Shown: piece by piece, positions 1 through 64,000 of the stretch
Layout of the letters: each line of letters starts with the position of its first letter
Position numbering within the stretch: position 1 is the first letter of the stretch
Assembly: GCA_963843555.1 (NCBI GenBank)
Contig: CAWJKV010000002.1
Span: 32,001 to 96,000 of the forward strand
Source of the DNA: an uncultured Methanosarcinales archaeon
GTDB taxonomy: Archaea; Halobacteriota; Methanosarcinia; Methanotrichales; Methanotrichaceae
Direction of reading: 5' to 3'
DNA: 64,000 nt
Program-made: the position numbers and the translations under genes
Notes under the pieces: generated by a model
What the model was told of the DNA's origin: nothing
The model's database searches: none
What the model saw: only the letters and a program-made list of their open reading frames with translations

Positions 1-187
1 TATCGTTCTCTTACCTCCGGCGGAATGTGCTTGGCAGCTTCGCCGAGGATTACCAGATTGAAAATTACCGCATCGTAGGTTTTTCGTCTGCAGCGAAATG
101 ATCAAAGTCTAGTTCCTCAGCGTAACGCAATATCTTCTCGCAAGATGTCTGCATATCCTCAAGAAACAGCAGGTAGTCCCTGGACAT
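1..187 (-). CDS. HEPN/DUF86 (HepT-like) toxin, frameshifted at the A5 run ~80-84; runs off the window start
   Basis: ATG at 187 gives MSRDYLLFLEDMQTSCEKILRY...DEK. One extra A restores TYDAVIFNLVILGEAAKHIPPEVRERY, typical DUF86. Overlaps the 3' end of the MNT gene. Confidence 0.85.
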
Positions 188-467
188 AGAGGGCCTCACT
201 CTCGATCTGTGGCTTGAGTCTGGGCCGGATGGACTTGCGGGTGACCAGATCCACAGGATTGCCCAGCAGATCCTCAAGGAAGAACTTGAGATCCATATAC
301 CCATCGAAGGTAGCCGGGCTCTGGAACTCCACCACGATGTCCACATCGCTATCCGTCCTGGCCTCATCCCTAGCCACAGATCCGAAGACTGCCAGAGTCT
401 TTACACCCATGTGAGTCAGCTCATCTCTATGAGCGGCCAGTATATGCAGGGTCTCCGATCTTCTCAT
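159..467 (-). CDS. Minimal nucleotidyltransferase (MNT/MntA-type antitoxin)
   Basis: FGSVARDEARTDSDVDIVVEF is the GSx10DxD Pol-beta motif. 102 aa, directly upstream of a HEPN gene. Confidence 0.92.
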   Translation of the reverse strand: MRRSETLHILAAHRDELTHMGVKTLAVFGSVARDEARTDSDVDIVVEFQSPATFDGYMDLKFFLEDLLGNPVDLVTRKSIRPRLKPQIESEALYVQGLPAVS

Positions 468-804
468 GGTTCTCTCAAAAATTACTATGTAGATCTTTAA
501 TATAAAGGCCTTTTGAAGGTCGCATTCAAGGATATCAAAACGATCTTAGATATCTCCGCCTGGATTAGCTCTTGCCCAGACTGCATCGTTATTATTGCCG
601 GATTTGATCCTGATATCCGCGAGTCAAGATGGCAAAGCTGTCCGTCCAAAATCTCCCTGCGCGTGGGTATGCGGGCGCACGCGGCCGCACGGGCGGGCCC
701 GCCCTTGCCGGCGAGTTTTACCTGTGTTCGGGCTGAACGGGAACTATGATACCTAGAATTTTTTGCCGGAATGTTCATCTCTTTTCACGTCCTACATTTC
801 TCGC

Positions 805-2178
805 ATGAAGCTGGTGTTTCACGGAGCAGCGGGCGGTGTAACAGGATCCCACACGATCCTTGAGGCTGATGGTTCACGAATCGGCATCGATGCAGGGCTC
901 TATCAGGGGAGTGAAGCGGTGAAGAACCGTTCCGGATTCGGATATAGCCCTGATTCTCTGAAGGCGCTGCTGCTAACTCATGCTCATATCGACCACTGCG
1001 GCAGGATACCGTTGCTGGTTAAAGAGGGTTATCCGGGGTCCGTTTACTCCACCTCGGCCACGAAAGACCTTTGCGAGATAATGCTGAAAGACTCTGCCCA
1101 TCTCATGGCCGAGGCAAGTGATCGCAAAAACCGTCATCGAGATCCTAAACAAGATCCACCCCTGCCTCCACTTTACGCGGAAAGTGATATTTTCCCGGCC
1201 ATGAAACGGTTCCAGCCTGTAAACTATGGAGAGAAGCTCGATCTGGGCAACATCTCCGCTAATTTCAGGGACGCGGGCCATATTCTCGGTTCGGCCATGA
1301 TCGAACTGACCCATGCCGGCAAGAAGATCGTTTTCAGCGGCGACCTCGGTCGGCCCGGAGTTCCCATTCTACGTGACCCTGAAAAGATAGACGAAGCCGA
1401 CTGGCTGGTACTCGAATCCACCTATGGCAACAAAGACCATGATGATATGGCTGCCCGGGGAAAGAAGCTCTTGGAAATAGTGCTGGAGACGCTGGAGCGG
1501 GGCGGCAATGTCGTCATCCCGGCCTTTGCCGTGGGGCGTACTCAGGAGATACTCTATGAACTCAATCCTTATGCGGAAACGGGCGCGCTGAAAGGGGTCA
1601 AATGCTACGTAGACAGCCCCATGGCCATCTCGGCAGGAGAGATCTACAGCCGCCATCCAGAGTGCTTTGACTCCGAGACGCTTTCCATGCTGAAGCGGGG
1701 AGACAGCCCATTTGAGTTCCCCGGACTGCATTACACCAGATCCAGGGATGAATCGAAGGCCATTAATGATCAAAAAGAGCCGCATATCATTATTTCGGCC
1801 AGCGGAATGGGCACGGGAGGCAGAATTGTTCACCACCTGATCCATAACCTGGGGCGCAGGGACAGCACAATCCTCTTCGTCGGCTATCAGGCAGAAGGGA
1901 CTTTAGGGCAGCGGTTGGTGAGCGGATCTGAGAGTGTCCGAGTAATGGACCGGCAGATAGATGTGCAGGCCAAGGTCGAGTCCCTGGAATCATTCTCGGC
2001 CCATGCGGGCCGAAGCGAGGTCTTGAAGTGGCTGCAAGCTTTCAAGAGATTCCCTGAAATCGTTTTCCTCAATCACGGTGAGACCAATGCCACAGAGGCG
2101 CTTTCCCAGATGATAAAGCAGGAGTTTGGAGCCGAAGTCGTGGTTGCGGAGCCGGGAAAGAGCTACCTGTTCGGATGA
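805..2178 (+). CDS. MBL-fold beta-CASP ribonuclease
   Basis: THAHIDH, AGHILGS, ESTYG, PAFAVGRTQE and FSAHA motifs. Likely start MKLVFHGAAGGVTGS at 805. Confidence 0.92.
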   Translation: MKLVFHGAAGGVTGSHTILEADGSRIGIDAGLYQGSEAVKNRSGFGYSPDSLKALLLTHAHIDHCGRIPLLVKEGYPGSVYSTSATKDLCEIMLKDSAHLMAEASDRKNRHRDPKQDPPLPPLYAESDIFPAMKRFQPVNYGEKLDLGNISANFRDAGHILGSAMIELTHAGKKIVFSGDLGRPGVPILRDPEKIDEADWLVLESTYGNKDHDDMAARGKKLLEIVLETLERGGNVVIPAFAVGRTQEILYELNPYAETGALKGVKCYVDSPMAISAGEIYSRHPECFDSETLSMLKRGDSPFEFPGLHYTRSRDESKAINDQKEPHIIISASGMGTGGRIVHHLIHNLGRRDSTILFVGYQAEGTLGQRLVSGSESVRVMDRQIDVQAKVESLESFSAHAGRSEVLKWLQAFKRFPEIVFLNHGETNATEALSQMIKQEFGAEVVVAEPGKSYLFG

Positions 2179-2417
2179 GATTGCAGGGCGGTTCGCGGAG
2201 TACCTATCGAATCGTTTCCTAATAACGGAGAAGCCCTCGATCAAGCATGCGAGCGCTCTGGGGGCCGCCGGCCCTGCCTCTGCCCTGCCAGGCAATAGCC
2301 GTGCCGTGTGCGAGTCCAAATCGTTGATTTTAATAAAAATGAAGACTTATTCTTGCAGATGGCCTGAAAAGTTAATAAAAAATTATTTCAAAAAAAAAGA
2401 TTGGCGATTTTTCCCTG

Positions 2418-3230
2418 TTAGTAAGGGGCGTTTAGCCACTGGTACGTGCCGTAGGCCCAGGCAATGGCATTGGCACTTTCATTGTCCCCACTACTATAGT
2501 AGTAAGCGTTGTTGAACGCTTTCTGATACTCTTTCATTGCGTCTGCATTATCCAGTCCGGCTTGAGGACCAGTGCTGACGCGAGGAACGTAATTCCCAGG
2601 ATAGACTCCCAAATAGTCGACGGGATTGTTGGTCGGAGGAAGGTAGTAACCGCCAGTTGTAGTGGTGCCTGATACATCGATTGTCACACTATTGCTTGGG
2701 GCACCATTTACCATAAAGGCCACTGTGTGCCGTCCAGGAGCATCTGCATAGAAGGCGAGTTTGCTGGTGGGGTAAATGAAGTACTGGTACTCAACTTTCT
2801 GACCACTTGCATCGTTCAGTACAAAGCTGCCTGTGCCCTCGCTGGGAGTGATTGCTAATAGCGGTACCAAAGCTCCCTGGGGAACCTGGGCGTACTGCGA
2901 CCAGTCTCTTGTTCCCTGTATCCACAGAGCATTGCCTGAAGCAGCCTGTTGATATGTAGAGTAAGGAACTTGCTGCATCTGGGTGCCGAAGTAGACGTAT
3001 GTTGGTGCGCTCGTGATATTATATGCCACGGGAGGTGTAATATGTGCGCTTGGGGCGGATCCTCCAATCGAGCCATAGAATTGAGTGTAATCATAAGTGC
3101 TAGCATCAGCACCTGGCATTGGGCCTGAATAGCCGCTCAAAGCCACTACGTTGGTCTGTGCCTGAACCCCTGACAAACATGCTAATAGAATGAATGCCAC
3201 TAAGGTCGATAACAACCTGTTCATTTTCAT
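2418..3230 (-). CDS. Secreted/surface hypothetical protein (Tyr/Gln/Pro-rich)
   Basis: 270 aa ORF with signal peptide MKMNRLLSTLVAFILLACLSGVQA and a beta-rich core. Confidence 0.75.
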   Translation of the reverse strand: MKMNRLLSTLVAFILLACLSGVQAQTNVVALSGYSGPMPGADASTYDYTQFYGSIGGSAPSAHITPPVAYNITSAPTYVYFGTQMQQVPYSTYQQAASGNALWIQGTRDWSQYAQVPQGALVPLLAITPSEGTGSFVLNDASGQKVEYQYFIYPTSKLAFYADAPGRHTVAFMVNGAPSNSVTIDVSGTTTTGGYYLPPTNNPVDYLGVYPGNYVPRVSTGPQAGLDNADAMKEYQKAFNNAYYYSSGDNESANAIAWAYGTYQWLNAPY

Positions 3231-3669
3231 AATTCATCCTCCGAAGGTTAATTCTGGTTGATGCAAACATCAAATCCGAGTATATCTATTTTTGCCAGGC
3301 AAAGCCTGACAATAGATGCGTTGAATTCTATGATATTTATACGTTTCAGCTGTTAAAATAACTTAAATAATTTCATAGAAAACATATAAAATAGGATAAC
3401 AGTAATATTTCCTAAATGTCTTGCCTCTCAAGAACCGCATCTTTGGAGTCGCTTCATAGCGATTGATATGCGAGATAAAAAAGGATGCGACCGTTATCCA
3501 TTCTCGAATTAACAAATAGCAGGCGAAACGCAATCCAAATTCCCACTGACATGTATGTTGCTTTTGCCCGAAAAGTCGATAATAGTTTTCGCGAATGTGA
3601 GGCATATTCGCGATTCTATTTGTCGAGAAATAGATTTTGACAAAAATCGAATATTAAATATTAGATTTA

Positions 3670-3744
3670 TAGCGGGGAGTAGATTTGAACTACTGATCTA
3701 CGGGTTATGAGCCCGTCGGGATATCCTGACTACCCTACCCCGCT
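3670..3744 (-). tRNA. Initiator tRNA-Met (CAT)
   Basis: Reverse complement AGCGGGGTAGGGTAGTCAGGATATCCCGACGGGCTCATAACCCGTAGATCAGTAGTTCAAATCTACTCCCCGCTA folds as a cloverleaf. It has the A1-U72 pair, three G-C pairs in the anticodon stem and a CAT anticodon. Confidence 0.95.
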
Positions 3745-3958
3745 GCACTTGGGATATACACACTCACTTTATACTAGCTTATAAGGCTTGCGTACAGAAT
3801 CCTCCGCAACTGAAGCGAAGAGAAACCGCCGATATGCATTTGTTGACGGAAATTCCATCAACCTATTACTGCAGCCTCGCGTACCGCGGAATATCTTTGC
3901 GGCATATCTGCGCCCGGGATTCGGTTACTTAATGTATCCCTAGTCCAATCAGGTCTCT

Positions 3959-4591
3959 ATGTTGCTGTTGGGCGCGGATGAAGCTGGCAAGGGTCCTGTT
4001 ATCGGCTCCATGTTCGTCGCCGGACTGGTTATCGAGGAGGAGAATCTTTTCGACCTGGCGGCTTATGGTGTCAAGGACTCCAAGCAGCTCGCCCCGGCGA
4101 AGAGGGAGATACTGGCCAAGAAGATAAACAGGATTGCCACTGATCAATACATCCTGGAAGTCAAAGCAGAGGTCATCGACGAGCTGCGCCTTGTCATGAC
4201 TATGAACGACATCATGGTAAGGAGCTTCTCCCAGGTGGTAGGAAAGCTGCATGCCGATAGAGCCGTTCTTGATGCCGCGGACGTAGATGCTGCCCGATTT
4301 GCCAGAGCCGTCCAAACCTTGAGCAAGACCACTATGGATCTGATTGCAGAGCACAAAGCAGACGAGCGCCACATGGTCGTCTCAGCCGCCTCAATTCTTG
4401 CCAAAGTTCGACGGGATGCGTCCATACGTGAGCTGGAGTTGGCCCTGCATTGCAGGATCGGCAGCGGATACCCACATGATAGGGATACGATCGCATTCCT
4501 GAGCAACTGGGTAAAGGAAAATCGGGATCTTCCTCCCTGCGCCAGGCACAGCTGGGCAACAGCGCAGCGTATAAAAGCTAGTTTTATATAG
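3959..4591 (+). CDS. rnhB: Ribonuclease HII
   Basis: GADEAGKGPVIG, VKDSKQL, AASILAKV and GSGYP motifs. Confidence 0.96.
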   Translation: MLLLGADEAGKGPVIGSMFVAGLVIEEENLFDLAAYGVKDSKQLAPAKREILAKKINRIATDQYILEVKAEVIDELRLVMTMNDIMVRSFSQVVGKLHADRAVLDAADVDAARFARAVQTLSKTTMDLIAEHKADERHMVVSAASILAKVRRDASIRELELALHCRIGSGYPHDRDTIAFLSNWVKENRDLPPCARHSWATAQRIKASFI

Positions 4592-4631
4592 GCTGCCTGA
4601 AATTAAGAGGCCCCAAGGAAGAAGGGATCAC

Positions 4632-5777
4632 ATGGATATAGAGGATACTTTGCTCATGATTCCAGGGCCGACCAAGGTCGCGCCTCGCGTGCTGCGCGCA
4701 ATGTCAAAGCCCATGATCAGCCACAGAAGCGGCGAGTTTGGAGCAATTTACAGCGAATGCTGCGGATTGCTCAAGCAGTTCTTCGAGACCAGGAATGACG
4801 TAGCGATAATGACTGGCAGCGGTACATTGGGCATGGATGCCGCTGTTGCCAGCACCATCGGCCATGAGGATAGAATCGTTACCATTTCCAACGGCAAGTT
4901 CGGAGAGCGCTTTACTGAGATCGGAGAGAGATATGGTAAGGCCGTTCCTGTGAAGTTCGAGTGGGGCACACCATTCGTCCTGGATAAGATTGCGGCCGCA
5001 TTGGAACAGGGTGCCAAGGCCGTGGCCATGGTCCACAATGAAACCTCCGTCGGCCTCACCAACCCTGCGAAAGAGGTGGGAAAGCTAGCCCGGAAACACG
5101 ACGCGGTATTTATTGTGGATGGCATATCCTCAATAGGCGGCAACGAATTTCTCACCGACGGGTGGAACATCGATATTGCCATCACCGGCTCACAAAAGGC
5201 GCTGGCTGTGCCCCCCGGCCTGGCAGTAGTCTCCGTATCACCAAAAGCGGAAGAGCGCTTCCTGCCCCAGAGCAGCAGCTATTATGCAGATGTGAAGGCC
5301 CACTTAAAGAGCGTCCGGAAGAGCCCGGCGCAGACTCCCTTCACACCTGCGGTGCCACTGTTCTTCGCCATGCAGGAGGCTCTGCGCCTGGCAGCCGAGG
5401 AGGGCTTCGCCGCTCGCAGGACAAGAACGGCAAAGCAGGCGGAGTCGGTTCGATCTGCAGCAAAAGCACTTGGTATAGAGCTATTTCCCACGGTGGACGA
5501 GAATACATATTACTCCAATACAGTAACCGCCATGAAAATGCCCGCGGGCGTCACCGATGACAAGCTGCGCGGCGGCATGAAGAAGCAGGGCGTTATCGTC
5601 TCCGGAGGTCAGGAGGGTCTCAAAGGCAAGATCTTCAGGATCGGCACCATGGGCGTCTGCTCCAGCGGCGACATATTGCGAACCATTCAAACTCTGGAGC
5701 TGGTTCTGGCCAAGGAGGGCCAGCTGCACGCACGCGGCGCAGGAGTTGAAGCCGCGAGCAAGGTGCTGGAGAGCTGA
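4632..5777 (+). CDS. Class V PLP aminotransferase (alanine-glyoxylate/serine-pyruvate type)
   Basis: LLMIPGPT, VHNETSVG, VDGISS, GSQKAL (PLP Lys) and FRIGTMG motifs. Confidence 0.93.
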   Translation: MDIEDTLLMIPGPTKVAPRVLRAMSKPMISHRSGEFGAIYSECCGLLKQFFETRNDVAIMTGSGTLGMDAAVASTIGHEDRIVTISNGKFGERFTEIGERYGKAVPVKFEWGTPFVLDKIAAALEQGAKAVAMVHNETSVGLTNPAKEVGKLARKHDAVFIVDGISSIGGNEFLTDGWNIDIAITGSQKALAVPPGLAVVSVSPKAEERFLPQSSSYYADVKAHLKSVRKSPAQTPFTPAVPLFFAMQEALRLAAEEGFAARRTRTAKQAESVRSAAKALGIELFPTVDENTYYSNTVTAMKMPAGVTDDKLRGGMKKQGVIVSGGQEGLKGKIFRIGTMGVCSSGDILRTIQTLELVLAKEGQLHARGAGVEAASKVLES

Positions 5778-6125
5778 TCCGACTAATAGATTTACACATT
5801 TTTTTATTTAATCTGTTTTGCAAAAAGTAACAACAATTAATGTTGACTTTAATCGATTTTTTAGAATCTAGTCGAATAAATCAAACTGCACGAAACATTT
5901 TTATACTGTAATATCTCTAATAGATTTTAAGGTAATTATTAACAAATGGAATATAATGAAGTGATAGACCGTTGGGGAGTGCCCATCTGCAATAGGCAAA
6001 AGGATTTATAAGTAGGCACCGGTTAGAACATATTCGTGATTTCATGGGGGTTGAGTCAGTTGGAGGGAATGAAAGCTGAAATAGGCGGTGACGGATTAGA
6101 TCTGTGTTCTTTGCCACTTAAGAAG

Positions 6126-9100
6126 ATGGGCAAAGGGAAACACTGTTTCACGCTATTGCTTATTATTATTTAAGCATAACTTCTGCTTTGTTTCTGGCCC
6201 CGGGATGCACGGCAGAGATCGACTTTGATGTAAGAAATGCAACTGTAACTCCTGACTATGGATACGAGGACTTTGCCTATTCAGCCCAGATATGGCTGAG
6301 CGATTCTTCGGCCAGCAGAGTAGGTGAGCTCGCAGTAACTAAATTCAGGGTAGATTTATATATCTACGATAAAGATAATCTGATTTACAGAGAGCCTTCT
6401 TCTGATGTAGTTCTCAGCCAACAGGATATTCAGAGCAGAATCAGCCGTCCTCTTGTCTTCGGTCCATACAGATTAACGGACAAGTTAGGAATAACCAGCA
6501 CCAGCAATGCCTCTTATGAATTTGTTCTCTATCGATCTGGAGAAGAAGTCGCGAGGTCCGCCAGATTGTCAGGTCCCGTTCTCCAGCCACCGACAATAAC
6601 CGGCCTGCCTCAATTCGATGAGACTCCCTATTTCTTCCAGGGCATCTCAGCGACCGCCGGGTTCAGGGATCAGGACGACATTTTGGCCACCTGTCATCTG
6701 GAAATTGCAGGCCCTCTGGGAACAAATGAATCCAGGAACTGGAAGACTGGAGAGGTTCCGTGCAAGCACGCGGGTAAGAACGTTTATACCTGCACTCTAT
6801 TCCAGGATCTCTCATCTTACAGGGAGGGCGGAAACTTCAGCTTCAACATCGTCTATAACAATCTCAAGCTTGACCCCTTGTTCTTCGGGCCCTACAATAT
6901 CTCCCTTCAGCCCTACAGTCCCCTCGTAGAAAGACTTACGGTTCCCCAGCTCCTTGATTCGTCCAACTTCACAATTCTTGCCTACGTCAGAGATGAGGGG
7001 GTTAAGATGGTGGGGGGCCTCCCGATAGGTAGTACTGCCAATCTAATAATAAGCCGTCCCCCCAGCGGAATTGTCATTTACAACTCATCTGAGCCGACTA
7101 TCCAGGGCCCCTATCTTGTCTATGTTTGGAATAAAGACCAAATATCGTTCAGCAGGGACGATGTGCTGCAGAGCAGAGTTGTCCCATTCCAGGCCAGAAT
7201 CGAATATAAGAATGAAAACTGGAATTACGGTGCCAATGCATCCAGCATTGACTTTAGAGTGGTAGAGGAGATTCCAGAACTGGATCTACAGTATCCGTCT
7301 TTCGCTTATGTTCGGTCCGGTGAGACCACCACTATTGACATAACTGCTGTGGTTGCATTCTCCAAAGGGCCCGGCAATATGAATTTCAGGCTTTCCGGTC
7401 CCGCTGAGAATCTCAATTTTACCGACAAAGGAACCTCTCTGGGAGGAAACAGGTACCAATACAAATGGCAGATTAACTTCGATAAACGTCACATCGATGG
7501 CAATTATACGCTCTCCATGTCCTTTGTCCATCCTTCGCTTTCCGGCGGCAAATTTGCCTTTGATGACCGGTCCATAAAGGTGGCCCCGGTTTTTGTGCAG
7601 TTCGATAGGGCCAGCGTCTCGCCATTCTTCGGCCAGTGGAATGATAGCTACACCTATTCTTTGAAGATCAATACAAGCATTCCCCTCGATGTCCATCTCC
7701 AGACCTATGATCACTGCAGCAATGAATGGACTGAAAAGGGAGTCGAGAATGCATCAGAGACCGGATCAGGGCTTAATTGGACCCTCAAGCCCTTTGATTA
7801 TGAGTGTTCTGAGATGGAAAAGCAAGGGGCAAAGTACAGGTTCAAGGCGACATTTTCCGGGCAAGACTACCTCTCGAAGGCCTATGACGGCCCATCTTTC
7901 TCAGCAGGCAATCCCATTCTCATCTCCCTGGATAGTGATCCTGTTGTATATGTCCATGACGGCAACCGATCTTCCAGTAGCGTTCAGGCAGTAGTAGAGT
8001 ATACCATCGGCCAGGGAGAAGCCGTTCTCAGGCTCAAAGGACCGGAGAAGAATATTGAGCAATCACAGGAGGGAGTTGCATTGGGCGGCAATAGATATCG
8101 ATATGATTGGAGCCTGCCCTTTGATGAATTGAATACTGGAAAAAATTTTACGTTAAATCTCAGCTACAAGCACCCCAGCCTGCCAGCAGAGTACCAGCTT
8201 GGTGAAAGAGAGATCTCCGTCCAGCCTTTATCAATTGCCTATGGAGATTCAAAGGTTGTGCCTGATAAAGGCAGATGGAATGATACCTATGCCTACTCAG
8301 TACCCGTGAACTCAAGCGTTGAAATGGAAGTCAAGCTGGAGGTCTATAACGTCTGCGGCCATGAATGGGCACAGATTGCTGCACGGAATAATTCCAGCCG
8401 GGCAGAGCATCATTAACCTGACGGCCAGGCCGTTCAATAAAATGTGCGAAGATTTGCAGGGAAAGAATGCGAGCTACCGCTTTGTCGCCAGCTTTGCAGG
8501 GGATACCTTCCCATCCGATACGTATGCGGGACCTTTAATCGATTACTTCATGCGGGTCCGGCAGGAAAATGGCGCGAACACTACGATGATGCCTGAAGAA
8601 GTGAGGGGCGACGTGAGCCCAAGAAGAGGTATCCTGCAGGCCTGGCAGGAGAGCGATAAGCTGTATGCATTCACCTATACCGCTCAACTCAAAAATTTGA
8701 GCTCAGGGCAATTCGCCCTGGGTAGAGCTATTGGTTAAGGCTCCCGGTCGTTCCTGGAAGGCTGTGGGCGAAAAGCAGCAGTACGATCCCAATCAGGGCA
8801 ATTTAAGCTGGACCGTCAAGCCGTTCTTCGATACAGAGTTCCTGGGAACAGCCCAGTTCAAGTTCCTGATCGATGGGAGGGAGAGCAATGTGTTTGAAGG
8901 ACCTGAGATCATCGCCGTCTATAAAGATTTGAGTTATCAGAAATCAGCTATTGTTGGATTGTATAACTATCAAGGTACGATCAACGCGTCCATCAACTTA
9001 ACTCTCGATCTATTGGGTTCGGAAGATAACGAACACTGGAGGAATATCGGCAAGATTCAGAAGTATACATTCGGAAGCGGTGAAGTGCTAAAAACCTGGA

Positions 9101-9168
9101 AAGATGAGCCCGCGATACGATATTATGAGTTTGATATCAAACCGGCAGCCGGCAAGGTGATGAGCTGA
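6126..9168 (+). CDS. Large exported repeat protein (~1010 aa when joined), split by frameshifts at ~6170, ~8387 and ~8712
   Basis: ATG 6126 plus one T gives a signal peptide (MGKGKHCFTLLLIIILSITSALFLAPGCTA) that joins ORF 6188-8416. ORFs 8319-8738 and 8731-9168 continue the same beta-rich repeat style. Confidence 0.75.
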
Positions 9169-10600
9169 TGCGTCAAAAGGAAATTTGGTTAATTGTCATA
9201 GCTCTTTTGATTCTCTCTATAGCTTTCCAGCGATCGCTCCGGCGGGTCCGCAGCCTTCGTCCGACAGTGGCAACAGTGGTGGCGGTGGTAGTGGGGGTGG
9301 ATCTCGCCTCAGCCTGGCGAGTTTTACCAATTACCTGGAGAGCTGGCAAAAGGAAAATCCAACGAAGTATCAGTACATGACAAAGCTCATGAGCAATGGA
9401 AACACCCGAGCATACAAGGTACCATCCATTGGATTAAAATATTCTAAGAATAGATCAGTTAACAGGAACGATGAACTGGATATAAAATTCCAGGTCCAGA
9501 ATCCCAATCCTATTGACCTTCGGATACCTCTTTTCATCGATCTTGAGGCGATGCCTCCCGGAGAGAATGGCTATAAGAAGATAAATCAGAACTCAATGAT
9601 TGTTCAGCCATTTTTCTATACGGAAAATAATGACGTCAATTTCTTCGAATCAAGCTGGCCGGAATTGAGTACCTTCGGCCAGATGAACAGAATGGGTATT
9701 CTAAAACTCAAGACCGGAGAGGTGAAGCTCCGTGCCGTTTACAATGATGGAACCCGGAAAGAATATTCCGACTCCTGGAAATTTTATCCACCTTACTATG
9801 GCGAGCTTGTTCTTAATCTGACCAACCGCCCTCCTGAGATGAAGAATATCTCCATCACGCCACCAAGTACTATGAGGTTCAATGACCCCATAGAGTACAA
9901 GGCGGAGATCGAGGATTCTGACGGAGACATGCTCAATGTGACTCTCCATATCTTCGACACAAAGGGCAAAGAGCTGAAGAATGTTACCCAGATGGTGTTG
10001 CCGGGATCTATCAGCTTCAAAGCCAGCCAGTTTGGATTCTTCAGCGAGACTGATGCAGGTAAAAATTTTACCTATTACTATAGTTTTGATGATGGAATAA
10101 ACAGCAATAGAACTCGGATTCAATCGGGACCGAATATTCGCCAGGGGCCGAAGCTCTATGTGGATCAGCTCAATGTTACACCTCAAAGCAGTAATTGCTA
10201 TTGGTGGCAGTGGTATACCTTCAGTATGAGAGCGAAGAACTTGAACCAGGAAAATTTCGATGTGGTCTTTACCCTGCTATGCAGGACAGAGAATAGCGAT
10301 TGGAGGACGATAGAAAGCAAAACTGTGAAAGTGGGCCCTGAACCGCAAATGATCTCTTTTAACAAAACCGAACCGTTCCTCGTTACTGATGCCAATGCTA
10401 CCTCTTTTTATCGCATTAAACTCTCTGAGTACGATCAGACCGGCAAAGATGTAGTGGAGGCGGCCGGGCCAAAGATCAATGCCAAGATGGTGCCTTATGC
10501 CATTTACGATCCGGTTATGGTCGCAAACGTTGCATCGCTGCTATTTGTGATCCTGGCGGGAAGCCTGGCTTTAGAGAGAAGTCATAAGAGGAGGGATTAG
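9168..10600 (+). CDS. Exported protein with signal peptide, Gly/Ser linker, Ig-like region and C-terminal TM anchor; frameshift at ~9225
   Basis: MRQKEIWLIVIALLILSIAF joins ORF 9185-10600 with one extra T. Ends in a hydrophobic helix plus basic tail (VMVANVASLLFVILAGSLALERSHKRRD). TGATG coupling with the upstream gene. Confidence 0.78.
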
Positions 10601-10602
10601 AG

Positions 10603-11274
10603 ATGGACCGATTCCCTCTTTTTGCCATCATCCTGGCAGCAATTCCAGTATTGGCAAGCGGGCTGGATCTGGCAGGAAGTGCCCTTCTCCTGGGCATTAT
10701 TCTTGGGGGAGCTGCGGCATTGCATATCTATAACCTGTGGAGGGTTCATAGAAAAATAGAATCGTTAGAACACTCCAGCATAACTAAAGAGAGCTTTTAT
10801 AATGAACTGGCCATTGCCCAGGGCTCAAACTTCTCTGCTCTGGCTCTTGCGGCATGGCTGATGCTCATTGTGGCTATCGCTTATCTCTATTTCCTGGTTC
10901 CGACAATTCTCGCCATCAGCTACATGCAGATTCCAGACCTGGCATCCAGTCCAAACGGTTTTGTCACCTATGGATTGGCCATTGCCTCGGCGGCAACAAT
11001 TTTGATTCTCGGCCTTGACAAGCTGCCTGAGAGCTATAGGGAGTTCAAGCTGACAGAGCTGTACAGTTTCTACTCCATCTCAAAGGAGGCGAAGAGAACG
11101 ATCGTCCTGACCATTCCCGCCCTCAGTATCTCGATAATTTGCTCGGCTTATACCGGCACCATCTATCCCGCGCATGATCCACTTGCTGAGAGCCTGTCTT
11201 TAATCCTCCTGGCACTCTCGGCAGGAACGCTGGTGGCTATCATTTATAAGGACGCAGTGGAGGGATGGAGATGA
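10603..11274 (+). CDS. Multi-pass membrane protein, unknown function
   Basis: 223 aa with about 5-6 hydrophobic segments. RBS-like GGAGG upstream; ATGA overlap with the next gene. Confidence 0.8.
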   Translation: MDRFPLFAIILAAIPVLASGLDLAGSALLLGIILGGAAALHIYNLWRVHRKIESLEHSSITKESFYNELAIAQGSNFSALALAAWLMLIVAIAYLYFLVPTILAISYMQIPDLASSPNGFVTYGLAIASAATILILGLDKLPESYREFKLTELYSFYSISKEAKRTIVLTIPALSISIICSAYTGTIYPAHDPLAESLSLILLALSAGTLVAIIYKDAVEGWR

Positions 11275-13025
11275 AATTGTGTGTAGTTGGCATCGGCGGA
11301 GCTGGCGGCAATGTCACCCGCGAGTTCATAGGAAATGTTGATCTTGATTTTAATCTGATTTCCAGCATAACCAAAGCCGAATATATATCCCCAGGCATGA
11401 TGAAAGGAATATGGCTTGACGCTGACAAGAATGATGCCCGTAACCTTCAGCATTTCTTTGGAGATATCAACGATGGAGCATATCCGGCTTTCTTCATCCC
11501 ACATGACGCTATTGAAGATGCGTCAGATATTCATATTTTTGTGAAAGAGAAGTACGGCTACGATGTAAAGAAGCAGGGTTTCGTGAGAGACGCCCAGTAC
11601 ATAAAAGCCATCTTTGAGATCTTCGATAGTGATTGCGAGATACAGGAGTTGGCAGCGAGAGAATTCGATTTGCTGGATTCAAGAGACAGGAATGGCAACT
11701 CGGAAGAGATGGAGAAAATTGGTCTCAAAGAGGATCCGAATAACGGTAACGGCAATGGTAATGGCAATGGTGTCGGCAATAGTAACTGCAATTCTTTCAA
11801 GAAACAGGCACCCAATCCCATCTTCGATTGCGCCTGGAAAACGATCAAGCCTTACACTACATTAGGTGGCGGCAACTGCGATGGCATTCTCTTCATCGTA
11901 TCTTTTGGTGGCGGCACAGGAACTGGATTTATAAACCCCATCATCAGCCACATCCGAAATGAAGGTAATGCAGACTATCCTGTATTCGTCCTGGGAATTC
12001 TAACTGAGTTTGGCGACTTTGCTGATCGGGCTCAGTTTTCTGAGGAAGGGCGCAGGAATCTGGCGGCAACAAGCGCTCTTTACGACCTGCTCACAGAAAG
12101 TAATGGAGCCAATGGAGTCATCCTGATTGACAATCAGATTCTGGTAGATAAGTTTGGGAAAGATTATGCGGCTATGAACAAGTTCATCTACCAGATGATG
12201 ATGCCAATGGTTTTGGGGCGCGACTACCCTGGAGAGACCCCACCGAGCCAGGCTGTTGCTCATAATTTCACTAAGGGCCTTTCCAGGCCGCCTCTATTCG
12301 TACCGCTTTTCTCGACCATTTCCCGGTGCAAGAATCCAGAAGAGGAGCTGGTCAGAAGAGCTCTTGCGACGGGGAGGCTCTTCGGCTGCACGCCTGAGAA
12401 GGCCGATATTGCGGTGGTCTTTTGCCGGGGGTTTGTCGATTCAGAGAAGATCAGGAAGGCTTTATCCAAGCAGACCGGAATAAGTGAAGGGAAGATTTGG
12501 GTACTGCGAAAGATGGGTGAAGAGAACGATGAGATCCTGATTATGCTCAGGAATCCTTATGGTGACGATCCCCGGGCTTACACCCGCGAGGGAACTCTGG
12601 AGAACAGGTTTTGCAGGGTGATCTCCATGGCTCTCCAGTACATGAATCAAAATGCAGAGGACCTCTTATGTGAGGGCAAGGATAGCCGGAAAAGAAGCAA
12701 AGATGGTTCGGATGAATCAATAAAGCTCACGGAAAAAGCAAAGCATGCTCTGGAAAAGTTCTTCTTTGGGGAACAGGGATTTATAAGAGACAATTTCGGC
12801 AAAGAGGCGGGTTTTGCCTACGAGCTACGGGAGGCCAGAAGGAGGCTGAGGGATGGAGAGAAGCCCTTTTTCATTTATCCCATGAGGATCTATCCAAAAA
12901 GCGATAGGGTTTTGGAAAATAGCGGAAAGAATTACTGCCAGGACGAAGATGAAATCTCCCGGATCGTTGATAAGCGGATTAAAGAGATACTGGCGGAACA
13001 GGGATTGCTGAATATTGGATGCTAA
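11271..13025 (+). CDS. Divergent tubulin/FtsZ-superfamily (CetZ-like) GTPase
   Basis: T1 VVGIGGAGGN, tubulin signature SFGGGTGTG, PVFVLGIL and VILIDNQ. Has long insertions and a C-terminal extension. Confidence 0.88.
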   Translation: MKLCVVGIGGAGGNVTREFIGNVDLDFNLISSITKAEYISPGMMKGIWLDADKNDARNLQHFFGDINDGAYPAFFIPHDAIEDASDIHIFVKEKYGYDVKKQGFVRDAQYIKAIFEIFDSDCEIQELAAREFDLLDSRDRNGNSEEMEKIGLKEDPNNGNGNGNGNGVGNSNCNSFKKQAPNPIFDCAWKTIKPYTTLGGGNCDGILFIVSFGGGTGTGFINPIISHIRNEGNADYPVFVLGILTEFGDFADRAQFSEEGRRNLAATSALYDLLTESNGANGVILIDNQILVDKFGKDYAAMNKFIYQMMMPMVLGRDYPGETPPSQAVAHNFTKGLSRPPLFVPLFSTISRCKNPEEELVRRALATGRLFGCTPEKADIAVVFCRGFVDSEKIRKALSKQTGISEGKIWVLRKMGEENDEILIMLRNPYGDDPRAYTREGTLENRFCRVISMALQYMNQNAEDLLCEGKDSRKRSKDGSDESIKLTEKAKHALEKFFFGEQGFIRDNFGKEAGFAYELREARRRLRDGEKPFFIYPMRIYPKSDRVLENSGKNYCQDEDEISRIVDKRIKEILAEQGLLNIGC

Positions 13026-13119
13026 AAATCGTGAGGACCTGCTGCTGGTCTGGGCAGGGGAAGGAGCAAGTAAAAGGATAGCTTCCAGAGTGGGAAGAAG
13101 CATGACGCTTCGCATTTGA

Positions 13120-13663
13120 ATATCTTTCGAATCCGAGCCATATCATTCCTTAATCCACTCCAATGGCTCCCAGGTATTCACAGGCTGCGACAGCTCACAC
13201 AGGCTGCTGCAAGGACATGGTCATGCTCACATTTTCTGCGAGTCGAATCCGGGCCCTGGCAAGGGGGAGATCACACACATCACAGTCTTTGCTCCCATGG
13301 TTTTGGCGTCTTCTGGAACAAGAGGCTTTGCAACGGCTGAAAGAGGTTTACATCGATTGTGAATCCAGCATTCAACTGGCCATGCAGGGCCTAGAAGGCC
13401 TGAAGATTTTGCAGGAACTTCCCAGGAAAGAGGCCAGTGCCTGCTTTTGTCAAGAGCGAGGTCGTGGGTCTCTCGCACGCCCTTCCTGCCCACGCGCCAC
13501 CCCAAGGCCACGCGGGCGGGATATTCCCTCGCATGCCTTCTTCCGGAGGAGGGAGATGAGAGAGCGAAGACCGGCGGCGAACGGGGCGGGCTACGGATTC
13601 CGGATCGAGTTTGCGGAGATTGTGCAGGGGCCGGTGGCGGTGGGGTGCGGGACGATGGAATGA
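13120..13663 (+). pseudogene. csb2: Degraded type I-G (I-U) CRISPR Csb2 (Cas5/Cas6 fusion), C-terminal half
   Basis: Joined across frames: SNGSQVFTGCD...GHGHAHIFCESN...GEITHITVFAPM / EQEALQRLKEV / RPEDFAG...SRARSWVSRTPFLPTRHPK / GYGFRIEFAEIVQGPVAVGCG. This matches the Csb2 motif order as recalled and stops before the HFGLGLF loop. Confidence 0.72.
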
Positions 13664-14069
13664 GGGGATTTGAGAGCTATGCTCGCTTGCGTAAGCAATA
13701 TCTATTGATGTCAAAACCCGGCACAGTTGCCGCATAAGAGCAGTCTCCAGCATCGGTATTATAAATCATTGAAAGGATTTAGTGCTTGCCATAGGCCTTG
13801 GAAATCATCTCAAGAATCCGTAGCGAATCGATTTAAACACCATGTGCGATAAGGCGTCAATTAGGGACAAAACCTGGAAAGGAGACTGGATTTTGCCCTC
13901 ATTGCCCAATGTCAGTCATCCCCAATCGTCCCGGGTTGCCATTGTCGCTCGCCCAGCCAGCTCCTTGCTCATAGGCACGCCTGACGGGACGGCGTTATTG
14001 GCAACGCCGAAGATCTCCGCCAGCGATCTTGCCCCTCTCCCAATAATCCCATTTAAGAATTCAAACCTC

Positions 14070-14978
14070 TCAGACCAGCTTCAATAGATCGTCCCTCTTC
14101 AACATATGAACCTCTACCATGTGGTGGGGATGGTAGCGCATCTTCGCCTCCCGGATTCCTTCCACCCCCATATCGCTCTCCCGGTTGATGTAGGTATAGT
14201 CCCTGGCCAGGATCTTGGCCGTCTCGGCATTTATGGCCCGGTAGATTCCTTTGCAGTCGGGAAGGCCCTTCTCGAAGTGCACCAGTGCGGTGTCCTTATT
14301 CAGGCCCTCAAATAGAGACATGGCTCCGATCTTGCCCTCGGACCGGATGGCAAGTCCTGACAGCTCCAGCTCCCGGTAATGCGATATGGCAAAGATCACA
14401 GCATCTTTTTCGCTGGCAAGCGTGGGATCCGATTCGCAGTCCTTCCATTCGCACCACTGATCCAGAAACTCCCTGATCTCGGCGATGTTGCCCTCTCTTA
14501 TCTCCTCGACCTGGGGCGTACAGGTCTTCCTGAATCTGTTCAACTGGTGCCTGATGGTGAGAAACCCTTTTCCCGGCAGCTCTGCCAGTTCGGTTGCCAG
14601 ATAGACATATTCAAAGTACCTTCTCTGCGGATGAAACTCCAGCTCCGGATAAAGCCCTGCCATCCAGTCTTTCGTCTCAGTGTCCAGGATCACGAAGGGC
14701 AGCTCTTCTTCGCTCTGGGCGGCAATCATCATGACCTCTCTGAGCAGATCAGGATTGTGGGGGCCGATGGGAGGCCGAAAACGCGTCATTCCTGCGATGG
14801 TGCTGGATAGAACTATGCATTCTTCAACATAGGCATACCTGTAATGGGCATAATCATTCCAGCAGACCATATTTGTAAAGGTGTTGTCGCTGTGGCTCTG
14901 CGGGAAGCGCTCGTAATGCTTAACAAAGAAATCCCTGTCAGCCAGCGTGACTGGCTTAAAATCTGAGGTACTCAGCAC
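14070..14978 (-). CDS. DUF2156 / phosphatidylglycerol-lysyltransferase-like GNAT-fold protein
   Basis: VHFEKG...GIYRAIN...YINRESDMGVEGIREAKMRYHP motif. Confidence 0.88.
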   Translation of the reverse strand: MLSTSDFKPVTLADRDFFVKHYERFPQSHSDNTFTNMVCWNDYAHYRYAYVEECIVLSSTIAGMTRFRPPIGPHNPDLLREVMMIAAQSEEELPFVILDTETKDWMAGLYPELEFHPQRRYFEYVYLATELAELPGKGFLTIRHQLNRFRKTCTPQVEEIREGNIAEIREFLDQWCEWKDCESDPTLASEKDAVIFAISHYRELELSGLAIRSEGKIGAMSLFEGLNKDTALVHFEKGLPDCKGIYRAINAETAKILARDYTYINRESDMGVEGIREAKMRYHPHHMVEVHMLKRDDLLKLV

Positions 14979-15391
14979 GCTCTTGCCTCCCAGTCAAGAA
15001 GCATGGGAACATGCCCGGGCATTGGCCTGAACCCGAGAGTGCTGTAAAAATCCTCTTTCTCAGGCTCTGCAATCAGACCTATCCAGGCAATCTTGCGAGA
15101 TCGGCACTCCTCCAACAACGCCTTGAGGATTGTCTTGCCCACGGCTAAACTCCTCCATTCCGGCAGAACCACCAGATCTTGAATATATGCATCCGCAACT
15201 CCATCGGAGATCACACGGCCCATCCCCACAGCCTTGCCGGTAGTTATATCAATCGCCAAAGCGAAAAGAAAGCTTCCCTGGATCAAATCGTTGATCCGGG
15301 TCTGGTCCATGCCTTTTTTCCACCAGCCTCCGGCACGGTAGAGCTCCACTATCTCCTCCTCTTTCCAGGATCGTACGAGTTCGACCTTCAT
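14972..15391 (-). CDS. GNAT N-acetyltransferase
   Basis: GMGRVISDGVADAYIQDLVVLPEWR and FYSTLGF motifs. Overlaps the DUF2156 gene. Confidence 0.9.
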   Translation of the reverse strand: MKVELVRSWKEEEIVELYRAGGWWKKGMDQTRINDLIQGSFLFALAIDITTGKAVGMGRVISDGVADAYIQDLVVLPEWRSLAVGKTILKALLEECRSRKIAWIGLIAEPEKEDFYSTLGFRPMPGHVPMLLDWEARAC

Positions 15392-15640
15392 CCGATCATT
15401 CCTATCTGCCGATCTAACATTCTGCAATATGCCTTCTCCCTGAATATTGAATGTTATTATTTATCACTCATTCTATATCAACCATTATCTATAATCGCAT
15501 AGAGAATATCGAATTATCTTAATTATTGGATATGGAATATGGAATGAAATATAGGACAGCTTATAGAAGGTCAGCGATCAAACTCTTCCAAAAAAGAAAC
15601 GGTTGAAGTCCTCTTGGATGGATCATTCTGCTCAGTCGAA

Positions 15641-16144
15641 TCAATCTACTCTCATGAAGAGCGAACCCGGCGTTGCGCAGATAGGACAGACGCCTGGAGC
15701 AACACGCTCAACAGTATTGCCGCAGACAGGGCAGACATAGTAGGGGAAGGTTTCTCTCTTGGCGCTGGCCTCAAGGTCTTCTAAGAGGCTCTTGTAAAGC
15801 CTGGAATGAATCTTCTCCACCTGATTAGCATAGTCAAAAGAGATCTCGGCAGCCTTATTGCCTTCAGCTTTAGCCGTATTGATCATTTCGGGGTACATCT
15901 TCTCCCATTCTTCATCCTCACCAGCTATTGCTGCCTGCATATTCTCTTTAGTGGACTTGATGGCTTTCATCGCTCTGAGGTGATTTGCGGCATGGACCTC
16001 TTCGGCTGCCGCTGCTGCCCGGAACAGCTTGGCCGCCTGTGCAAAACCTTCTTTATCCGCTTTTTTTGCAAAAGCGCTATACTTGCGATTGGCCTGCGAC
16101 TCGCCGGCAAACGCCTCTTTCAGGAATTTCTCTGTATTGGACAT
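15641..16144 (-). CDS. rbr: Rubrerythrin
   Basis: AFAGESQANRKY, two ExxH motifs, and C-terminal CPVCG...CPIC rubredoxin-like site. Confidence 0.95.
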   Translation of the reverse strand: MSNTEKFLKEAFAGESQANRKYSAFAKKADKEGFAQAAKLFRAAAAAEEVHAANHLRAMKAIKSTKENMQAAIAGEDEEWEKMYPEMINTAKAEGNKAAEISFDYANQVEKIHSRLYKSLLEDLEASAKRETFPYYVCPVCGNTVERVAPGVCPICATPGSLFMRVD

Positions 16145-16224
16145 GGCTTAGAACCTACCTTCACTTTAATCCATCTTTTTACTTATCTATCTTTAAATGA
16201 AGTCTGAGGAGCCCTGGGGCTTCC

Positions 16225-18501
16225 TCAGGCGTATATGTCACCGCGCTCCACCTCTCGGGAAGCTTTCTTGCGAAGCTCCTTTCCTATTTGGGAATAATAC
16301 TTCATGGTGTCGGGCGTGACGGACGGCCCAATCTCCTGCAGGGCAGAAAGGAAATGCTTTTGATAGATCTTCGAGGCGTTCATATCTTCACGCAGAGCCA
16401 GCCGTCCGGCTTTGCGAACCACGGCGGCGATATCCGCTCCTGTGTACTGGTCGGTCTGGCCGATCAGCTCCTCAATGTCGATGTCCTCTGCTAGGGGCGC
16501 CTTTTTCAGGTGCACCTGGAAGATCTTCCTGCGAGATTCCATGTCAGGCACAGGTGCCAGTATCAGCTCGTCAAACCGTCCCGGGCGGAGCAGCGCCGGG
16601 TCGATGATATCCGGCCGGTTGGTGGCCCCTATTACGACCACTCCATGCAGCTCCTCGAGGCCGTCCATCTCGTTCAAGAGCTGGTTTACTATACGCTCTG
16701 TGGCATGTGGCTCTCCCATGGCTCCGCCTCGTATGGGAACCAATGCATCCAGCTCGTCAAGGAAGATGATGGCCGGAGCCACCTGCCTCGCCTTTCGGAA
16801 AATCTCTTCCACTCTCTTCTCGCTCTCCCCATACCACTTGGAGAGAAGCGCGCTTCCCTTGACGGTGATGAAATTGGCCTCGCTCTCATTGGCCACGGCC
16901 TTGGCAAGCATTGTCTTCCCTGTACCAGGCGGGCCGTAGAGCAAAATTCCCTTGGGAGCATCAATACCCAGGCGGAGGAAGCTTTCCGCATTTCTGAGCG
17001 GCCACTCCACCGCCTCCACCAGAAGCTGCTTGACGCTCTCCAGACCTCCGATGTCCTCCCAGTTCACATTGGGAACCTCGACCAGTATCTCCCTCATGGC
17101 GGAAGGCTGAACCTCCCGCATGGCCGCCTCGAAGTCGTCCTTTTGCACTATGAGCCTGTCCAGAATCTCTTTGGGAATGGTCGTCTCCTCCAGATCGATC
17201 TCGGGCAGGATACGACGCAACGCATTCATGGCCGCTTCCCGGCTCACGGCAGAGATATCTGCTCCCACGAAGCCGTAGGTCCTCTTGGCGTAGTCCTCCA
17301 GCACCACATCCTCATGCAGAGGCATGCCGCGCGTATGGATCTGGAAGATCTCCATGCGGCCGTCCGTATCCGGAACGCCCAGCTCGATCTCCCTGTCGAA
17401 TCTGCCCGGACGGCGCAGGGCCATGTCCAGCGCCTCGGGGCGGTTGGTGGACCCAATTACTATGACGTTCTTCCTCTCTTTCAGCCCGTCCATGAGAGAT
17501 AAGAGCTGAGCCACGACGCGCCTCTCGACCTCTCCAGTGACGTCTCCGCGCTTGGGGGCAATGGAGTCCAGCTCATCCAGGAAGATGATGGCTGGGGTGT
17601 TCTTCTCCGCCTCTTCGAAGAGATCCCTCAGGGCCTTCTCGCTCTCCCCGTAATACTTGGACATGATCTCCGGGCCATTTATGCTTATGAAGTAGGCATC
17701 GCTCTCATTGGCCACGGCTTTGGCGAGCATGGTCTTTCCCGTGCCGGGCGGCCCGTGCAGCAGGACGCCTTTGGGCGGATCGATCCCCAGACGGTCAAAG
17801 AGCTCGGGATGCTTCAGGGGAAGCTCAATCATCTCTCGGACCTTGGTTATCACCGGCTTCAATCCGCCGACATCTTCGTAAACAACAGAGGGCACGGAGC
17901 GCTCCGGCGTCTCTACGGCCTGAGGCAAGAGCTCGATATCAGTTCCTTCTGTGATCTTGACGATTCCTCCCGGGCTGGTGGAGACGACTCTGAGCTTGAT
18001 CTCACCGAGGCCAAAGGCCTGAGCGCCTAAAAAGCCACGGAATATCTCCTCGAACATGGTCTCCCTGCCCAGGGAATCTGTGGGAGGTTTTCGGACGCTG
18101 GTGGTGGATATAACATCACCACGCGTGAGCGGCCGGCCGTTAAAGACCTTGGTTAGGACGTCTCCTGGAGCAAAGATCTGCATTCCCTGCGTGACTGGAG
18201 CCAGGGTTACGTGCTTGGCCTCACTCCAGGTCGCCAATTTGACCTCTACATACTGGCCGATGCTCGTTCCAGCGTTGGATCTGATAAGGCCGTCCATCCG
18301 GATCATGTCGGTGCCCTGATCCTGAGAGTAGGCACTGACGGCCAGAGCAGCGGTGGGCCGCGAGCCGGTTATCTCGACTACATCCAGAGGGCGAGCGCCT
18401 ATTTTTATCAGGAAATCTTCTCCCATCCTGACTATGCCCTTTCCCACATCGCCCTGATTTGCCTCAGATACCTTCAGCCTCTCGGTTTCTCCTTCAGTCA
18501 T
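16225..18501 (-). CDS. cdc48: CDC48/VCP family AAA+ ATPase
   Basis: N domain plus two AAA modules (GPPGTGKT twice, FLDELD, RPGRFD). Confidence 0.97.
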
Positions 18502-18692
18502 ATATCTCTTACACCTGCTTTCTGATTAGATTTGGGCGTCTATTTTTTAAGTAGTTTGCTATTCGCCAGAGCTGTTTCTTCTCGGGACATCCTTTGAGGA
18601 ACACCTTTTTGATATTGCCTAAAAGGTTCCATTAGCTTTAAATCTTCTAAGGACCTAACATTAGGTCGTATAATTCATGGGTGGGTGGAAGA

Positions 18693-18974
18693 ATGGCAGG
18701 TACAATAGATGAATATAAGAGGCTCTTTCGAGAGGCTACAGTAGCTGACCAGATGAAACTGTTTCGGCTTCACATAGCGATCTATCTGGTAGTGAATATA
18801 ATTTGGCTGGCCCTTAATATGATGGACAGAATAAAGATTGAGCCAACCTGGGCGGTATACTATCCCCTGGTTGGATGGGGTCTGCTGGTAATTGTGCACT
18901 ACTGGTTCTACGTGCGCGGTGCAGAGAACCTGTGCCTGCTCAGGGAGCAGATGGTGGAGTCAAAGATCAAATAA
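18693..18974 (+). CDS. Small 2TM-domain membrane protein
   Basis: FRLHIAIYLVVN...W..YPLVGWG...H pattern of the 2TM family. Confidence 0.75.
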   Translation: MAGTIDEYKRLFREATVADQMKLFRLHIAIYLVVNIIWLALNMMDRIKIEPTWAVYYPLVGWGLLVIVHYWFYVRGAENLCLLREQMVESKIK

Positions 18975-19002
18975 GAGAACTACAGCCCTTTTTTTCTGAT
19001 AG

Positions 19003-19251
19003 TCACACTTTTTGCATCAACTCCAACTTTTGAGTCTCTCTATCTTTCAAGAGCTCAATCAGCACGGAGAATATGGCTGCCTCCAGAGGATCGTCCAGTG
19101 CATAGAATGCCTCGCTGGAATGAATTTTGGCCATCCGGGCAAGCTCTTCTGCATAAATCTGGTCCTCCTTCTTCAAGGCCCGACCGGCCCTGACCCAGCG
19201 AGCAGAGACCTCCCGCACGCCCATGCGCACGCTCTCAAAGCTCCGGCCCAT
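19003..19251 (-). CDS. Small helical protein, probable PolB2-operon accessory (arCOG07300-like)
   Basis: MGRSFESVRMG...W...A..HSSEAFYALDDPLEAAIFSVLIEL. TGATG coupling with the upstream ORF. Confidence 0.65.
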   Translation of the reverse strand: MGRSFESVRMGVREVSARWVRAGRALKKEDQIYAEELARMAKIHSSEAFYALDDPLEAAIFSVLIELLKDRETQKLELMQKV

Positions 19252-19769
19252 CAGAAAACCTCCAGGGTGGTCTGGCCGGTTGAATTCGTCTGCGCTTTTC
19301 GACTGCTCTTTGCAGAAGGCCTTGCCGCAGTGCGAGGCCTTTCGGCGAAGCAAAATACTCGGTCGGCATAATTCATCATCTTCTCCAAAAATGGATCTGA
19401 TGCAGGAGAATAGAGAAGCACAATGCAGCTCTTCGCCGCTTCTCTCATCGCCCTGGACACATACTCCACCATCTCTTCCGCGTCCTCGTAAAGTAGGGGA
19501 TCGTGCTCTAAGATCATTAGCGTGTGACGGTTATCCTCCAAGACCGTCATCAGCTGGAAGACGGTAAAAGCCCTCCTCACGTCCAGGTCTGTAAACCTGC
19601 GGTCCAGACCGCTCAATATGCGGGAGTAATTCCCGCAGACGTAAAGGATCTGGAATCTCTGTAAATCGAGGTGGCCGTTAAGGGCCTCGATCAGCAACTG
19701 CACAGGAGCCACGAGGACGTGGAAGGCTCTGTTGCCAAGGGTGATCGCAGGATGCAGTTCGAAGTCCAT
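19251..19769 (-). CDS. Probable inactivated RecA/RadA-fold (ImuA-like) protein
   Basis: ILYVCGNYS...VRRAFTVFQLMT...ILEHDPLLY resembles the RAFT motif of truncated RadA-like proteins. No Walker A. Confidence 0.6.
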   Translation of the reverse strand: MDFELHPAITLGNRAFHVLVAPVQLLIEALNGHLDLQRFQILYVCGNYSRILSGLDRRFTDLDVRRAFTVFQLMTVLEDNRHTLMILEHDPLLYEDAEEMVEYVSRAMREAAKSCIVLLYSPASDPFLEKMMNYADRVFCFAERPRTAARPSAKSSRKAQTNSTGQTTLEVF

Positions 19770-20473
19770 GTGATTGCTTACCTCCTGGGAGAAGATAAGA
19801 TCGAGGAATGAGCGGAGCGAATGTGATTAATTCTTGAATGTATCAATTTTATAGATAAGTCCTGCTTCAATGATGAGCTGATTACAATTATTAAACAAAA
19901 TAAAAAAATGCATATTTTTTGATAGTCGTAGGAAAACTATAGAAAATTTAAGCTATTGTTAGCCTCCATTACTTTTATATATATGCCTTTGTACTTTATA
20001 CAAAGGCCCCAAATCTCTGCATGCTAGTTAATCTATAAATATCGAAAAAGCTATGATAGATTCAGGACCCTCGCGAAGGCTAAATTGAAACAATTCTGAT
20101 ATAAAAAATTAATTTATCATTGATAGAAATTATCTGAAACAGGTTTACATATTAAAACTATTTTAAACAAAATTTTTCATATAATTACATAATGAAATTT
20201 TTTTATTTATTTATGACTAGATTTTATGAATAGCATCAGCCGGGGCTGTCACTGATTCCAATTTATAAATTTATAATTAATATAATGAATCATATATCTA
20301 ATGTGATTAGAACTTCAGATAAGTATAACTAGTATTATTAGTATCACTTAATTGTTTAAAATAAACAGTTCGGCGGCTGTCGAGTTGAAATTTGCGAGAG
20401 TCCAGAAATGCACATCAGTATAAGTGATAATCATGACAATGGTTGTACATATCAGAATCTCTAATAGGAGGGA

Positions 20474-21421
20474 TTGGATCTGGAATGGATGATATTCGCT
20501 CTCCTGGGCACGGTCTTTTTTTCTTGCGCTGGTGTACTGGATAAGCTCCTCCTCAGCAACTCTACAAATGACGCCAAGACCTATATCGTCTGCCAGGTTC
20601 TGGCTCAGCAGCTCTTTACGATCCCACTATTCGTGATAGAGTGCCCGAAATTTGTGTACCCCGAATCCTTCATAGCTCTTCTCTTCGGATGCCTGCAGAT
20701 ATTTCCGTCCTTTTTTTACATGAAGGCTCTACAGACCGAAGAGGCATCGAAAGTCAACGCTATGGAGTACGTGTACCTGATATTTGTTTTCATAGGCTCT
20801 ATATTCCTCTTTGGAGAGGTTCTGGATCTGAAATGCTGCGCTGGCGGACTGCTGCTGATCTTTGGCACACTCATCCTCTCCTACAAAAAAAATGGTGCCA
20901 TTGGCATAGGTTCGAATAGCCGCAGCTCAAAAATCCTGGCAAATCTCATGTCTCTATCGCCAACGATCAAGCCCTTCATGTCGTACTGGATCTTAACCGC
21001 CATCTATTACCTTTGCCTCAAATTTCTCCTCTTATCGATGGATGAGTGGCATCTCTACATCTGGTCATCCTTAGGCAGCCTTATGGTAGTCTTGCCCCTT
21101 ATGTGCAGGCAATCCATCCGCAGCGAGGTTACTGGCTTCTTCGCCAGCGGGGGCATTGCCGTAGGAGTATTGATCTCTGAAGAGACACTACAATTCCTGG
21201 GGCTTATCTTCTCGATCTTCGCCTATGCCGTCGGATCGGTCACACTGGTATCAAGCGTAGGTGCTCTTCAACCCATTCTGACTGTTCTCCTCATTCTGTG
21301 TATGGGAGTCCTCGCGCCAAAACTGGCAAAAGAGATGAATGAAAGGACTGATCGGAGATCATTGATGCAAAAAGGCATATCTTTTATGGTGGTAATGCTA
21401 GGAATATACTTTGTGAGCTGA
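20474..21421 (+). CDS. EamA/DMT family transporter
   Basis: About 10 TM helices in two EamA-like halves. Confidence 0.82.
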   Translation: MDLEWMIFALLGTVFFSCAGVLDKLLLSNSTNDAKTYIVCQVLAQQLFTIPLFVIECPKFVYPESFIALLFGCLQIFPSFFYMKALQTEEASKVNAMEYVYLIFVFIGSIFLFGEVLDLKCCAGGLLLIFGTLILSYKKNGAIGIGSNSRSSKILANLMSLSPTIKPFMSYWILTAIYYLCLKFLLLSMDEWHLYIWSSLGSLMVVLPLMCRQSIRSEVTGFFASGGIAVGVLISEETLQFLGLIFSIFAYAVGSVTLVSSVGALQPILTVLLILCMGVLAPKLAKEMNERTDRRSLMQKGISFMVVMLGIYFVS

Positions 21422-21490
21422 CCGCTGTGTCGTTGACCACTGACCGATCTAGTCTGCAAAAAAGATGTCAGCCTATTCTAAAACCGCAAT

Positions 21491-22000
21491 TCAAAACTCC
21501 TGCAAAGCATCCTGATAGCACCGGCGGGCCCTCTCGCTAAAGCAAACAGCAATCACATCAGAATCGTTCTTTTCCAGGTAGGACGTCATCTCCCGAAGGG
21601 CGATGCGACAGGCTCGTTCCATGGGAAAACCATAAACGCCTGCGCTGATGGCCGGGAATGCTATCGTTTTTATGCCGTACAGCTCTGCCAGGGCGAAGCA
21701 GTTCCTGTAACAATTGGCCAGAAGATCATCCTCGCCATTATCCCCGCCGCTCCAAATCGGCCCAACTGTATGGATGACAAAGCGGGCTGGAAGCCTATAG
21801 CCTCTGGTGATGCGGGCTTCTCCCGTCGGGCAGCCATAAAGACCGCGGCACTCCTCCAGAAGCTCCGGGCCGGCAATGCTATGGATGGCACCGTCCACAC
21901 CTCCGCCGCCCAAAAGAGAGTTGTTGGCGGCGTTGACGATGGCGTCCACCTTTAAGGTGGTGATATCGGCCATTACTAATTTAATTGTATCTGCTCTCAC
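21491..22000 (-). CDS. Macrodomain O-acetyl-ADP-ribose deacetylase (YmdB/MacroD-like)
   Basis: [25 protein letters not shown] and [13 protein letters not shown] motifs. Confidence 0.95.
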
Positions 22001-23823
22001 TCTATCTCTTCCATTATCAATATCGCACCAGAAATGTTTTGACCGGATTCTATTAGCGGAGCGAGAATCATGTGCATTACGATGCGTTTGCCTTTCCTAT
22101 TAGTAGCCTCCAGGTCCAGTTCCGTGGATTTGCCTTCGTCCAAAATCTTCCGTATTGGCGCTGTGAGCTGCTCTACAGGCAGCCCCATATCCTGAACAAA
22201 AAAGCTCTTGCCAAGTATGTCTGCTGCCTGCAGACCCCACAACTCTTCAGCTCTATGGTTCCAGGCTAGAATGCAGCCGCCTCTGTCCATGAGCACAAGT
22301 CCTCTGTGGAGGCTTCCCAACACAGAATCGAGAAGGGCGTTCGTGAGGTTGAGATCGTCTGAACGCTGACTGAACTCATCGTTTGTTGTGCTAAGTTCTT
22401 CATTGGTCGACTGAAGCTCTTCATTCAAGGTCTCAAGCTCTTCATTTGTGGTCTGGAGTTCCTCCACAGAGGAGTTGAACTCTTCATTCATAGTCACCAG
22501 AACCTCATTTGTCGATTGCAGTTCATGCTTCGTACGTTCCAGTTCCTGCTGGAGACTGTATCGTTCCGTCTCGTCGGAGAAGACTATGCATAGTCCGATT
22601 GGAGTTCCTTCGTCCTGCAACAGAGGAGTTATCTCGATATCCATAAACCTGTTCCCGCCATTGGGCAGAATCCTCTCCACCTTCCTGCGGATCACGGGGC
22701 TGCGTTTAGAATATGACTCTTCGATGAGCGATCTAAGTCCCAGTGGACAGTAAGAAACCTCAAGATCCCAAAAGAGCCTGTCTACGTCTTGAGGAGATAG
22801 GCCAAAGAGCTTTCTTGCCTGTCTATTAGCAAAAGCAAGGAAACCGTTCAACTCCAGAATTATCTTTGCTCTTGAGGCTACTTCGAAGCATGCTTCTTGC
22901 AGATTAATCTGCGATATAGTAAGATGTTCCGGGGTCTTTATTATAGTCTTCTTTTCTGGAACCAGAAATCTTTCACACACCTTTGTTTGAGGGATCTTTA
23001 CCAGGATGCGGTATTTGACGTTGACGGGCATGAATAAGCTAACATAATTTGAGCTTAGTTCAGCTCGCCCCAGGAAGATGAATCCAGTGTCGTTTAGCCC
23101 AAAATGGAACTTGGCAAGTATTCTTGCCTGAGCCTCCGCATTGAAGTACATGAGCGTATTCCTGCAGATGAGAAGGTCCAGATGAGAGATGTGCGCGTCC
23201 CGTATCAGATCCAGGCGTCCGAATATGATTGGTCTTCTGAGGTGCGTGATAAATACGTAGCTATCTCCCGAATGCTCGAAATATTTCCGGCGAAACTCTT
23301 CAGGCACCGACTCCATATCCTTGGCAGAGTATTTTGCCCGGCGTGCATGGGCTAGTGCCTGCTCATCTATATCGGTTGCAAAAATCTTGACCCTCTTTTT
23401 AAAATCCTCTTCGCCGAGGGCTTCATTCATAAGCATTGCTATCGTGTAAACCTCTTCACCAGTCGCACACCCCGCTGACCAAATCCTGATTACTTCATCC
23501 ATTTTCTTGGAGGCCACGATCTTGGGTATCATCTCTTTTGCCAGGTAATCCCAGGTCTCTTTATCCCTGAAGAAGGATGTGACGTTGATGAGAATAGTAT
23601 TGAAGAGCTCGGAGAACTCCTCGGGATGGACCTCCAAATAGTCCTGATAAGCCTCATAATCAGCGATGTCCACCGCCTGCATCCGCCTCCCGATCCGCCG
23701 CATCAAGGTGGGATATTTATAAATTCTTAAGTCCACGCCATGAATGGTCTTGAGAAAATCGAGGAGATTTTCGAACTTCTCATTATTTTCCTGGCCATGA
23801 TCATTTTTTTCAGCCACTTTCAT
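21997..23823 (-). CDS. CheR-type methyltransferase with PAS domains and coiled coil (CheBR-like, without CheB)
   Basis: [50 protein letters not shown] coil; C-terminal PAS. Confidence 0.92.
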
Positions 23824-23930
23824 CGTCCTCCTTTCAACCAGGCAAATAAGACAGAATGGTGCTAATTGCCTTGAGGCCGCTGGCTGACGCCGTCAATGCA
23901 ACTATGCATCATACTTCCCCCACGAAGCGT

Positions 23931-26500
23931 TCAAGATTGGCTTCGAGCCTCGATCTTGTTCAGTTGCTCTGCCAGGTCCTCGATTCTCACGGGCTTGCTT
24001 ATGTAATCGTCCATGCCGGCTTCAAGACACCTCACCTTGTCGCCCTCCAGAGCGTAGGCTGTGACGGCGATTATCGCCGGCCCACTATCAGGCCAGCGCT
24101 GGCGGATAATCCGGGTAGCTTCCAGACCATTCATCTCGGGCATTCTGACGTCCATGAGCACAAGATCATAATCCTGGCGTTCCAGTGCCTGAAGCACTTC
24201 AATGCCATTTGCTGCCACGTCCGCCCTGTATCCCAGGCGCTTGAGTATCTGCAGGGCTACTTTTTGGCTTGATACATTGTCCTCAGCCAGGAGGATCTTC
24301 AGACGTTTGATCCGGGATTCTCCACGGCCTAGAGGCTGCACTGGCCGACTGCTGAGATTGCTGGATAACGAAGATACTTATCAGGACCTTATGCAGCTGA
24401 GATGGTTTGATGGGCTTGAAGAGGTAGGCATCGAAAAAATCAGGATCTATGCGCTGACCCATGGAAGTCAACATGACCAACGGCATAGTTTTGTTATATC
24501 TCCGGATCTTTCTTGCCAGGGTCAATCCATCCATCTCAGGCATGCTCATGTCGAGGATAGCAGCATCAAATGTATCTCCTCTTTGAATCCAGCCGAGGGC
24601 CTCCTTGCCAGACGATGCAATCAAGGGGCGACATGCCCCAGGAATAGGCATATGCCCCCAGGATATGACGGTTGGTCTTGTTATCATCAACTATCAGCAC
24701 GCTCTTGCCGGCCAACTGGGGCTGGACTCCTATCAGGGTTTTTTGTCCCTCGAGCGCGGTTTCTGCTTTGATGGTGAAGTGGAATATCGAACCAGTTCCT
24801 TTCTCGCTCTCCACCCAAATCCTGCCTTCCATCAGCTCCACGAGTTTCTTGCTGATGGCCAGGCCCAGACCCGTTCCGCCATATTTGCGAGTCACAGTTT
24901 CATCGACCTGGCTGAAAGGCTGGAAGAGACGATCCATCTGATCCGCGGAAATGCCTATACCCGTATCCTGAACTGCAAAATGAATCTGATGAGCGTCAGT
25001 GCCACTCAGTTTCAATGTCGAGACGGATAGCTTGATCTCGCCGCGTTCAGTAAATTTAACAGCATTATACAGCAGGTTCCCCAGAATCTGGCGCAGCCGG
25101 GTGGGATCGCCAATGATGAACTCGGGCACATCTTTGTCGATGGTGTATGCCAGGTTGAGGCGCTTCTCAGCGGCTTTGGCTGATACGAGGTCCAGAGCCT
25201 CCTCGACATTGCCCCGCAGCTCGAAGGGCTGCTCCTCCAGAACTGCCTTTTCGCTATCCATCTTCGAAAAGTCGAGGATGTCGTTGATTATGACCATCAA
25301 TGCGTCACCGTTTATCCTGATGGTCTCGATAAAGTCCTTCTGCTCAGGATTCAGATCCGCATCATCCAGAAGGATGGAGGTCATACCTATGACCGCGTTC
25401 ATGGGCGTACGGATCTCGTGGCTCATGTTGGCCATGAAATCGGATTTCGCCCTGGCTGCCTCCTCGGCGACCTCTTTCGCCTTCAAAAGGGCGCACTCGG
25501 TCTGCTTATGCTCCTCAATCTCCAGGCGCAGCTCTTCGTTGATGCATTCCACTTCCTCTTTTGCTAGCAACAGTGCTGCTGTTCTCTCCTGGATTCTTTG
25601 TTCCAGCTCGTCCCGCGCTTTACAAATCTCGTCTTCCATCTGTTTTCTTTCTGTTATGTCGGAGAGGGTAACTACGCAGCCTATGATCTCGCCTTTAGCT
25701 CCCTTTAGAGGTCCGGCGTTCACCAGCAATTGAAACAGCACACCATTGCGGCATTTCAGACTGGCTTCAGACTTCAGCAGCACATCTCCTTGAAGGGCGA
25801 CTAAAACTGGAGTTAGCAGCTCACCATTTGAAAGTCGGAGGTCGAATAGCTCCTCAAAAGGCTGGAGAATGGGATCGCATCCGCAAATCAGAGTTGCTAC
25901 ATCGCTGGCACGGATAATTCTCCCCGAATCATCGCATACCACAATGGCCTCCGTTGCCTGCTCGATGATGGAACGGGCCAGCCTTTCGGCGGCGATCATA
26001 TCTTCGTCCCGTTTCTGCACTGTCAGATCTGCTATAACAGCAGAGAAGGCTTCCTGTGATTCTGTCAGCGGGAGAGCACTGATTGTGATAAAAACCGGCA
26101 AAATGCTTTCGTCTTCTGCTTGAAGAGCCAGCTCTCCTCCACGCAAATCCTGCAAAAATCTCTCGAAGGCGGACCGATTCTCAGGAGGAATGAAACGATA
26201 AATGGAACTGCCTACAACTTTTTCCAGGGGAGATTTTGCCATCTCTGCAAAGCGACGGTTGCAGTAGAGGATGGTCCCGTCCTGGGCCAGGGTGACGGCT
26301 CCTTCGTTCATGGCCTCGATAAGAGTGCGGTAGGCGCGGTCCGACCCTTCCAGAGTGAAGACCTGCTCGCCATGCGGTCCTGAGGTGACCAGAGCATCTA
26401 CTTCGCCGCCTCTTATGGCACGCAAGAGCTCCTGCGCCTCTTCCAGACTTTTTTGTAGCTCCTCATTCCGGGCCTTAAGTCTCTCATAAGATTTGGTCAC
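23931..26500 (-). CDS. Hybrid sensor histidine kinase (PAS-PAS-HisKA-HATPase-REC-REC), split by two frameshifts (~24626 and within ~24305-24375)
   Basis: [21 protein letters not shown] and GGTGLGLAI motifs. REC1 (VDDN...[11 protein letters not shown]) and REC2 (LAEDN...[10 protein letters not shown]) are spread over three frames. Confidence 0.88.
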
Positions 26501-26503
26501 GGT

Positions 26504-26905
26504 TTATTCCACGCTCTTGCAATCTTGGTTTTTCGGGTCTGGCAGTGGACCTTTCCTGGCGGCGGGTCCAGCCTGCACATCCAATCCCACCAGAACACGC
26601 TCAGTATCCGACATGCTGCCTACGAGCTTTCGCAGAGGTAAAGGAAGCTCCTTTATAAGCGTAGGTGCGGCTACGATCTGCCCGTCTTTGGCGAGGATAG
26701 GCTGCTGATAGATATCGATCACCTCAAGCTGATATCTTCCGGGAAGGTATTCTTCGCATAAGCGCTTGATGTTCTCGACGGCCTGAAGGGATTTCGAGTT
26801 CATTCCTGCCACATAAAGGTGCAATACGTACTTCTCTAGTGGTGGGTTCTTGATGGCGGATTCAAATTCCCTGGTCGTGTTATCCTGGTCATCCATGAAT
26901 TTCAC
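26504..26905 (-). CDS. kaiB: KaiB family protein (second copy)
   Basis: YVLHLYVAG...[33 protein letters not shown]. Confidence 0.93.
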
Positions 26906-27283
26906 TCTTGCAGAGGTTTATCATGCAATTGTACGTCGCTCAGTCGATCTTTCTTTGCCGGTTTCAGGTCCAGGCCCACCAGCACGCGTTCGGTATTGGA
27001 TAAATCCCCTATGATCTTTCTCACGGGCTCGGGAAGCTTTCTGACCAGTGTCGGGATAGCGAGGATCTGGTCACCCTTGGCTAACTGCGGATTCTTCAAA
27101 AGATCTACCACTTCGATGCGGTACCTGGACTTCATGTGCTCCTCGCAGATCTTCTTGAGATTGGCAAAGGCGGTCAGACTCTTAGGGGTTTGGCCTGCCA
27201 CATACAGTTTAAGAATGAAGTACTCTCCATCCTGCTCCGGATCCTGGTTGGGCCGGTCCTGATTCGTCCTTACTTTCCGCCAT
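26902..27283 (-). CDS. kaiB: KaiB family protein (first copy); 5' end out of frame with the ATG at 27283
   Basis: [16 protein letters not shown]...[24 protein letters not shown]. The conserved first strand lies upstream of the GTG at 27201. Confidence 0.9.
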
Positions 27284-27285
27284 TC

Positions 27286-29025
27286 CTATCTCCTCTCCCC
27301 GGGCATACATTGAGTTGCGTCCGCATCCCTTGTTCTTGCCATCTCCCCCCGACTTTGCGCCAGATCCCGGGAACGCTTTTCTTCTTCTTTGGCGAGCAAC
27401 TTGAGCTCTTCCTCCTCTGTCTCGAACTCAAAATTTAGCAAGTCCATCTTTGCCTTCAGGGTGCGAAGCTTTCTTTCCAGCTCCCCCTTCTTGCGCTCAT
27501 TCTCCAGATCGGACGCCGACATCAACTCATCCTCTCTAGCCTCCTGAGCGGCTCGAGCCGAGCCCATCAAGAGTCCGCCCTGATTCCCAAGATAGACGTC
27601 CATGATCTTCACGCCCTGGTCCGTCAGCAAGAACTCGCGGATCTGGTTGGAGTGCCTCATCCCGCGGGACTTGATCACCGATATTCCATGGTTGCGTTCG
27701 CTGTCGGTCTCAAAAATGCGCAGCTTGAGCCAGGTATCAATCAACGAAGAGACACCCTGGCCTGTCTGTCCCTCATCCTCGATATCGACAAGACTGGTAC
27801 AGATCGCTGTGGTTCCTTTGGATTTCATGTAATCGATCAGGCGCGTAAGCATAGATTTGACATCCTCTGTTGCGCCTACGTTTATGAGATTGGATACGGG
27901 ATCGAAGATGACGACCTCCGGCTGGAATTTATCGATATGCCTGAGAATATCCAGGAGATGCATCTCCAGGCCAAAGGCCATGGGACGCATGGAGCGAATC
28001 TGTAGAAGCCCCTTATTTATCCAGGGCTCCAGGTCGAGGCCTATGGAACGCATGTTGCGGACGATCTGGCCGGGCGACTCCTCAAAGGCGAAGTAGATAC
28101 AGCGTTCTCCTCTCCGGCAGGCAGCATCAACAAAATGAATGGCAAAGCTCGTCTTTCCCGTTCCTGCCGTTCCTGAGATCAGAATGCTGCTGCCGCGATA
28201 GTACCCCATGCCATCCAGCATGTTGTCAAGGCGCTCGATTCCCGTGGAGATCCTTTCAGCTGAAGCCGAGTGCTCCAGCCTCAGCGAGGTGAGAGGAAGA
28301 ACTGAGATACCATCTTCTTCGATGAGGAAGGGATACTCATTTGTGCCGTGATTCGAGCCGCGGTATTTGATGATGCGCAGACGCCTGGTAGCGATCTGGT
28401 TCTCCATGCGGTTGTCCAATAATATCACGCAATCGGCGACATATTCCTCCAGGCCGTAGCGGGTCAGAGAGTGCTCTCCGCGTTCGCCTGTGACAATGGC
28501 TGTGACGCCTTTATCCTTCAGCCACCGGAAAAGCCTTATCAGCTCCGCTCTCAAGATGGCATCGTTCTTGAATCCCGAAAAGAGAGCTTCTATGGTGTCC
28601 AGCACCACACGCTTTGCTCCTATGGTGTCGATGGCGCAACCCAGGCGTATGAATAGCCCCTCCAGGTCATAATCGCCTGTCTCCTCAATCTCGCTTGGGT
28701 CGATTTTGACATAATCGATCAGCATCTGGCCGCCTGCGATCAGCCTGTCAAGGTCGAAGCCCAATGAAGCAAAGTTCCTTGTCAGCTCCTCTGCTGTTTC
28801 TTCAAAGGCTATAAAGACGCCCGGCTCGTTGTTCTGCACTGCTCCTTGCGCGAGGAATTGCATGGACAGGAGAGTCTTTCCTGAGCCCGCACTTCCCGTG
28901 ACCAGGGTCGGACGACCTCTGGGCAGTCCCCCGCCCGTTATCTCATCCAAGCCAGCGATACCTGTGGGGGCCTTTTCCAGTTGTTTATAATGAGATTCAG
29001 CAGGCGTATTATTGAGATCTATCAT
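27286..29025 (-). CDS. kaiC: Double-domain circadian clock protein KaiC with C-terminal coiled-coil extension
   Basis: Two RecA-like domains (GSAGSGKT, GTAGTGKT), FEE motifs, EEYVADCV, GVSSLIDTW and KSRG.HSN.IREF. Confidence 0.95.
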   Translation of the reverse strand: MIDLNNTPAESHYKQLEKAPTGIAGLDEITGGGLPRGRPTLVTGSAGSGKTLLSMQFLAQGAVQNNEPGVFIAFEETAEELTRNFASLGFDLDRLIAGGQMLIDYVKIDPSEIEETGDYDLEGLFIRLGCAIDTIGAKRVVLDTIEALFSGFKNDAILRAELIRLFRWLKDKGVTAIVTGERGEHSLTRYGLEEYVADCVILLDNRMENQIATRRLRIIKYRGSNHGTNEYPFLIEEDGISVLPLTSLRLEHSASAERISTGIERLDNMLDGMGYYRGSSILISGTAGTGKTSFAIHFVDAACRRGERCIYFAFEESPGQIVRNMRSIGLDLEPWINKGLLQIRSMRPMAFGLEMHLLDILRHIDKFQPEVVIFDPVSNLINVGATEDVKSMLTRLIDYMKSKGTTAICTSLVDIEDEGQTGQGVSSLIDTWLKLRIFETDSERNHGISVIKSRGMRHSNQIREFLLTDQGVKIMDVYLGNQGGLLMGSARAAQEAREDELMSASDLENERKKGELERKLRTLKAKMDLLNFEFETEEEELKLLAKEEEKRSRDLAQSRGEMARTRDADATQCMPGERR

Positions 29026-29200
29026 GATTGCAACTCCTTCCTGTCCGCTCTATTTTCGGCTACGGCAACAAGAATATGACCGCCTCTGCAATGGTGTACT
29101 CGAAATTACAGATTTGCACCAATCGCTGAGATAACAAAAAGGTTTCGATCAAAGAGATGTGAAAGAAGGTTGGAAGACCTCCAATCTGGTTGAGACAGGG

Positions 29201-29881
29201 TCAATAGCCCAGCTGATCATTCACCAGGATCAGAGTGACCCGCCCTTGCTGTCTTTCATTTGACAGAATAACACATTTTCCAATTTGGCTGGGCGCGCCA
29301 TAGACTTTCTTGGAGCGAGCATCCTCAAGAGGATAGGCATACTCACGAATTCTTTGCAGAGCGTCTGCCAGAGAGGGTACAATTTTATTTACCCCGGCCA
29401 CAAGAACCAGATGCTTGGCGGCAAAGGGCCAGGCTCCCACTCGGCTTCCGCTGGCGTCGCATGATACCAGCTCTCCTGTCGCGGCTATGGCATTCACCCC
29501 GGAGAGAAAATACTCGGCAGCGACGGATTTCCTCCTCATTTCGTTTCTAGTTGCGTCGTCATTTTCCGAGATCAATTTTCTGGCGAGATCTATCCAATTG
29601 TGCTGCTCGCTTTTCAGGAGATCCAGGTAGCCGATCTCAATCAATGTGGTGGACGACCCGTTCATGATTTCAGCGCCTGGCGGAATGAGCTCTTCGATCC
29701 TGGCCAATGCCAGACGACCATCCTGTACCCGCAGAACCTTGATTCCCCTGGCTTCGATCTCTTTCACGGATGATGCGATCTCCTTCTCGGCAGGGATCCG
29801 GCTCCACCTTGCGGTATCGACCTGCAATTCCGGCAGCAGGTTTGCAGCGCTATACAAAGTTCGCTTCTCCGTTCCGATCAC
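29201..29881 (-). CDS. LUD domain (lactate-utilisation/YkgG-like) protein
   Basis: NGSSTTL, FLSGVNAIA..GELV..DASGSRV and AGVNKIV motifs. Confidence 0.85.
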   Translation of the reverse strand: MIGTEKRTLYSAANLLPELQVDTARWSRIPAEKEIASSVKEIEARGIKVLRVQDGRLALARIEELIPPGAEIMNGSSTTLIEIGYLDLLKSEQHNWIDLARKLISENDDATRNEMRRKSVAAEYFLSGVNAIAATGELVSCDASGSRVGAWPFAAKHLVLVAGVNKIVPSLADALQRIREYAYPLEDARSKKVYGAPSQIGKCVILSNERQQGRVTLILVNDQLGY

Positions 29882-30380
29882 CCTATATAGTTTTGTCCTC
29901 TATTCTTAAAATAGTTTAGCCACCTGGTCATTACAGCCCGAAAAAATACTTGAAAACGCTTTCCCGGACTGAGTCGGGCTTCTTATGGAGGACTTACGGC
30001 AATCTTCTAAAGTTAAATTTTTGTTACATATCAGTTAATCTTTTGCGCTGTTTGCCAGAATAAACTATAAAAAATTTATTTAATAATTCATGAGCTGAAT
30101 GCTGAAATTCTTCATATACAAAGTTCGCTTCTCCGTTCCGATCACCTTATATAGTTTTGCCCTCTATTTTTAAAGTAGTTTAGCCATCTAATCATTACAG
30201 GCCGAGAAAATACGCGAAAACGCTTTTCAGGACTGAGTCGGGCTTCTTGTGGAAGATTTATGGCAATCTTCCTAAAGTTAAATTATTGTTAAAGATCAGA
30301 CGGTTTCTTTACGCTGTTTGCCAGATTAACTGAAAGAATTTATTCAATAACTCTTGAGGCGAATGCTAAACTTCTTATAT
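29851..30380. repeat. Diverged tandem duplication, unit ~264 bp (29851-30114 / 30115-30380)
   Basis: Both copies begin TATACAAAGTTCGCTTCTCCGTTCCGATCACC and share GGACTGAGTCGGGCTTCTT and CGCTGTTTGCCAGA. Confidence 0.92.
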
Positions 30381-30402
30381 ATTGTTCTCCATATAGGAAA
30401 CA

Positions 30403-32607
30403 ATGAATCAGGGAAGGGGGAGTGAGTATGCACAACTGCTTGCGGTTGTTGTCTTCAGCCTCTTGTTAAGATTATTTGCGGGTAGAAGCTCACTAACCGA
30501 AAACGGGGTCTTGCTTCCAGGTTATGATGAGTATTACCATATGCGCAGAATAATATACACTGCAAGCCATTTTCCCAATACGCTTTGGTTCGACTCATAC
30601 CTGAACTATCCGGAAGGATTTGATGTAACCTGGCCGCCTCTTTTTGATCAGATCTCCGCGGCCCTCTGTATGGCCCTCGGCCAGCATACTAAAGAGGGCA
30701 TGGAGATGACGGCATCCTTTACTCCTATAATCATAGGCATCATAGCGGTCTTAGCCGTCTATTACACAGTCAGAGAACTCTTCGATCATAAAGTGGCTCT
30801 ACTGGCCAGCTTCATGGCCGCCCTGACTCCCTATTATCTTCTCTACACCAGGTTCGCTGCCATGGATCACCACGGTCTCGAGGTTCTGTTCGTTCTCATA
30901 ATATTGTTGTTCCTAACTATGGCCATCTGCCGGAAGGAGAAGAGATATCTATTTGCCTGCCTGGCCGGAGGTGCCATGGCCGCCCTGGCATATACCTGGC
31001 TGGGCGCTGGTATCTATCTTGGAATATTCCTGCTCTATGGTGCCGTTAAGATGGCATTGGATCTCAAAGAGGGAGAATCGTTTAAGGAGACCGTAACAAC
31101 GCTCTTGGTCTCCTTCGCATTTGCTCTTATCCTTGTTCTGCCGTTTTGGAATTCTTCCTGGCTCTCTTCCTCCTTCCGGGCTATAGCGGGAATGATCGTT
31201 GCCCTTTGCATCATGTATGCTATCGCCAACCTCATAGCAAAGAAGAATTTATCCTGGAAGGCATTTCCTCTGAGCCTCCTGATTTTATTGCTATTATTTG
31301 CCCTGCTCTCCCAGCTTCCCGGCGGATTTTTCGGTTTGGGTGCAGTTGTCCGCTACGGATTTGAGTATATCTGGGGCGGAGGGATGATTGGAAAGATCGC
31401 CGAGGCACAGCCGCTCATCTTTGATACAAAGAGCTTTTCTCGGGTAGCCTTCTCTCTGCTGGGATTGAATATTCTCTTATCCCTGGGTGGTATTGCTGCC
31501 CTCATAATGCACATCATCCGCAGCCATGGCGCAAAAAGAGAAGGCAGGATCCTGCTACTGGTCTGGGCCGTGTCCACCCTGATTCTAACCTTTGGCCAGT
31601 CCCGGTTTCTCTACATCTCCACGATCTCTATGGGAATCTTGATAAGCATTCTCTTCTTCTATATCCTGGATCTGGCAGGTAAGAGGCTTAAGGAAAACGG
31701 GCAGAAGACTCCGCGGATATTGGCTGCCGCCTTATTATTGCTCCTCATCCTGCCCACGGTCTGGCAAGCTACCTCCTTTTCCCTGAATTCATCACCAGCG
31801 GTGGCTGGCGATTGGCAAGAATCGCTCGTCTGGCTGAAGGAAAATAGCAACACTACCAGTTTCTTTGCCTCCCCAGAGAAAACACCTGAGTACAGTGTTA
31901 TGAGCTGGTGGGACTATGGCAACTGGATCCTCTATCTTTCCGAGCGTCCTGTGGTAGCTAACAATTTCCAGGTGGGTGTGGCGGATGCTGCTAAATTCTA
32001 TCTATCGGAGAGCGAGCAGGAAGCCACGGCCGTGCTGGATGAAAGAGGATCCAGATACATAATTGTGGATTATGACCTGATCTTCAGCAAGCTTGCCGGT
32101 CTCACCAGCTGGGCGAATGAGGATATCGATAGCTACAGGAAAAGGGAGAAAAATGGTTCGCAAAGTATAATCCAACCACTGGGAAGATTCAACAATACAA
32201 CATTAGCAAAGCTTTATTTCCTCGATGGCTCGAACACAGATCACTTCCGCTTGATCTATGAATCGAAGACATCTTTTGGAGAACGGCCGGCCAAGAGCAA
32301 GGTCAAGATCTTTGAGTACGTTCCTGGAGCATTGATAAAAGTTCGAGCCGGGCCGGACCAGAGGATAATTGCCTTACTTAATATGACCTCCAATCAGGGA
32401 AGACCCTTCGTTTATGTAAACGAGGCCGAGCTAAAAGGGGGCTCATTTGAGGTGAGAGTGCCCTATTCTACAGAAAGCCGGTATGGATGCCGTGCTATTG
32501 ATCCGTATTTGGTCCTTTCCGGGGACAAATACTCTGTGAAGACATTAGACCTCAATGTGAGCGAGGACGATATAATTAATGGCAGAACCATTGAGCTCAC
32601 GTTCTAG
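30403..32607 (+). CDS. aglB: Archaeal oligosaccharyltransferase (STT3)
   Basis: YDEYYHMRR, DHH, IAEAQP, WWDYG and NNFQ motifs; many TM helices. Confidence 0.95.
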   Translation: MNQGRGSEYAQLLAVVVFSLLLRLFAGRSSLTENGVLLPGYDEYYHMRRIIYTASHFPNTLWFDSYLNYPEGFDVTWPPLFDQISAALCMALGQHTKEGMEMTASFTPIIIGIIAVLAVYYTVRELFDHKVALLASFMAALTPYYLLYTRFAAMDHHGLEVLFVLIILLFLTMAICRKEKRYLFACLAGGAMAALAYTWLGAGIYLGIFLLYGAVKMALDLKEGESFKETVTTLLVSFAFALILVLPFWNSSWLSSSFRAIAGMIVALCIMYAIANLIAKKNLSWKAFPLSLLILLLLFALLSQLPGGFFGLGAVVRYGFEYIWGGGMIGKIAEAQPLIFDTKSFSRVAFSLLGLNILLSLGGIAALIMHIIRSHGAKREGRILLLVWAVSTLILTFGQSRFLYISTISMGILISILFFYILDLAGKRLKENGQKTPRILAAALLLLLILPTVWQATSFSLNSSPAVAGDWQESLVWLKENSNTTSFFASPEKTPEYSVMSWWDYGNWILYLSERPVVANNFQVGVADAAKFYLSESEQEATAVLDERGSRYIIVDYDLIFSKLAGLTSWANEDIDSYRKREKNGSQSIIQPLGRFNNTTLAKLYFLDGSNTDHFRLIYESKTSFGERPAKSKVKIFEYVPGALIKVRAGPDQRIIALLNMTSNQGRPFVYVNEAELKGGSFEVRVPYSTESRYGCRAIDPYLVLSGDKYSVKTLDLNVSEDDIINGRTIELTF

Positions 32608-32680
32608 TGCTCAGTAACATTAATTTTGCAAATCAGATGCAGCAATTCTTGAAGAGCTGAATTTGTTGGGACGGATCAGT

Positions 32681-32852
32681 ATGATAAAGACAGCGAGAGT
32701 TTATAGCAGCGGTGGAGAGAGCGGTTACAGAATACTTGTCGACCGACTTTGGCCGAGAGGAGTGAGCAAAGAAGACGCAAATCTTGATTTGTGGTTGAAA
32801 GAGATTGGACCGAGCAACGAACTTAGAAAATGGTTTGGGCACGATCCGGAGT
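32681..32852 (+). pseudogene. Truncated DUF488 (YeaO-like) gene
   Basis: [40 protein letters not shown], then similarity ends at the junction with an opposing gene fragment. Confidence 0.8.
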
Positions 32853-33275
32853 ATCCCAGAATCTTATGTGCTGTCCTGATCCGGGCCCTATCTTTTACCA
32901 TCAGGCTGGGAACAAGTTGAAGTATTACAATGAGAAGGAGGATAAATCCCAGTCTTCCGTGAACCGAAGTCATTAATGGCACTTCGTGCTACATCTTTAT
33001 CAAAAGTCCATAAAGTAACGTTCCCAGAATGAAAGTGCCAAAATATATGCTGATCTTTTTGTGAAGCGGGAAAAGATCCGTTCGCTTCTTCTCTATCCTT
33101 CCTTTGAGCATAGCCCCTGTGACGAGAGCTGAAATCATCAGCACCAGGCTTAGCAAAGCTTGAAGGCGTGACCGATCCAGCTATCATAGATTTGCGCCAA
33201 TCCGGCTATGGCTAAGAGTATAGCAAACCCGATATATGTATCCGGTATATTCGACCTGCTCTTTGATTCTGGCAT
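32850..33275 (-). pseudogene. Disrupted His-containing membrane protein (cytochrome b561-like?)
   Basis: Joined reading: ...WIGHA / LLSLVLMISALVTGAML...LHKKISIY...IKM*HEVPLMTSVHGRLGFILL...AHKILGY. Has a frameshift, an internal TAG and a 3' truncation. Confidence 0.55.
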
Positions 33276-33449
33276 TCGAATTCCTCTATTGCCATCATCT
33301 TCTTGTATATCAAAATATTTAAAAATTTTCCTTCTTAGGTTAACTATGCTGCCAAATTCCGTCGTCACCGGTTTACTAGAGTCAAGCATGGAGTTTTAAA
33401 GGTGCGCCTCTCGTCCTGCATCCATAACATCCAACCGGGAATGGGATCT

Positions 33450-33637
33450 CGGGTTAAAAGAAGAACAAGAGTAGTAGGCGCATTTCCCAGAGATCAATCA
33501 TTCATGGGGCTTGGCGTATCGATACTAATAGATATTATTGAAGAGTGGATGACAACTAGAAAGTATTTATCCAATGGACGCGGATTGATGTGTGGGATAA
33601 CAGGGCCGTCAATTTACAGAAAATTCGGCACACTACC
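33450..33637 (+). mobile_element. IS256-family transposase C-terminal remnant with right end
   Basis: KRRTRVVGAFP.DQS...L.VSILIDI.EEW.T.RKYL, followed by AATTTACAGAAAATTCGGCACACTACC, an IS256-like terminus. Confidence 0.8.
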
Positions 33638-33684
33638 ATGCCAAACATTCGGGACACTACAACTAACTGGATTTCGTGATAACA

Positions 33685-34527
33685 ATGGACAGAAATAACA
33701 GAGTGAACGAGGAAACAAAGGAATATTATGATAGCGCACAAATTTTATATAACCTCTTTTGGTCCGATAAAGCATTACACTATGGTTTTTGGGAGGATGG
33801 AACCAAAGATTTATCAGAAGCTATCGAAAATACAAACAGATTTGTTTCTAAATTGCTGAATCTCCAGAAAAAAGATTATGTTCTGGATGCAGGCTGTGGT
33901 ACAGGTGGTTCCTCAATCTTCATGGCAGAGAATTTTGGTGTTAAGTTGATAGGCGTAACATTATCTCCCATACAGATCAAGCAAGCAAGAAAAAATGCAG
34001 GAAAACTGAAACTCGATAATTTAATTAATTTTAAACTTATGGATTTTAATAAAATGGAATTCAAGAATGAAACATTTACAAAAATTTTTGGCATAGAGAG
34101 CGTTTGTCATGCAGATAATAAATCCCATTTTTTAAGAGAAGCATACAGGATTTTAGAGCCTGGTGGTAGAATAGTTATAGCGGATGGTTTTCTAATCAGG
34201 AATAATCTCACAAAAAAAGAGAAAGAGATTTACAATAAATGTTTAAAAGGATGGAAAGTTGCAAACCTATCAAACAAAGCAGATTTCTGGGATGATTTGA
34301 TTAAGACCGGTTTTAAAAATATAAGGTTCTACGATAAGACTGATGAAATTATACCTTCCAGCAATAGAATCGCATTGTATGGTAGTTTGTTCTTCCCAAT
34401 TAGCCTAGTTCTAAGTAAAGCAAGATTAATATCAAAAAGCCTTCATGAAAATTCGATTTGCATGATAAATCAAAAGAAAACATTTGGAAATTTTACTATT
34501 TACGGAGTATTTGTTGCAGAAAAGTGA
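33685..34527 (+). CDS. Class I SAM-dependent methyltransferase (sterol/tocopherol-methyltransferase-like), AT-rich
   Basis: LHYGFW, VLDAGCGTGG, IESVCH and LEPGG motifs. Confidence 0.88.
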   Translation: MDRNNRVNEETKEYYDSAQILYNLFWSDKALHYGFWEDGTKDLSEAIENTNRFVSKLLNLQKKDYVLDAGCGTGGSSIFMAENFGVKLIGVTLSPIQIKQARKNAGKLKLDNLINFKLMDFNKMEFKNETFTKIFGIESVCHADNKSHFLREAYRILEPGGRIVIADGFLIRNNLTKKEKEIYNKCLKGWKVANLSNKADFWDDLIKTGFKNIRFYDKTDEIIPSSNRIALYGSLFFPISLVLSKARLISKSLHENSICMINQKKTFGNFTIYGVFVAEK

Positions 34528-34532
34528 AACGG

Positions 34533-34581
34533 CGGCGGCGCACCCCGCTTCAAGCAGGCGGGGCATGCGAAGCGCCGCCGC
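34533..34581. terminator. GC-rich hairpin directly after the methyltransferase gene
   Basis: CGGCGGCGC...GCGCCGCCG outer stem with CCCCGC...GCGGGG inner stem. Confidence 0.5.
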
Positions 34582-34670
34582 ATGAAGATGATACTAACTG
34601 ATCCATTGCTAAGTCGTTGACGTGAAATAAACCATACAAATTTATATTGTAGAACGTTGTCTATATAATT

Positions 34671-35121
34671 ATGGATGACAACACAAATTATGAACCTTTT
34701 TAAAAGCTCTGTCAGGTGCCGATCCTGTTCAAGCGAGGCGATTTGCAGCAGCTAGAGCTCTTGAGATCGGTTGGGGTGGTGTCTCAAAGGTTTCTGCAAT
34801 AACAGGATTGGCCCGAACCACCATTGATAAGGGCATTCAAGAGCTCAGGAATAAAGATGAATTGAAGCAACCAGAGCGGCTCCGTAAGCCAGGTGGTGGG
34901 CGGAAGAAGGCCGAAGACAAGGATCCAACTCTGATAAACCACCTTGATGCTATTATGAAGGAAAGTACGGCTGGCGATCCGATGAGTCTTCTCAGGTGGA
35001 CATACAAATCAACCTATGCCATAGCCGACGAGCTGCAGTTTAAAGGGCATAGTGTGAGCCACGATACAGTGAGACGTCTCTTGCAGGAAGGTGGCTATTC
35101 ACTTCAAGCCAATAAAAAAAC
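34671..35121 (+). mobile_element. ISAzo13-family transposase 5' fragment, cut off by the IS66 insertion
   Basis: RRFAAARA..IGWGGVSKVS.ITGLARTTI.KG...R.RKPGGGRK...GDPMS.LRWT.KST...YSLQANKKT. Confidence 0.85.
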
Positions 35122-36717
35122 GCAACTATTCAGCCACCCATTCATCAAATCCTAACAGATGGATCAATCCAGATAATTCCACTCATCGTCACAATCAGGC
35201 ATATCCATTTCTTTGAGTCGCGAAGATATTTTAGCGGTTTATGAGGAAGGTCCTGAAGCAGTTGTTGCACTCGTGCAAACCCTTTGCTTAATCAAATAAA
35301 CAAGCAGCAAGGATCGCTGAACTAGAGGAGAGGGTAAAATCATTGGAGGATCAAATCAATAAAAACAGCCGCAATAGCAGCAAACCTCCCTCTACAGATA
35401 CCTTTAAAAAGATAAAAGGCCAGCGCAAGCCGAGTGGTAAACCTGTAGGCGGTCAGAAAGGGCATAAGGGACACACTCTCGAAATGGCGGAAAATCCCGA
35501 TCATGTGATCGTTCATCCGGTTACCAAATGCGAATCTTGCGGTCGGTCTCTGTGCGATACAGAAGTCGCAAGTTATGAACGGCGTCAGGTATTCGACTTG
35601 CCGCCTATCAAAGTGGAAGTATTCGAACATCAGGCTGAGAGAAAGATTTGCCCCAATTGCGGCTGCCTCAACAAAGCTACCTTTCCCAAGGAAGTTGCAT
35701 ATCCTGTTCAATATGGAACTCGTTTGAAATCTGTTGCCACCTATCTAAATCAATATCAGCTCGTGCCCTTTGATCGATTGAGTGAGACTTTCGTTGATCT
35801 CTTCAGCCATCGTTTAAGCCAGAGTACTCTGATTGACATAAATCGTGCCTGTTACGACATCTTGGAGCCTGTCGAAGAGGCCATCAAACAACAGTTAATT
35901 GCATCGCCTGTTATTTGCCTTGATGAAACCGGCATGCGTATCGAAGGAAAGAGAAAATGGTGCCATGTGGTTTCAACCGAGAACCTGACTTATTATGCCG
36001 CAAATTCCCGTCGCGGATCTAAGGCCAACGAGGATATGGGAATACTGCCGGTCTATAGCGGAACAGCTATGCATGATGGCTGGAGCTCTTATTTCAAATT
36101 CAAATGCAAGCACGCACTCTGCAATGCACATCATATTAGAGATCTGCTCTTCATTCATGAAGAAGATAAACAGAATTGGGCCAAAGATTTGATCGATCAG
36201 CTGATTGACATTAAGACTACAGTGGATCGCAGAAAGCCAATCTATTGCAAATTGGATCTCGCCGAGATAAATGATTTCGAAGAAAGATACGATCACATAA
36301 TCGAAAGGGCTAAGCTCGAAAATCCTCCCCTAATCGCCTCCAATTCACAGGGGCCGATCAAAAAACGTGGAAAAAAGAAAAAGACGAAGGCCCAAAATCT
36401 GTTGGAGAGATTGGACAAGTATCGGAGAGAGGCTTTGGCCTTCATGTATGACTTTGAGGTTCCATTTGACAATAATCTGGCGGAGAGGGATATAAGAATG
36501 ATGAAAGTCCAGCAGAAAATCTCAGGCACCTTTAGAAGCTGGGAGGGAGCGAGAATTTTTTGCCGCATTAGAGGGTATATCTCTACGGTCAAAAAGAACT
36601 CCATTTCAGTTATCGACGCTATTCAAGGTGCCTTTGAAGGGAAGCCATTCATTCCTGGGAGAACTTTGATTGCGGTCTGAATTCTTAATGATTTAGTGGG
36701 TAGGGCTGAATAGTTAC
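35122..36717 (+). mobile_element. IS66-family element with 14-bp terminal inverted repeats
   Basis: Left end GCAACTATTCAGCC (35122-35135) and right end GGCTGAATAGTTAC (36704-36717), one mismatch. No flanking target-site duplication visible. Confidence 0.9.
35343..36680 (+). CDS. IS66 transposase; the N-terminal ~40 codons from ~35213 are frameshifted
   Basis: NSRNSSKPPS, CxxC zinc finger, LDETG, MHDG, LCNAHH.R and DNNLAERDIR motifs. Confidence 0.92.
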   Translation: MEDQINKNSRNSSKPPSTDTFKKIKGQRKPSGKPVGGQKGHKGHTLEMAENPDHVIVHPVTKCESCGRSLCDTEVASYERRQVFDLPPIKVEVFEHQAERKICPNCGCLNKATFPKEVAYPVQYGTRLKSVATYLNQYQLVPFDRLSETFVDLFSHRLSQSTLIDINRACYDILEPVEEAIKQQLIASPVICLDETGMRIEGKRKWCHVVSTENLTYYAANSRRGSKANEDMGILPVYSGTAMHDGWSSYFKFKCKHALCNAHHIRDLLFIHEEDKQNWAKDLIDQLIDIKTTVDRRKPIYCKLDLAEINDFEERYDHIIERAKLENPPLIASNSQGPIKKRGKKKKTKAQNLLERLDKYRREALAFMYDFEVPFDNNLAERDIRMMKVQQKISGTFRSWEGARIFCRIRGYISTVKKNSISVIDAIQGAFEGKPFIPGRTLIAV

Positions 36718-36772
36718 AAATAATATTATGAGTTTTTAGTATTTATACCTCACTCGATTCGCTCCCTTGTCA

Positions 36773-38827
36773 TTACATCTTCAGCAACTTCGCATTTATT
36801 GCTACAATTACAGTGCTGGCGCTCATCAAAATTGCACCGACGGCAGGGCTGAGAAGTATGCCGTAGCTGTAGAGGACCCCCGCCGCCAGAGGAATGGCTA
36901 TAGCGTTATATCCCGTTGCCCACATCAGGTTCTGGTACATCTTGGTGTAAGTCTTCTTCGATAGACTGACTATATTTGCTACATCCCTGGGGTCGTTCCG
37001 AACGAGAACTATGTCCGCCGACTCGACAGCTACATCCGTTCCTGCTCCGATGGCAATTCCCACATCTGCCTGCGCCAGAGCGGGAGCGTCGTTGACTCCG
37101 TCGCCAACCATGGCTACGGTGTATTCTTTCTGAACTTTCTTTATGGCCTGGGCCTTTTCATGAGGCAATACTTCAGCAAAAAAATCGTCCAGGCCGAGAT
37201 CTTCCGCTACCCAACTGGCCACAAAACGGCTGTCTCCAGTGAGCATCATGCACTTGATGTTCATCGACTTCAGCTTATCGATGGCCTCCCTGGATTCCTT
37301 TCTTACGATGTCGGCCAGGGCCACGGCCCCTATGAGCCTGTTTTCTTGCAGCAGGAAAACGACTGTTTTTCCCTGCTGCGCCAGCTTATCCAATCTCTCA
37401 TCCTTGAGATCGATATTGTTCTTACTCAAATATCCAGGACTCACTACCATCCATCTCATACCCATGACCTGAGCCTCAACTCCAATCCCTGGAATTGCTC
37501 TGAACTCATGAATAGGGACAGGCTCGATACCTTTCTCTTTTTGGCTGCTTACAATTCCTGCCGCAATGGAATGTTCTGAATTCGCTTCCAATGATGCGGT
37601 CATTCTCAAGACTTCAGTCTCGTTCAGATCTGCAAGGGGCACGATATCGGTGACCCCAAACCGGCCTTCGGTCAAAGTTCCTGTCTTGTCGAAGACTACT
37701 GCCTGAATGTCTCTGGCTTTCTCAAAGGCGGACCTGTCTCTTATCAGCAGACCGGATTTCGCAGCCAAAGAGGTAGAGACGGCAACTACAAGAGGAACCG
37801 CAAGCCCCAGAGCATGAGGACAGGAAATAACCATCACAGTAACAGCCCTCTCGACGGCAAACGCAGAATCTCTGCTATAGTAAAGCCAGGCGACCAGAGT
37901 AATAGCACCGACGCTGAGAGATATAATTGTGAGCCAGCGGGCTGCATTGTCGGCCAGATCCTGAGTCTTTGACTTGCTCTCCTGAGCCTTCCTGACCAGT
38001 TCGATTACCTGATTGAGGTAAGTCTCAGAGCCAATTTTTCTTACCTCTACCGATATCGAGCCCTCACCGTTGATGGACCCACCTATCACTTTATCCTCGG
38101 CTCTTTTCGTGACCGGCCTGGATTCGCCTGTGAGCATTGACTCGTTGACGCTCGTCTCTCCTTCAATAACGGCTCCATCGACAGGTATCTTCTCTCCGGG
38201 CAAAACCCGGACTCTGTCACCGGGTTTCAGAGTCTCAACCCTGACGTCCATCATCTGACCGTCTTTCATCAAATGGGCAACAGATGGCATTATCTTTACC
38301 AGCTCCTCCAGTGCCCGGGAAGCTCCCATGATAGACCGCATCTCGATCCAGTGGCCGAGGAGCATGATGTCTATGAGCGTCGCCAGCTCCCAGAAGAAGA
38401 CTTCTCCTTTCAGTCCAAAGACTACTGCGGTGCTGTAGAAATAAGCGGCACTGATGGCCGTGGCGATCAGAGTCATCATGCCGATGTTTCTGTCTTTGAT
38501 CTCTTTGAAAAAGCCCTTCAGGAAAGGATAGCCTCCATAGAAGTACACAAACGTAGAGAGCAGGAAGAGCAAAAAGATGGAGCCGGGAAACTCCAGTTTG
38601 AATCTCAAAAGGTCCTGGATAAAGAGAGAGAGAGCAAGGATAGGGATGGTCAAAATCAGGGATATGATGAATCTTTTCTTGAAGTCTTCTGTTACATGGC
38701 CCTCATGTCTGCCTCGGTGCATTTCGTGGGGTCTGCCAGGGAGCGGGCCCATCTCGTGCCTCTTATGTTCTTCGTCCGGTTCATTCATCGTTTGGCCTCC
38801 AGTAACGCCATGCATTTTATGATCCAT
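36773..38827 (-). CDS. copB: Copper-translocating P1B-3 ATPase
   Basis: His-rich N-terminus, [27 protein letters not shown] and MSAS motifs. Confidence 0.93.
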
Positions 38828-38976
38828 GTTGATCTCTGGCGATTCAGATGCTTCTTTTCTCAGAATAGCTCTTCCAACAGTCCAAATACATTATAGGATG
38901 GCGAGAGATTTAATTCTTCTCAAAGAGATGCCTGGGAAGATCTATAAGCTTCCAAGTCATTGAGTTTAATGATTGC

Positions 38977-39825
38977 ATGCCGAAGACTAGTAGCTCTCAG
39001 ATGAAAAGGGCCACCCGGAGCCATTTGATGCTTCTGGCTCTCCTGGCTGTGCTCCTCTATGCAGCACCGATATCAGCAGAGAAGGCAGGAACAGATTCTG
39101 TCAATACCAGCACCATCCCGATCTTCGGCTACAGGATAATCAATACTTATCCACATGATCCCTCTGCCTTCACGCAGGGCCTGGTCTATGATGACGGCGT
39201 CTTCTATGAAGGAACGGGACTGTATGGCCAATCGACCTTACGCCGCGTTGACCTCAAGACTGGTCAGGTTCTGCAGCAAACCAACCTGTCAAGTGAATTT
39301 TTCGGTGAAGGGATTGCCATCTGGAAAGACCGCCTCATCCAGCTCACCTGGCAGTCCAATCTGGGCTTTGTCTATGGCAAAGAGAATCTGACCCGGATCG
39401 GGAACTTCAGCTACCAGACAGAAGGCTGGGGCATAACCTCTGATGGAAAAAGTCTGATCATGAGCGATGGCACAGATACTCTGAGCTTTCTGGACCCGGT
39501 TACCTTCTCAAAAGTTGGGGAGCTAAGAGTTGCAGCCAAAGGCATGCCTGTGAAAGGTTTGAATGAACTGGAGTACATCAACGGAGAGATCTATGCCAAT
39601 ATATGGCCGAGCAACTCGATCATCATCATAGCTCCTGATACCGGTTTGGTTGTAGGCAGCATAAACCTGAAAGGGATTCTGTTGGAAAGTGATATCGAGG
39701 GGCATAAGGTGGATGTGCTAAATGGCATAGCCTATGATGCGTCAGAAGACCGGCTCTTCGTGACTGGAAAGTTGTGGCCCAAACTCTTCGAGATCAAGCT
39801 GGTAGCAGGGGATGAGGAACCTTAA
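38977..39825 (+). CDS. Secreted glutaminyl-peptide cyclotransferase (plant/bacterial type)
   Basis: Signal peptide; PHDP.AFTQGL, FGEG, EGWG, LNELE, VLNGIAYD and VTGKLWP motifs. Confidence 0.93.
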   Translation: MPKTSSSQMKRATRSHLMLLALLAVLLYAAPISAEKAGTDSVNTSTIPIFGYRIINTYPHDPSAFTQGLVYDDGVFYEGTGLYGQSTLRRVDLKTGQVLQQTNLSSEFFGEGIAIWKDRLIQLTWQSNLGFVYGKENLTRIGNFSYQTEGWGITSDGKSLIMSDGTDTLSFLDPVTFSKVGELRVAAKGMPVKGLNELEYINGEIYANIWPSNSIIIIAPDTGLVVGSINLKGILLESDIEGHKVDVLNGIAYDASEDRLFVTGKLWPKLFEIKLVAGDEEP

Positions 39826-39957
39826 GCCCTTAAAATAAAGAAAATAAAAAAAAAGTTTTGCCACGGATCTCCGGGCGTTCTAAGAGAGCTGGATGAGATC
39901 TTCCCTGCTCCCGTGGGGCCAAGACCACTACTATGCGGCACAAAAGGGAACAGAAAT

Positions 39958-40179
39958 CTAATCTTGTTCTCCCTCGTATTTGAAGGAGAGCCGAACTTTA
40001 GCCCTGTATTCTGCGATCTTTCCATTCTCCAGCCTCACATCCAGCTCCTTGACCTCTGCAATGCGTAGGTCTCTGAGAGTCTTTGTGGCCCTGTCGACAA
40101 CAGTCTTAACAGCTTCTTCCCAGCTGGTCTTCGAGGTTCCGATAAGCTCTATTACTTTGTATACATCTCCATCAGACAT
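39958..40179 (-). CDS. Dodecin family protein
   Basis: VYKVIELIGTS.TSWEEA...YRAKVRLSFKYE. Confidence 0.93.
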   Translation of the reverse strand: MSDGDVYKVIELIGTSKTSWEEAVKTVVDRATKTLRDLRIAEVKELDVRLENGKIAEYRAKVRLSFKYEGEQD

Positions 40180-40313
40180 TGTCTATCACTCCTAAAATTC
40201 TAAACTATAATTGGCTTTTCTAATTGATATAGCTTGCTAAGAATAATTGAAAGCGCGAAATCGGGCACCAAAAACCTGAAATAATATCCAATCTCCTTGG
40301 CCACCAGTAGGAG

Positions 40314-41705
40314 ATGCCGATCTTGACAAGGGATTTTTGCAGAGTGCCGACAAACGACTCACATTCCGGCGAGGCTGTGGGAATCGATGATCTATCCGTT
40401 TATGTGCCCGGGCTCTTCCTTCCGCTAGCTGGAGAGTTCTCCCTGGATAGAGGCATCGATCCTGGCAAGCTGATCAAAGGAATCGGCATTGAACGCATGG
40501 CTGTCCCTGATGCTCATGAGGATGCTGCCACCATGGCTGCCATGTCTCTCCTGGATCTGATGCGGCGATGCGACCTGGTCCCGGAAGATATCGGCAAGAT
40601 TTACGTGGGAACAGAGTCTGCTGTTGATGAAGCTAAGGCCATGGGAACCTACGTCATCGGCATGCTAGAGAAGGTCTACGGAAAAGGCTCTTTTCAGAAT
40701 TGTTCCACAGTGGAGTTCAAATCAGCCTGCATCGGCACAACCTTTGCCCTGGAGAGCCTCAGCTATTGGGCAGCAGCCGAGGAGGAAGACAAAGTGGGAA
40801 TTGTCATAGCCTCGGATGTGGCCAAATACCCGCTGCGTTCTGCAGGCGAGTACACTCAGGGAGCGGGAAGCGTTGCCCTGCTTCTGAAAAAGAAACCCCG
40901 GCTCGCCAGGCTGGAGCAGATCTATGGATGCTTCACCAGGGACGAGAACGACTTCTTCCGGCCTATGGGGTGCGCAACTGCGATTGTTAATGGAAAGCAC
41001 AGCAACCAGTGCTATCTGGACGCTATGCAGGGAGCCTTCGATTCGTTCGCAAGAAAAGCCGCTCGATCAGGCGCAATAACTCCGAAGGATGGAGAATGCG
41101 TCACAGATTTTATGGACCACTTTCTGTTCCATATCCCCTATCCAAGAATGGTCGAGTATGCTTCGGCCGCCGTCTTCAAGCATGACTGGCTGGGGTGCCG
41201 GAGAGGGCAGGACGTAGAGAAGGAGATCGGAAAAGAGCCTGTTGCCCGAGGCTATGGAGATCCGGAGTTGTATCAGGCTGCAAAGGCCGATTATGCTCGC
41301 CGGTTCGCCCGCTCGAAGCAATTTCAGGAGGCATATCATGCCAAGGTTGCTGATACGGCTGCGCTTTCCCGCTCAGTGGGAAATATTTATACCGGATCGA
41401 TCTACCTGGGCCTGGCCAGCCTTTTGGAACTGCAGAAGATTCGAGCCGGGGAGAGGTTGTGCTTTGGGGCTTATGGGAGCGGATGCTCGGCGCTCGTCTT
41501 CTCGGCCATTGTGCAGCCAGAGGCCACATCTGTTCCTTTGAGGAGGATTGTCAAGCGGCTGGAAGAGAGACGTCAGATATCGCTGCGGGAGTATGAGCTA
41601 CTTCATGAAGGAATGAAGGAAAAAAGCCTGGCCGAGCCCTCAAAGGAGTTTGCTCTGGCAAGCATTGACCATCAGGGATACAGGCATTATGAATATATTA
41701 ATTGA
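40314..41705 (+). CDS. Hydroxymethylglutaryl-CoA synthase (long, bacterial/haloarchaeal-like)
   Basis: VGTES, KSAC (catalytic Cys), GEYTQGAG, DFFRP, FHIPY, GNIYTGS and YGSG motifs. Confidence 0.88.
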   Translation: MPILTRDFCRVPTNDSHSGEAVGIDDLSVYVPGLFLPLAGEFSLDRGIDPGKLIKGIGIERMAVPDAHEDAATMAAMSLLDLMRRCDLVPEDIGKIYVGTESAVDEAKAMGTYVIGMLEKVYGKGSFQNCSTVEFKSACIGTTFALESLSYWAAAEEEDKVGIVIASDVAKYPLRSAGEYTQGAGSVALLLKKKPRLARLEQIYGCFTRDENDFFRPMGCATAIVNGKHSNQCYLDAMQGAFDSFARKAARSGAITPKDGECVTDFMDHFLFHIPYPRMVEYASAAVFKHDWLGCRRGQDVEKEIGKEPVARGYGDPELYQAAKADYARRFARSKQFQEAYHAKVADTAALSRSVGNIYTGSIYLGLASLLELQKIRAGERLCFGAYGSGCSALVFSAIVQPEATSVPLRRIVKRLEERRQISLREYELLHEGMKEKSLAEPSKEFALASIDHQGYRHYEYIN

Positions 41706-41790
41706 TAGAGATTGATATTATTCATGAGGATTCCTATAATAGCCCGCCGCAGATGCGGCAACTTGAGGAAGCGACGAGAAGCAAAGGACA

Positions 41791-42741
41791 TTGAGGTTGC
41801 AGGAATTGACGATATCCGAAATCCTTTCATTATGGAACGAAACACAAGCTAAGAAAGCAATTGTTGATTACGTAAATGCCGTCACGGATCCCAAGAACGC
41901 TGATTTTGTGCCGGAGGCCGAACGAATTGCCGTGTTCGACAACGATGGTACATTATGGTGCGAAAAACCAATGTACATCCAACTCGATTTTATCTTGCGG
42001 CGTTGGGTGGAAATGGCGAATGAGAATCCCGTGCTGCGTGAACAGCAGCCGTGGAAGGCAGCTGTTGAAAAAGATTACGCATGGCTTGGCAATGTCGTCA
42101 TGAAACACTATCGTGGTGATGACAGCGATATCCCAGTCGTGATGAAAGGATTGCTCACCGCTTTTGAAGGTGTCACGATTGAGGACCTTTCAGAACGCGC
42201 CGGGAATTTCTTGCGAACACAGTCGCATCCGACGCTGAAACGGTTATATCGTGAATGCGGTTACGCGCCAATGATCGAATTGCTGCGCTATCTCGAAGCC
42301 AACGGTTTTACCAACTATATCGTGTCGGGCGGCGGACGCGATTTTATGCGTCCAATCAGCGAGGAGCTCTATGGCATTCCACCGGAACGCGTGATCGGCA
42401 GCAGTTTTTCACTCGCCTATCGCGAAAACGGCGATGGCGGCGATGTGCTTGCGCAGCCTCACCTCGACGTGCTGGACGACGGTCCCGTGAAACCCACGCG
42501 AATCTGGAGTCGCATCGGGAAACGTCCAATTCTCGCGGCAGGAAATACGAACGGTGATATACAGATGCTCCAATTCGCCAACAAGCCGCCGCGACCCGCC
42601 TTGCGGTTACTCGTCTTGCACGATGACGCAAAGCGCGAATTTGATTACGTAGAGGGGGCGGAAAAATCTCTGCAGCTCGCAAAACAATACGGCTGGACGA
42701 TCATCAGCATTAAAAACGATTGGAAGACTGTTTTTTCGTAG
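41791..42741 (+). CDS. HAD-family hydrolase (nonspecific acid phosphatase/phosphoserine phosphatase-like)
   Basis: VFDNDGTLW.EKP, IVSGGG, GNTNGD and HDDA.REF.Y motifs. Start uncertain. Confidence 0.88.
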   Translation: MRLQELTISEILSLWNETQAKKAIVDYVNAVTDPKNADFVPEAERIAVFDNDGTLWCEKPMYIQLDFILRRWVEMANENPVLREQQPWKAAVEKDYAWLGNVVMKHYRGDDSDIPVVMKGLLTAFEGVTIEDLSERAGNFLRTQSHPTLKRLYRECGYAPMIELLRYLEANGFTNYIVSGGGRDFMRPISEELYGIPPERVIGSSFSLAYRENGDGGDVLAQPHLDVLDDGPVKPTRIWSRIGKRPILAAGNTNGDIQMLQFANKPPRPALRLLVLHDDAKREFDYVEGAEKSLQLAKQYGWTIISIKNDWKTVFS

Positions 42742-42995
42742 TGTAAGAGAGGAACGTATGCAATCCAATGACGGAGGGATATTGAGCTGCTGCTATATTC
42801 CGGCAGAATTGATGTTTCATATCCCTCTGTTTCCTGCTCTTGCTTTTCGAGTTATTTAAAGATGACTTTGACGCTAACTCCCACTAAAGAAGTTATGCCA
42901 ATCAAAGCCTTGAATTGGCATGTACCTTCATAATAAGAAAGGGCTGCCATGATATAGAGGGCTAACGGCAATCGAACTTACTGGACCTTTAAATT

Positions 42996-43757
42996 TTAAG
43001 CAGGCTTTGGTCTTAAGATAGGCGAAGCTGTCTGGTCGAAGGGGTTGGTTCTCATTGCCAAGGAGAAGAGGTAGGGATAATTGACATTTAAGTACTTCAT
43101 ATAGTCGAGCCATTCATGCACCAAAAGGCCATAGACTCGTTTGATATCGCCCTGCAAATGCATGAGATCTGTTTGGGGCAAATCTTTCAGGCTGGGTCTG
43201 CTTGCCAGTTCCTCAGATAAGTGAGTGGTAGCCAATAGTATATCTGAAAACGATTCATGTTCTAGCAAGGTTGGGTTCTCTGTGAGTCTGAGGAGAAATT
43301 CACGTTTTCTATCAAGAAAGTCAAGCAAGTATTCTAAATTCACCTTCTCCATATCGATTCCAAAGTTATGACTGTTGAGGTTCTTACCCACTCTCGAAAA
43401 TTCCTGATCCGACCAGCTATCTTTGATTACGAGGCTGGATCTTAGGCTTTCAAGCTCAGGGTCAAGGTTTGAGAGATCGGTAAGCAGCTTGGTGCCAACC
43501 TCGATGAAGAATGTTCCAATAACCATATTCAATTTTTCCATTCGTTTGCGCTTCTCCAAGTAACTAAATATCTTTTCAATGATTAGGGCAACCAAGAGAA
43601 CTTCAAGGGGCAGGAAGGATATTTCTTCCGCCAGTCTTGATAAGATGATGCGTTCATCTCCGAATATGATATATGTAAGAAGATAGAGAAATATTGATAA
43701 TACAACAAGAGATATTGCGAAAAGGACTTGCCACTTCTCGATCTTCAGCCCTGACAT
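42996..43757 (-). CDS. Conserved hypothetical membrane protein
   Basis: Two N-terminal TM segments; KLNMVIG.FF, NP.LLEHESF and YPYLFSLA.RTNPFD. Confidence 0.8.
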   Translation of the reverse strand: MSGLKIEKWQVLFAISLVVLSIFLYLLTYIIFGDERIILSRLAEEISFLPLEVLLVALIIEKIFSYLEKRKRMEKLNMVIGTFFIEVGTKLLTDLSNLDPELESLRSSLVIKDSWSDQEFSRVGKNLNSHNFGIDMEKVNLEYLLDFLDRKREFLLRLTENPTLLEHESFSDILLATTHLSEELASRPSLKDLPQTDLMHLQGDIKRVYGLLVHEWLDYMKYLNVNYPYLFSLAMRTNPFDQTASPILRPKPA

Positions 43758-44014
43758 AGAAATATTCCATCATGTGTCCGCTTATTTGAGGATTTCGAAT
43801 ACTCTGATCCAAATCGATCAATCGAAAGAAAAGGGCTCAGCCAAGAGAGCTGGCAAGAAGAGGCTGAAAGAAGATCGAGATACATCCCTTGTCGATTCAT
43901 AACATTTCATACTCTTATGATATCCGCTCAAATATGTATTTAATTGATAGAAGAAAATAGTGATCTAGTTAATAGTCATAGTTAATTGCATAATAGAAAT
44001 AGGAGGAATGAATC

Positions 44015-46393
44015 ATAACAGCGACAAGCAAACCTGAAACACCCAGTCGCACAGTCCTACCGATCCCGGATCGCCCGTTCACGGGGCCGGTCATGTTCGA
44101 CGCCAAGGACCCCAATTCGAAATTCCCGCCGATCGAGCCACTGCGGCCGCCAAAGGGCGCGCCCAACGTGCTCCTGATCCTGCTGGACGATGCAGGCTTC
44201 GCGGCGATGAATACGTTCGGCGGTCCGTGCACGACGCCGACCGCCGACCGCCTGGCCGCAGGCGGCCTCACATACAACCGGTTTCACGTCTGCGCTCTCT
44301 GTGCGCCGACCCGTGCGGCGTTGCTCACCGGCCGCAACCATCATGCGGTTGGGATGGGCACGATCACCGAGACCGCGACTTCTGCGCCGGGGTACAACTC
44401 GCTCCGGCCAAAGTCGGCCGCCCCGTTGGCAGAGATCCTGAAGCTGAACGGCTACTCAACTGCCCATATGGGCAAGTGTCATGAGGTGCCGGTCTGGACG
44501 ACGAGCCAGATGGGGCCTTTTGACGGGTGGCCCACGGGCGGCGGCGGCTTCGAGCACTTCTATGGTTTCATCGGCGCGGAAACGGACTACTACAGACCGG
44601 ATCTATACCATGGCACCACCCCGGTAGATCCTCCGAAGACGCCGGAGGAGGGCTACCACTTCGACGATGACCTCGCCACCCGCACGATCGAATGGATACA
44701 GCAGCAGAAGGCGCTCATGCCGGACAAACCGTTCTTCGTCTACCTGGCACCTGGTGGCACACACGCACCGCACTCTGTGCCCAAGGAATGGTCCGACAAA
44801 TACAAGGGCAAATTCGACAAGGGCTGGGACAAGCTGCGCGAAGAGATCTTCGCTCGCCAGAAGAAGCTGGGAGTCATCCCCGCCGACGCCGAGCTCACCC
44901 TGCGACCGCAGGAGATCCCGTCCTGGGAGGATATGCCGGACACGCTGAAGCCGGTCCTGGCGCGGCAGATGGAGGTCTACGCCGGCTACATGGAGCACAC
45001 CGACTACCAGGTGGGCCGGGTGGTCGCCACGCTTGAAGACTTGCAGATCCTCGACGACACGCTGATCATCTACATCACCGGCGACAACGGCGCTTGCGTC
45101 GGGGGTGGGCTGAACGGCACGTTCAACTGGATGATCACGCTCAACGGGGCGGCCGATATAGAGACGCCCGAGTTCATGGTGGAGCGGATAGACAAGTTCG
45201 GCACGCCAGAGGCCCTCAACCACTACGCCGTTGGCTGGGCGCACGCGATGGACACGCCCTACCAGTGGGTGAAGCAAGTCGCCTCGCATTGGGGCGGTAC
45301 CCGCAACGGAACGATCGTGCACTGGCCGAACGGCTTCAAAGCGCGGGGAGAGATCCGCTCCCAGTTCAGTCATGTGATCGACGTGGCGGCGACCGTGCTC
45401 GATGCGGCCGGGATCCCCGAGCCTGCATTCGTGAATGGCGCTCAGCAGACGCCGCTACAGGGCCAGAGCATGGTCCCGTCCTTCGACGACGCAGGTGCGC
45501 CCGAGTTCCGCGAAGTACAGTACTTCGAGATGTTCGGCAACCGCGGCATCTATCATCAGGGCTGGACTGCCTGCACGAAACACGGCACTCCGTGGGTTGC
45601 ATTCCAGGAGCTTCCCCAGCTAGACGACAACGTGTGGGAGCTGTATGGCCCTGACGACTGGACCCAGGCCCACAACCTGGCGAAAGAAATGCCGGAGAAA
45701 TTGCACGAGTTGCAACGTCTGTTCCTGATCGAGGCGGTCCGATACAACGTGCTGCCGATCGATGACCGCAAGATGGTCAAGTTCAATCCCGAGATCGCGG
45801 GGCGTCCGGAGCTGATCCACGGCAACACGCAGATGCTCTATTCCGGCATGCGTGGACTCGGCGAGAACCTCGTCCTCAACGTCAAGAACAAGTCGCACGC
45901 GGTCACCGCCCAGGTCGTCATCCCCGATGGCGGCGCCAAAGGCGTCATCCTCGCTCAGGGAGGAAAGTTCGGAGGTTGGAGCATCTATGCCAAGGAAGGC
46001 CGCCCGACCTACTGCTACAACCTGCTCGGTCTGCAGTACATCAAGATCGAAGGCAAGGATCAGATCCCGGGTGGCGAGCACCAGGTGCGGATGGAGTTTG
46101 CCTATGATGGAGGCGGTCTGGGCAAGGGCGGCACCGTCTCCCTCTACATCGACGGAAAGAAGACCGGCGAGGGACGCGTCGAGCGGAGCACTCCGATGGT
46201 TTTCTCATTGGACGACAAGACCGATGTCGGCAGCGACCGCTGCACGCCGGTCAGCGACGACTATGGCTCTGGCGATTCAGACTTCAACGGCCAAATCAAG
46301 TGGATCCAGATCGACCTCGGCGAGGACGCAAAAGACGCAGACCACCTGATCACGCCGGAGGAGCGTTACCGGATCGCAATAGCCCTGCAATAA
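44015..46393 (+). CDS. Arylsulfatase (Cys-type) with C-terminal LamG-like domain; GC-rich
   Basis: LDD.GF, CAPTR..LLTGRN (CxPxR), GKCH, THAPH and DNG motifs. The open frame extends upstream of ATG 44093 to ATA 44015, behind AGGAGG. Confidence 0.92.
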   Translation: MTATSKPETPSRTVLPIPDRPFTGPVMFDAKDPNSKFPPIEPLRPPKGAPNVLLILLDDAGFAAMNTFGGPCTTPTADRLAAGGLTYNRFHVCALCAPTRAALLTGRNHHAVGMGTITETATSAPGYNSLRPKSAAPLAEILKLNGYSTAHMGKCHEVPVWTTSQMGPFDGWPTGGGGFEHFYGFIGAETDYYRPDLYHGTTPVDPPKTPEEGYHFDDDLATRTIEWIQQQKALMPDKPFFVYLAPGGTHAPHSVPKEWSDKYKGKFDKGWDKLREEIFARQKKLGVIPADAELTLRPQEIPSWEDMPDTLKPVLARQMEVYAGYMEHTDYQVGRVVATLEDLQILDDTLIIYITGDNGACVGGGLNGTFNWMITLNGAADIETPEFMVERIDKFGTPEALNHYAVGWAHAMDTPYQWVKQVASHWGGTRNGTIVHWPNGFKARGEIRSQFSHVIDVAATVLDAAGIPEPAFVNGAQQTPLQGQSMVPSFDDAGAPEFREVQYFEMFGNRGIYHQGWTACTKHGTPWVAFQELPQLDDNVWELYGPDDWTQAHNLAKEMPEKLHELQRLFLIEAVRYNVLPIDDRKMVKFNPEIAGRPELIHGNTQMLYSGMRGLGENLVLNVKNKSHAVTAQVVIPDGGAKGVILAQGGKFGGWSIYAKEGRPTYCYNLLGLQYIKIEGKDQIPGGEHQVRMEFAYDGGGLGKGGTVSLYIDGKKTGEGRVERSTPMVFSLDDKTDVGSDRCTPVSDDYGSGDSDFNGQIKWIQIDLGEDAKDADHLITPEERYRIAIALQ

Positions 46394-46499
46394 CGTCGCG
46401 ACCCATGCGGGTTAGAGTCAATCCAGGCAGCCGCGGATCTCGATCACATAATCACGCCCGATGAACGCATAAGCCTTGCAGGGATCGTAGTAAGTGAAT

Positions 46500-46830
46500 T
46501 CATGAACGATAGCCCGGTCTGGGCTGCTGAAAGAGGACTACTGAAAGAGGCTGGCCACAATGCAGGATCGGCTCCTGGATTAGAACTCTTCAGATTTGCC
46601 AAAAAAGAGGGGATAAAGGAATTACCTTCTACGGTTTCACACAGGATAATACGAAGAGGCTTAAGGAGCCGGGTCAAACGCCTTCCAAAGGTCTTGCATA
46701 GAGGCTGTGAAGATGATATCTTGCGAGGATTCCTCGCTACTTTATCATGGGCAACTCGAACTCGCCACTATTCCCAAAGGAGCTATTGACATATACCGAA
46801 AAGGAAAGTCTTCGGATCTGGATCTGTTAG
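46500..46830 (+). pseudogene. Degraded cis-prenyltransferase (UppS-like) fragment
   Basis: Joined across frames: WAAERGLLKEAG...PGLELF...GIKE / TFYGFTQDNTKR / SCIEAVKMI / MGNSNSPLFPKELLTYT. Confidence 0.6.
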
Positions 46831-47017
46831 CTAAATTTTTATGAAGCTCTAGATTTGGTACAATGCGCAAGATATAACCCTGGGAAGGAGAATGAAAAAC
46901 CGCAAAAAATTGAGCGTGAATCGGAGTTTCATGAAAACATTAAAAAAATTCTTTTACTTCATGCATCGGATGGCTTAGTCCGAAGGATATAAAGACATAG
47001 TAAGCCCATCATATATC

Positions 47018-48094
47018 ATGAAAAGATTTCGATTATTAAAGGCCACCCGCCAGAGCACAGAGTACTCCTGCGGTGCGTCAGCTCTGCAGTCAGTTCTAAG
47101 TTATTGGGGAAAGGACTTGGATGAAGAGGAGCTGATGAAGCTGCTCCATACCACTCCGGAAAGCGGCACCTACCCCGAAGATCTAGTAAAAGTTGCCCGC
47201 GGGCTTGGGTTTGAAGCAGAGGTTAAAGAGAATCTCACAATTGATGATGTCGCGGAATCCACAAAGATTGGAAATCCGGTAATCGTACTGGGCCAGGCCT
47301 GGAGAAGCCGGGAAGAATCGGAAAAATCTGTAGCTCACGACTGGGAGGATGGCCATTATGTCGTAATACTGGCAGTTGATAAAGAATATGTCTTTTTCGA
47401 GGATCCCTATGTAAGAATGGGGAAGGGTTTCATGCCCCGCCAGACGTTCGAAGAACACTGGCATAATATCGGCGGAAAGACGCCAACTGATACATCGAAG
47501 CAGATGCATTTGGGAGTGTTCATCAGAGGTAAGAAACCAGTTAAACCCCAATCTCTCCAGCAGATGGATACTTCTAAGTTGGACTTTAGCAAAATTGCTC
47601 CTTTGCAGCTTGTATTCTTTGAATTCAAGGGTGAGGTATTGCCATATGATATTATGGAGGTGGCAAGACCTATATGGGAAAAAGGCTTCATCAGGCCGGC
47701 TGCATTCCTATTCTTGCGCAAAGACATGGAGGGTAAATTAACAGCAATTGAAGGAGGCAACGTGCAAGAAGAGGAGGAAGTGATAGAAATTGATGCGCTG
47801 ATGGCTGTGATGGCTGGTCTGCGTCTGGGTGGTCGTGAGAGCGCCAAAGGCAGGGCAGAAGATGCAGTGAATGCAGCATCTAGAGGAGATTTTGGAGTAT
47901 CGGTGGAGGATATTAAGAAATTTGGGGAGAGGCTTCCCCCTGGCAGCTCAGCCGTGGTTGTGCTCCTTGAGCATCTCTGGGCAACGAAATTAAGGGACAT
48001 AATCCGCAGCTTAGGTGGCGAAGTAGTAAACCAGGAGTTTATTAAGCCGGACACACTGGCCAGGCTACAGGCAAGACTCTCTGAAAAGTTGTAA
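47018..48094 (+). CDS. C39-family peptidase domain fused to a DUF1269/DUF6325-like domain
   Basis: QSTEYSCGASAL (Cys), GHYVV (His), EDP (Asp); C-terminal LPPGSSAVVVLLEHLWA...GGEVV. Confidence 0.8.
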   Translation: MKRFRLLKATRQSTEYSCGASALQSVLSYWGKDLDEEELMKLLHTTPESGTYPEDLVKVARGLGFEAEVKENLTIDDVAESTKIGNPVIVLGQAWRSREESEKSVAHDWEDGHYVVILAVDKEYVFFEDPYVRMGKGFMPRQTFEEHWHNIGGKTPTDTSKQMHLGVFIRGKKPVKPQSLQQMDTSKLDFSKIAPLQLVFFEFKGEVLPYDIMEVARPIWEKGFIRPAAFLFLRKDMEGKLTAIEGGNVQEEEEVIEIDALMAVMAGLRLGGRESAKGRAEDAVNAASRGDFGVSVEDIKKFGERLPPGSSAVVVLLEHLWATKLRDIIRSLGGEVVNQEFIKPDTLARLQARLSEKL

Positions 48095-48263
48095 ATCGCA
48101 ATTGGCCGCAAAGAGGAATGAGAAACGAATGACTCGTGCAGATTTGACCCTACCCGGTATACGACGGCACCTCATCAGGCCGAAAGGCTGGATCGTCTTT
48201 CGAGAGTTGCTGGAAAAGGTATTCGCCCGTATTGCCGATCATGAGGCCCTGGGATTGAATTCC

Positions 48264-48358
48264 AATTTATCATCGACGCCAGCATCTGCATATTTCCAGC
48301 CCAGTGCCCCAGCTTCTGCTCCCACAACCATTCCGAATACGGGCACAAAGAAGATGAG
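48264..48358 (-). pseudogene. DUF1269-like gene relic
   Basis: LIFFVPVFGMVVGAEAGALGWKYADAGVDDK glycine-zipper segment with no intact ORF around it. Confidence 0.55.
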
Positions 48359-48438
48359 ATCGATTGCATTTTGTACGCAGGAGTTAGAATGTGGACTGTC
48401 CGCCTTCAGCCTCTTCTAAGTAGGGATTGTGTTCTGGA

Positions 48439-49817
48439 TCATGATATTTTGCGACGTGTCACCCATTGATAGGCGAGGATGAGAAGGAAGAGCCATATCG
48501 CCCCGATGATATAGCTGCCCAGAACATCGCTCGCCCAGTGTGCGCCAAGATATACGCGTGAAGGTCCGATCAGAATGATCAGCGCACCGCAAATGGCGAT
48601 AACGATCACCCGTGTCCATCCAGCAAAATGTATCCATGCGAGATAGGCAAAAAATCCAAAGAAGACGACAAAAAATAGGACATGCCCGCTTGGATAACTG
48701 TATTCGTTGATGCTCTGTATGAATCTCGGGGCATTTTGGTTTAATTTTTATGTTGATATGGTCTCTTAACTGAAAAAGGGATATGAAGGGGCTTGAAATG
48801 AAACTATCAACACTATCGCTTGACCACTTAGGGTTGGTTGCCGCAATATTCGATGCTTTGGGAATTTCAGATGTGATTGATGAATGGATTCCTAAGACTC
48901 GTAACTGCAAACTAAGCCATTCTGCGATAATAAAAGCATTGGTTGTCAACGGATTGGGTTTCGCGGAACGCAGACTGTATATATTTCCAAGCTACTTTGA
49001 AAATTTAGCGCTAGAACGTCTTTTTAATCCTGGTGTAGTTCCGGAAGATTTTAACGAGGATGTTGTCGGCAGAACCCTCGACCGAATCAATAAATTCGGC
49101 TCGACAGCTCTTTTCAATAATATAGCCATGAAATGCATGCAACAGCTCGCTTTTGGCACTAATATCTACCATGTTGATACCACAAGTTTTGGTGTGCATG
49201 GCGATTACGAAGGATTGGACTGCAAGCCTGCTATGGAGATAACTCTCGGTCATCCTAAAGACGGTCGCTGGGATCTAAAACAGTTCATTGTGAGCATGGT
49301 GACCAATCAATGCGGAATTCCTCTCTTTGTCCAGGCTCATTCAGGAAATAAATCGGATAAGAAAACTCTCATTGAGACGATTCAGATGTTCAAGTCTAAC
49401 CTGGACTTCTCCGGAAAGAACTACTTTGCAGCAGATAGCGCCTTCTTCAGTTCCGAGAATATTCGTCTTCTTGGCGACAGCACTCTAAGGGAATGGACGC
49501 GGTCTTTGGATGAGATCCTTCAGCACAAAAGCCAGCAATACGCTGCTGGTCGTGGCAAGCATAAAGATCGCCTCCAGCCATTTGCGACGCATGGCAAAGA
49601 TCAACATAGCGATGGCGGTCAGTGCAAGAGCAAACGCCATTTCACCAAGGTAGCTAACTCCTTCCATTAGCATGTCGAACAATGGGCTCGTCTTTTCCTT
49701 TAACTCCTCGTAGGACTTCTGGTCGAAGGGCAAGACCGGAAACCGGGCTGCAGCATACGAGAGTGATATGGCAAGTGCAAGCATTAACACGAATACGATT
49801 GCGATCTTTCTATTCGA
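48439..49817 (-). pseudogene. PAP2 phosphatase duplicate, interrupted by an IS1634 fragment
   Basis: Closely similar to 53963-54598. 3' part 48439-48740, 5' part 49485-49817; the TTG start reads TCG here. Confidence 0.9.
48741..49484 (+). mobile_element. IS1634-family transposase, 5' fragment
   Basis: LDHLGLVA, NGLGF..R.LY, HVDTTSF.V.G.Y, GHPKD.R.DLKQF, SGN.SDK and ADSA motifs. Truncated at the PAP2 junction. Confidence 0.9.
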
Positions 49818-50455
49818 TGTATCTTCATATATGGGCTCACACTTATTATTCTATTGGCCACCTTTAGCTGCCAAAAATTTTAGGGGCTGCCGGTGGAATC
49901 AACGGATTCCTAAGCTGTGTGCTTCCAAGCCTGTTATGCTCTCTTCCTATGCCCATATACCGCTTATTACCCGCTAATAATTGGTTACAAATGATAAAAT
50001 TGGCACCTGCATCTCGTAGTCCAACGAATCTGAATAAGTCCGGCGACGATATTTATTTAACCCGTCGCGCCGCCAAAAGCAGCCCAACCAGACCAGGCAC
50101 TTGGATTAAGGGGCAGAGAACATGTCAGAAGCAATTTCCTCATAACCAGACATATGCGATATTACATGCTTCTGATCCTTTCGCTATTACGATGAGGATT
50201 TGGTACGGTTGTGAGGCTCAAGCAATTGAAATCACCTTCTATTCTTCTGGCTCCGGTTTAAATCCGATCCAGGATAATGATAGGAATCGCTTAGCCTAAT
50301 ATTTGACCAAAATTGGCAGTTCGAGCGCCTCTAGAATTTGCGAAATATATATCTACTGGCAGCGATATGTGCAATACGCAGCTATCATTGAATTCAAGGA
50401 CATTCACGACAATGAGGACTTGCTATTTATTAATTGGCATTAAGAGGAAGGGTGA

Positions 50456-51703
50456 ATGGAGGGAGTAATTGGGAGTAAACTTCTGCTTGATTGGCAGATG
50501 GCATCCGAAAGTGAGTTGCGAATTGATAAAAAGATAAATATAGCGGCCCATTCATGCACCATCAGACAGCATATTGCATTCCCTATCTGGCACATTATCT
50601 TTTTTATGTACTTTCTGGCAATCATTTCCTTTTCTATGGCATGTCCCGCATTGTGTCAGCCTTCCCAAGGTCAAAGCAATCTGGTACAGACGACCAGTTC
50701 TGGTGGTCCGCTATCCGTCCCAGCTCAATTTTCGGGTGATTGGTACTCAGTTGATGGAGGGCCGGATTTACAGGCTAACCTTGCGCGGTCAAGCGTCTAC
50801 CAGGATGAAAGTACTTCGCTTTTTTTGACATTGATGAACACAGGAAAAGTCACTTCTTTCAAAGCGGTCAGCGAGCCTTCGATGTCGCGGCCGGATGAAG
50901 TGTTCGCGGCGCAGAAGGAACTCCAGCTCGAGGCTCTGAGATCAACTGCTCAGGATGTATCTGTGCAGCTGGTTTCCCAGAATGCAACGGCCATGAACCT
51001 CAAGCGTGAGGTGGCTTATGGGGGCTCTTTGCGAGAAGGACAGGTTTCGTCACCTCTGGAGTTTCCAATAGAGATCTATGAGAATACGGAACCTGGAAAT
51101 TATACACTTTATGCGATTATCAATTACACCTATCAGCAAGATGTCGCAGTCAAGCCCAATAGCGATAATCCTCAGAATCCGGATGTCTTTTACTGGTACA
51201 ATATTGCCAGTAAGACAATTCCTCTCAATTTGCGCGTGGAAGAGAAGAGCCTGGTCGATCTCAAGGCTCAAAGCACATCTCCCGAAGCTCTCAGCGTTGG
51301 ATCAAAGAACAATGTTGTGAATGTCGTAATCCAAAATGTTGGGAATGACACCGGGAAAGATATCATCGCCAGGCTTCGCCCGGAGACAGGAATTTACGTA
51401 GACATGGATGAGTCGCCCATTCCTAGCCTTGGACCTGGCGAGAAAGCGGAGCTGGTTTACAAAGTGGACGTCTCGAAAGACGCCATCGCTGACAAGACAT
51501 ACAGGCTAACGCTGCTCTTTGATTTCTCTGATTCTTATCGGAAGAACTTGGTGGACAGCGATCATATTTATATCACTATTCAGCCCGGTTTATCAGCTCT
51601 TCTCTTTCAATACTGGTGGGTGGTACTGATCGCAGCCGCCATTGTAGGACTGGCGGCTCTGTTATTGATCAAACGCAGGAGGAGCGCTGCCGGGAGCCAT
51701 TGA
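50456..51703 (+). CDS. COG1361-type S-layer/CARDB-like exported protein with C-terminal TM (start may be downstream, e.g. 50606)
   Basis: Signal-like segment, Ig-like domains (IQNVGNDTGKDIIARL, SLGPGEKA), TM helix plus KRRR tail. Confidence 0.8.
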   Translation: MEGVIGSKLLLDWQMASESELRIDKKINIAAHSCTIRQHIAFPIWHIIFFMYFLAIISFSMACPALCQPSQGQSNLVQTTSSGGPLSVPAQFSGDWYSVDGGPDLQANLARSSVYQDESTSLFLTLMNTGKVTSFKAVSEPSMSRPDEVFAAQKELQLEALRSTAQDVSVQLVSQNATAMNLKREVAYGGSLREGQVSSPLEFPIEIYENTEPGNYTLYAIINYTYQQDVAVKPNSDNPQNPDVFYWYNIASKTIPLNLRVEEKSLVDLKAQSTSPEALSVGSKNNVVNVVIQNVGNDTGKDIIARLRPETGIYVDMDESPIPSLGPGEKAELVYKVDVSKDAIADKTYRLTLLFDFSDSYRKNLVDSDHIYITIQPGLSALLFQYWWVVLIAAAIVGLAALLLIKRRRSAAGSH

Positions 51704-51746
51704 GCGAGAAGGCAGTTGTGGTGTACCTTTTGCCAGGGGAGAAGCG

Positions 51747-52670
51747 ATGGATGCTGTTCTCAATAATAAATCCAGCATTGGCAAATACTCAGTGATCGGT
51801 CGAGGCCTCACCAAGAGCTTCGACGGCCTGCGGGTTTTGCAGGATCTTAATGTTAGTATTCCTCGCGGGGTTACTTATTGTCTCCTAGGTCCAAATGGAT
51901 CCGGCAAGACCACCTTGATACGAATGATCATGGGGCTGGTCAAGGCAGACTCCGGGGAGATCTATGTACTTGACGAACCCCTGAATCAGATAAGCAAAGT
52001 CTATCCCAGGCTTGGATATATGCCGCAACTAAGGCCGATCTATCCCGACATCACTGTTCGTGACAATCTGGAGTTCTTCGCCGCACTTTACGGAATTCGC
52101 GGTCAAAAACTTGATAGGAGGATTACTGAGGTTCTCAAAATTGTGGATCTACCTGAAACCGAAGATAGGATAACAGGGATGCTCAGCGGCGGAATGTACC
52201 AGAGAATATCACTAGCCTGTACTCTAATTCATGAACCTGAACTTTTGCTGCTTGATGAGCCTACCGTCGGGATCGATCCTGTGACCAAGCAGTCCTTTTG
52301 GGAATATTTTCGGGCATTAGCGAAGGAGGGGAAGACTGTTATTATAACCACCCACATCATGGAAGAAGCCGAGCAATGTGACCTTGTAGGGTTCATGCGC
52401 AACGGCCGGATGCTTGCCGAGAGCACTCCGGCCGAGTTGAAGAGATTTGCAGGTTTAAAGAAGCAATTGAGGATGCAGGTCCTTGATCCCGAGCAAGAAA
52501 TGCCAAAACTAATAGCCAGAGGCCTTGTGGTGCAAAGAAATGGCAATATGTTGCTCGTAGATATCGAGGACATAACCAAGATCCAGGAAGTGCTGGAACA
52601 GGTGAAGCCGGTTGATTTCGATGTAGTTGAGCCGACTTTGCAGGCCGCCTTCCTAAAGCTTGCGATTTAA
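51747..52670 (+). CDS. ABC-2 type transporter ATP-binding protein
   Basis: GPNGSGKT, LSGG, LLLDEPT and TTH motifs. Confidence 0.95.
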   Translation: MDAVLNNKSSIGKYSVIGRGLTKSFDGLRVLQDLNVSIPRGVTYCLLGPNGSGKTTLIRMIMGLVKADSGEIYVLDEPLNQISKVYPRLGYMPQLRPIYPDITVRDNLEFFAALYGIRGQKLDRRITEVLKIVDLPETEDRITGMLSGGMYQRISLACTLIHEPELLLLDEPTVGIDPVTKQSFWEYFRALAKEGKTVIITTHIMEEAEQCDLVGFMRNGRMLAESTPAELKRFAGLKKQLRMQVLDPEQEMPKLIARGLVVQRNGNMLLVDIEDITKIQEVLEQVKPVDFDVVEPTLQAAFLKLAI

Positions 52671-52688
52671 TCTTTAAGGAGTTTAAAT

Positions 52689-53798
52689 GTGGTCCAGTTA
52701 GACGCTCTTTCGCTAAGCATGCGAAGGATATGGGCAGTTGGAAAAAGGTTGATCCGCCAACTCAAACGAGATCGGCGTACTTTGGGTACCATGGCCATCA
52801 ATCCCATAATCCTGATGGTGATACTGGGTTACTCACTATCTGCGACTTTAACCGGGATCAATTTGGGTGTGGTGGAGCTGGACAGCGGAACTGTTCAAGA
52901 TGCTGTGCTCGATTACCTTCAGGGTTCCGACTCCTTCTCGATAACTCATTTGGCTTCGGAGTCCGATGTTAGGAAGCTGATCTTGGAAGGAAGGATCGAC
53001 GGAGGGGTGGTCCTTGCTGGTGATGAGATAAGGATTCTTCTGGATGGCACCAGCACCCAGGTCGCGAGCGCAATAACGGGAGCAGTGAGGGCAGGAATGC
53101 AGGGAGGGATTTTGCAAATTCTGAACAGCCTGCCATACGCAAAACCGGGACAGGTTCCTGCTACTACAACTTATTATGTCTACGGATATGATCTGGAGGC
53201 AAAAGATGCTGTAGGAGCAGCCCTTCTCGGCATCACGATATTCTTCTTCACTTTCCTTAACACTGCGATTGCTTTCCTGAGAGAGAGAACTCAAGGGACG
53301 CTGGAGAAGATATTGGTGACGCCGCTGGATAGAATAGAGCTCGTTTCAGGTTACATCTTGGGATTTAGTTTGGTGACAATAATTCAGGCAGCGGTCACCT
53401 TTGCAGTATTAGTTGTTGTATTCAAGGTACCCATACAAGGCAGCATATTAGCCCTCTTTGCTATTATTGTGTTGCTCAGCGCCGGTTCCCTCAGCTTTGG
53501 GGCGTTCCTTTCCAATTTTGTAACCTCAGAGTATCAAGTAATGCAATTAAATCCCTTGGTGACACTTCCTCAGATCCTGCTTTGTGGAGCTTGGTTTCCG
53601 CTTGCGGCCGTTCCAGAATGGCTGCGGCCTCTGGCGTTGATCTTCCCCCTCACCTACTCTACGCATGCATTGAAGTTAGTGCTGCTGAAAGGAGCCTCTC
53701 TTCACGATATTCTTTTCCCAGATTTGCTGGCGCTCTTTATATTCTTCATCGTAACCTTCTTCTTGGCGACTTTTATGCTCAAGAAGGAAATAGCCTGA
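52689..53798 (+). CDS. ABC-2 type transporter permease
   Basis: RDRRT, LRERTQGTLE.ILVTP and FPLTY motifs; about 6 TM. Confidence 0.93.
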   Translation: MVQLDALSLSMRRIWAVGKRLIRQLKRDRRTLGTMAINPIILMVILGYSLSATLTGINLGVVELDSGTVQDAVLDYLQGSDSFSITHLASESDVRKLILEGRIDGGVVLAGDEIRILLDGTSTQVASAITGAVRAGMQGGILQILNSLPYAKPGQVPATTTYYVYGYDLEAKDAVGAALLGITIFFFTFLNTAIAFLRERTQGTLEKILVTPLDRIELVSGYILGFSLVTIIQAAVTFAVLVVVFKVPIQGSILALFAIIVLLSAGSLSFGAFLSNFVTSEYQVMQLNPLVTLPQILLCGAWFPLAAVPEWLRPLALIFPLTYSTHALKLVLLKGASLHDILFPDLLALFIFFIVTFFLATFMLKKEIA

Positions 53799-53962
53799 TA
53801 ATTCAAGGTTGATCTTTAAAATCTCACGCCGCCAAGCGATCTCCACTCCCTATGAGGGCTCATATCCAGACAGTGGATATCGTATTTGCATGCAGGAGTC
53901 TTAAAATGTGTACTGTCAGCCTGCAGCCTCTTCGAAGGTAGGGATTGATTAACTTTCAGGGA

Positions 53963-54598
53963 TCAAGATATTTTACGACGCGTCGCCCATTGATAGGCGA
54001 GAATGAGAAGGAAGAGCCATATCGCCCCGATGATATAGCTGCCCAGAACATCGCTCGCCCAGTGTGCGCCAAGATATACGCGTGAAGGTCCGATCAGAAG
54101 GATCAGCGCACCGCAAATGGCGATAACGATCACCCGTGCCCATCCAGCAAAATGTATCCACGCCAGATAGGCGAAGAATCCAAAAAAGACGACAAAAAAT
54201 AGGACATGCCCGCTTGGATAACTATATTCGTTGATGCTCTGTATGAGTCTCGGGGCATTTTGATCTAAAGGGAATGGACGCGGTCTTTGGATGAGATCCT
54301 TCAGCACAAAAGCCAGCAATACGCTGCTGGTTGTGGCAAGCATAAAGATCGCCTCCAGCCATTTGCGCCGTATGGCAAAGGTCAGCATAGCGATGGCGGT
54401 CAGCGCAAGAGCAAACGCTATTTCGCCAAGGTCGCTAACATAATTCATTAGCATGTCGAACAGCGGGTTTGCTTGCTCTTTCAACTCCTCGTATGCCTTC
54501 AAGTCTAAGGGCAAGACCGGGAACCTGGCTGCTGCATACGAGAGTGATATGGCAAGTGTAAGCATCAACACGAATACGATTGCAATCTTTCTATTCAA
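53963..54598 (-). CDS. PAP2 family phosphatase
   Basis: K...RPRP, YPSGH and SRVYLGAHWASD motifs. Confidence 0.93.
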   Translation of the reverse strand: MNRKIAIVFVLMLTLAISLSYAAARFPVLPLDLKAYEELKEQANPLFDMLMNYVSDLGEIAFALALTAIAMLTFAIRRKWLEAIFMLATTSSVLLAFVLKDLIQRPRPFPLDQNAPRLIQSINEYSYPSGHVLFFVVFFGFFAYLAWIHFAGWARVIVIAICGALILLIGPSRVYLGAHWASDVLGSYIIGAIWLFLLILAYQWATRRKIS

Positions 54599-54687
54599 TG
54601 CATCTTCATATATGGGCTCACACTTATTATTCTATTGGCCACCTTTGGCTGCCAAAAAGTGCAGGCGGAATCAGCGGATTCCCTAGT

Positions 54688-56040
54688 GAATCTGAAAGGA
54701 AAGCCATAGAAAACTGATAACGCCTTTGAAGTGTTCAGTCTCTCTTCGAGAGGCTAGAAACCAACTGCTAATCCTTTCGAGAAATAAACGATTGAAGTCG
54801 AATGAGTAAAAAGTTCTCGAAAGAAAAGCTTTGGGATGGTTAGGGGGTGTCGGAGGATTTATATTGCAAATCCCAAACAGAATCTCATCATGAATAGCGG
54901 CGAGACTTCTGCACCGGGAAAGGATTCTCCTCCGTCCGGCAGAACGACTTTGCTAGAAGAACTGCTGGAACTTGGTTTGCGAACCGATTTCCTTGATTTC
55001 CAGCTCATTATCTTAACTCTCCTTGCCGGGATTGTTGCACTCTTCGGCCTTTTCCTGAACAATGTAGCCGTGATTATCGGTGCAATGATAATCTCGCCTT
55101 TGTTGGAACCGATTTATGCGGGAACGATATTCTTGGCTGAAGGAGAGGTCAGGAAGTTCCTGGAACATCTGATGGTCGTATTGGTCCTTGTTCTGATGCT
55201 GATTATAGTATCCGCCGTTATCACCTGGGTCTTATCGTTTTTTGTGCCTTTGGCCATTACACCCGAGATCTCTTCGCGGCTGCAACAGCAGGATATATCT
55301 GCCATCCTTGCGATCGTCCTCGGCATCACCGCAATTTTTGCCCACAAGAGGGGTTTTGTCGCAAGTTTCATCGGTATCGGTGTCGCCGTTGCACTTGTTC
55401 CCCCTGCGGTTGTGACCGGAATAGCCATAACACTCCTGCCGACAAGAATAATCGATGCGCTTTCCCTAACGCTGAACAACATATTCGGACTCTTTGCCGG
55501 GATGCTGATCGCCATTCTCGCGCTAGGAATCGGTCCACGGAGCGAGGTGAAGAAGAAACTGACACGAAAGAATGTTTACCTCATGCTTGGGTGCGTTGCG
55601 GGTCTGCTCATAATTATATGGTATTCTCTAAGCATCCTGCATCAAGCAATGTGACGAAACTGCATGTTCCGGTCTGCATCAATAAGGTTTTTGCCCGTTG
55701 ATTTCATCGAAGAGTCTTTTCAGAATCGGATTGGGGAAGAGAGCCCATAACCTGGTGGAATGCAAAGACGGTAAAGGAGTCACCATGTTAGCTATTATGG
55801 GCTAGGCATATTATCAGCAATAGTATTTTTGAAATCCTTAAAATACTTAAACAATTATCCTCACGAATGGTATGCACGCATTGGCATCTGCATCTCATAA
55901 TCAAACGAATCTGAAAGGAAAGCTATAGAAAGCGATAACGCCTTTGGGGTGTTCACTCTCTCTCTCCAAGAGGCTAGAAAACTTACTGCGAATCCTTTGA
56001 GAGATGAACGATGAAGTCGAATGAGTAAAAGTTCTCGAAA
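54688..56040. repeat. ~134-bp direct repeat (54688-54822 and 55907-56040) flanking the DUF389 gene
   Basis: GAATCTGAAAGGAAAGC...GATAACGCCTTTG...GAGGCTAGAAA...GAAGTCGAATGAGTAAAA...TTCTCGAAA in both copies. Confidence 0.9.
54836..55654 (+). CDS. DUF389/TIGR00341 family membrane protein
   Basis: AVIIGAMIISPLL.P and GVAVALVPP motifs. Confidence 0.88.
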   Translation: MVRGCRRIYIANPKQNLIMNSGETSAPGKDSPPSGRTTLLEELLELGLRTDFLDFQLIILTLLAGIVALFGLFLNNVAVIIGAMIISPLLEPIYAGTIFLAEGEVRKFLEHLMVVLVLVLMLIIVSAVITWVLSFFVPLAITPEISSRLQQQDISAILAIVLGITAIFAHKRGFVASFIGIGVAVALVPPAVVTGIAITLLPTRIIDALSLTLNNIFGLFAGMLIAILALGIGPRSEVKKKLTRKNVYLMLGCVAGLLIIIWYSLSILHQAM

Positions 56041-56114
56041 TAAGAAACAATAAGATACATAAATCAATAATAGCATAATAGTGATAGAAAATTTCTAGAT
56101 ATAGAGGTGTAGAG

Positions 56115-56492
56115 ATGATTGGAGTTTGTCCAGGTTGTGGAAAGCCCTTCCGAATAGAGCAGGCGAAAGGCGATGAAGGATTGGTTTACTGCGAGGATGT
56201 ATGCATCAGCCCGGCCGATATGCCTACCGGCGAGAGGATGATGGCGGACCAGGCTACGAAATTATACGTAGATGGAAAGATGCACGAGATGACTCGCGAG
56301 GAGTACATCAAGACACACGGACTTGATCCGGAGCCCGTGATGCAGGCAGTCAACAAATGGCGCGAAGAGCAGATGGAGAAGTGGGCGGTCTCGCAAGGAA
56401 GAAGCGAAGAAGAAGTGCACGAGTGGCTTAAGAGCTTTCCAGGGTTGCAGCATAAACTACCAACTTGGCGGGAACAGGCTGAGAAGAAGTGA
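56115..56492 (+). CDS. Hypothetical protein with N-terminal CxxC
   Basis: GAGGTG RBS; CPGCG...YC..VC motif; 125 aa. Confidence 0.7.
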   Translation: MIGVCPGCGKPFRIEQAKGDEGLVYCEDVCISPADMPTGERMMADQATKLYVDGKMHEMTREEYIKTHGLDPEPVMQAVNKWREEQMEKWAVSQGRSEEEVHEWLKSFPGLQHKLPTWREQAEKK

Positions 56493-56761
56493 CGAGTGTA
56501 TTTTAGAAGTTGACTGCGAGATCTGGCGAATAAAAGGGCTGTCAGGGCAAGAATATGACCAAATCACCTAATGATCAATTCGCCCGCTTCATTCGCCTTT
56601 CAAATAGAGTGACAGTTGTTCATGGTTGGTGACACGCTGTCAAGCCGCGGGATGTGACTTGCGCCGTTCTTGAAGGAGCTCACGCAGGGAATTAAATTGT
56701 AACATAATAATCTTCATGCAAGAGTATCGATTTCGTATTCTAAGCATCGAGATAAGGGTGA

Positions 56762-57292
56762 ATGTACATGAGTATGATCAGAAATGGTGTGGATGTCGAA
56801 AAGTTAGCAGAAATAGTTAAAGCAGTAACGGAAGATCCAAAAAAGGCCCAAGTCAAATTTATGGCAAGTACCAAGTGGGTCAGTGGAGCATGTTCTGAAA
56901 CAAAGATCAGAGACTTTGAGATAGAATGTGATGAGCCACCAGTTTTACTTGGGACCAACAAGGCCCCTAATCCTGTGGAGACAATTCTGGCAGCCCTCGG
57001 TTCATGTCTGGCAGTTGGCTTTGCTTATAGTGCGGCAGCACGCGGCATAAACTTGGAGTCGTTGGACATATTGTCAGAAGGCGATCTTGACCTTAGGGGA
57101 TTCCTCGGTGTATCTGACGATGTCAGACCTGGTTACCAGAGCATCAAGGTAACTTGCAAAATAAAGAGCGATGCATCAAAAGAGAAGATCAGCGAACTCT
57201 ACGAACATGTTAAAAAAACATCTCCTGTTAGGGATATAATCCAAAATTTGGAGCCTCTAACAATCATACATGAAAAATCTGAAATGATATGA
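56762..57292 (+). CDS. OsmC family protein
   Basis: DEPP.LLGT..APNPVE..LAALGSC, GDLDL.GFLG and SPV motifs. Confidence 0.9.
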   Translation: MYMSMIRNGVDVEKLAEIVKAVTEDPKKAQVKFMASTKWVSGACSETKIRDFEIECDEPPVLLGTNKAPNPVETILAALGSCLAVGFAYSAAARGINLESLDILSEGDLDLRGFLGVSDDVRPGYQSIKVTCKIKSDASKEKISELYEHVKKTSPVRDIIQNLEPLTIIHEKSEMI

Positions 57293-57513
57293 TAAATCCA
57301 ACTCTTTAACCCTTCTTTCGGGGAAGATCATGAGGATTGCTTCAATGGCTGATTTTTGGGAATCCTCTGAAATATACCGGTTAGGGGAACAATGAGATCT
57401 AAGGAACTCGTATCATCAGGCTGATGCCTTATTGTTTAAAAAGTATTACCGGCTGCGAAGATAGAGGTTTTATGCTAGCTTGAAATTGGCGCAAAAAAAG
57501 TTATGACAGATGT

Positions 57514-59643
57514 TCAGGCATGCTGCAAAGCTTCCTGATAAAAGGATGTGACGTACTCCTTGACCATTCTCCGGGCAGAGAATCCTGTACCCACGCTCTT
57601 CATGGCCTCTTTCATGACCTGGACCCATGAATGGGCCAGCCCCTTGCTATCTCTTTCATAATATAGGGGAACCACCTTGTTCTCCAGAATATCGTAAATG
57701 GCCCTGGCATCCTTTGCGTCTCTTTCCGGGCCATCTGCACCCTGGAAAGCCCAGCCGTTTCTGCCGTTGTACCCCTCCATCCACCACCCATCCAGGATGC
57801 TCAGCTGCGGAACGCCGTTCAGGCATGCTTTCATGCCGCTGGTACCAGACGCCTCCATAGGCGGAATGGGATTGTTTAGCCAGAGATCGACGCCGTGTAC
57901 CATGTACTGTGCCAGAAGCTCTCCGTAGTCCTCCACAATGGCGATCCTCCCGCCAAATTCTGGATCATGGGCAAAGTTGAAAACTTTCTGCAGAATCCTC
58001 TTCCCTGCATCATCCGCGGGATGGGCCTTGCCGGCAAATATTATCTGCACAGGTTGCCATCTATTATTGAGGATTCTCTTCAACCGCTCTTTATCAGAAA
58101 ATATCAAATCCGCCCTCTTGTAGGAAGCGAAACGTCGGGCGAAACCTATGGTCAAAGCGTAAGGCTCCAGGAGAGCGCCTCCTGCAACTACATTCGTTGG
58201 GCTGATTTGATCTTCGAACCAACGCTTCCTGGCCCGGTACCTGATGTAGTCGATCAGTTTAACCTTCAATTGATGATGAATGTCCCATAATTCAACCTCA
58301 GGGATGTCATTTATCCGCTCCCAAACCATTTTATTGTCGTGATCCTTCAACCAATCGGGACCAAGGTATCTATTGAAAAGCAGCTCCATCTTGGGCTCAA
58401 TCCAAGTGGGAACATGTACTCCATTAGTGATATAATCAATCGACTTCCCGCCTATTTCCTGAGCTGGCCAGAGGGACGGCCACATCTGGTTTGCTACTTC
58501 ACTATGTCTCTTGCTGACGCCGTTATGGTGTCCGGCCATCCTGAGGGCAAAGGCTGTCATATTGAATCCTGCATTTGGGTCGGCTGGATTGGAGCCCAGG
58601 CGGATGAAATCCTCTCGTTTCAGGCCCAAGAGTGGATAGTAGCGGCTGAAATATTTGTCCATCAGGTAAAAGGGAAAGACATCATGCCCTGCGGGAACGG
58701 GCGTATGGGTGGTAAAAATCGTGGTTGCCTTTACCTGAGCAGCAGCATCCACATAGCTCATTCCGCCTTGCATCCTCTCCCTGATCCTTTCTAAAATAGC
58801 GAAGGCGGGATGACCTTCATTCAGATGCATTACAGAGTGCTTGATGCCCAGGGATCTCAAGACTTCGCTTCCTCCAATACCCAGAACAACCTCCTGCCGC
58901 AGCCTTTGTTCGATGTCACCTATGTAGAGATGGGCTGATATCCCCCTATTCCAGGGATCATTGCTATCTATATCCGTATCCAGCAGATAGAGCGATATTC
59001 GTCCTATTGCTACCTTCCAAACAGCCACAAATAGCGGCGGATCCAGGAAGGGGACTTTGACTATGATATGTTCTCCCGCATCATTCATAACCCTGGAAAT
59101 AGGCGCTGAATCTCTATCAAGAACCTCATCCACATTCTCCTGCCATCCGTCGGAGCGAATCCTTTGGCGCATGTAGCCTTCGGGATACATGAATCCAACT
59201 GCAACAAGCGGAACGGTCAGATCGCTGCACTCCTTAACATGATCCCCTGCCAGGAAGCCCAATCCACCGGCATAGAAAGGCAGGGAATGGTGCAGCCCGT
59301 ACTCGGCTGAAAAGTAAGCTATTGGCAGCGAGCCAATATCTTTGACGTTCTCTGCAAACCAACCTGCGCTTGAAGCCAGATCCTCCTGAAACCTGGCCAT
59401 CACGGAATGATAATGACTCATGTATTCCGGATCCTTTGAGGCGGACTGCAGGACATCACCAGGCAGTTCTTCAAGCAACTTTATGGGATTATGATAGCCC
59501 TCCTTCCAGTCCTCACGATTCAGCCTCTTGAAGAGCATTCTGGCGGCAGGATGCCAGCTCCACCAGAGATTGAAAGCAAGATCTTCCAGCCCTTTGAGAT
59601 CAGGGGGAATATGAGCAAAATTTTTTTGTTCAGCTTTTGCCAA
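57514..59643 (-). CDS. glgP: Alpha-glucan (glycogen) phosphorylase
   Basis: YAGGLG.LAGD, HLNEGHPA, FARRFA.YKR and EASGTSGMKA motifs. Confidence 0.96.
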   Translation of the reverse strand: MAKAEQKNFAHIPPDLKGLEDLAFNLWWSWHPAARMLFKRLNREDWKEGYHNPIKLLEELPGDVLQSASKDPEYMSHYHSVMARFQEDLASSAGWFAENVKDIGSLPIAYFSAEYGLHHSLPFYAGGLGFLAGDHVKECSDLTVPLVAVGFMYPEGYMRQRIRSDGWQENVDEVLDRDSAPISRVMNDAGEHIIVKVPFLDPPLFVAVWKVAIGRISLYLLDTDIDSNDPWNRGISAHLYIGDIEQRLRQEVVLGIGGSEVLRSLGIKHSVMHLNEGHPAFAILERIRERMQGGMSYVDAAAQVKATTIFTTHTPVPAGHDVFPFYLMDKYFSRYYPLLGLKREDFIRLGSNPADPNAGFNMTAFALRMAGHHNGVSKRHSEVANQMWPSLWPAQEIGGKSIDYITNGVHVPTWIEPKMELLFNRYLGPDWLKDHDNKMVWERINDIPEVELWDIHHQLKVKLIDYIRYRARKRWFEDQISPTNVVAGGALLEPYALTIGFARRFASYKRADLIFSDKERLKRILNNRWQPVQIIFAGKAHPADDAGKRILQKVFNFAHDPEFGGRIAIVEDYGELLAQYMVHGVDLWLNNPIPPMEASGTSGMKACLNGVPQLSILDGWWMEGYNGRNGWAFQGADGPERDAKDARAIYDILENKVVPLYYERDSKGLAHSWVQVMKEAMKSVGTGFSARRMVKEYVTSFYQEALQHA

Positions 59644-59819
59644 GGCAGTTTACCTCCTCGAAAGGAAATTTTTTTATATCTCAATATTCACATACTTGCA
59701 TAGGGGATAAAGGGCAAACGTATCTAACTTAGGTTGATCTGCTAACGGTTCCTAGTTTTCATGCCGCCGCGTGTTGCATGCTCGACTGCTGTAGTGGTGT
59801 GCGCCGCTGCTGTTCAGCT

Positions 59820-62231
59820 TCACATGCCTAGATCCTTCTCAGTCTCCAGGACTTTCAGAGTGATCTTCATGACCGAGTCAGGGTTGATGGATATGGAATC
59901 AATTCCTTCTCTTACCAGGAACTGTGCAAACTCAGGGTAATCGCTGGGGGCCTGACCACACAAACCGCTGTGCCGGCCACTTTTCTTGGTTCCCTCTATG
60001 GACATGGCCACCATCTTTTTTACAGCTGGGTCCCTCTCATCGAACTCTTGGGCCAGAATCTCTGAGTCCCTGTCTATTCCGAGAGTAAGCTGGGTCAGGT
60101 CATTGGAACCTATTGAGATGCCATCCACCAACTGGCAGAACTCCTCCACCAGCACGACATTGCTGGGAATCTCGCACATGATGTAGACCAGAAGCCCTTT
60201 TTCCCCTCTCTTCAGGCCGTTCTTTGCCATCTCCTCCAGGACTTTTCTACATTCCTCCACCCGGCGGCAGAAGGGAATCATGACGATGACATTGTCAAGT
60301 CCCATGACTTCACGTACCTGTTTTAGAGCTCTGCACTCCAGGGCAAACCCCTCTCTGTACCTTTCGCTGTAGTACCTGGAAGCACCCCTAAACCCTATCA
60401 TGGGGTTGTTCTCTTTTAGCTCGAAATACTCTCCTCCGATGAGGTTCGCGTACTCGTTTGACTTGAAGTCACTTGTGCGGACAACGACGGGTTTTGGATA
60501 GAAGGCGGCAGCGATTGTACCTATTCCCTGGGCGAGCTTCTCCACGAAGTAGTCGCTCTTGTTGTCGTAGGCGAAAGCAAGGTCATCTATCTCCTTATTC
60601 ACAGAAGCATCCGTTACTTTCTCCTGATGCAGAAGGGCCATGGGATGGACCTTTATCTGACTGGCGATAATGAATTCAAGCCTCGCCAGGCCGACCCCGT
60701 CGTTCGGTATGAAAGAAACAGAAAAAGCCTCCTCTGGGTTTCCGAGGTTAATCATTATCTCAGTCTTCGGCCGCAGCAAGTCCTTCAGAACGGTCTTCTC
60801 CACATGGAAGGGCAGCTTGCCATCATAGACAACTCCCGCGTCTCCTTCGGCGCAGCTTACTGTAACCTCCTGGCCCGTCTTGATCTTCGTTGTGGCTCCT
60901 TCAGCCCCCACCACAGCGGGTACTCCGAATTCTCTGCTGAGTATAGCTGCGTGGCTAGTCCTTCCGCCAGTGTTGGTCACTATAGCTGCGGCTATCTTCA
61001 TCACCGGCTCCCAGTCGGGAGTGGTTGTGTCTGAGATCAGAATCTCGCCAGGTTTAAAGGATGAGAGATGTGCCACATCGGACATAATATGCGCCTTGCC
61101 ACTGGCGATCTTTTCCCCGATACTCCTTCCAGTAATCAACACTGGACCTTTCTTTTCCAGGTGGTATGATTCTAGAATGTCCCTGGTCTTCTGAGACTGG
61201 ACTGTCTCCGGCCTGGCCTGGACTACGAAAAGCTCGCCTGTCCTGCCGTCCTTGGCCCACTCGATGTCCATAGGCATATCCTTTGCGGCCTTCTTCGAAT
61301 AGTGATCCTCTATGGTCGTAGCGTATCTGGCCAGGGTAAGGACATCGTCATCTGAGATGCAGAACCTCCTGCGATCCTCCTCTAGTACGTCTACGTTGTG
61401 AGTCATAGCCTTGGACTCACCAGTGCCGTAGATCATCTTTATCTTCTTCTCTCCCAGGCTCTTCCTGATTATGGGCTGAAAGCCCTTTCGGAATGTGGGT
61501 TTGAATACGTAGAACTCATCAGTGATAACGGCCCCCTGCACTACGTTCTCTCCAAGGCCGTAGGCACCTGTGATGAATATCACATCCCTAAAGCCGGTCT
61601 CGGTGTCCAGGGTAAAGATCACGCCACTTGATGCCAGGTCTGACCGGACCATCTTCATGATTCCTATGGATAGGGCCACATTGAATTGGTCGAAGCCGTT
61701 GTCTATACGGTAAGATATGGCCCGGTCCATGAAGAGGGATGCATAACATTTTATGCAGGCCTCCTTGAGATCCTGATATCCGCGAACATTGAGAAAAGTC
61801 TCCTGCTGACCGGCAAAGGATGCAGTGGGTAGATCCTCTGCCGTTGCTGAGCTTCGCACGGCCACATCTGGGTCGGCACCGTACTCCTCACCCAGTTTGT
61901 CGTAGTCTTCTTTTATTTCCATCCACAGATCTTCGGGCAAGTCGGATTCTAGAATCAACTCGCGTGCTCTTTTTCCCCTAGCTGCCAGGTCTTTCACGTC
62001 AGCCTTGTTCAGGCCGGACATGATCTCCTTCAACTTGTCTAGAATGCCTGTGGAGTTGAGAAAATGCCAGTAGGCTTCTGAAGTCGTGGCAAACCCATTG
62101 GGAATCTTGACCCCTTTGGATGTGAGATCCTGATACATTTCTCCTAAAGAAGCATTCTTTCCACCAACCGAAGGCACATCCTCAATGCGTATTTCATTGA
62201 ACCAGAGCGTGAATTTTCTTTCTTGCGGCAT
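59820..62231 (-). CDS. ppsA: Phosphoenolpyruvate synthase
   Basis: VGGKNASLGEM, AVRSSATAED, GGRTSHAAI and SIGSNDLTQ motifs. Confidence 0.97.
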   Translation of the reverse strand: MPQERKFTLWFNEIRIEDVPSVGGKNASLGEMYQDLTSKGVKIPNGFATTSEAYWHFLNSTGILDKLKEIMSGLNKADVKDLAARGKRARELILESDLPEDLWMEIKEDYDKLGEEYGADPDVAVRSSATAEDLPTASFAGQQETFLNVRGYQDLKEACIKCYASLFMDRAISYRIDNGFDQFNVALSIGIMKMVRSDLASSGVIFTLDTETGFRDVIFITGAYGLGENVVQGAVITDEFYVFKPTFRKGFQPIIRKSLGEKKIKMIYGTGESKAMTHNVDVLEEDRRRFCISDDDVLTLARYATTIEDHYSKKAAKDMPMDIEWAKDGRTGELFVVQARPETVQSQKTRDILESYHLEKKGPVLITGRSIGEKIASGKAHIMSDVAHLSSFKPGEILISDTTTPDWEPVMKIAAAIVTNTGGRTSHAAILSREFGVPAVVGAEGATTKIKTGQEVTVSCAEGDAGVVYDGKLPFHVEKTVLKDLLRPKTEIMINLGNPEEAFSVSFIPNDGVGLARLEFIIASQIKVHPMALLHQEKVTDASVNKEIDDLAFAYDNKSDYFVEKLAQGIGTIAAAFYPKPVVVRTSDFKSNEYANLIGGEYFELKENNPMIGFRGASRYYSERYREGFALECRALKQVREVMGLDNVIVMIPFCRRVEECRKVLEEMAKNGLKRGEKGLLVYIMCEIPSNVVLVEEFCQLVDGISIGSNDLTQLTLGIDRDSEILAQEFDERDPAVKKMVAMSIEGTKKSGRHSGLCGQAPSDYPEFAQFLVREGIDSISINPDSVMKITLKVLETEKDLGM

Positions 62232-62272
62232 AGTTCCTCACATACGAAAATATAAATGGGTTTGAAAGTTGG

Positions 62273-63422
62273 TCAAGCTATTTTATCAGGCCACACTCCG
62301 TGGACCACACCCAGTGCCCTGTCAACAGAGCCGTGAACTTTGTCTGCTGGAAATCCGCAGAACAGGAGGTACGCCTCGGCATAATTAGGCACGGGAATGG
62401 ACATCTGCTCCACTAGCATGACGATCTGCATTATTGTATAATCGCCCAGTTTAAAGGGAATTATTGCATCGGAAAAAAGCAGCTCGAAGATCTCGGGGCT
62501 TATTGGCCTTTCAAACCCGGATGCAAAGGCCTCCAGGATTTCGCCTGTCCAGTCATGCTTTTTTCCAGCATCATCATAGGGAATTACCACAACACGCCTG
62601 GTATTGGAGAGCTGCTCAAGCAGCATCTCAGGCTCTTGTTCACCCTCAAAAACAAAATTTAGTTGATGTACATGCGGCATGGTAATCGGAACCTTGCTGG
62701 CCCTGATCGAGAACTTCACGTCCTTAAAAACGGTTGCCGCATCCTTGCCCTGATGGCCGACACCACTTCCGAACTGAATTGCGTTTGGAGACATCTTGAC
62801 GATGTTTTGCGGATCCCCGCTTCTGCGATCCAGGTTGCCCAAGACAGCACGAAGGCCAAGTGGCCTCGCGGCCAGGACGGCTCTGCATAAGGCGGTTGTG
62901 TTGCAGCTGGTGCATTGGACCAATTTTGGAGCAGCCTTGAGAAAACGATCGTAGTTCCCCAGTCCGAAGAAGAACTCTCTTCCCAGATCTTCCTTGATCT
63001 TCTCCGTTATCCCGATATTCTTCTCGAGCCAGACCATTAAGTATATCGCCTCTGTGGGCACCACCCATCAGCACCATGTTGCAGTCGTGGGCCGTGCTCG
63101 CCTCTACGTAAGGCAGCTCCTGTCCCTCCGGAGTTCCAACGACTATTACGTCCGATTCTTCAAAAAATTCGTCATAGCCGCCTTCTATTCTGGTCCCAAC
63201 TTTCTCCCAAGCAGCTCTGTCTTCCTCATCTGTCAAGAAGGCTCTAACATTGCACATCTTTGTGAACTTACTAAGCATGCTCTTAGCCCTGGCATGAGGG
63301 CTGCGAAGCAGCACATTCATGTCGCCATCAATTCCTTCAGCTTCCTTGACTTGATGGATGGCAGAAATTGCCCTCTTGCTCTCTGTCCCATCAAATCCTA
63401 CAAATCCAACATTTGATTTCAT
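62273..63422 (-). CDS. Divergent archaeal (type II) glyceraldehyde-3-phosphate dehydrogenase-like protein, frameshifted at ~63030
   Basis: SCNTT catalytic motif, RRSGDP, HQG.D and VP.T..HVH in ORF 62273-63064. The Rossmann-like N-terminal part lies in ORF 62724-63422. Confidence 0.75.
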
Positions 63423-63549
63423 AGAACAATCACGCAGACTATCTCATTGGTCAGGAAGATATTTCAATTTATCTATAATTTTTCCAGCAATCCCCAAGCC
63501 AATATGCTATTTGGGAAGTATTATAAGATCAGACAACAAACCGATCTTT

Positions 63550-64000
63550 ATGAATTCTCCCGGTGAACCGGTACAACAGAAGACGGAGGTAACGCAGGTT
63601 GTACAACGAACCACTGATGTAAAATCCGTTCGGTTCAAAAGGCCGAAAGGCTTCAATTATCTTCCTGGGCAATGGGCATTTATCACTATTGGCAACGAAA
63701 ATATGCAGAAAACAGAGCCTCTTTCTTTCTCCAGTAGCCCTACCGAAGATTTTCTTGAAGTCACCAAGAGATTGACAGGTCACGAGTTTTCAAATGCAGT
63801 GGATGCACTAAATGTGGGGGATGGGGTGACAATTCGAGGACCTTATGGCAAACTAATTCTTCAGGAAAATCAAGAAAAGATCTGCATGCTTTCCGGCGGG
63901 ATAGGTATTACCCCTTTGCTCAGCATGATCCGTTACTTAACAGATAAGGAACTGAAGACAAGCATAATCTTGCTTTACTCCAACCGCTTCGAGGGTAGTA
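63550..64000 (+). CDS. Ferredoxin-NADP reductase-like FAD/NAD(P) oxidoreductase (partial, runs off the window)
   Basis: Manual translation from ATG 63550: F.YLPGQW, PLSFSSSP, GPYG, SGGIGITP and LLYSNR. Confidence 0.88.
   Translation, partial: MNSPGEPVQQKTEVTQVVQRTTDVKSVRFKRPKGFNYLPGQWAFITIGNENMQKTEPLSFSSSPTEDFLEVTKRLTGHEFSNAVDALNVGDGVTIRGPYGKLILQENQEKICMLSGGIGITPLLSMIRYLTDKELKTSIILLYSNRFEGS

Follow-up and report, generated by a model that had tools for sequence, protein, structure and literature searches.

Four adjacent genes of a Methanotrichaceae contig, arranged A-B-C-T from 5' to 3' on the forward strand at 6126..13025 of the 64,000-nt window (the whole stretch of DNA analysed), may well specify a single membrane-spanning anchor or receptor complex, in which the tubulin-superfamily protein T is docked on the membrane protein C and builds no dynamic filament of its own. 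We give this reading about an even chance. What speaks for it is the fixed gene order with its overlapping or 2-nt junctions, the score of a predicted T-C complex, the loss of the T7 catalytic acid from T, the charged and conserved loops of C, the short end of A, and the recurrence of the same layout at a distant locus.

The genes are tightly joined. The stop codon of gene A (TGA, 9166-9168) shares a base with the ATG of gene B (9168-9170); the TAG of gene B ends at 10600 and is followed, after 2 nt, by the ATG of gene C at 10603; C and T overlap in ATGA (11271-11274). These junctions stand exactly as the preliminary description gave them. It had also taken the four genes for one coupled system, and they do keep company in other genomes: the full order is kept in 65/66 loci, with B upstream of T in 66/66 testable loci and C upstream of T in 73/73. 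A TATA-box-like TTTATAAG at 6005..6012 (+), picked out by eye ~115 nt upstream of gene A and preceded by a purine-rich element, is a candidate operon promoter; a sigma-70 scan was also run, with a model that does not apply to archaeal promoters. The RNase HII and aminotransferase genes at 3959..5777 (+), named from motif reading, are the usual upstream flank and lie outside the system. The aminotransferase is present in the fetched flank at 47/79 cassette loci, and the same flank marks an empty site in 5/5 cassette-less genomes examined. Dsb-type genes (thioredoxin-like plus DsbD) lie downstream of the cassette in 26/66 loci and elsewhere in this genome, and are therefore not core. Literature searches, with subscription journals and preprint supplements outside their coverage, returned no description of this operon layout and no paper on Methanothrix or Methanotrichaceae with tubulin/FtsZ. 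No significant match was found among plasmid and phage sequences, and none among viral contigs.

Genes C (223 aa) and T (584 aa) are intact open reading frames in this assembly. The ~1000-aa and ~480-aa exported proteins that completed the original set are not open frames here, because both genes are broken by frameshifts. Gene A (6126..9168, +) carries three, so that a signal-peptide piece from 6126 is followed by ORFs 6188-8416, 8319-8738 and 8731-9168; gene B (9168..10600, +) carries one near 9221, which cuts off its signal peptide. In-frame reading would give 1012 aa for A and 476 aa for B, and a B homologue of 94% identity (P0328) is intact at 476 aa and has its signal peptide. The extra base is absent from the contigs of close relatives at 6162/6168 (in 1/4 runs), 8384 (4/4), 8709 (1/4) and 9221 (2/4). 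The four frameshifts are likely to be sequencing or assembly errors, since frameshifts occur at 11/70 tested loci genome-wide (14 in 29,408 aa). A and B nevertheless accumulate 4 breaks in ~1,490 codons against ~0.7 expected at the genome rate, so that both genes may really be decaying in this strain.

Gene T (11271..13025, +) belongs to the tubulin superfamily by profile and by structure model. It scores 34 bits against Pfam Tubulin (cut-off 33) and carries the motifs GIGGAGGN and GGGTGTG; its predicted structure (pTM 0.77) is a complete two-domain tubulin fold with extra C-terminal helices. The 16 best structural matches comprise tubulin-family proteins only (Z 19-27, unrelated folds scoring below 8), led by Haloferax volcanii CetZ2 4b45 (Z 27.4, rmsd 2.9, 314 residues aligned) and including the Methanosaeta thermophila CetZ 3zid (Z 25.8, rmsd 3.7, 317 aligned) and FtsZ 2vaw (Z 24.6). 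Identity to the FtsZ and CetZ structures is only 14-20%; by sequence, T finds nothing significant among solved structures, and the nearest clusters in an atlas search are tubulin/CetZ-like. Conserved motifs make T likely to bind GTP: in the family (510-760 aa) T1 is found in 129/133 sequences (the other 4 being partial), T4 in 133/133 (GGGTG[ST]G, with 2 carrying GGR), T6 Asp in 133/133 and H7 N/D in 133/133. A conserved C-terminal amphipathic helix, assigned from model and alignment (residues 559-576; 12945..12998, +; hydrophobic moment 0.45, net charge -2), is preceded by a low-confidence linker and lies outside the predicted interface with C.

In phylogenetic trees T forms its own clade (support 100), whose stem measures 2.25 changes per site. 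It is divided from the FtsZ clade at SH-aLRT 100 and falls on the CetZ side, in a three-way split of unsettled order with two CetZ groups; the trees are quick, built without a mixture model, and hold no tubulin, TubZ or FtsZl1 rows. They place T outside the FtsZ1 and FtsZ2 clades and apparently outside the sampled CetZ clades, as its initial designation as a divergent GTPase had implied. The same genome encodes FtsZ1, FtsZ2 and a separate CetZ, each with an intact DxxD loop. CetZ provides the best structural matches (4b45 and 3zid, at 16-20% identity), but T differs from it in length, in its place in a fixed A-B-C-T operon, and in the T7 loop: DxxE/DxxD is present in 23/23 CetZ-side rows and in none of 13 T rows or 133 T sequences. 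CetZ_C (PF21011) matches none of 56 T sequences at E 0.1, but this profile is insensitive in the lineage, for it also misses the genome's own CetZ. With FtsZ1/FtsZ2 and their SepF or FtsA partners, T has in common the fold, GGGTGTG and, as predicted, membrane attachment through a partner. It scores 18.7 bits on the ftsZ equivalog model TIGR00065, far under the cut-off of 295.2, and it lacks the NxDxxD T7 loop of the genome's own FtsZ copies. The anchors SepF and FtsA bind the FtsZ tail; C, itself an integral membrane protein, is predicted to contact T on its T7 face.

The FtsZl1 operons of Makarova and Koonin 2010 (PMC2875224) likewise hold a divergent gene of tubulin type and are predicted to be membrane-associated. 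T scores 12.8 bits against the FtsZl1 family (Tubulin_2, PF13809; cut-off 27), the best E value among 56 members being 2.7e-4. FtsZl1, as described there, has a long coiled coil and lacks a recognisable T6-H7 and a canonical C-terminal domain, whereas T has T6, H7 and a modelled canonical C-terminal domain. The FtsZl1 operons pair with a vWA protein; at T loci a vWA-type gene lies within 10 kb in only 14/79, in several on the opposite strand or more distant, and the same profile finds none in this genome, so that it is not a core partner. According to PMC9856176, Methanosarcinales genomes have one clear CetZ each, near NAD-synthesis genes; its Table S1 has a single 'non-canonical TSF' entry, left unanalysed, for M. 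thermoacetophila PT, with no such entry for M. soehngenii GP6 or M. harundinacea. Two of the 9 ftsZ places in the supplements of PMC10470525 do not identify T.

The segment of T that bears most directly on its mode of action is the T7 loop with the start of helix H8 (residues 316-334; 12216..12272, +; delimited by alignment and complex model). FtsZ and CetZ use the T7 acid for polymer-coupled hydrolysis. DxxD/E followed by a hydrophobic residue is found in 0/131 T sequences, and position 328, which aligns to the catalytic acid in a register taken from a cross-family alignment with a long branch, is A/S/G/V in 133/133. Gene C (10603..11274, +), the proposed partner, encodes a membrane protein of five conserved helices, with one extra N-terminal hydrophobic stretch in this copy and no Pfam or NCBIfam match above cut-off. 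The T-C complex model scores 0.70, the best of 3 controls 0.00; the mark for such scores is reached by 116/157 solved complexes and 2/215 mismatched pairs, counts that are approximate for the alignments used here. Runs share at least 96% of contacts, and the partner pLDDT is at least 81. On the T side the predicted interface takes in the T7 loop (residues 316-323), the H1-S2 insertion and the S8-H10/S9-S10 loops; on the C side it consists of three segments, all Lys/Arg-rich cytoplasmic loops (mean K+R 5.8, 5.8 and 2.3, versus 0.5 and 0.4 in the remaining loops). Conservation is 0.675 in the C interface and 0.573 over the whole of C, with 0.9% of random sets as high.

The model thus supports binding of T to C through C's cytoplasmic loops and the T7 loop, and with it the link across the membrane that had been proposed at the outset. 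The C-bound surface of T presumably overlaps the one by which FtsZ and tubulin activate the next subunit. With the T7 acid lost and the T7 loop predicted to dock C, T is likely a docked GTP-binding subunit, and the cytoskeletal filament of the preliminary description becomes doubtful. Several observations count against this reading. The T7 loop keeps an acid, E322 in 122/133 sequences and D in 4, which could serve a non-canonical catalysis, and DxxD/E is retained in two distant T relatives (P0397 and P0403). The T interface (0.684) is not significantly more conserved than the whole of T (0.638), 18% of random sets being as high. Finally, at the distant locus L251, in a distant lineage, the same layout recurs with a small membrane protein that has no detectable relation to C (probability 2.7%).

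The other two genes make up the secreted part. Gene A, as read from its ORFs and repeat profiles, encodes a secreted protein without an anchor, built of ~100-aa beta-sandwich repeats of two types, with 28 N-glycosylation sequons across its three ORFs; its main (type-1) repeat matches domains 2 and 3 of B. Homologues vary strongly in length (537-1462 aa). The final repeat is short by ~12-25 residues at its end: the C-terminus lies 76-97 residues past the last complete repeat in 66/66 loci, and inner repeats reach profile position 98-100 in 224/229. A has no Pfam or NCBIfam match, and an atlas search with a short A was uninformative (best score 0.77). B has a signal peptide, a Gly-rich linker, a helical hairpin, three Ig/FnIII-like beta-sandwiches and one C-terminal membrane helix; in the predicted structure of P0328 (pLDDT 84.8, pTM 0.54) the domains model as seven-stranded Ig-like sandwiches. 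Structural matches to B are generic Ig/FnIII (best Z 10.6), with no specific family standing out. We infer the A-B and B-C links from gene order and anatomy. Among known surface proteins, the sheath proteins SH and MspA of Methanothrix and Methanospirillum resemble A, by description, in being secreted, beta-rich and found in sheathed methanogens, and some SH proteins carry Ig-like extensions. According to PMC11576556 and PMC6242892, the context of SH genes is not conserved and homologues of MspA are few; homologues of A occur in nearly all Methanotrichaceae, and A sits in a fixed operon. SH and MspA are characterised by an amyloid-like core of two six-stranded sheets, while the main repeat of A matches the seven-stranded modelled domains of B. 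Identity of A with MspA is unlikely, MspA being reported to lack homologues, although a short A, at 61.3 kDa, comes close to it in mass.

The cassette proves to be a Methanotrichaceae trait and not one of Methanosarcinales at large: C occurs in 87/105 genomes of the family, which makes it near-core, and T in 0/37 genomes from the one further family sampled in the class. A scan of named genomes with a single T sequence found nothing; an alignment-based scan did find T, carried by two named enrichment strains (L189, L196, L219). Searches with the distant loci L250/L251 matched 0/79 genomes of one class, without a positive control, and in 400 genomes of the phylum the distant alignment picked up nothing beyond T orthologues and three short repeat matches. 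Near-complete genomes of one subclade have the empty site instead of the cassette (G005, 99% complete in 2 contigs; G031, 98%; G022, 95%). This loss weakens the core sheath or plug role of the preliminary description and weighs on a related, rather improbable alternative, in which polymerised T makes a stable filament or ring tied to the membrane by C, as a scaffold for a spacer plug, sheath or appendage of A and B. The three genomes are without the cassette, yet sheath proteins occur in all Methanotrichales according to PMC11576556. In favour of such a scaffold, the same source describes the plug proteins as not known. The near-core presence of the cassette in a sheathed, filament-forming family also favours it, as do the complete two-domain fold and the conserved T1, T3, T4, T5 and T6 surfaces; loss of hydrolysis could yield a static polymer, and the terminal amphipathic helix could cross-link subunits. 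C is, however, predicted to occupy the T7 loop, and the size range of A is easier to reconcile with a spacer than with a lattice subunit.

Fusions point in another direction. T-family domains lie C-terminal to NB-ARC/APAF1-type (NLR-like) ATPases in four proteins, at the same join point, with N-terminal effector domains that are CHAT, DUF4062 and trypsin-like (P0361, P0373, P0412; P0410 has none), and a T-family domain is also fused to a KAP NTPase (P0097). The fused domains stem from at least two T subclades. Such fusions, with their different effectors, and the highly variable length of A suit a signalling or immune system in which A and B detect virus, partner cell or sheath damage, C transmits, and T is a GTP switch or guarded target. 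We consider this slightly less probable still than a scaffold: PADLOC finds no match for A, B, C or T, and the cassette is near-core and mostly at one chromosomal site, marked by the aminotransferase flank, unlike patchy defence islands.

A third, yet fainter prospect is that C-bound T nucleates or caps the CetZ or FtsZ filaments of the cell at places on the membrane that A and B select. The analogy is with gamma-tubulin, which in gamma-TuSC is held on its minus-end side by a dedicated partner with its nucleotide face free; the predicted complex would resemble this, with a minus-end-type surface bound by C and the nucleotide face conserved. Three canonical proteins with intact DxxD loops are at hand, and the alignment of the T model with tubulins extends to residue 532, past the range common to FtsZ, which stops at 429. 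Against this, cassette-less G005 keeps FtsZ1, FtsZ2 and CetZ, G154 has T with only two canonical proteins found, T is remote in sequence from FtsZ and CetZ structures and 13% and 11% identical to two gamma-tubulin structures, and its partner is a membrane protein. It is very improbable that T is simply a CetZ paralogue that has diverged next to surface genes unrelated to it, or part of a decaying locus, as the top structural match to CetZ2 and the four frameshifts might suggest, because the fixed order refutes the unlinked-neighbour version, and the missing CetZ_C match (as far as that insensitive profile goes), the long stem and the intact genes of most relatives speak against the rest.

In the anchor or receptor complex that we favour, the extracellular part would be a glycosylated Ig-like stalk made of A and B, the connection across the membrane would run through C, and T would dock on C as a GTP-binding subunit, gripped by the cytoplasmic loops at the three predicted contact regions, instead of building a dynamic filament. 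The anchorless A would be retained by B, perhaps by way of the final A repeat with its missing end, and repeat number would set stalk length (5 to 13 domains, roughly 20-50 nm extended). The stalk might touch the sheath, the cell end or a neighbour, and T, through its free nucleotide face, might pass this position or contact on to a partner in the cytoplasm, from which the missing catalytic residue would come. A bolder version, to which we give somewhat less credence than to the complex itself, is an adhesion-type junction with a tunable Ig stalk, in which docked T acts as a fixed nucleator or GTP switch reporting contact with sheath, plug or neighbour; jointly with it, and as tentatively, NLR-like ATPases would have taken up the T domain on more than one occasion, in the sensor position.

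To our knowledge, prokaryotic tubulins form filaments held by their tails. If the proposed complex is real, the tubulin fold would be put to a new use here, with an integral membrane protein holding T by the T7 loop and connecting it to a stalk on the cell surface, in most members of a major acetate-using methanogen family. In this family no genes are known for the plug proteins, the sheath assembly factors or the long appendages, as far as PMC11576556 and PMC10598746 go. The cassette yields four named candidates, an interface predicted at residue level, and a natural loss clade for comparison.

The gene for the tubulin-fold protein T (584 amino acids, 11271-13025) follows those for C (10603-11274), a membrane protein with five conserved helices, B (9168-10600), with three Ig-like domains and a membrane anchor, and A (6126-9168), a secreted β-sandwich repeat protein. 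Re-reading of the sequence bears out the three gene junctions and two T motifs of the preliminary description; its four-gene operon stands as to C and T, which are intact, but A is broken by three frameshifts and B by one. The extra bases at 6162/6168, 8384, 8709 and 9221 are absent from related contigs, mostly 90-99% alike, in four runs from wetland or soil, a relative carries a whole, unbroken B (94% identical), and the frameshifts in A and B are likely to be assembly errors. Decay in the source strain is also possible, because the local frameshift rate is above the genome background. Of 70 loci tested in the same genome, 11 have frameshifts, so that gene calls in this assembly need care. 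All named homologues come from Methanothrix or Methanotrichaceae. Elsewhere in the window (65-467, reverse strand), a nucleotidyltransferase gene and then an apparently broken HEPN/DUF86 gene form, to judge by sequence, a probable MNT-HepT toxin-antitoxin pair.

A and B share a ~100-amino acid repeat (104 domain matches in 30 sequences, none in shuffled copies), and A has a second repeat type; a genome search found neither A repeat type elsewhere in the organism's own genome. The model of B comprises a signal peptide, a Gly linker, a helical hairpin, three β-sandwiches and one membrane helix, and its structural matches are generic Ig/FnIII. A (537-1462 amino acids) lacks an anchor and ends 76-97 residues past its last complete repeat at 66 of 66 loci; the last repeat, detected at 55 of them, extends only to position 71-91 of the 100 in the profile. 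A missing final strand in an Ig domain suggests that a partner, most simply B, would complete the fold. Genes for exported thioredoxin-like and redoxin-DsbD proteins lie downstream of the cassette at 26 of 66 loci (e.g., L032:14620-16610), and three unlinked copies of the pair (C2, C6, C14) are found in the organism's own genome; Dsb genes have been noted in sheathed archaea (accessible part of PMC11576556).

The pairing of T with the membrane protein, envisaged in the preliminary description, emerged from complex modeling with a score of 0.70 (best control, 0.00). Of solved complexes, 116 of 157 reach the mark, as do 2 of 215 mismatched pairs; these counts are only roughly valid with the alignments used. 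Contact agreement between runs is at least 96%, and the pLDDT of C at least 81. The model supports binding of T to C, and memory of a known structure is an unlikely source of the score, since no solved relative of C was found. The predicted interface comprises residues 23-43, 316-323, 388-391 and 413-418 of T and 48-80, 158-168 and 220-223 of C. The segments of C are Lys/Arg-rich loops, which the positive-inside rule places in the cytoplasm, and are enriched in conserved residues (equally high in 0.9% of random sets); enrichment on the T side is not significant (18% of random sets as high). The GTP-binding elements T1, T4, T6 and H7 are kept, and the position of the catalytic acid in T7 is A, S, G or V in all 133 T sequences, the loop reading RDYPxExPPSQA in most of them, with the conserved Glu322 as a caveat to loss of the acid. 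In tubulins, T7 and the beginning of H10 are part of the face that inserts into the nucleotide pocket of the next subunit; because T7 also lies in the interface, this loop without its catalytic acid is the predicted docking site for C. Downstream of that predicted contact we infer, at a probability of about one-half, an anchor or receptor complex: A and B would be outside the cell, C would span the membrane, T would be docked inside as a GTP-binding subunit, and its free face would meet a partner. With a surface that in this fold meets the next subunit, and with C predicted to dock there, a static scaffold filament of T is rather unlikely.

When 1.84 billion representatives were searched with a profile, 122 matched; some of these form a distant tier, which clusters with T in a tree (SH-aLRT 99). 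The metagenome scan with this tier covered 35 of 64 parts; of six distant-tier loci, two are ordinary FtsZ, two too short and two informative. One (L251, 563-8603) encodes, in this order, an A-like protein (1085 amino acids) with its last repeat truncated, a B-like protein (1100 amino acids) with a Gly linker inside and an anchor at the C terminus, a membrane protein of four helices and a T-like protein; the other (L250, 3-11972) has B-like, small membrane protein and T-like genes as in L251, the A-like gene lying further on, and an additional SpaA/vWA-like surface gene. No relation of the small membrane protein to C was detected; the T-like protein of these distant cassettes reaches 1115 amino acids, with inserted repeats. 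In four proteins (P0361, P0373, P0410, P0412), a T-family domain is joined directly, at the same junction, to a module of NB-ARC with winged-helix and helical domains of the APAF1 type, and takes the position that sensors usually occupy in NLR proteins; three have differing N-terminal effector domains (CHAT, DUF4062, trypsin-like). A KAP-family NTPase is fused to full T in P0097 (QatA/PifA-like PADLOC matches; cluster of 4 members), and the fused domains are drawn from at least two T subclades. Surface sensing or immunity, which these fusions favor, is an unlikely function for the cassette.

The model of T has a complete two-domain tubulin fold (pTM 0.77), matching best CetZ2 (Z 27.4), Methanosaeta CetZ (25.8), BtubA (25.3), tubulin (24.8) and FtsZ (24.6), at 14-20% identity throughout. 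Three canonical paralogues, named FtsZ1, FtsZ2 and CetZ by motifs and tree position, accompany T in its own genome. The divergence from FtsZ that had been proposed is upheld by a tree, built by a quick method from 42 of the 64 rows prepared, in which T forms its own clade outside FtsZ (SH-aLRT 100, stem 2.25) and parts from two CetZ groups in a three-way split. A role of T as a nucleator for CetZ or FtsZ is improbable.

The neighborhood, whose conservation the preliminary description had made a test of its proposal, is kept. The titled-genome scan gave 93 confirmed stretches, and 79 loci were retained; the titles of 75 name Methanotrichaceae genera or Methanosarcinales, and those of four do not (L183, L188, L207, L217). 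Where upstream DNA suffices, C lies upstream of T at 73 of 73 loci and B precedes T at 66 of 66; the full A-B-C-T order holds at 65 of 66. In the sole exception (L191), the upstream DNA contains a gap in the assembly and a gene for an integrase. The order recurs at 19 of 20 loci fetched around T orthologues (the remaining one is B-C-T up to the contig end), and all four genes are present at at least eight of nine loci from other genera or families. C is present in 87 of 105 family genomes (59 of 64 of high quality) and 15 of 16 genera. In a phylum-wide draw of 300 genomes, all 8 members of the family had matches to T and C, as did a single genome from a different family (G095), on a 14.8-kb contig, through either transfer or misbinning. 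An ordinary locus can, in the face of such conservation, be virtually dismissed. In G095, the gene directly upstream of the cassette (L064:10241-11869) encodes an exported protein of the GH25 (lysozyme) type, anchored at its C terminus; elsewhere, a tandem pair of T genes follows a single A-B-C set (L228:5543-8878). Strain Mx has two cassette copies (L196 and L219), with short and long A, and the cassette is also carried by Ca. Methanocrinis alkalitolerans M04Ac (L189), which is reported to have long pili of unknown genetic basis (PMC10598746).

Genome search did not find T in G005, G009, G022, G031 and G032, the last of which has B only, at a contig edge. In G005, G009, G021, G022 and G031, which form one clade (support 100/99), an aminotransferase gene upstream is followed by unrelated genes, and a single loss within the subclade fits best. 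An exported 270-amino acid protein without a family match (2418-3230, reverse strand) is ~50% identical at the same site in cassette-less genomes. All Methanotrichales are reported to have sheath proteins (PMC11576556); given the cassette-less subclade, the cassette is thus probably not needed for the sheath.

A literature search for tubulin in Methanothrix or Methanotrichaceae returned no description, and the operon is not described in the accessible parts of PMC9856176, PMC9871819, PMC2875224, PMC11576556, PMC6242892, PMC10470525 and PMC10598746; a supplementary row of the first counts one non-canonical tubulin, not analysed there, for M. thermoacetophila PT. The undescribed system suggested at the outset is real, four-part and conserved, and no published description of it was found. 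The function of the cassette rests on prediction, of which the T-C interface is both unusual and testable.
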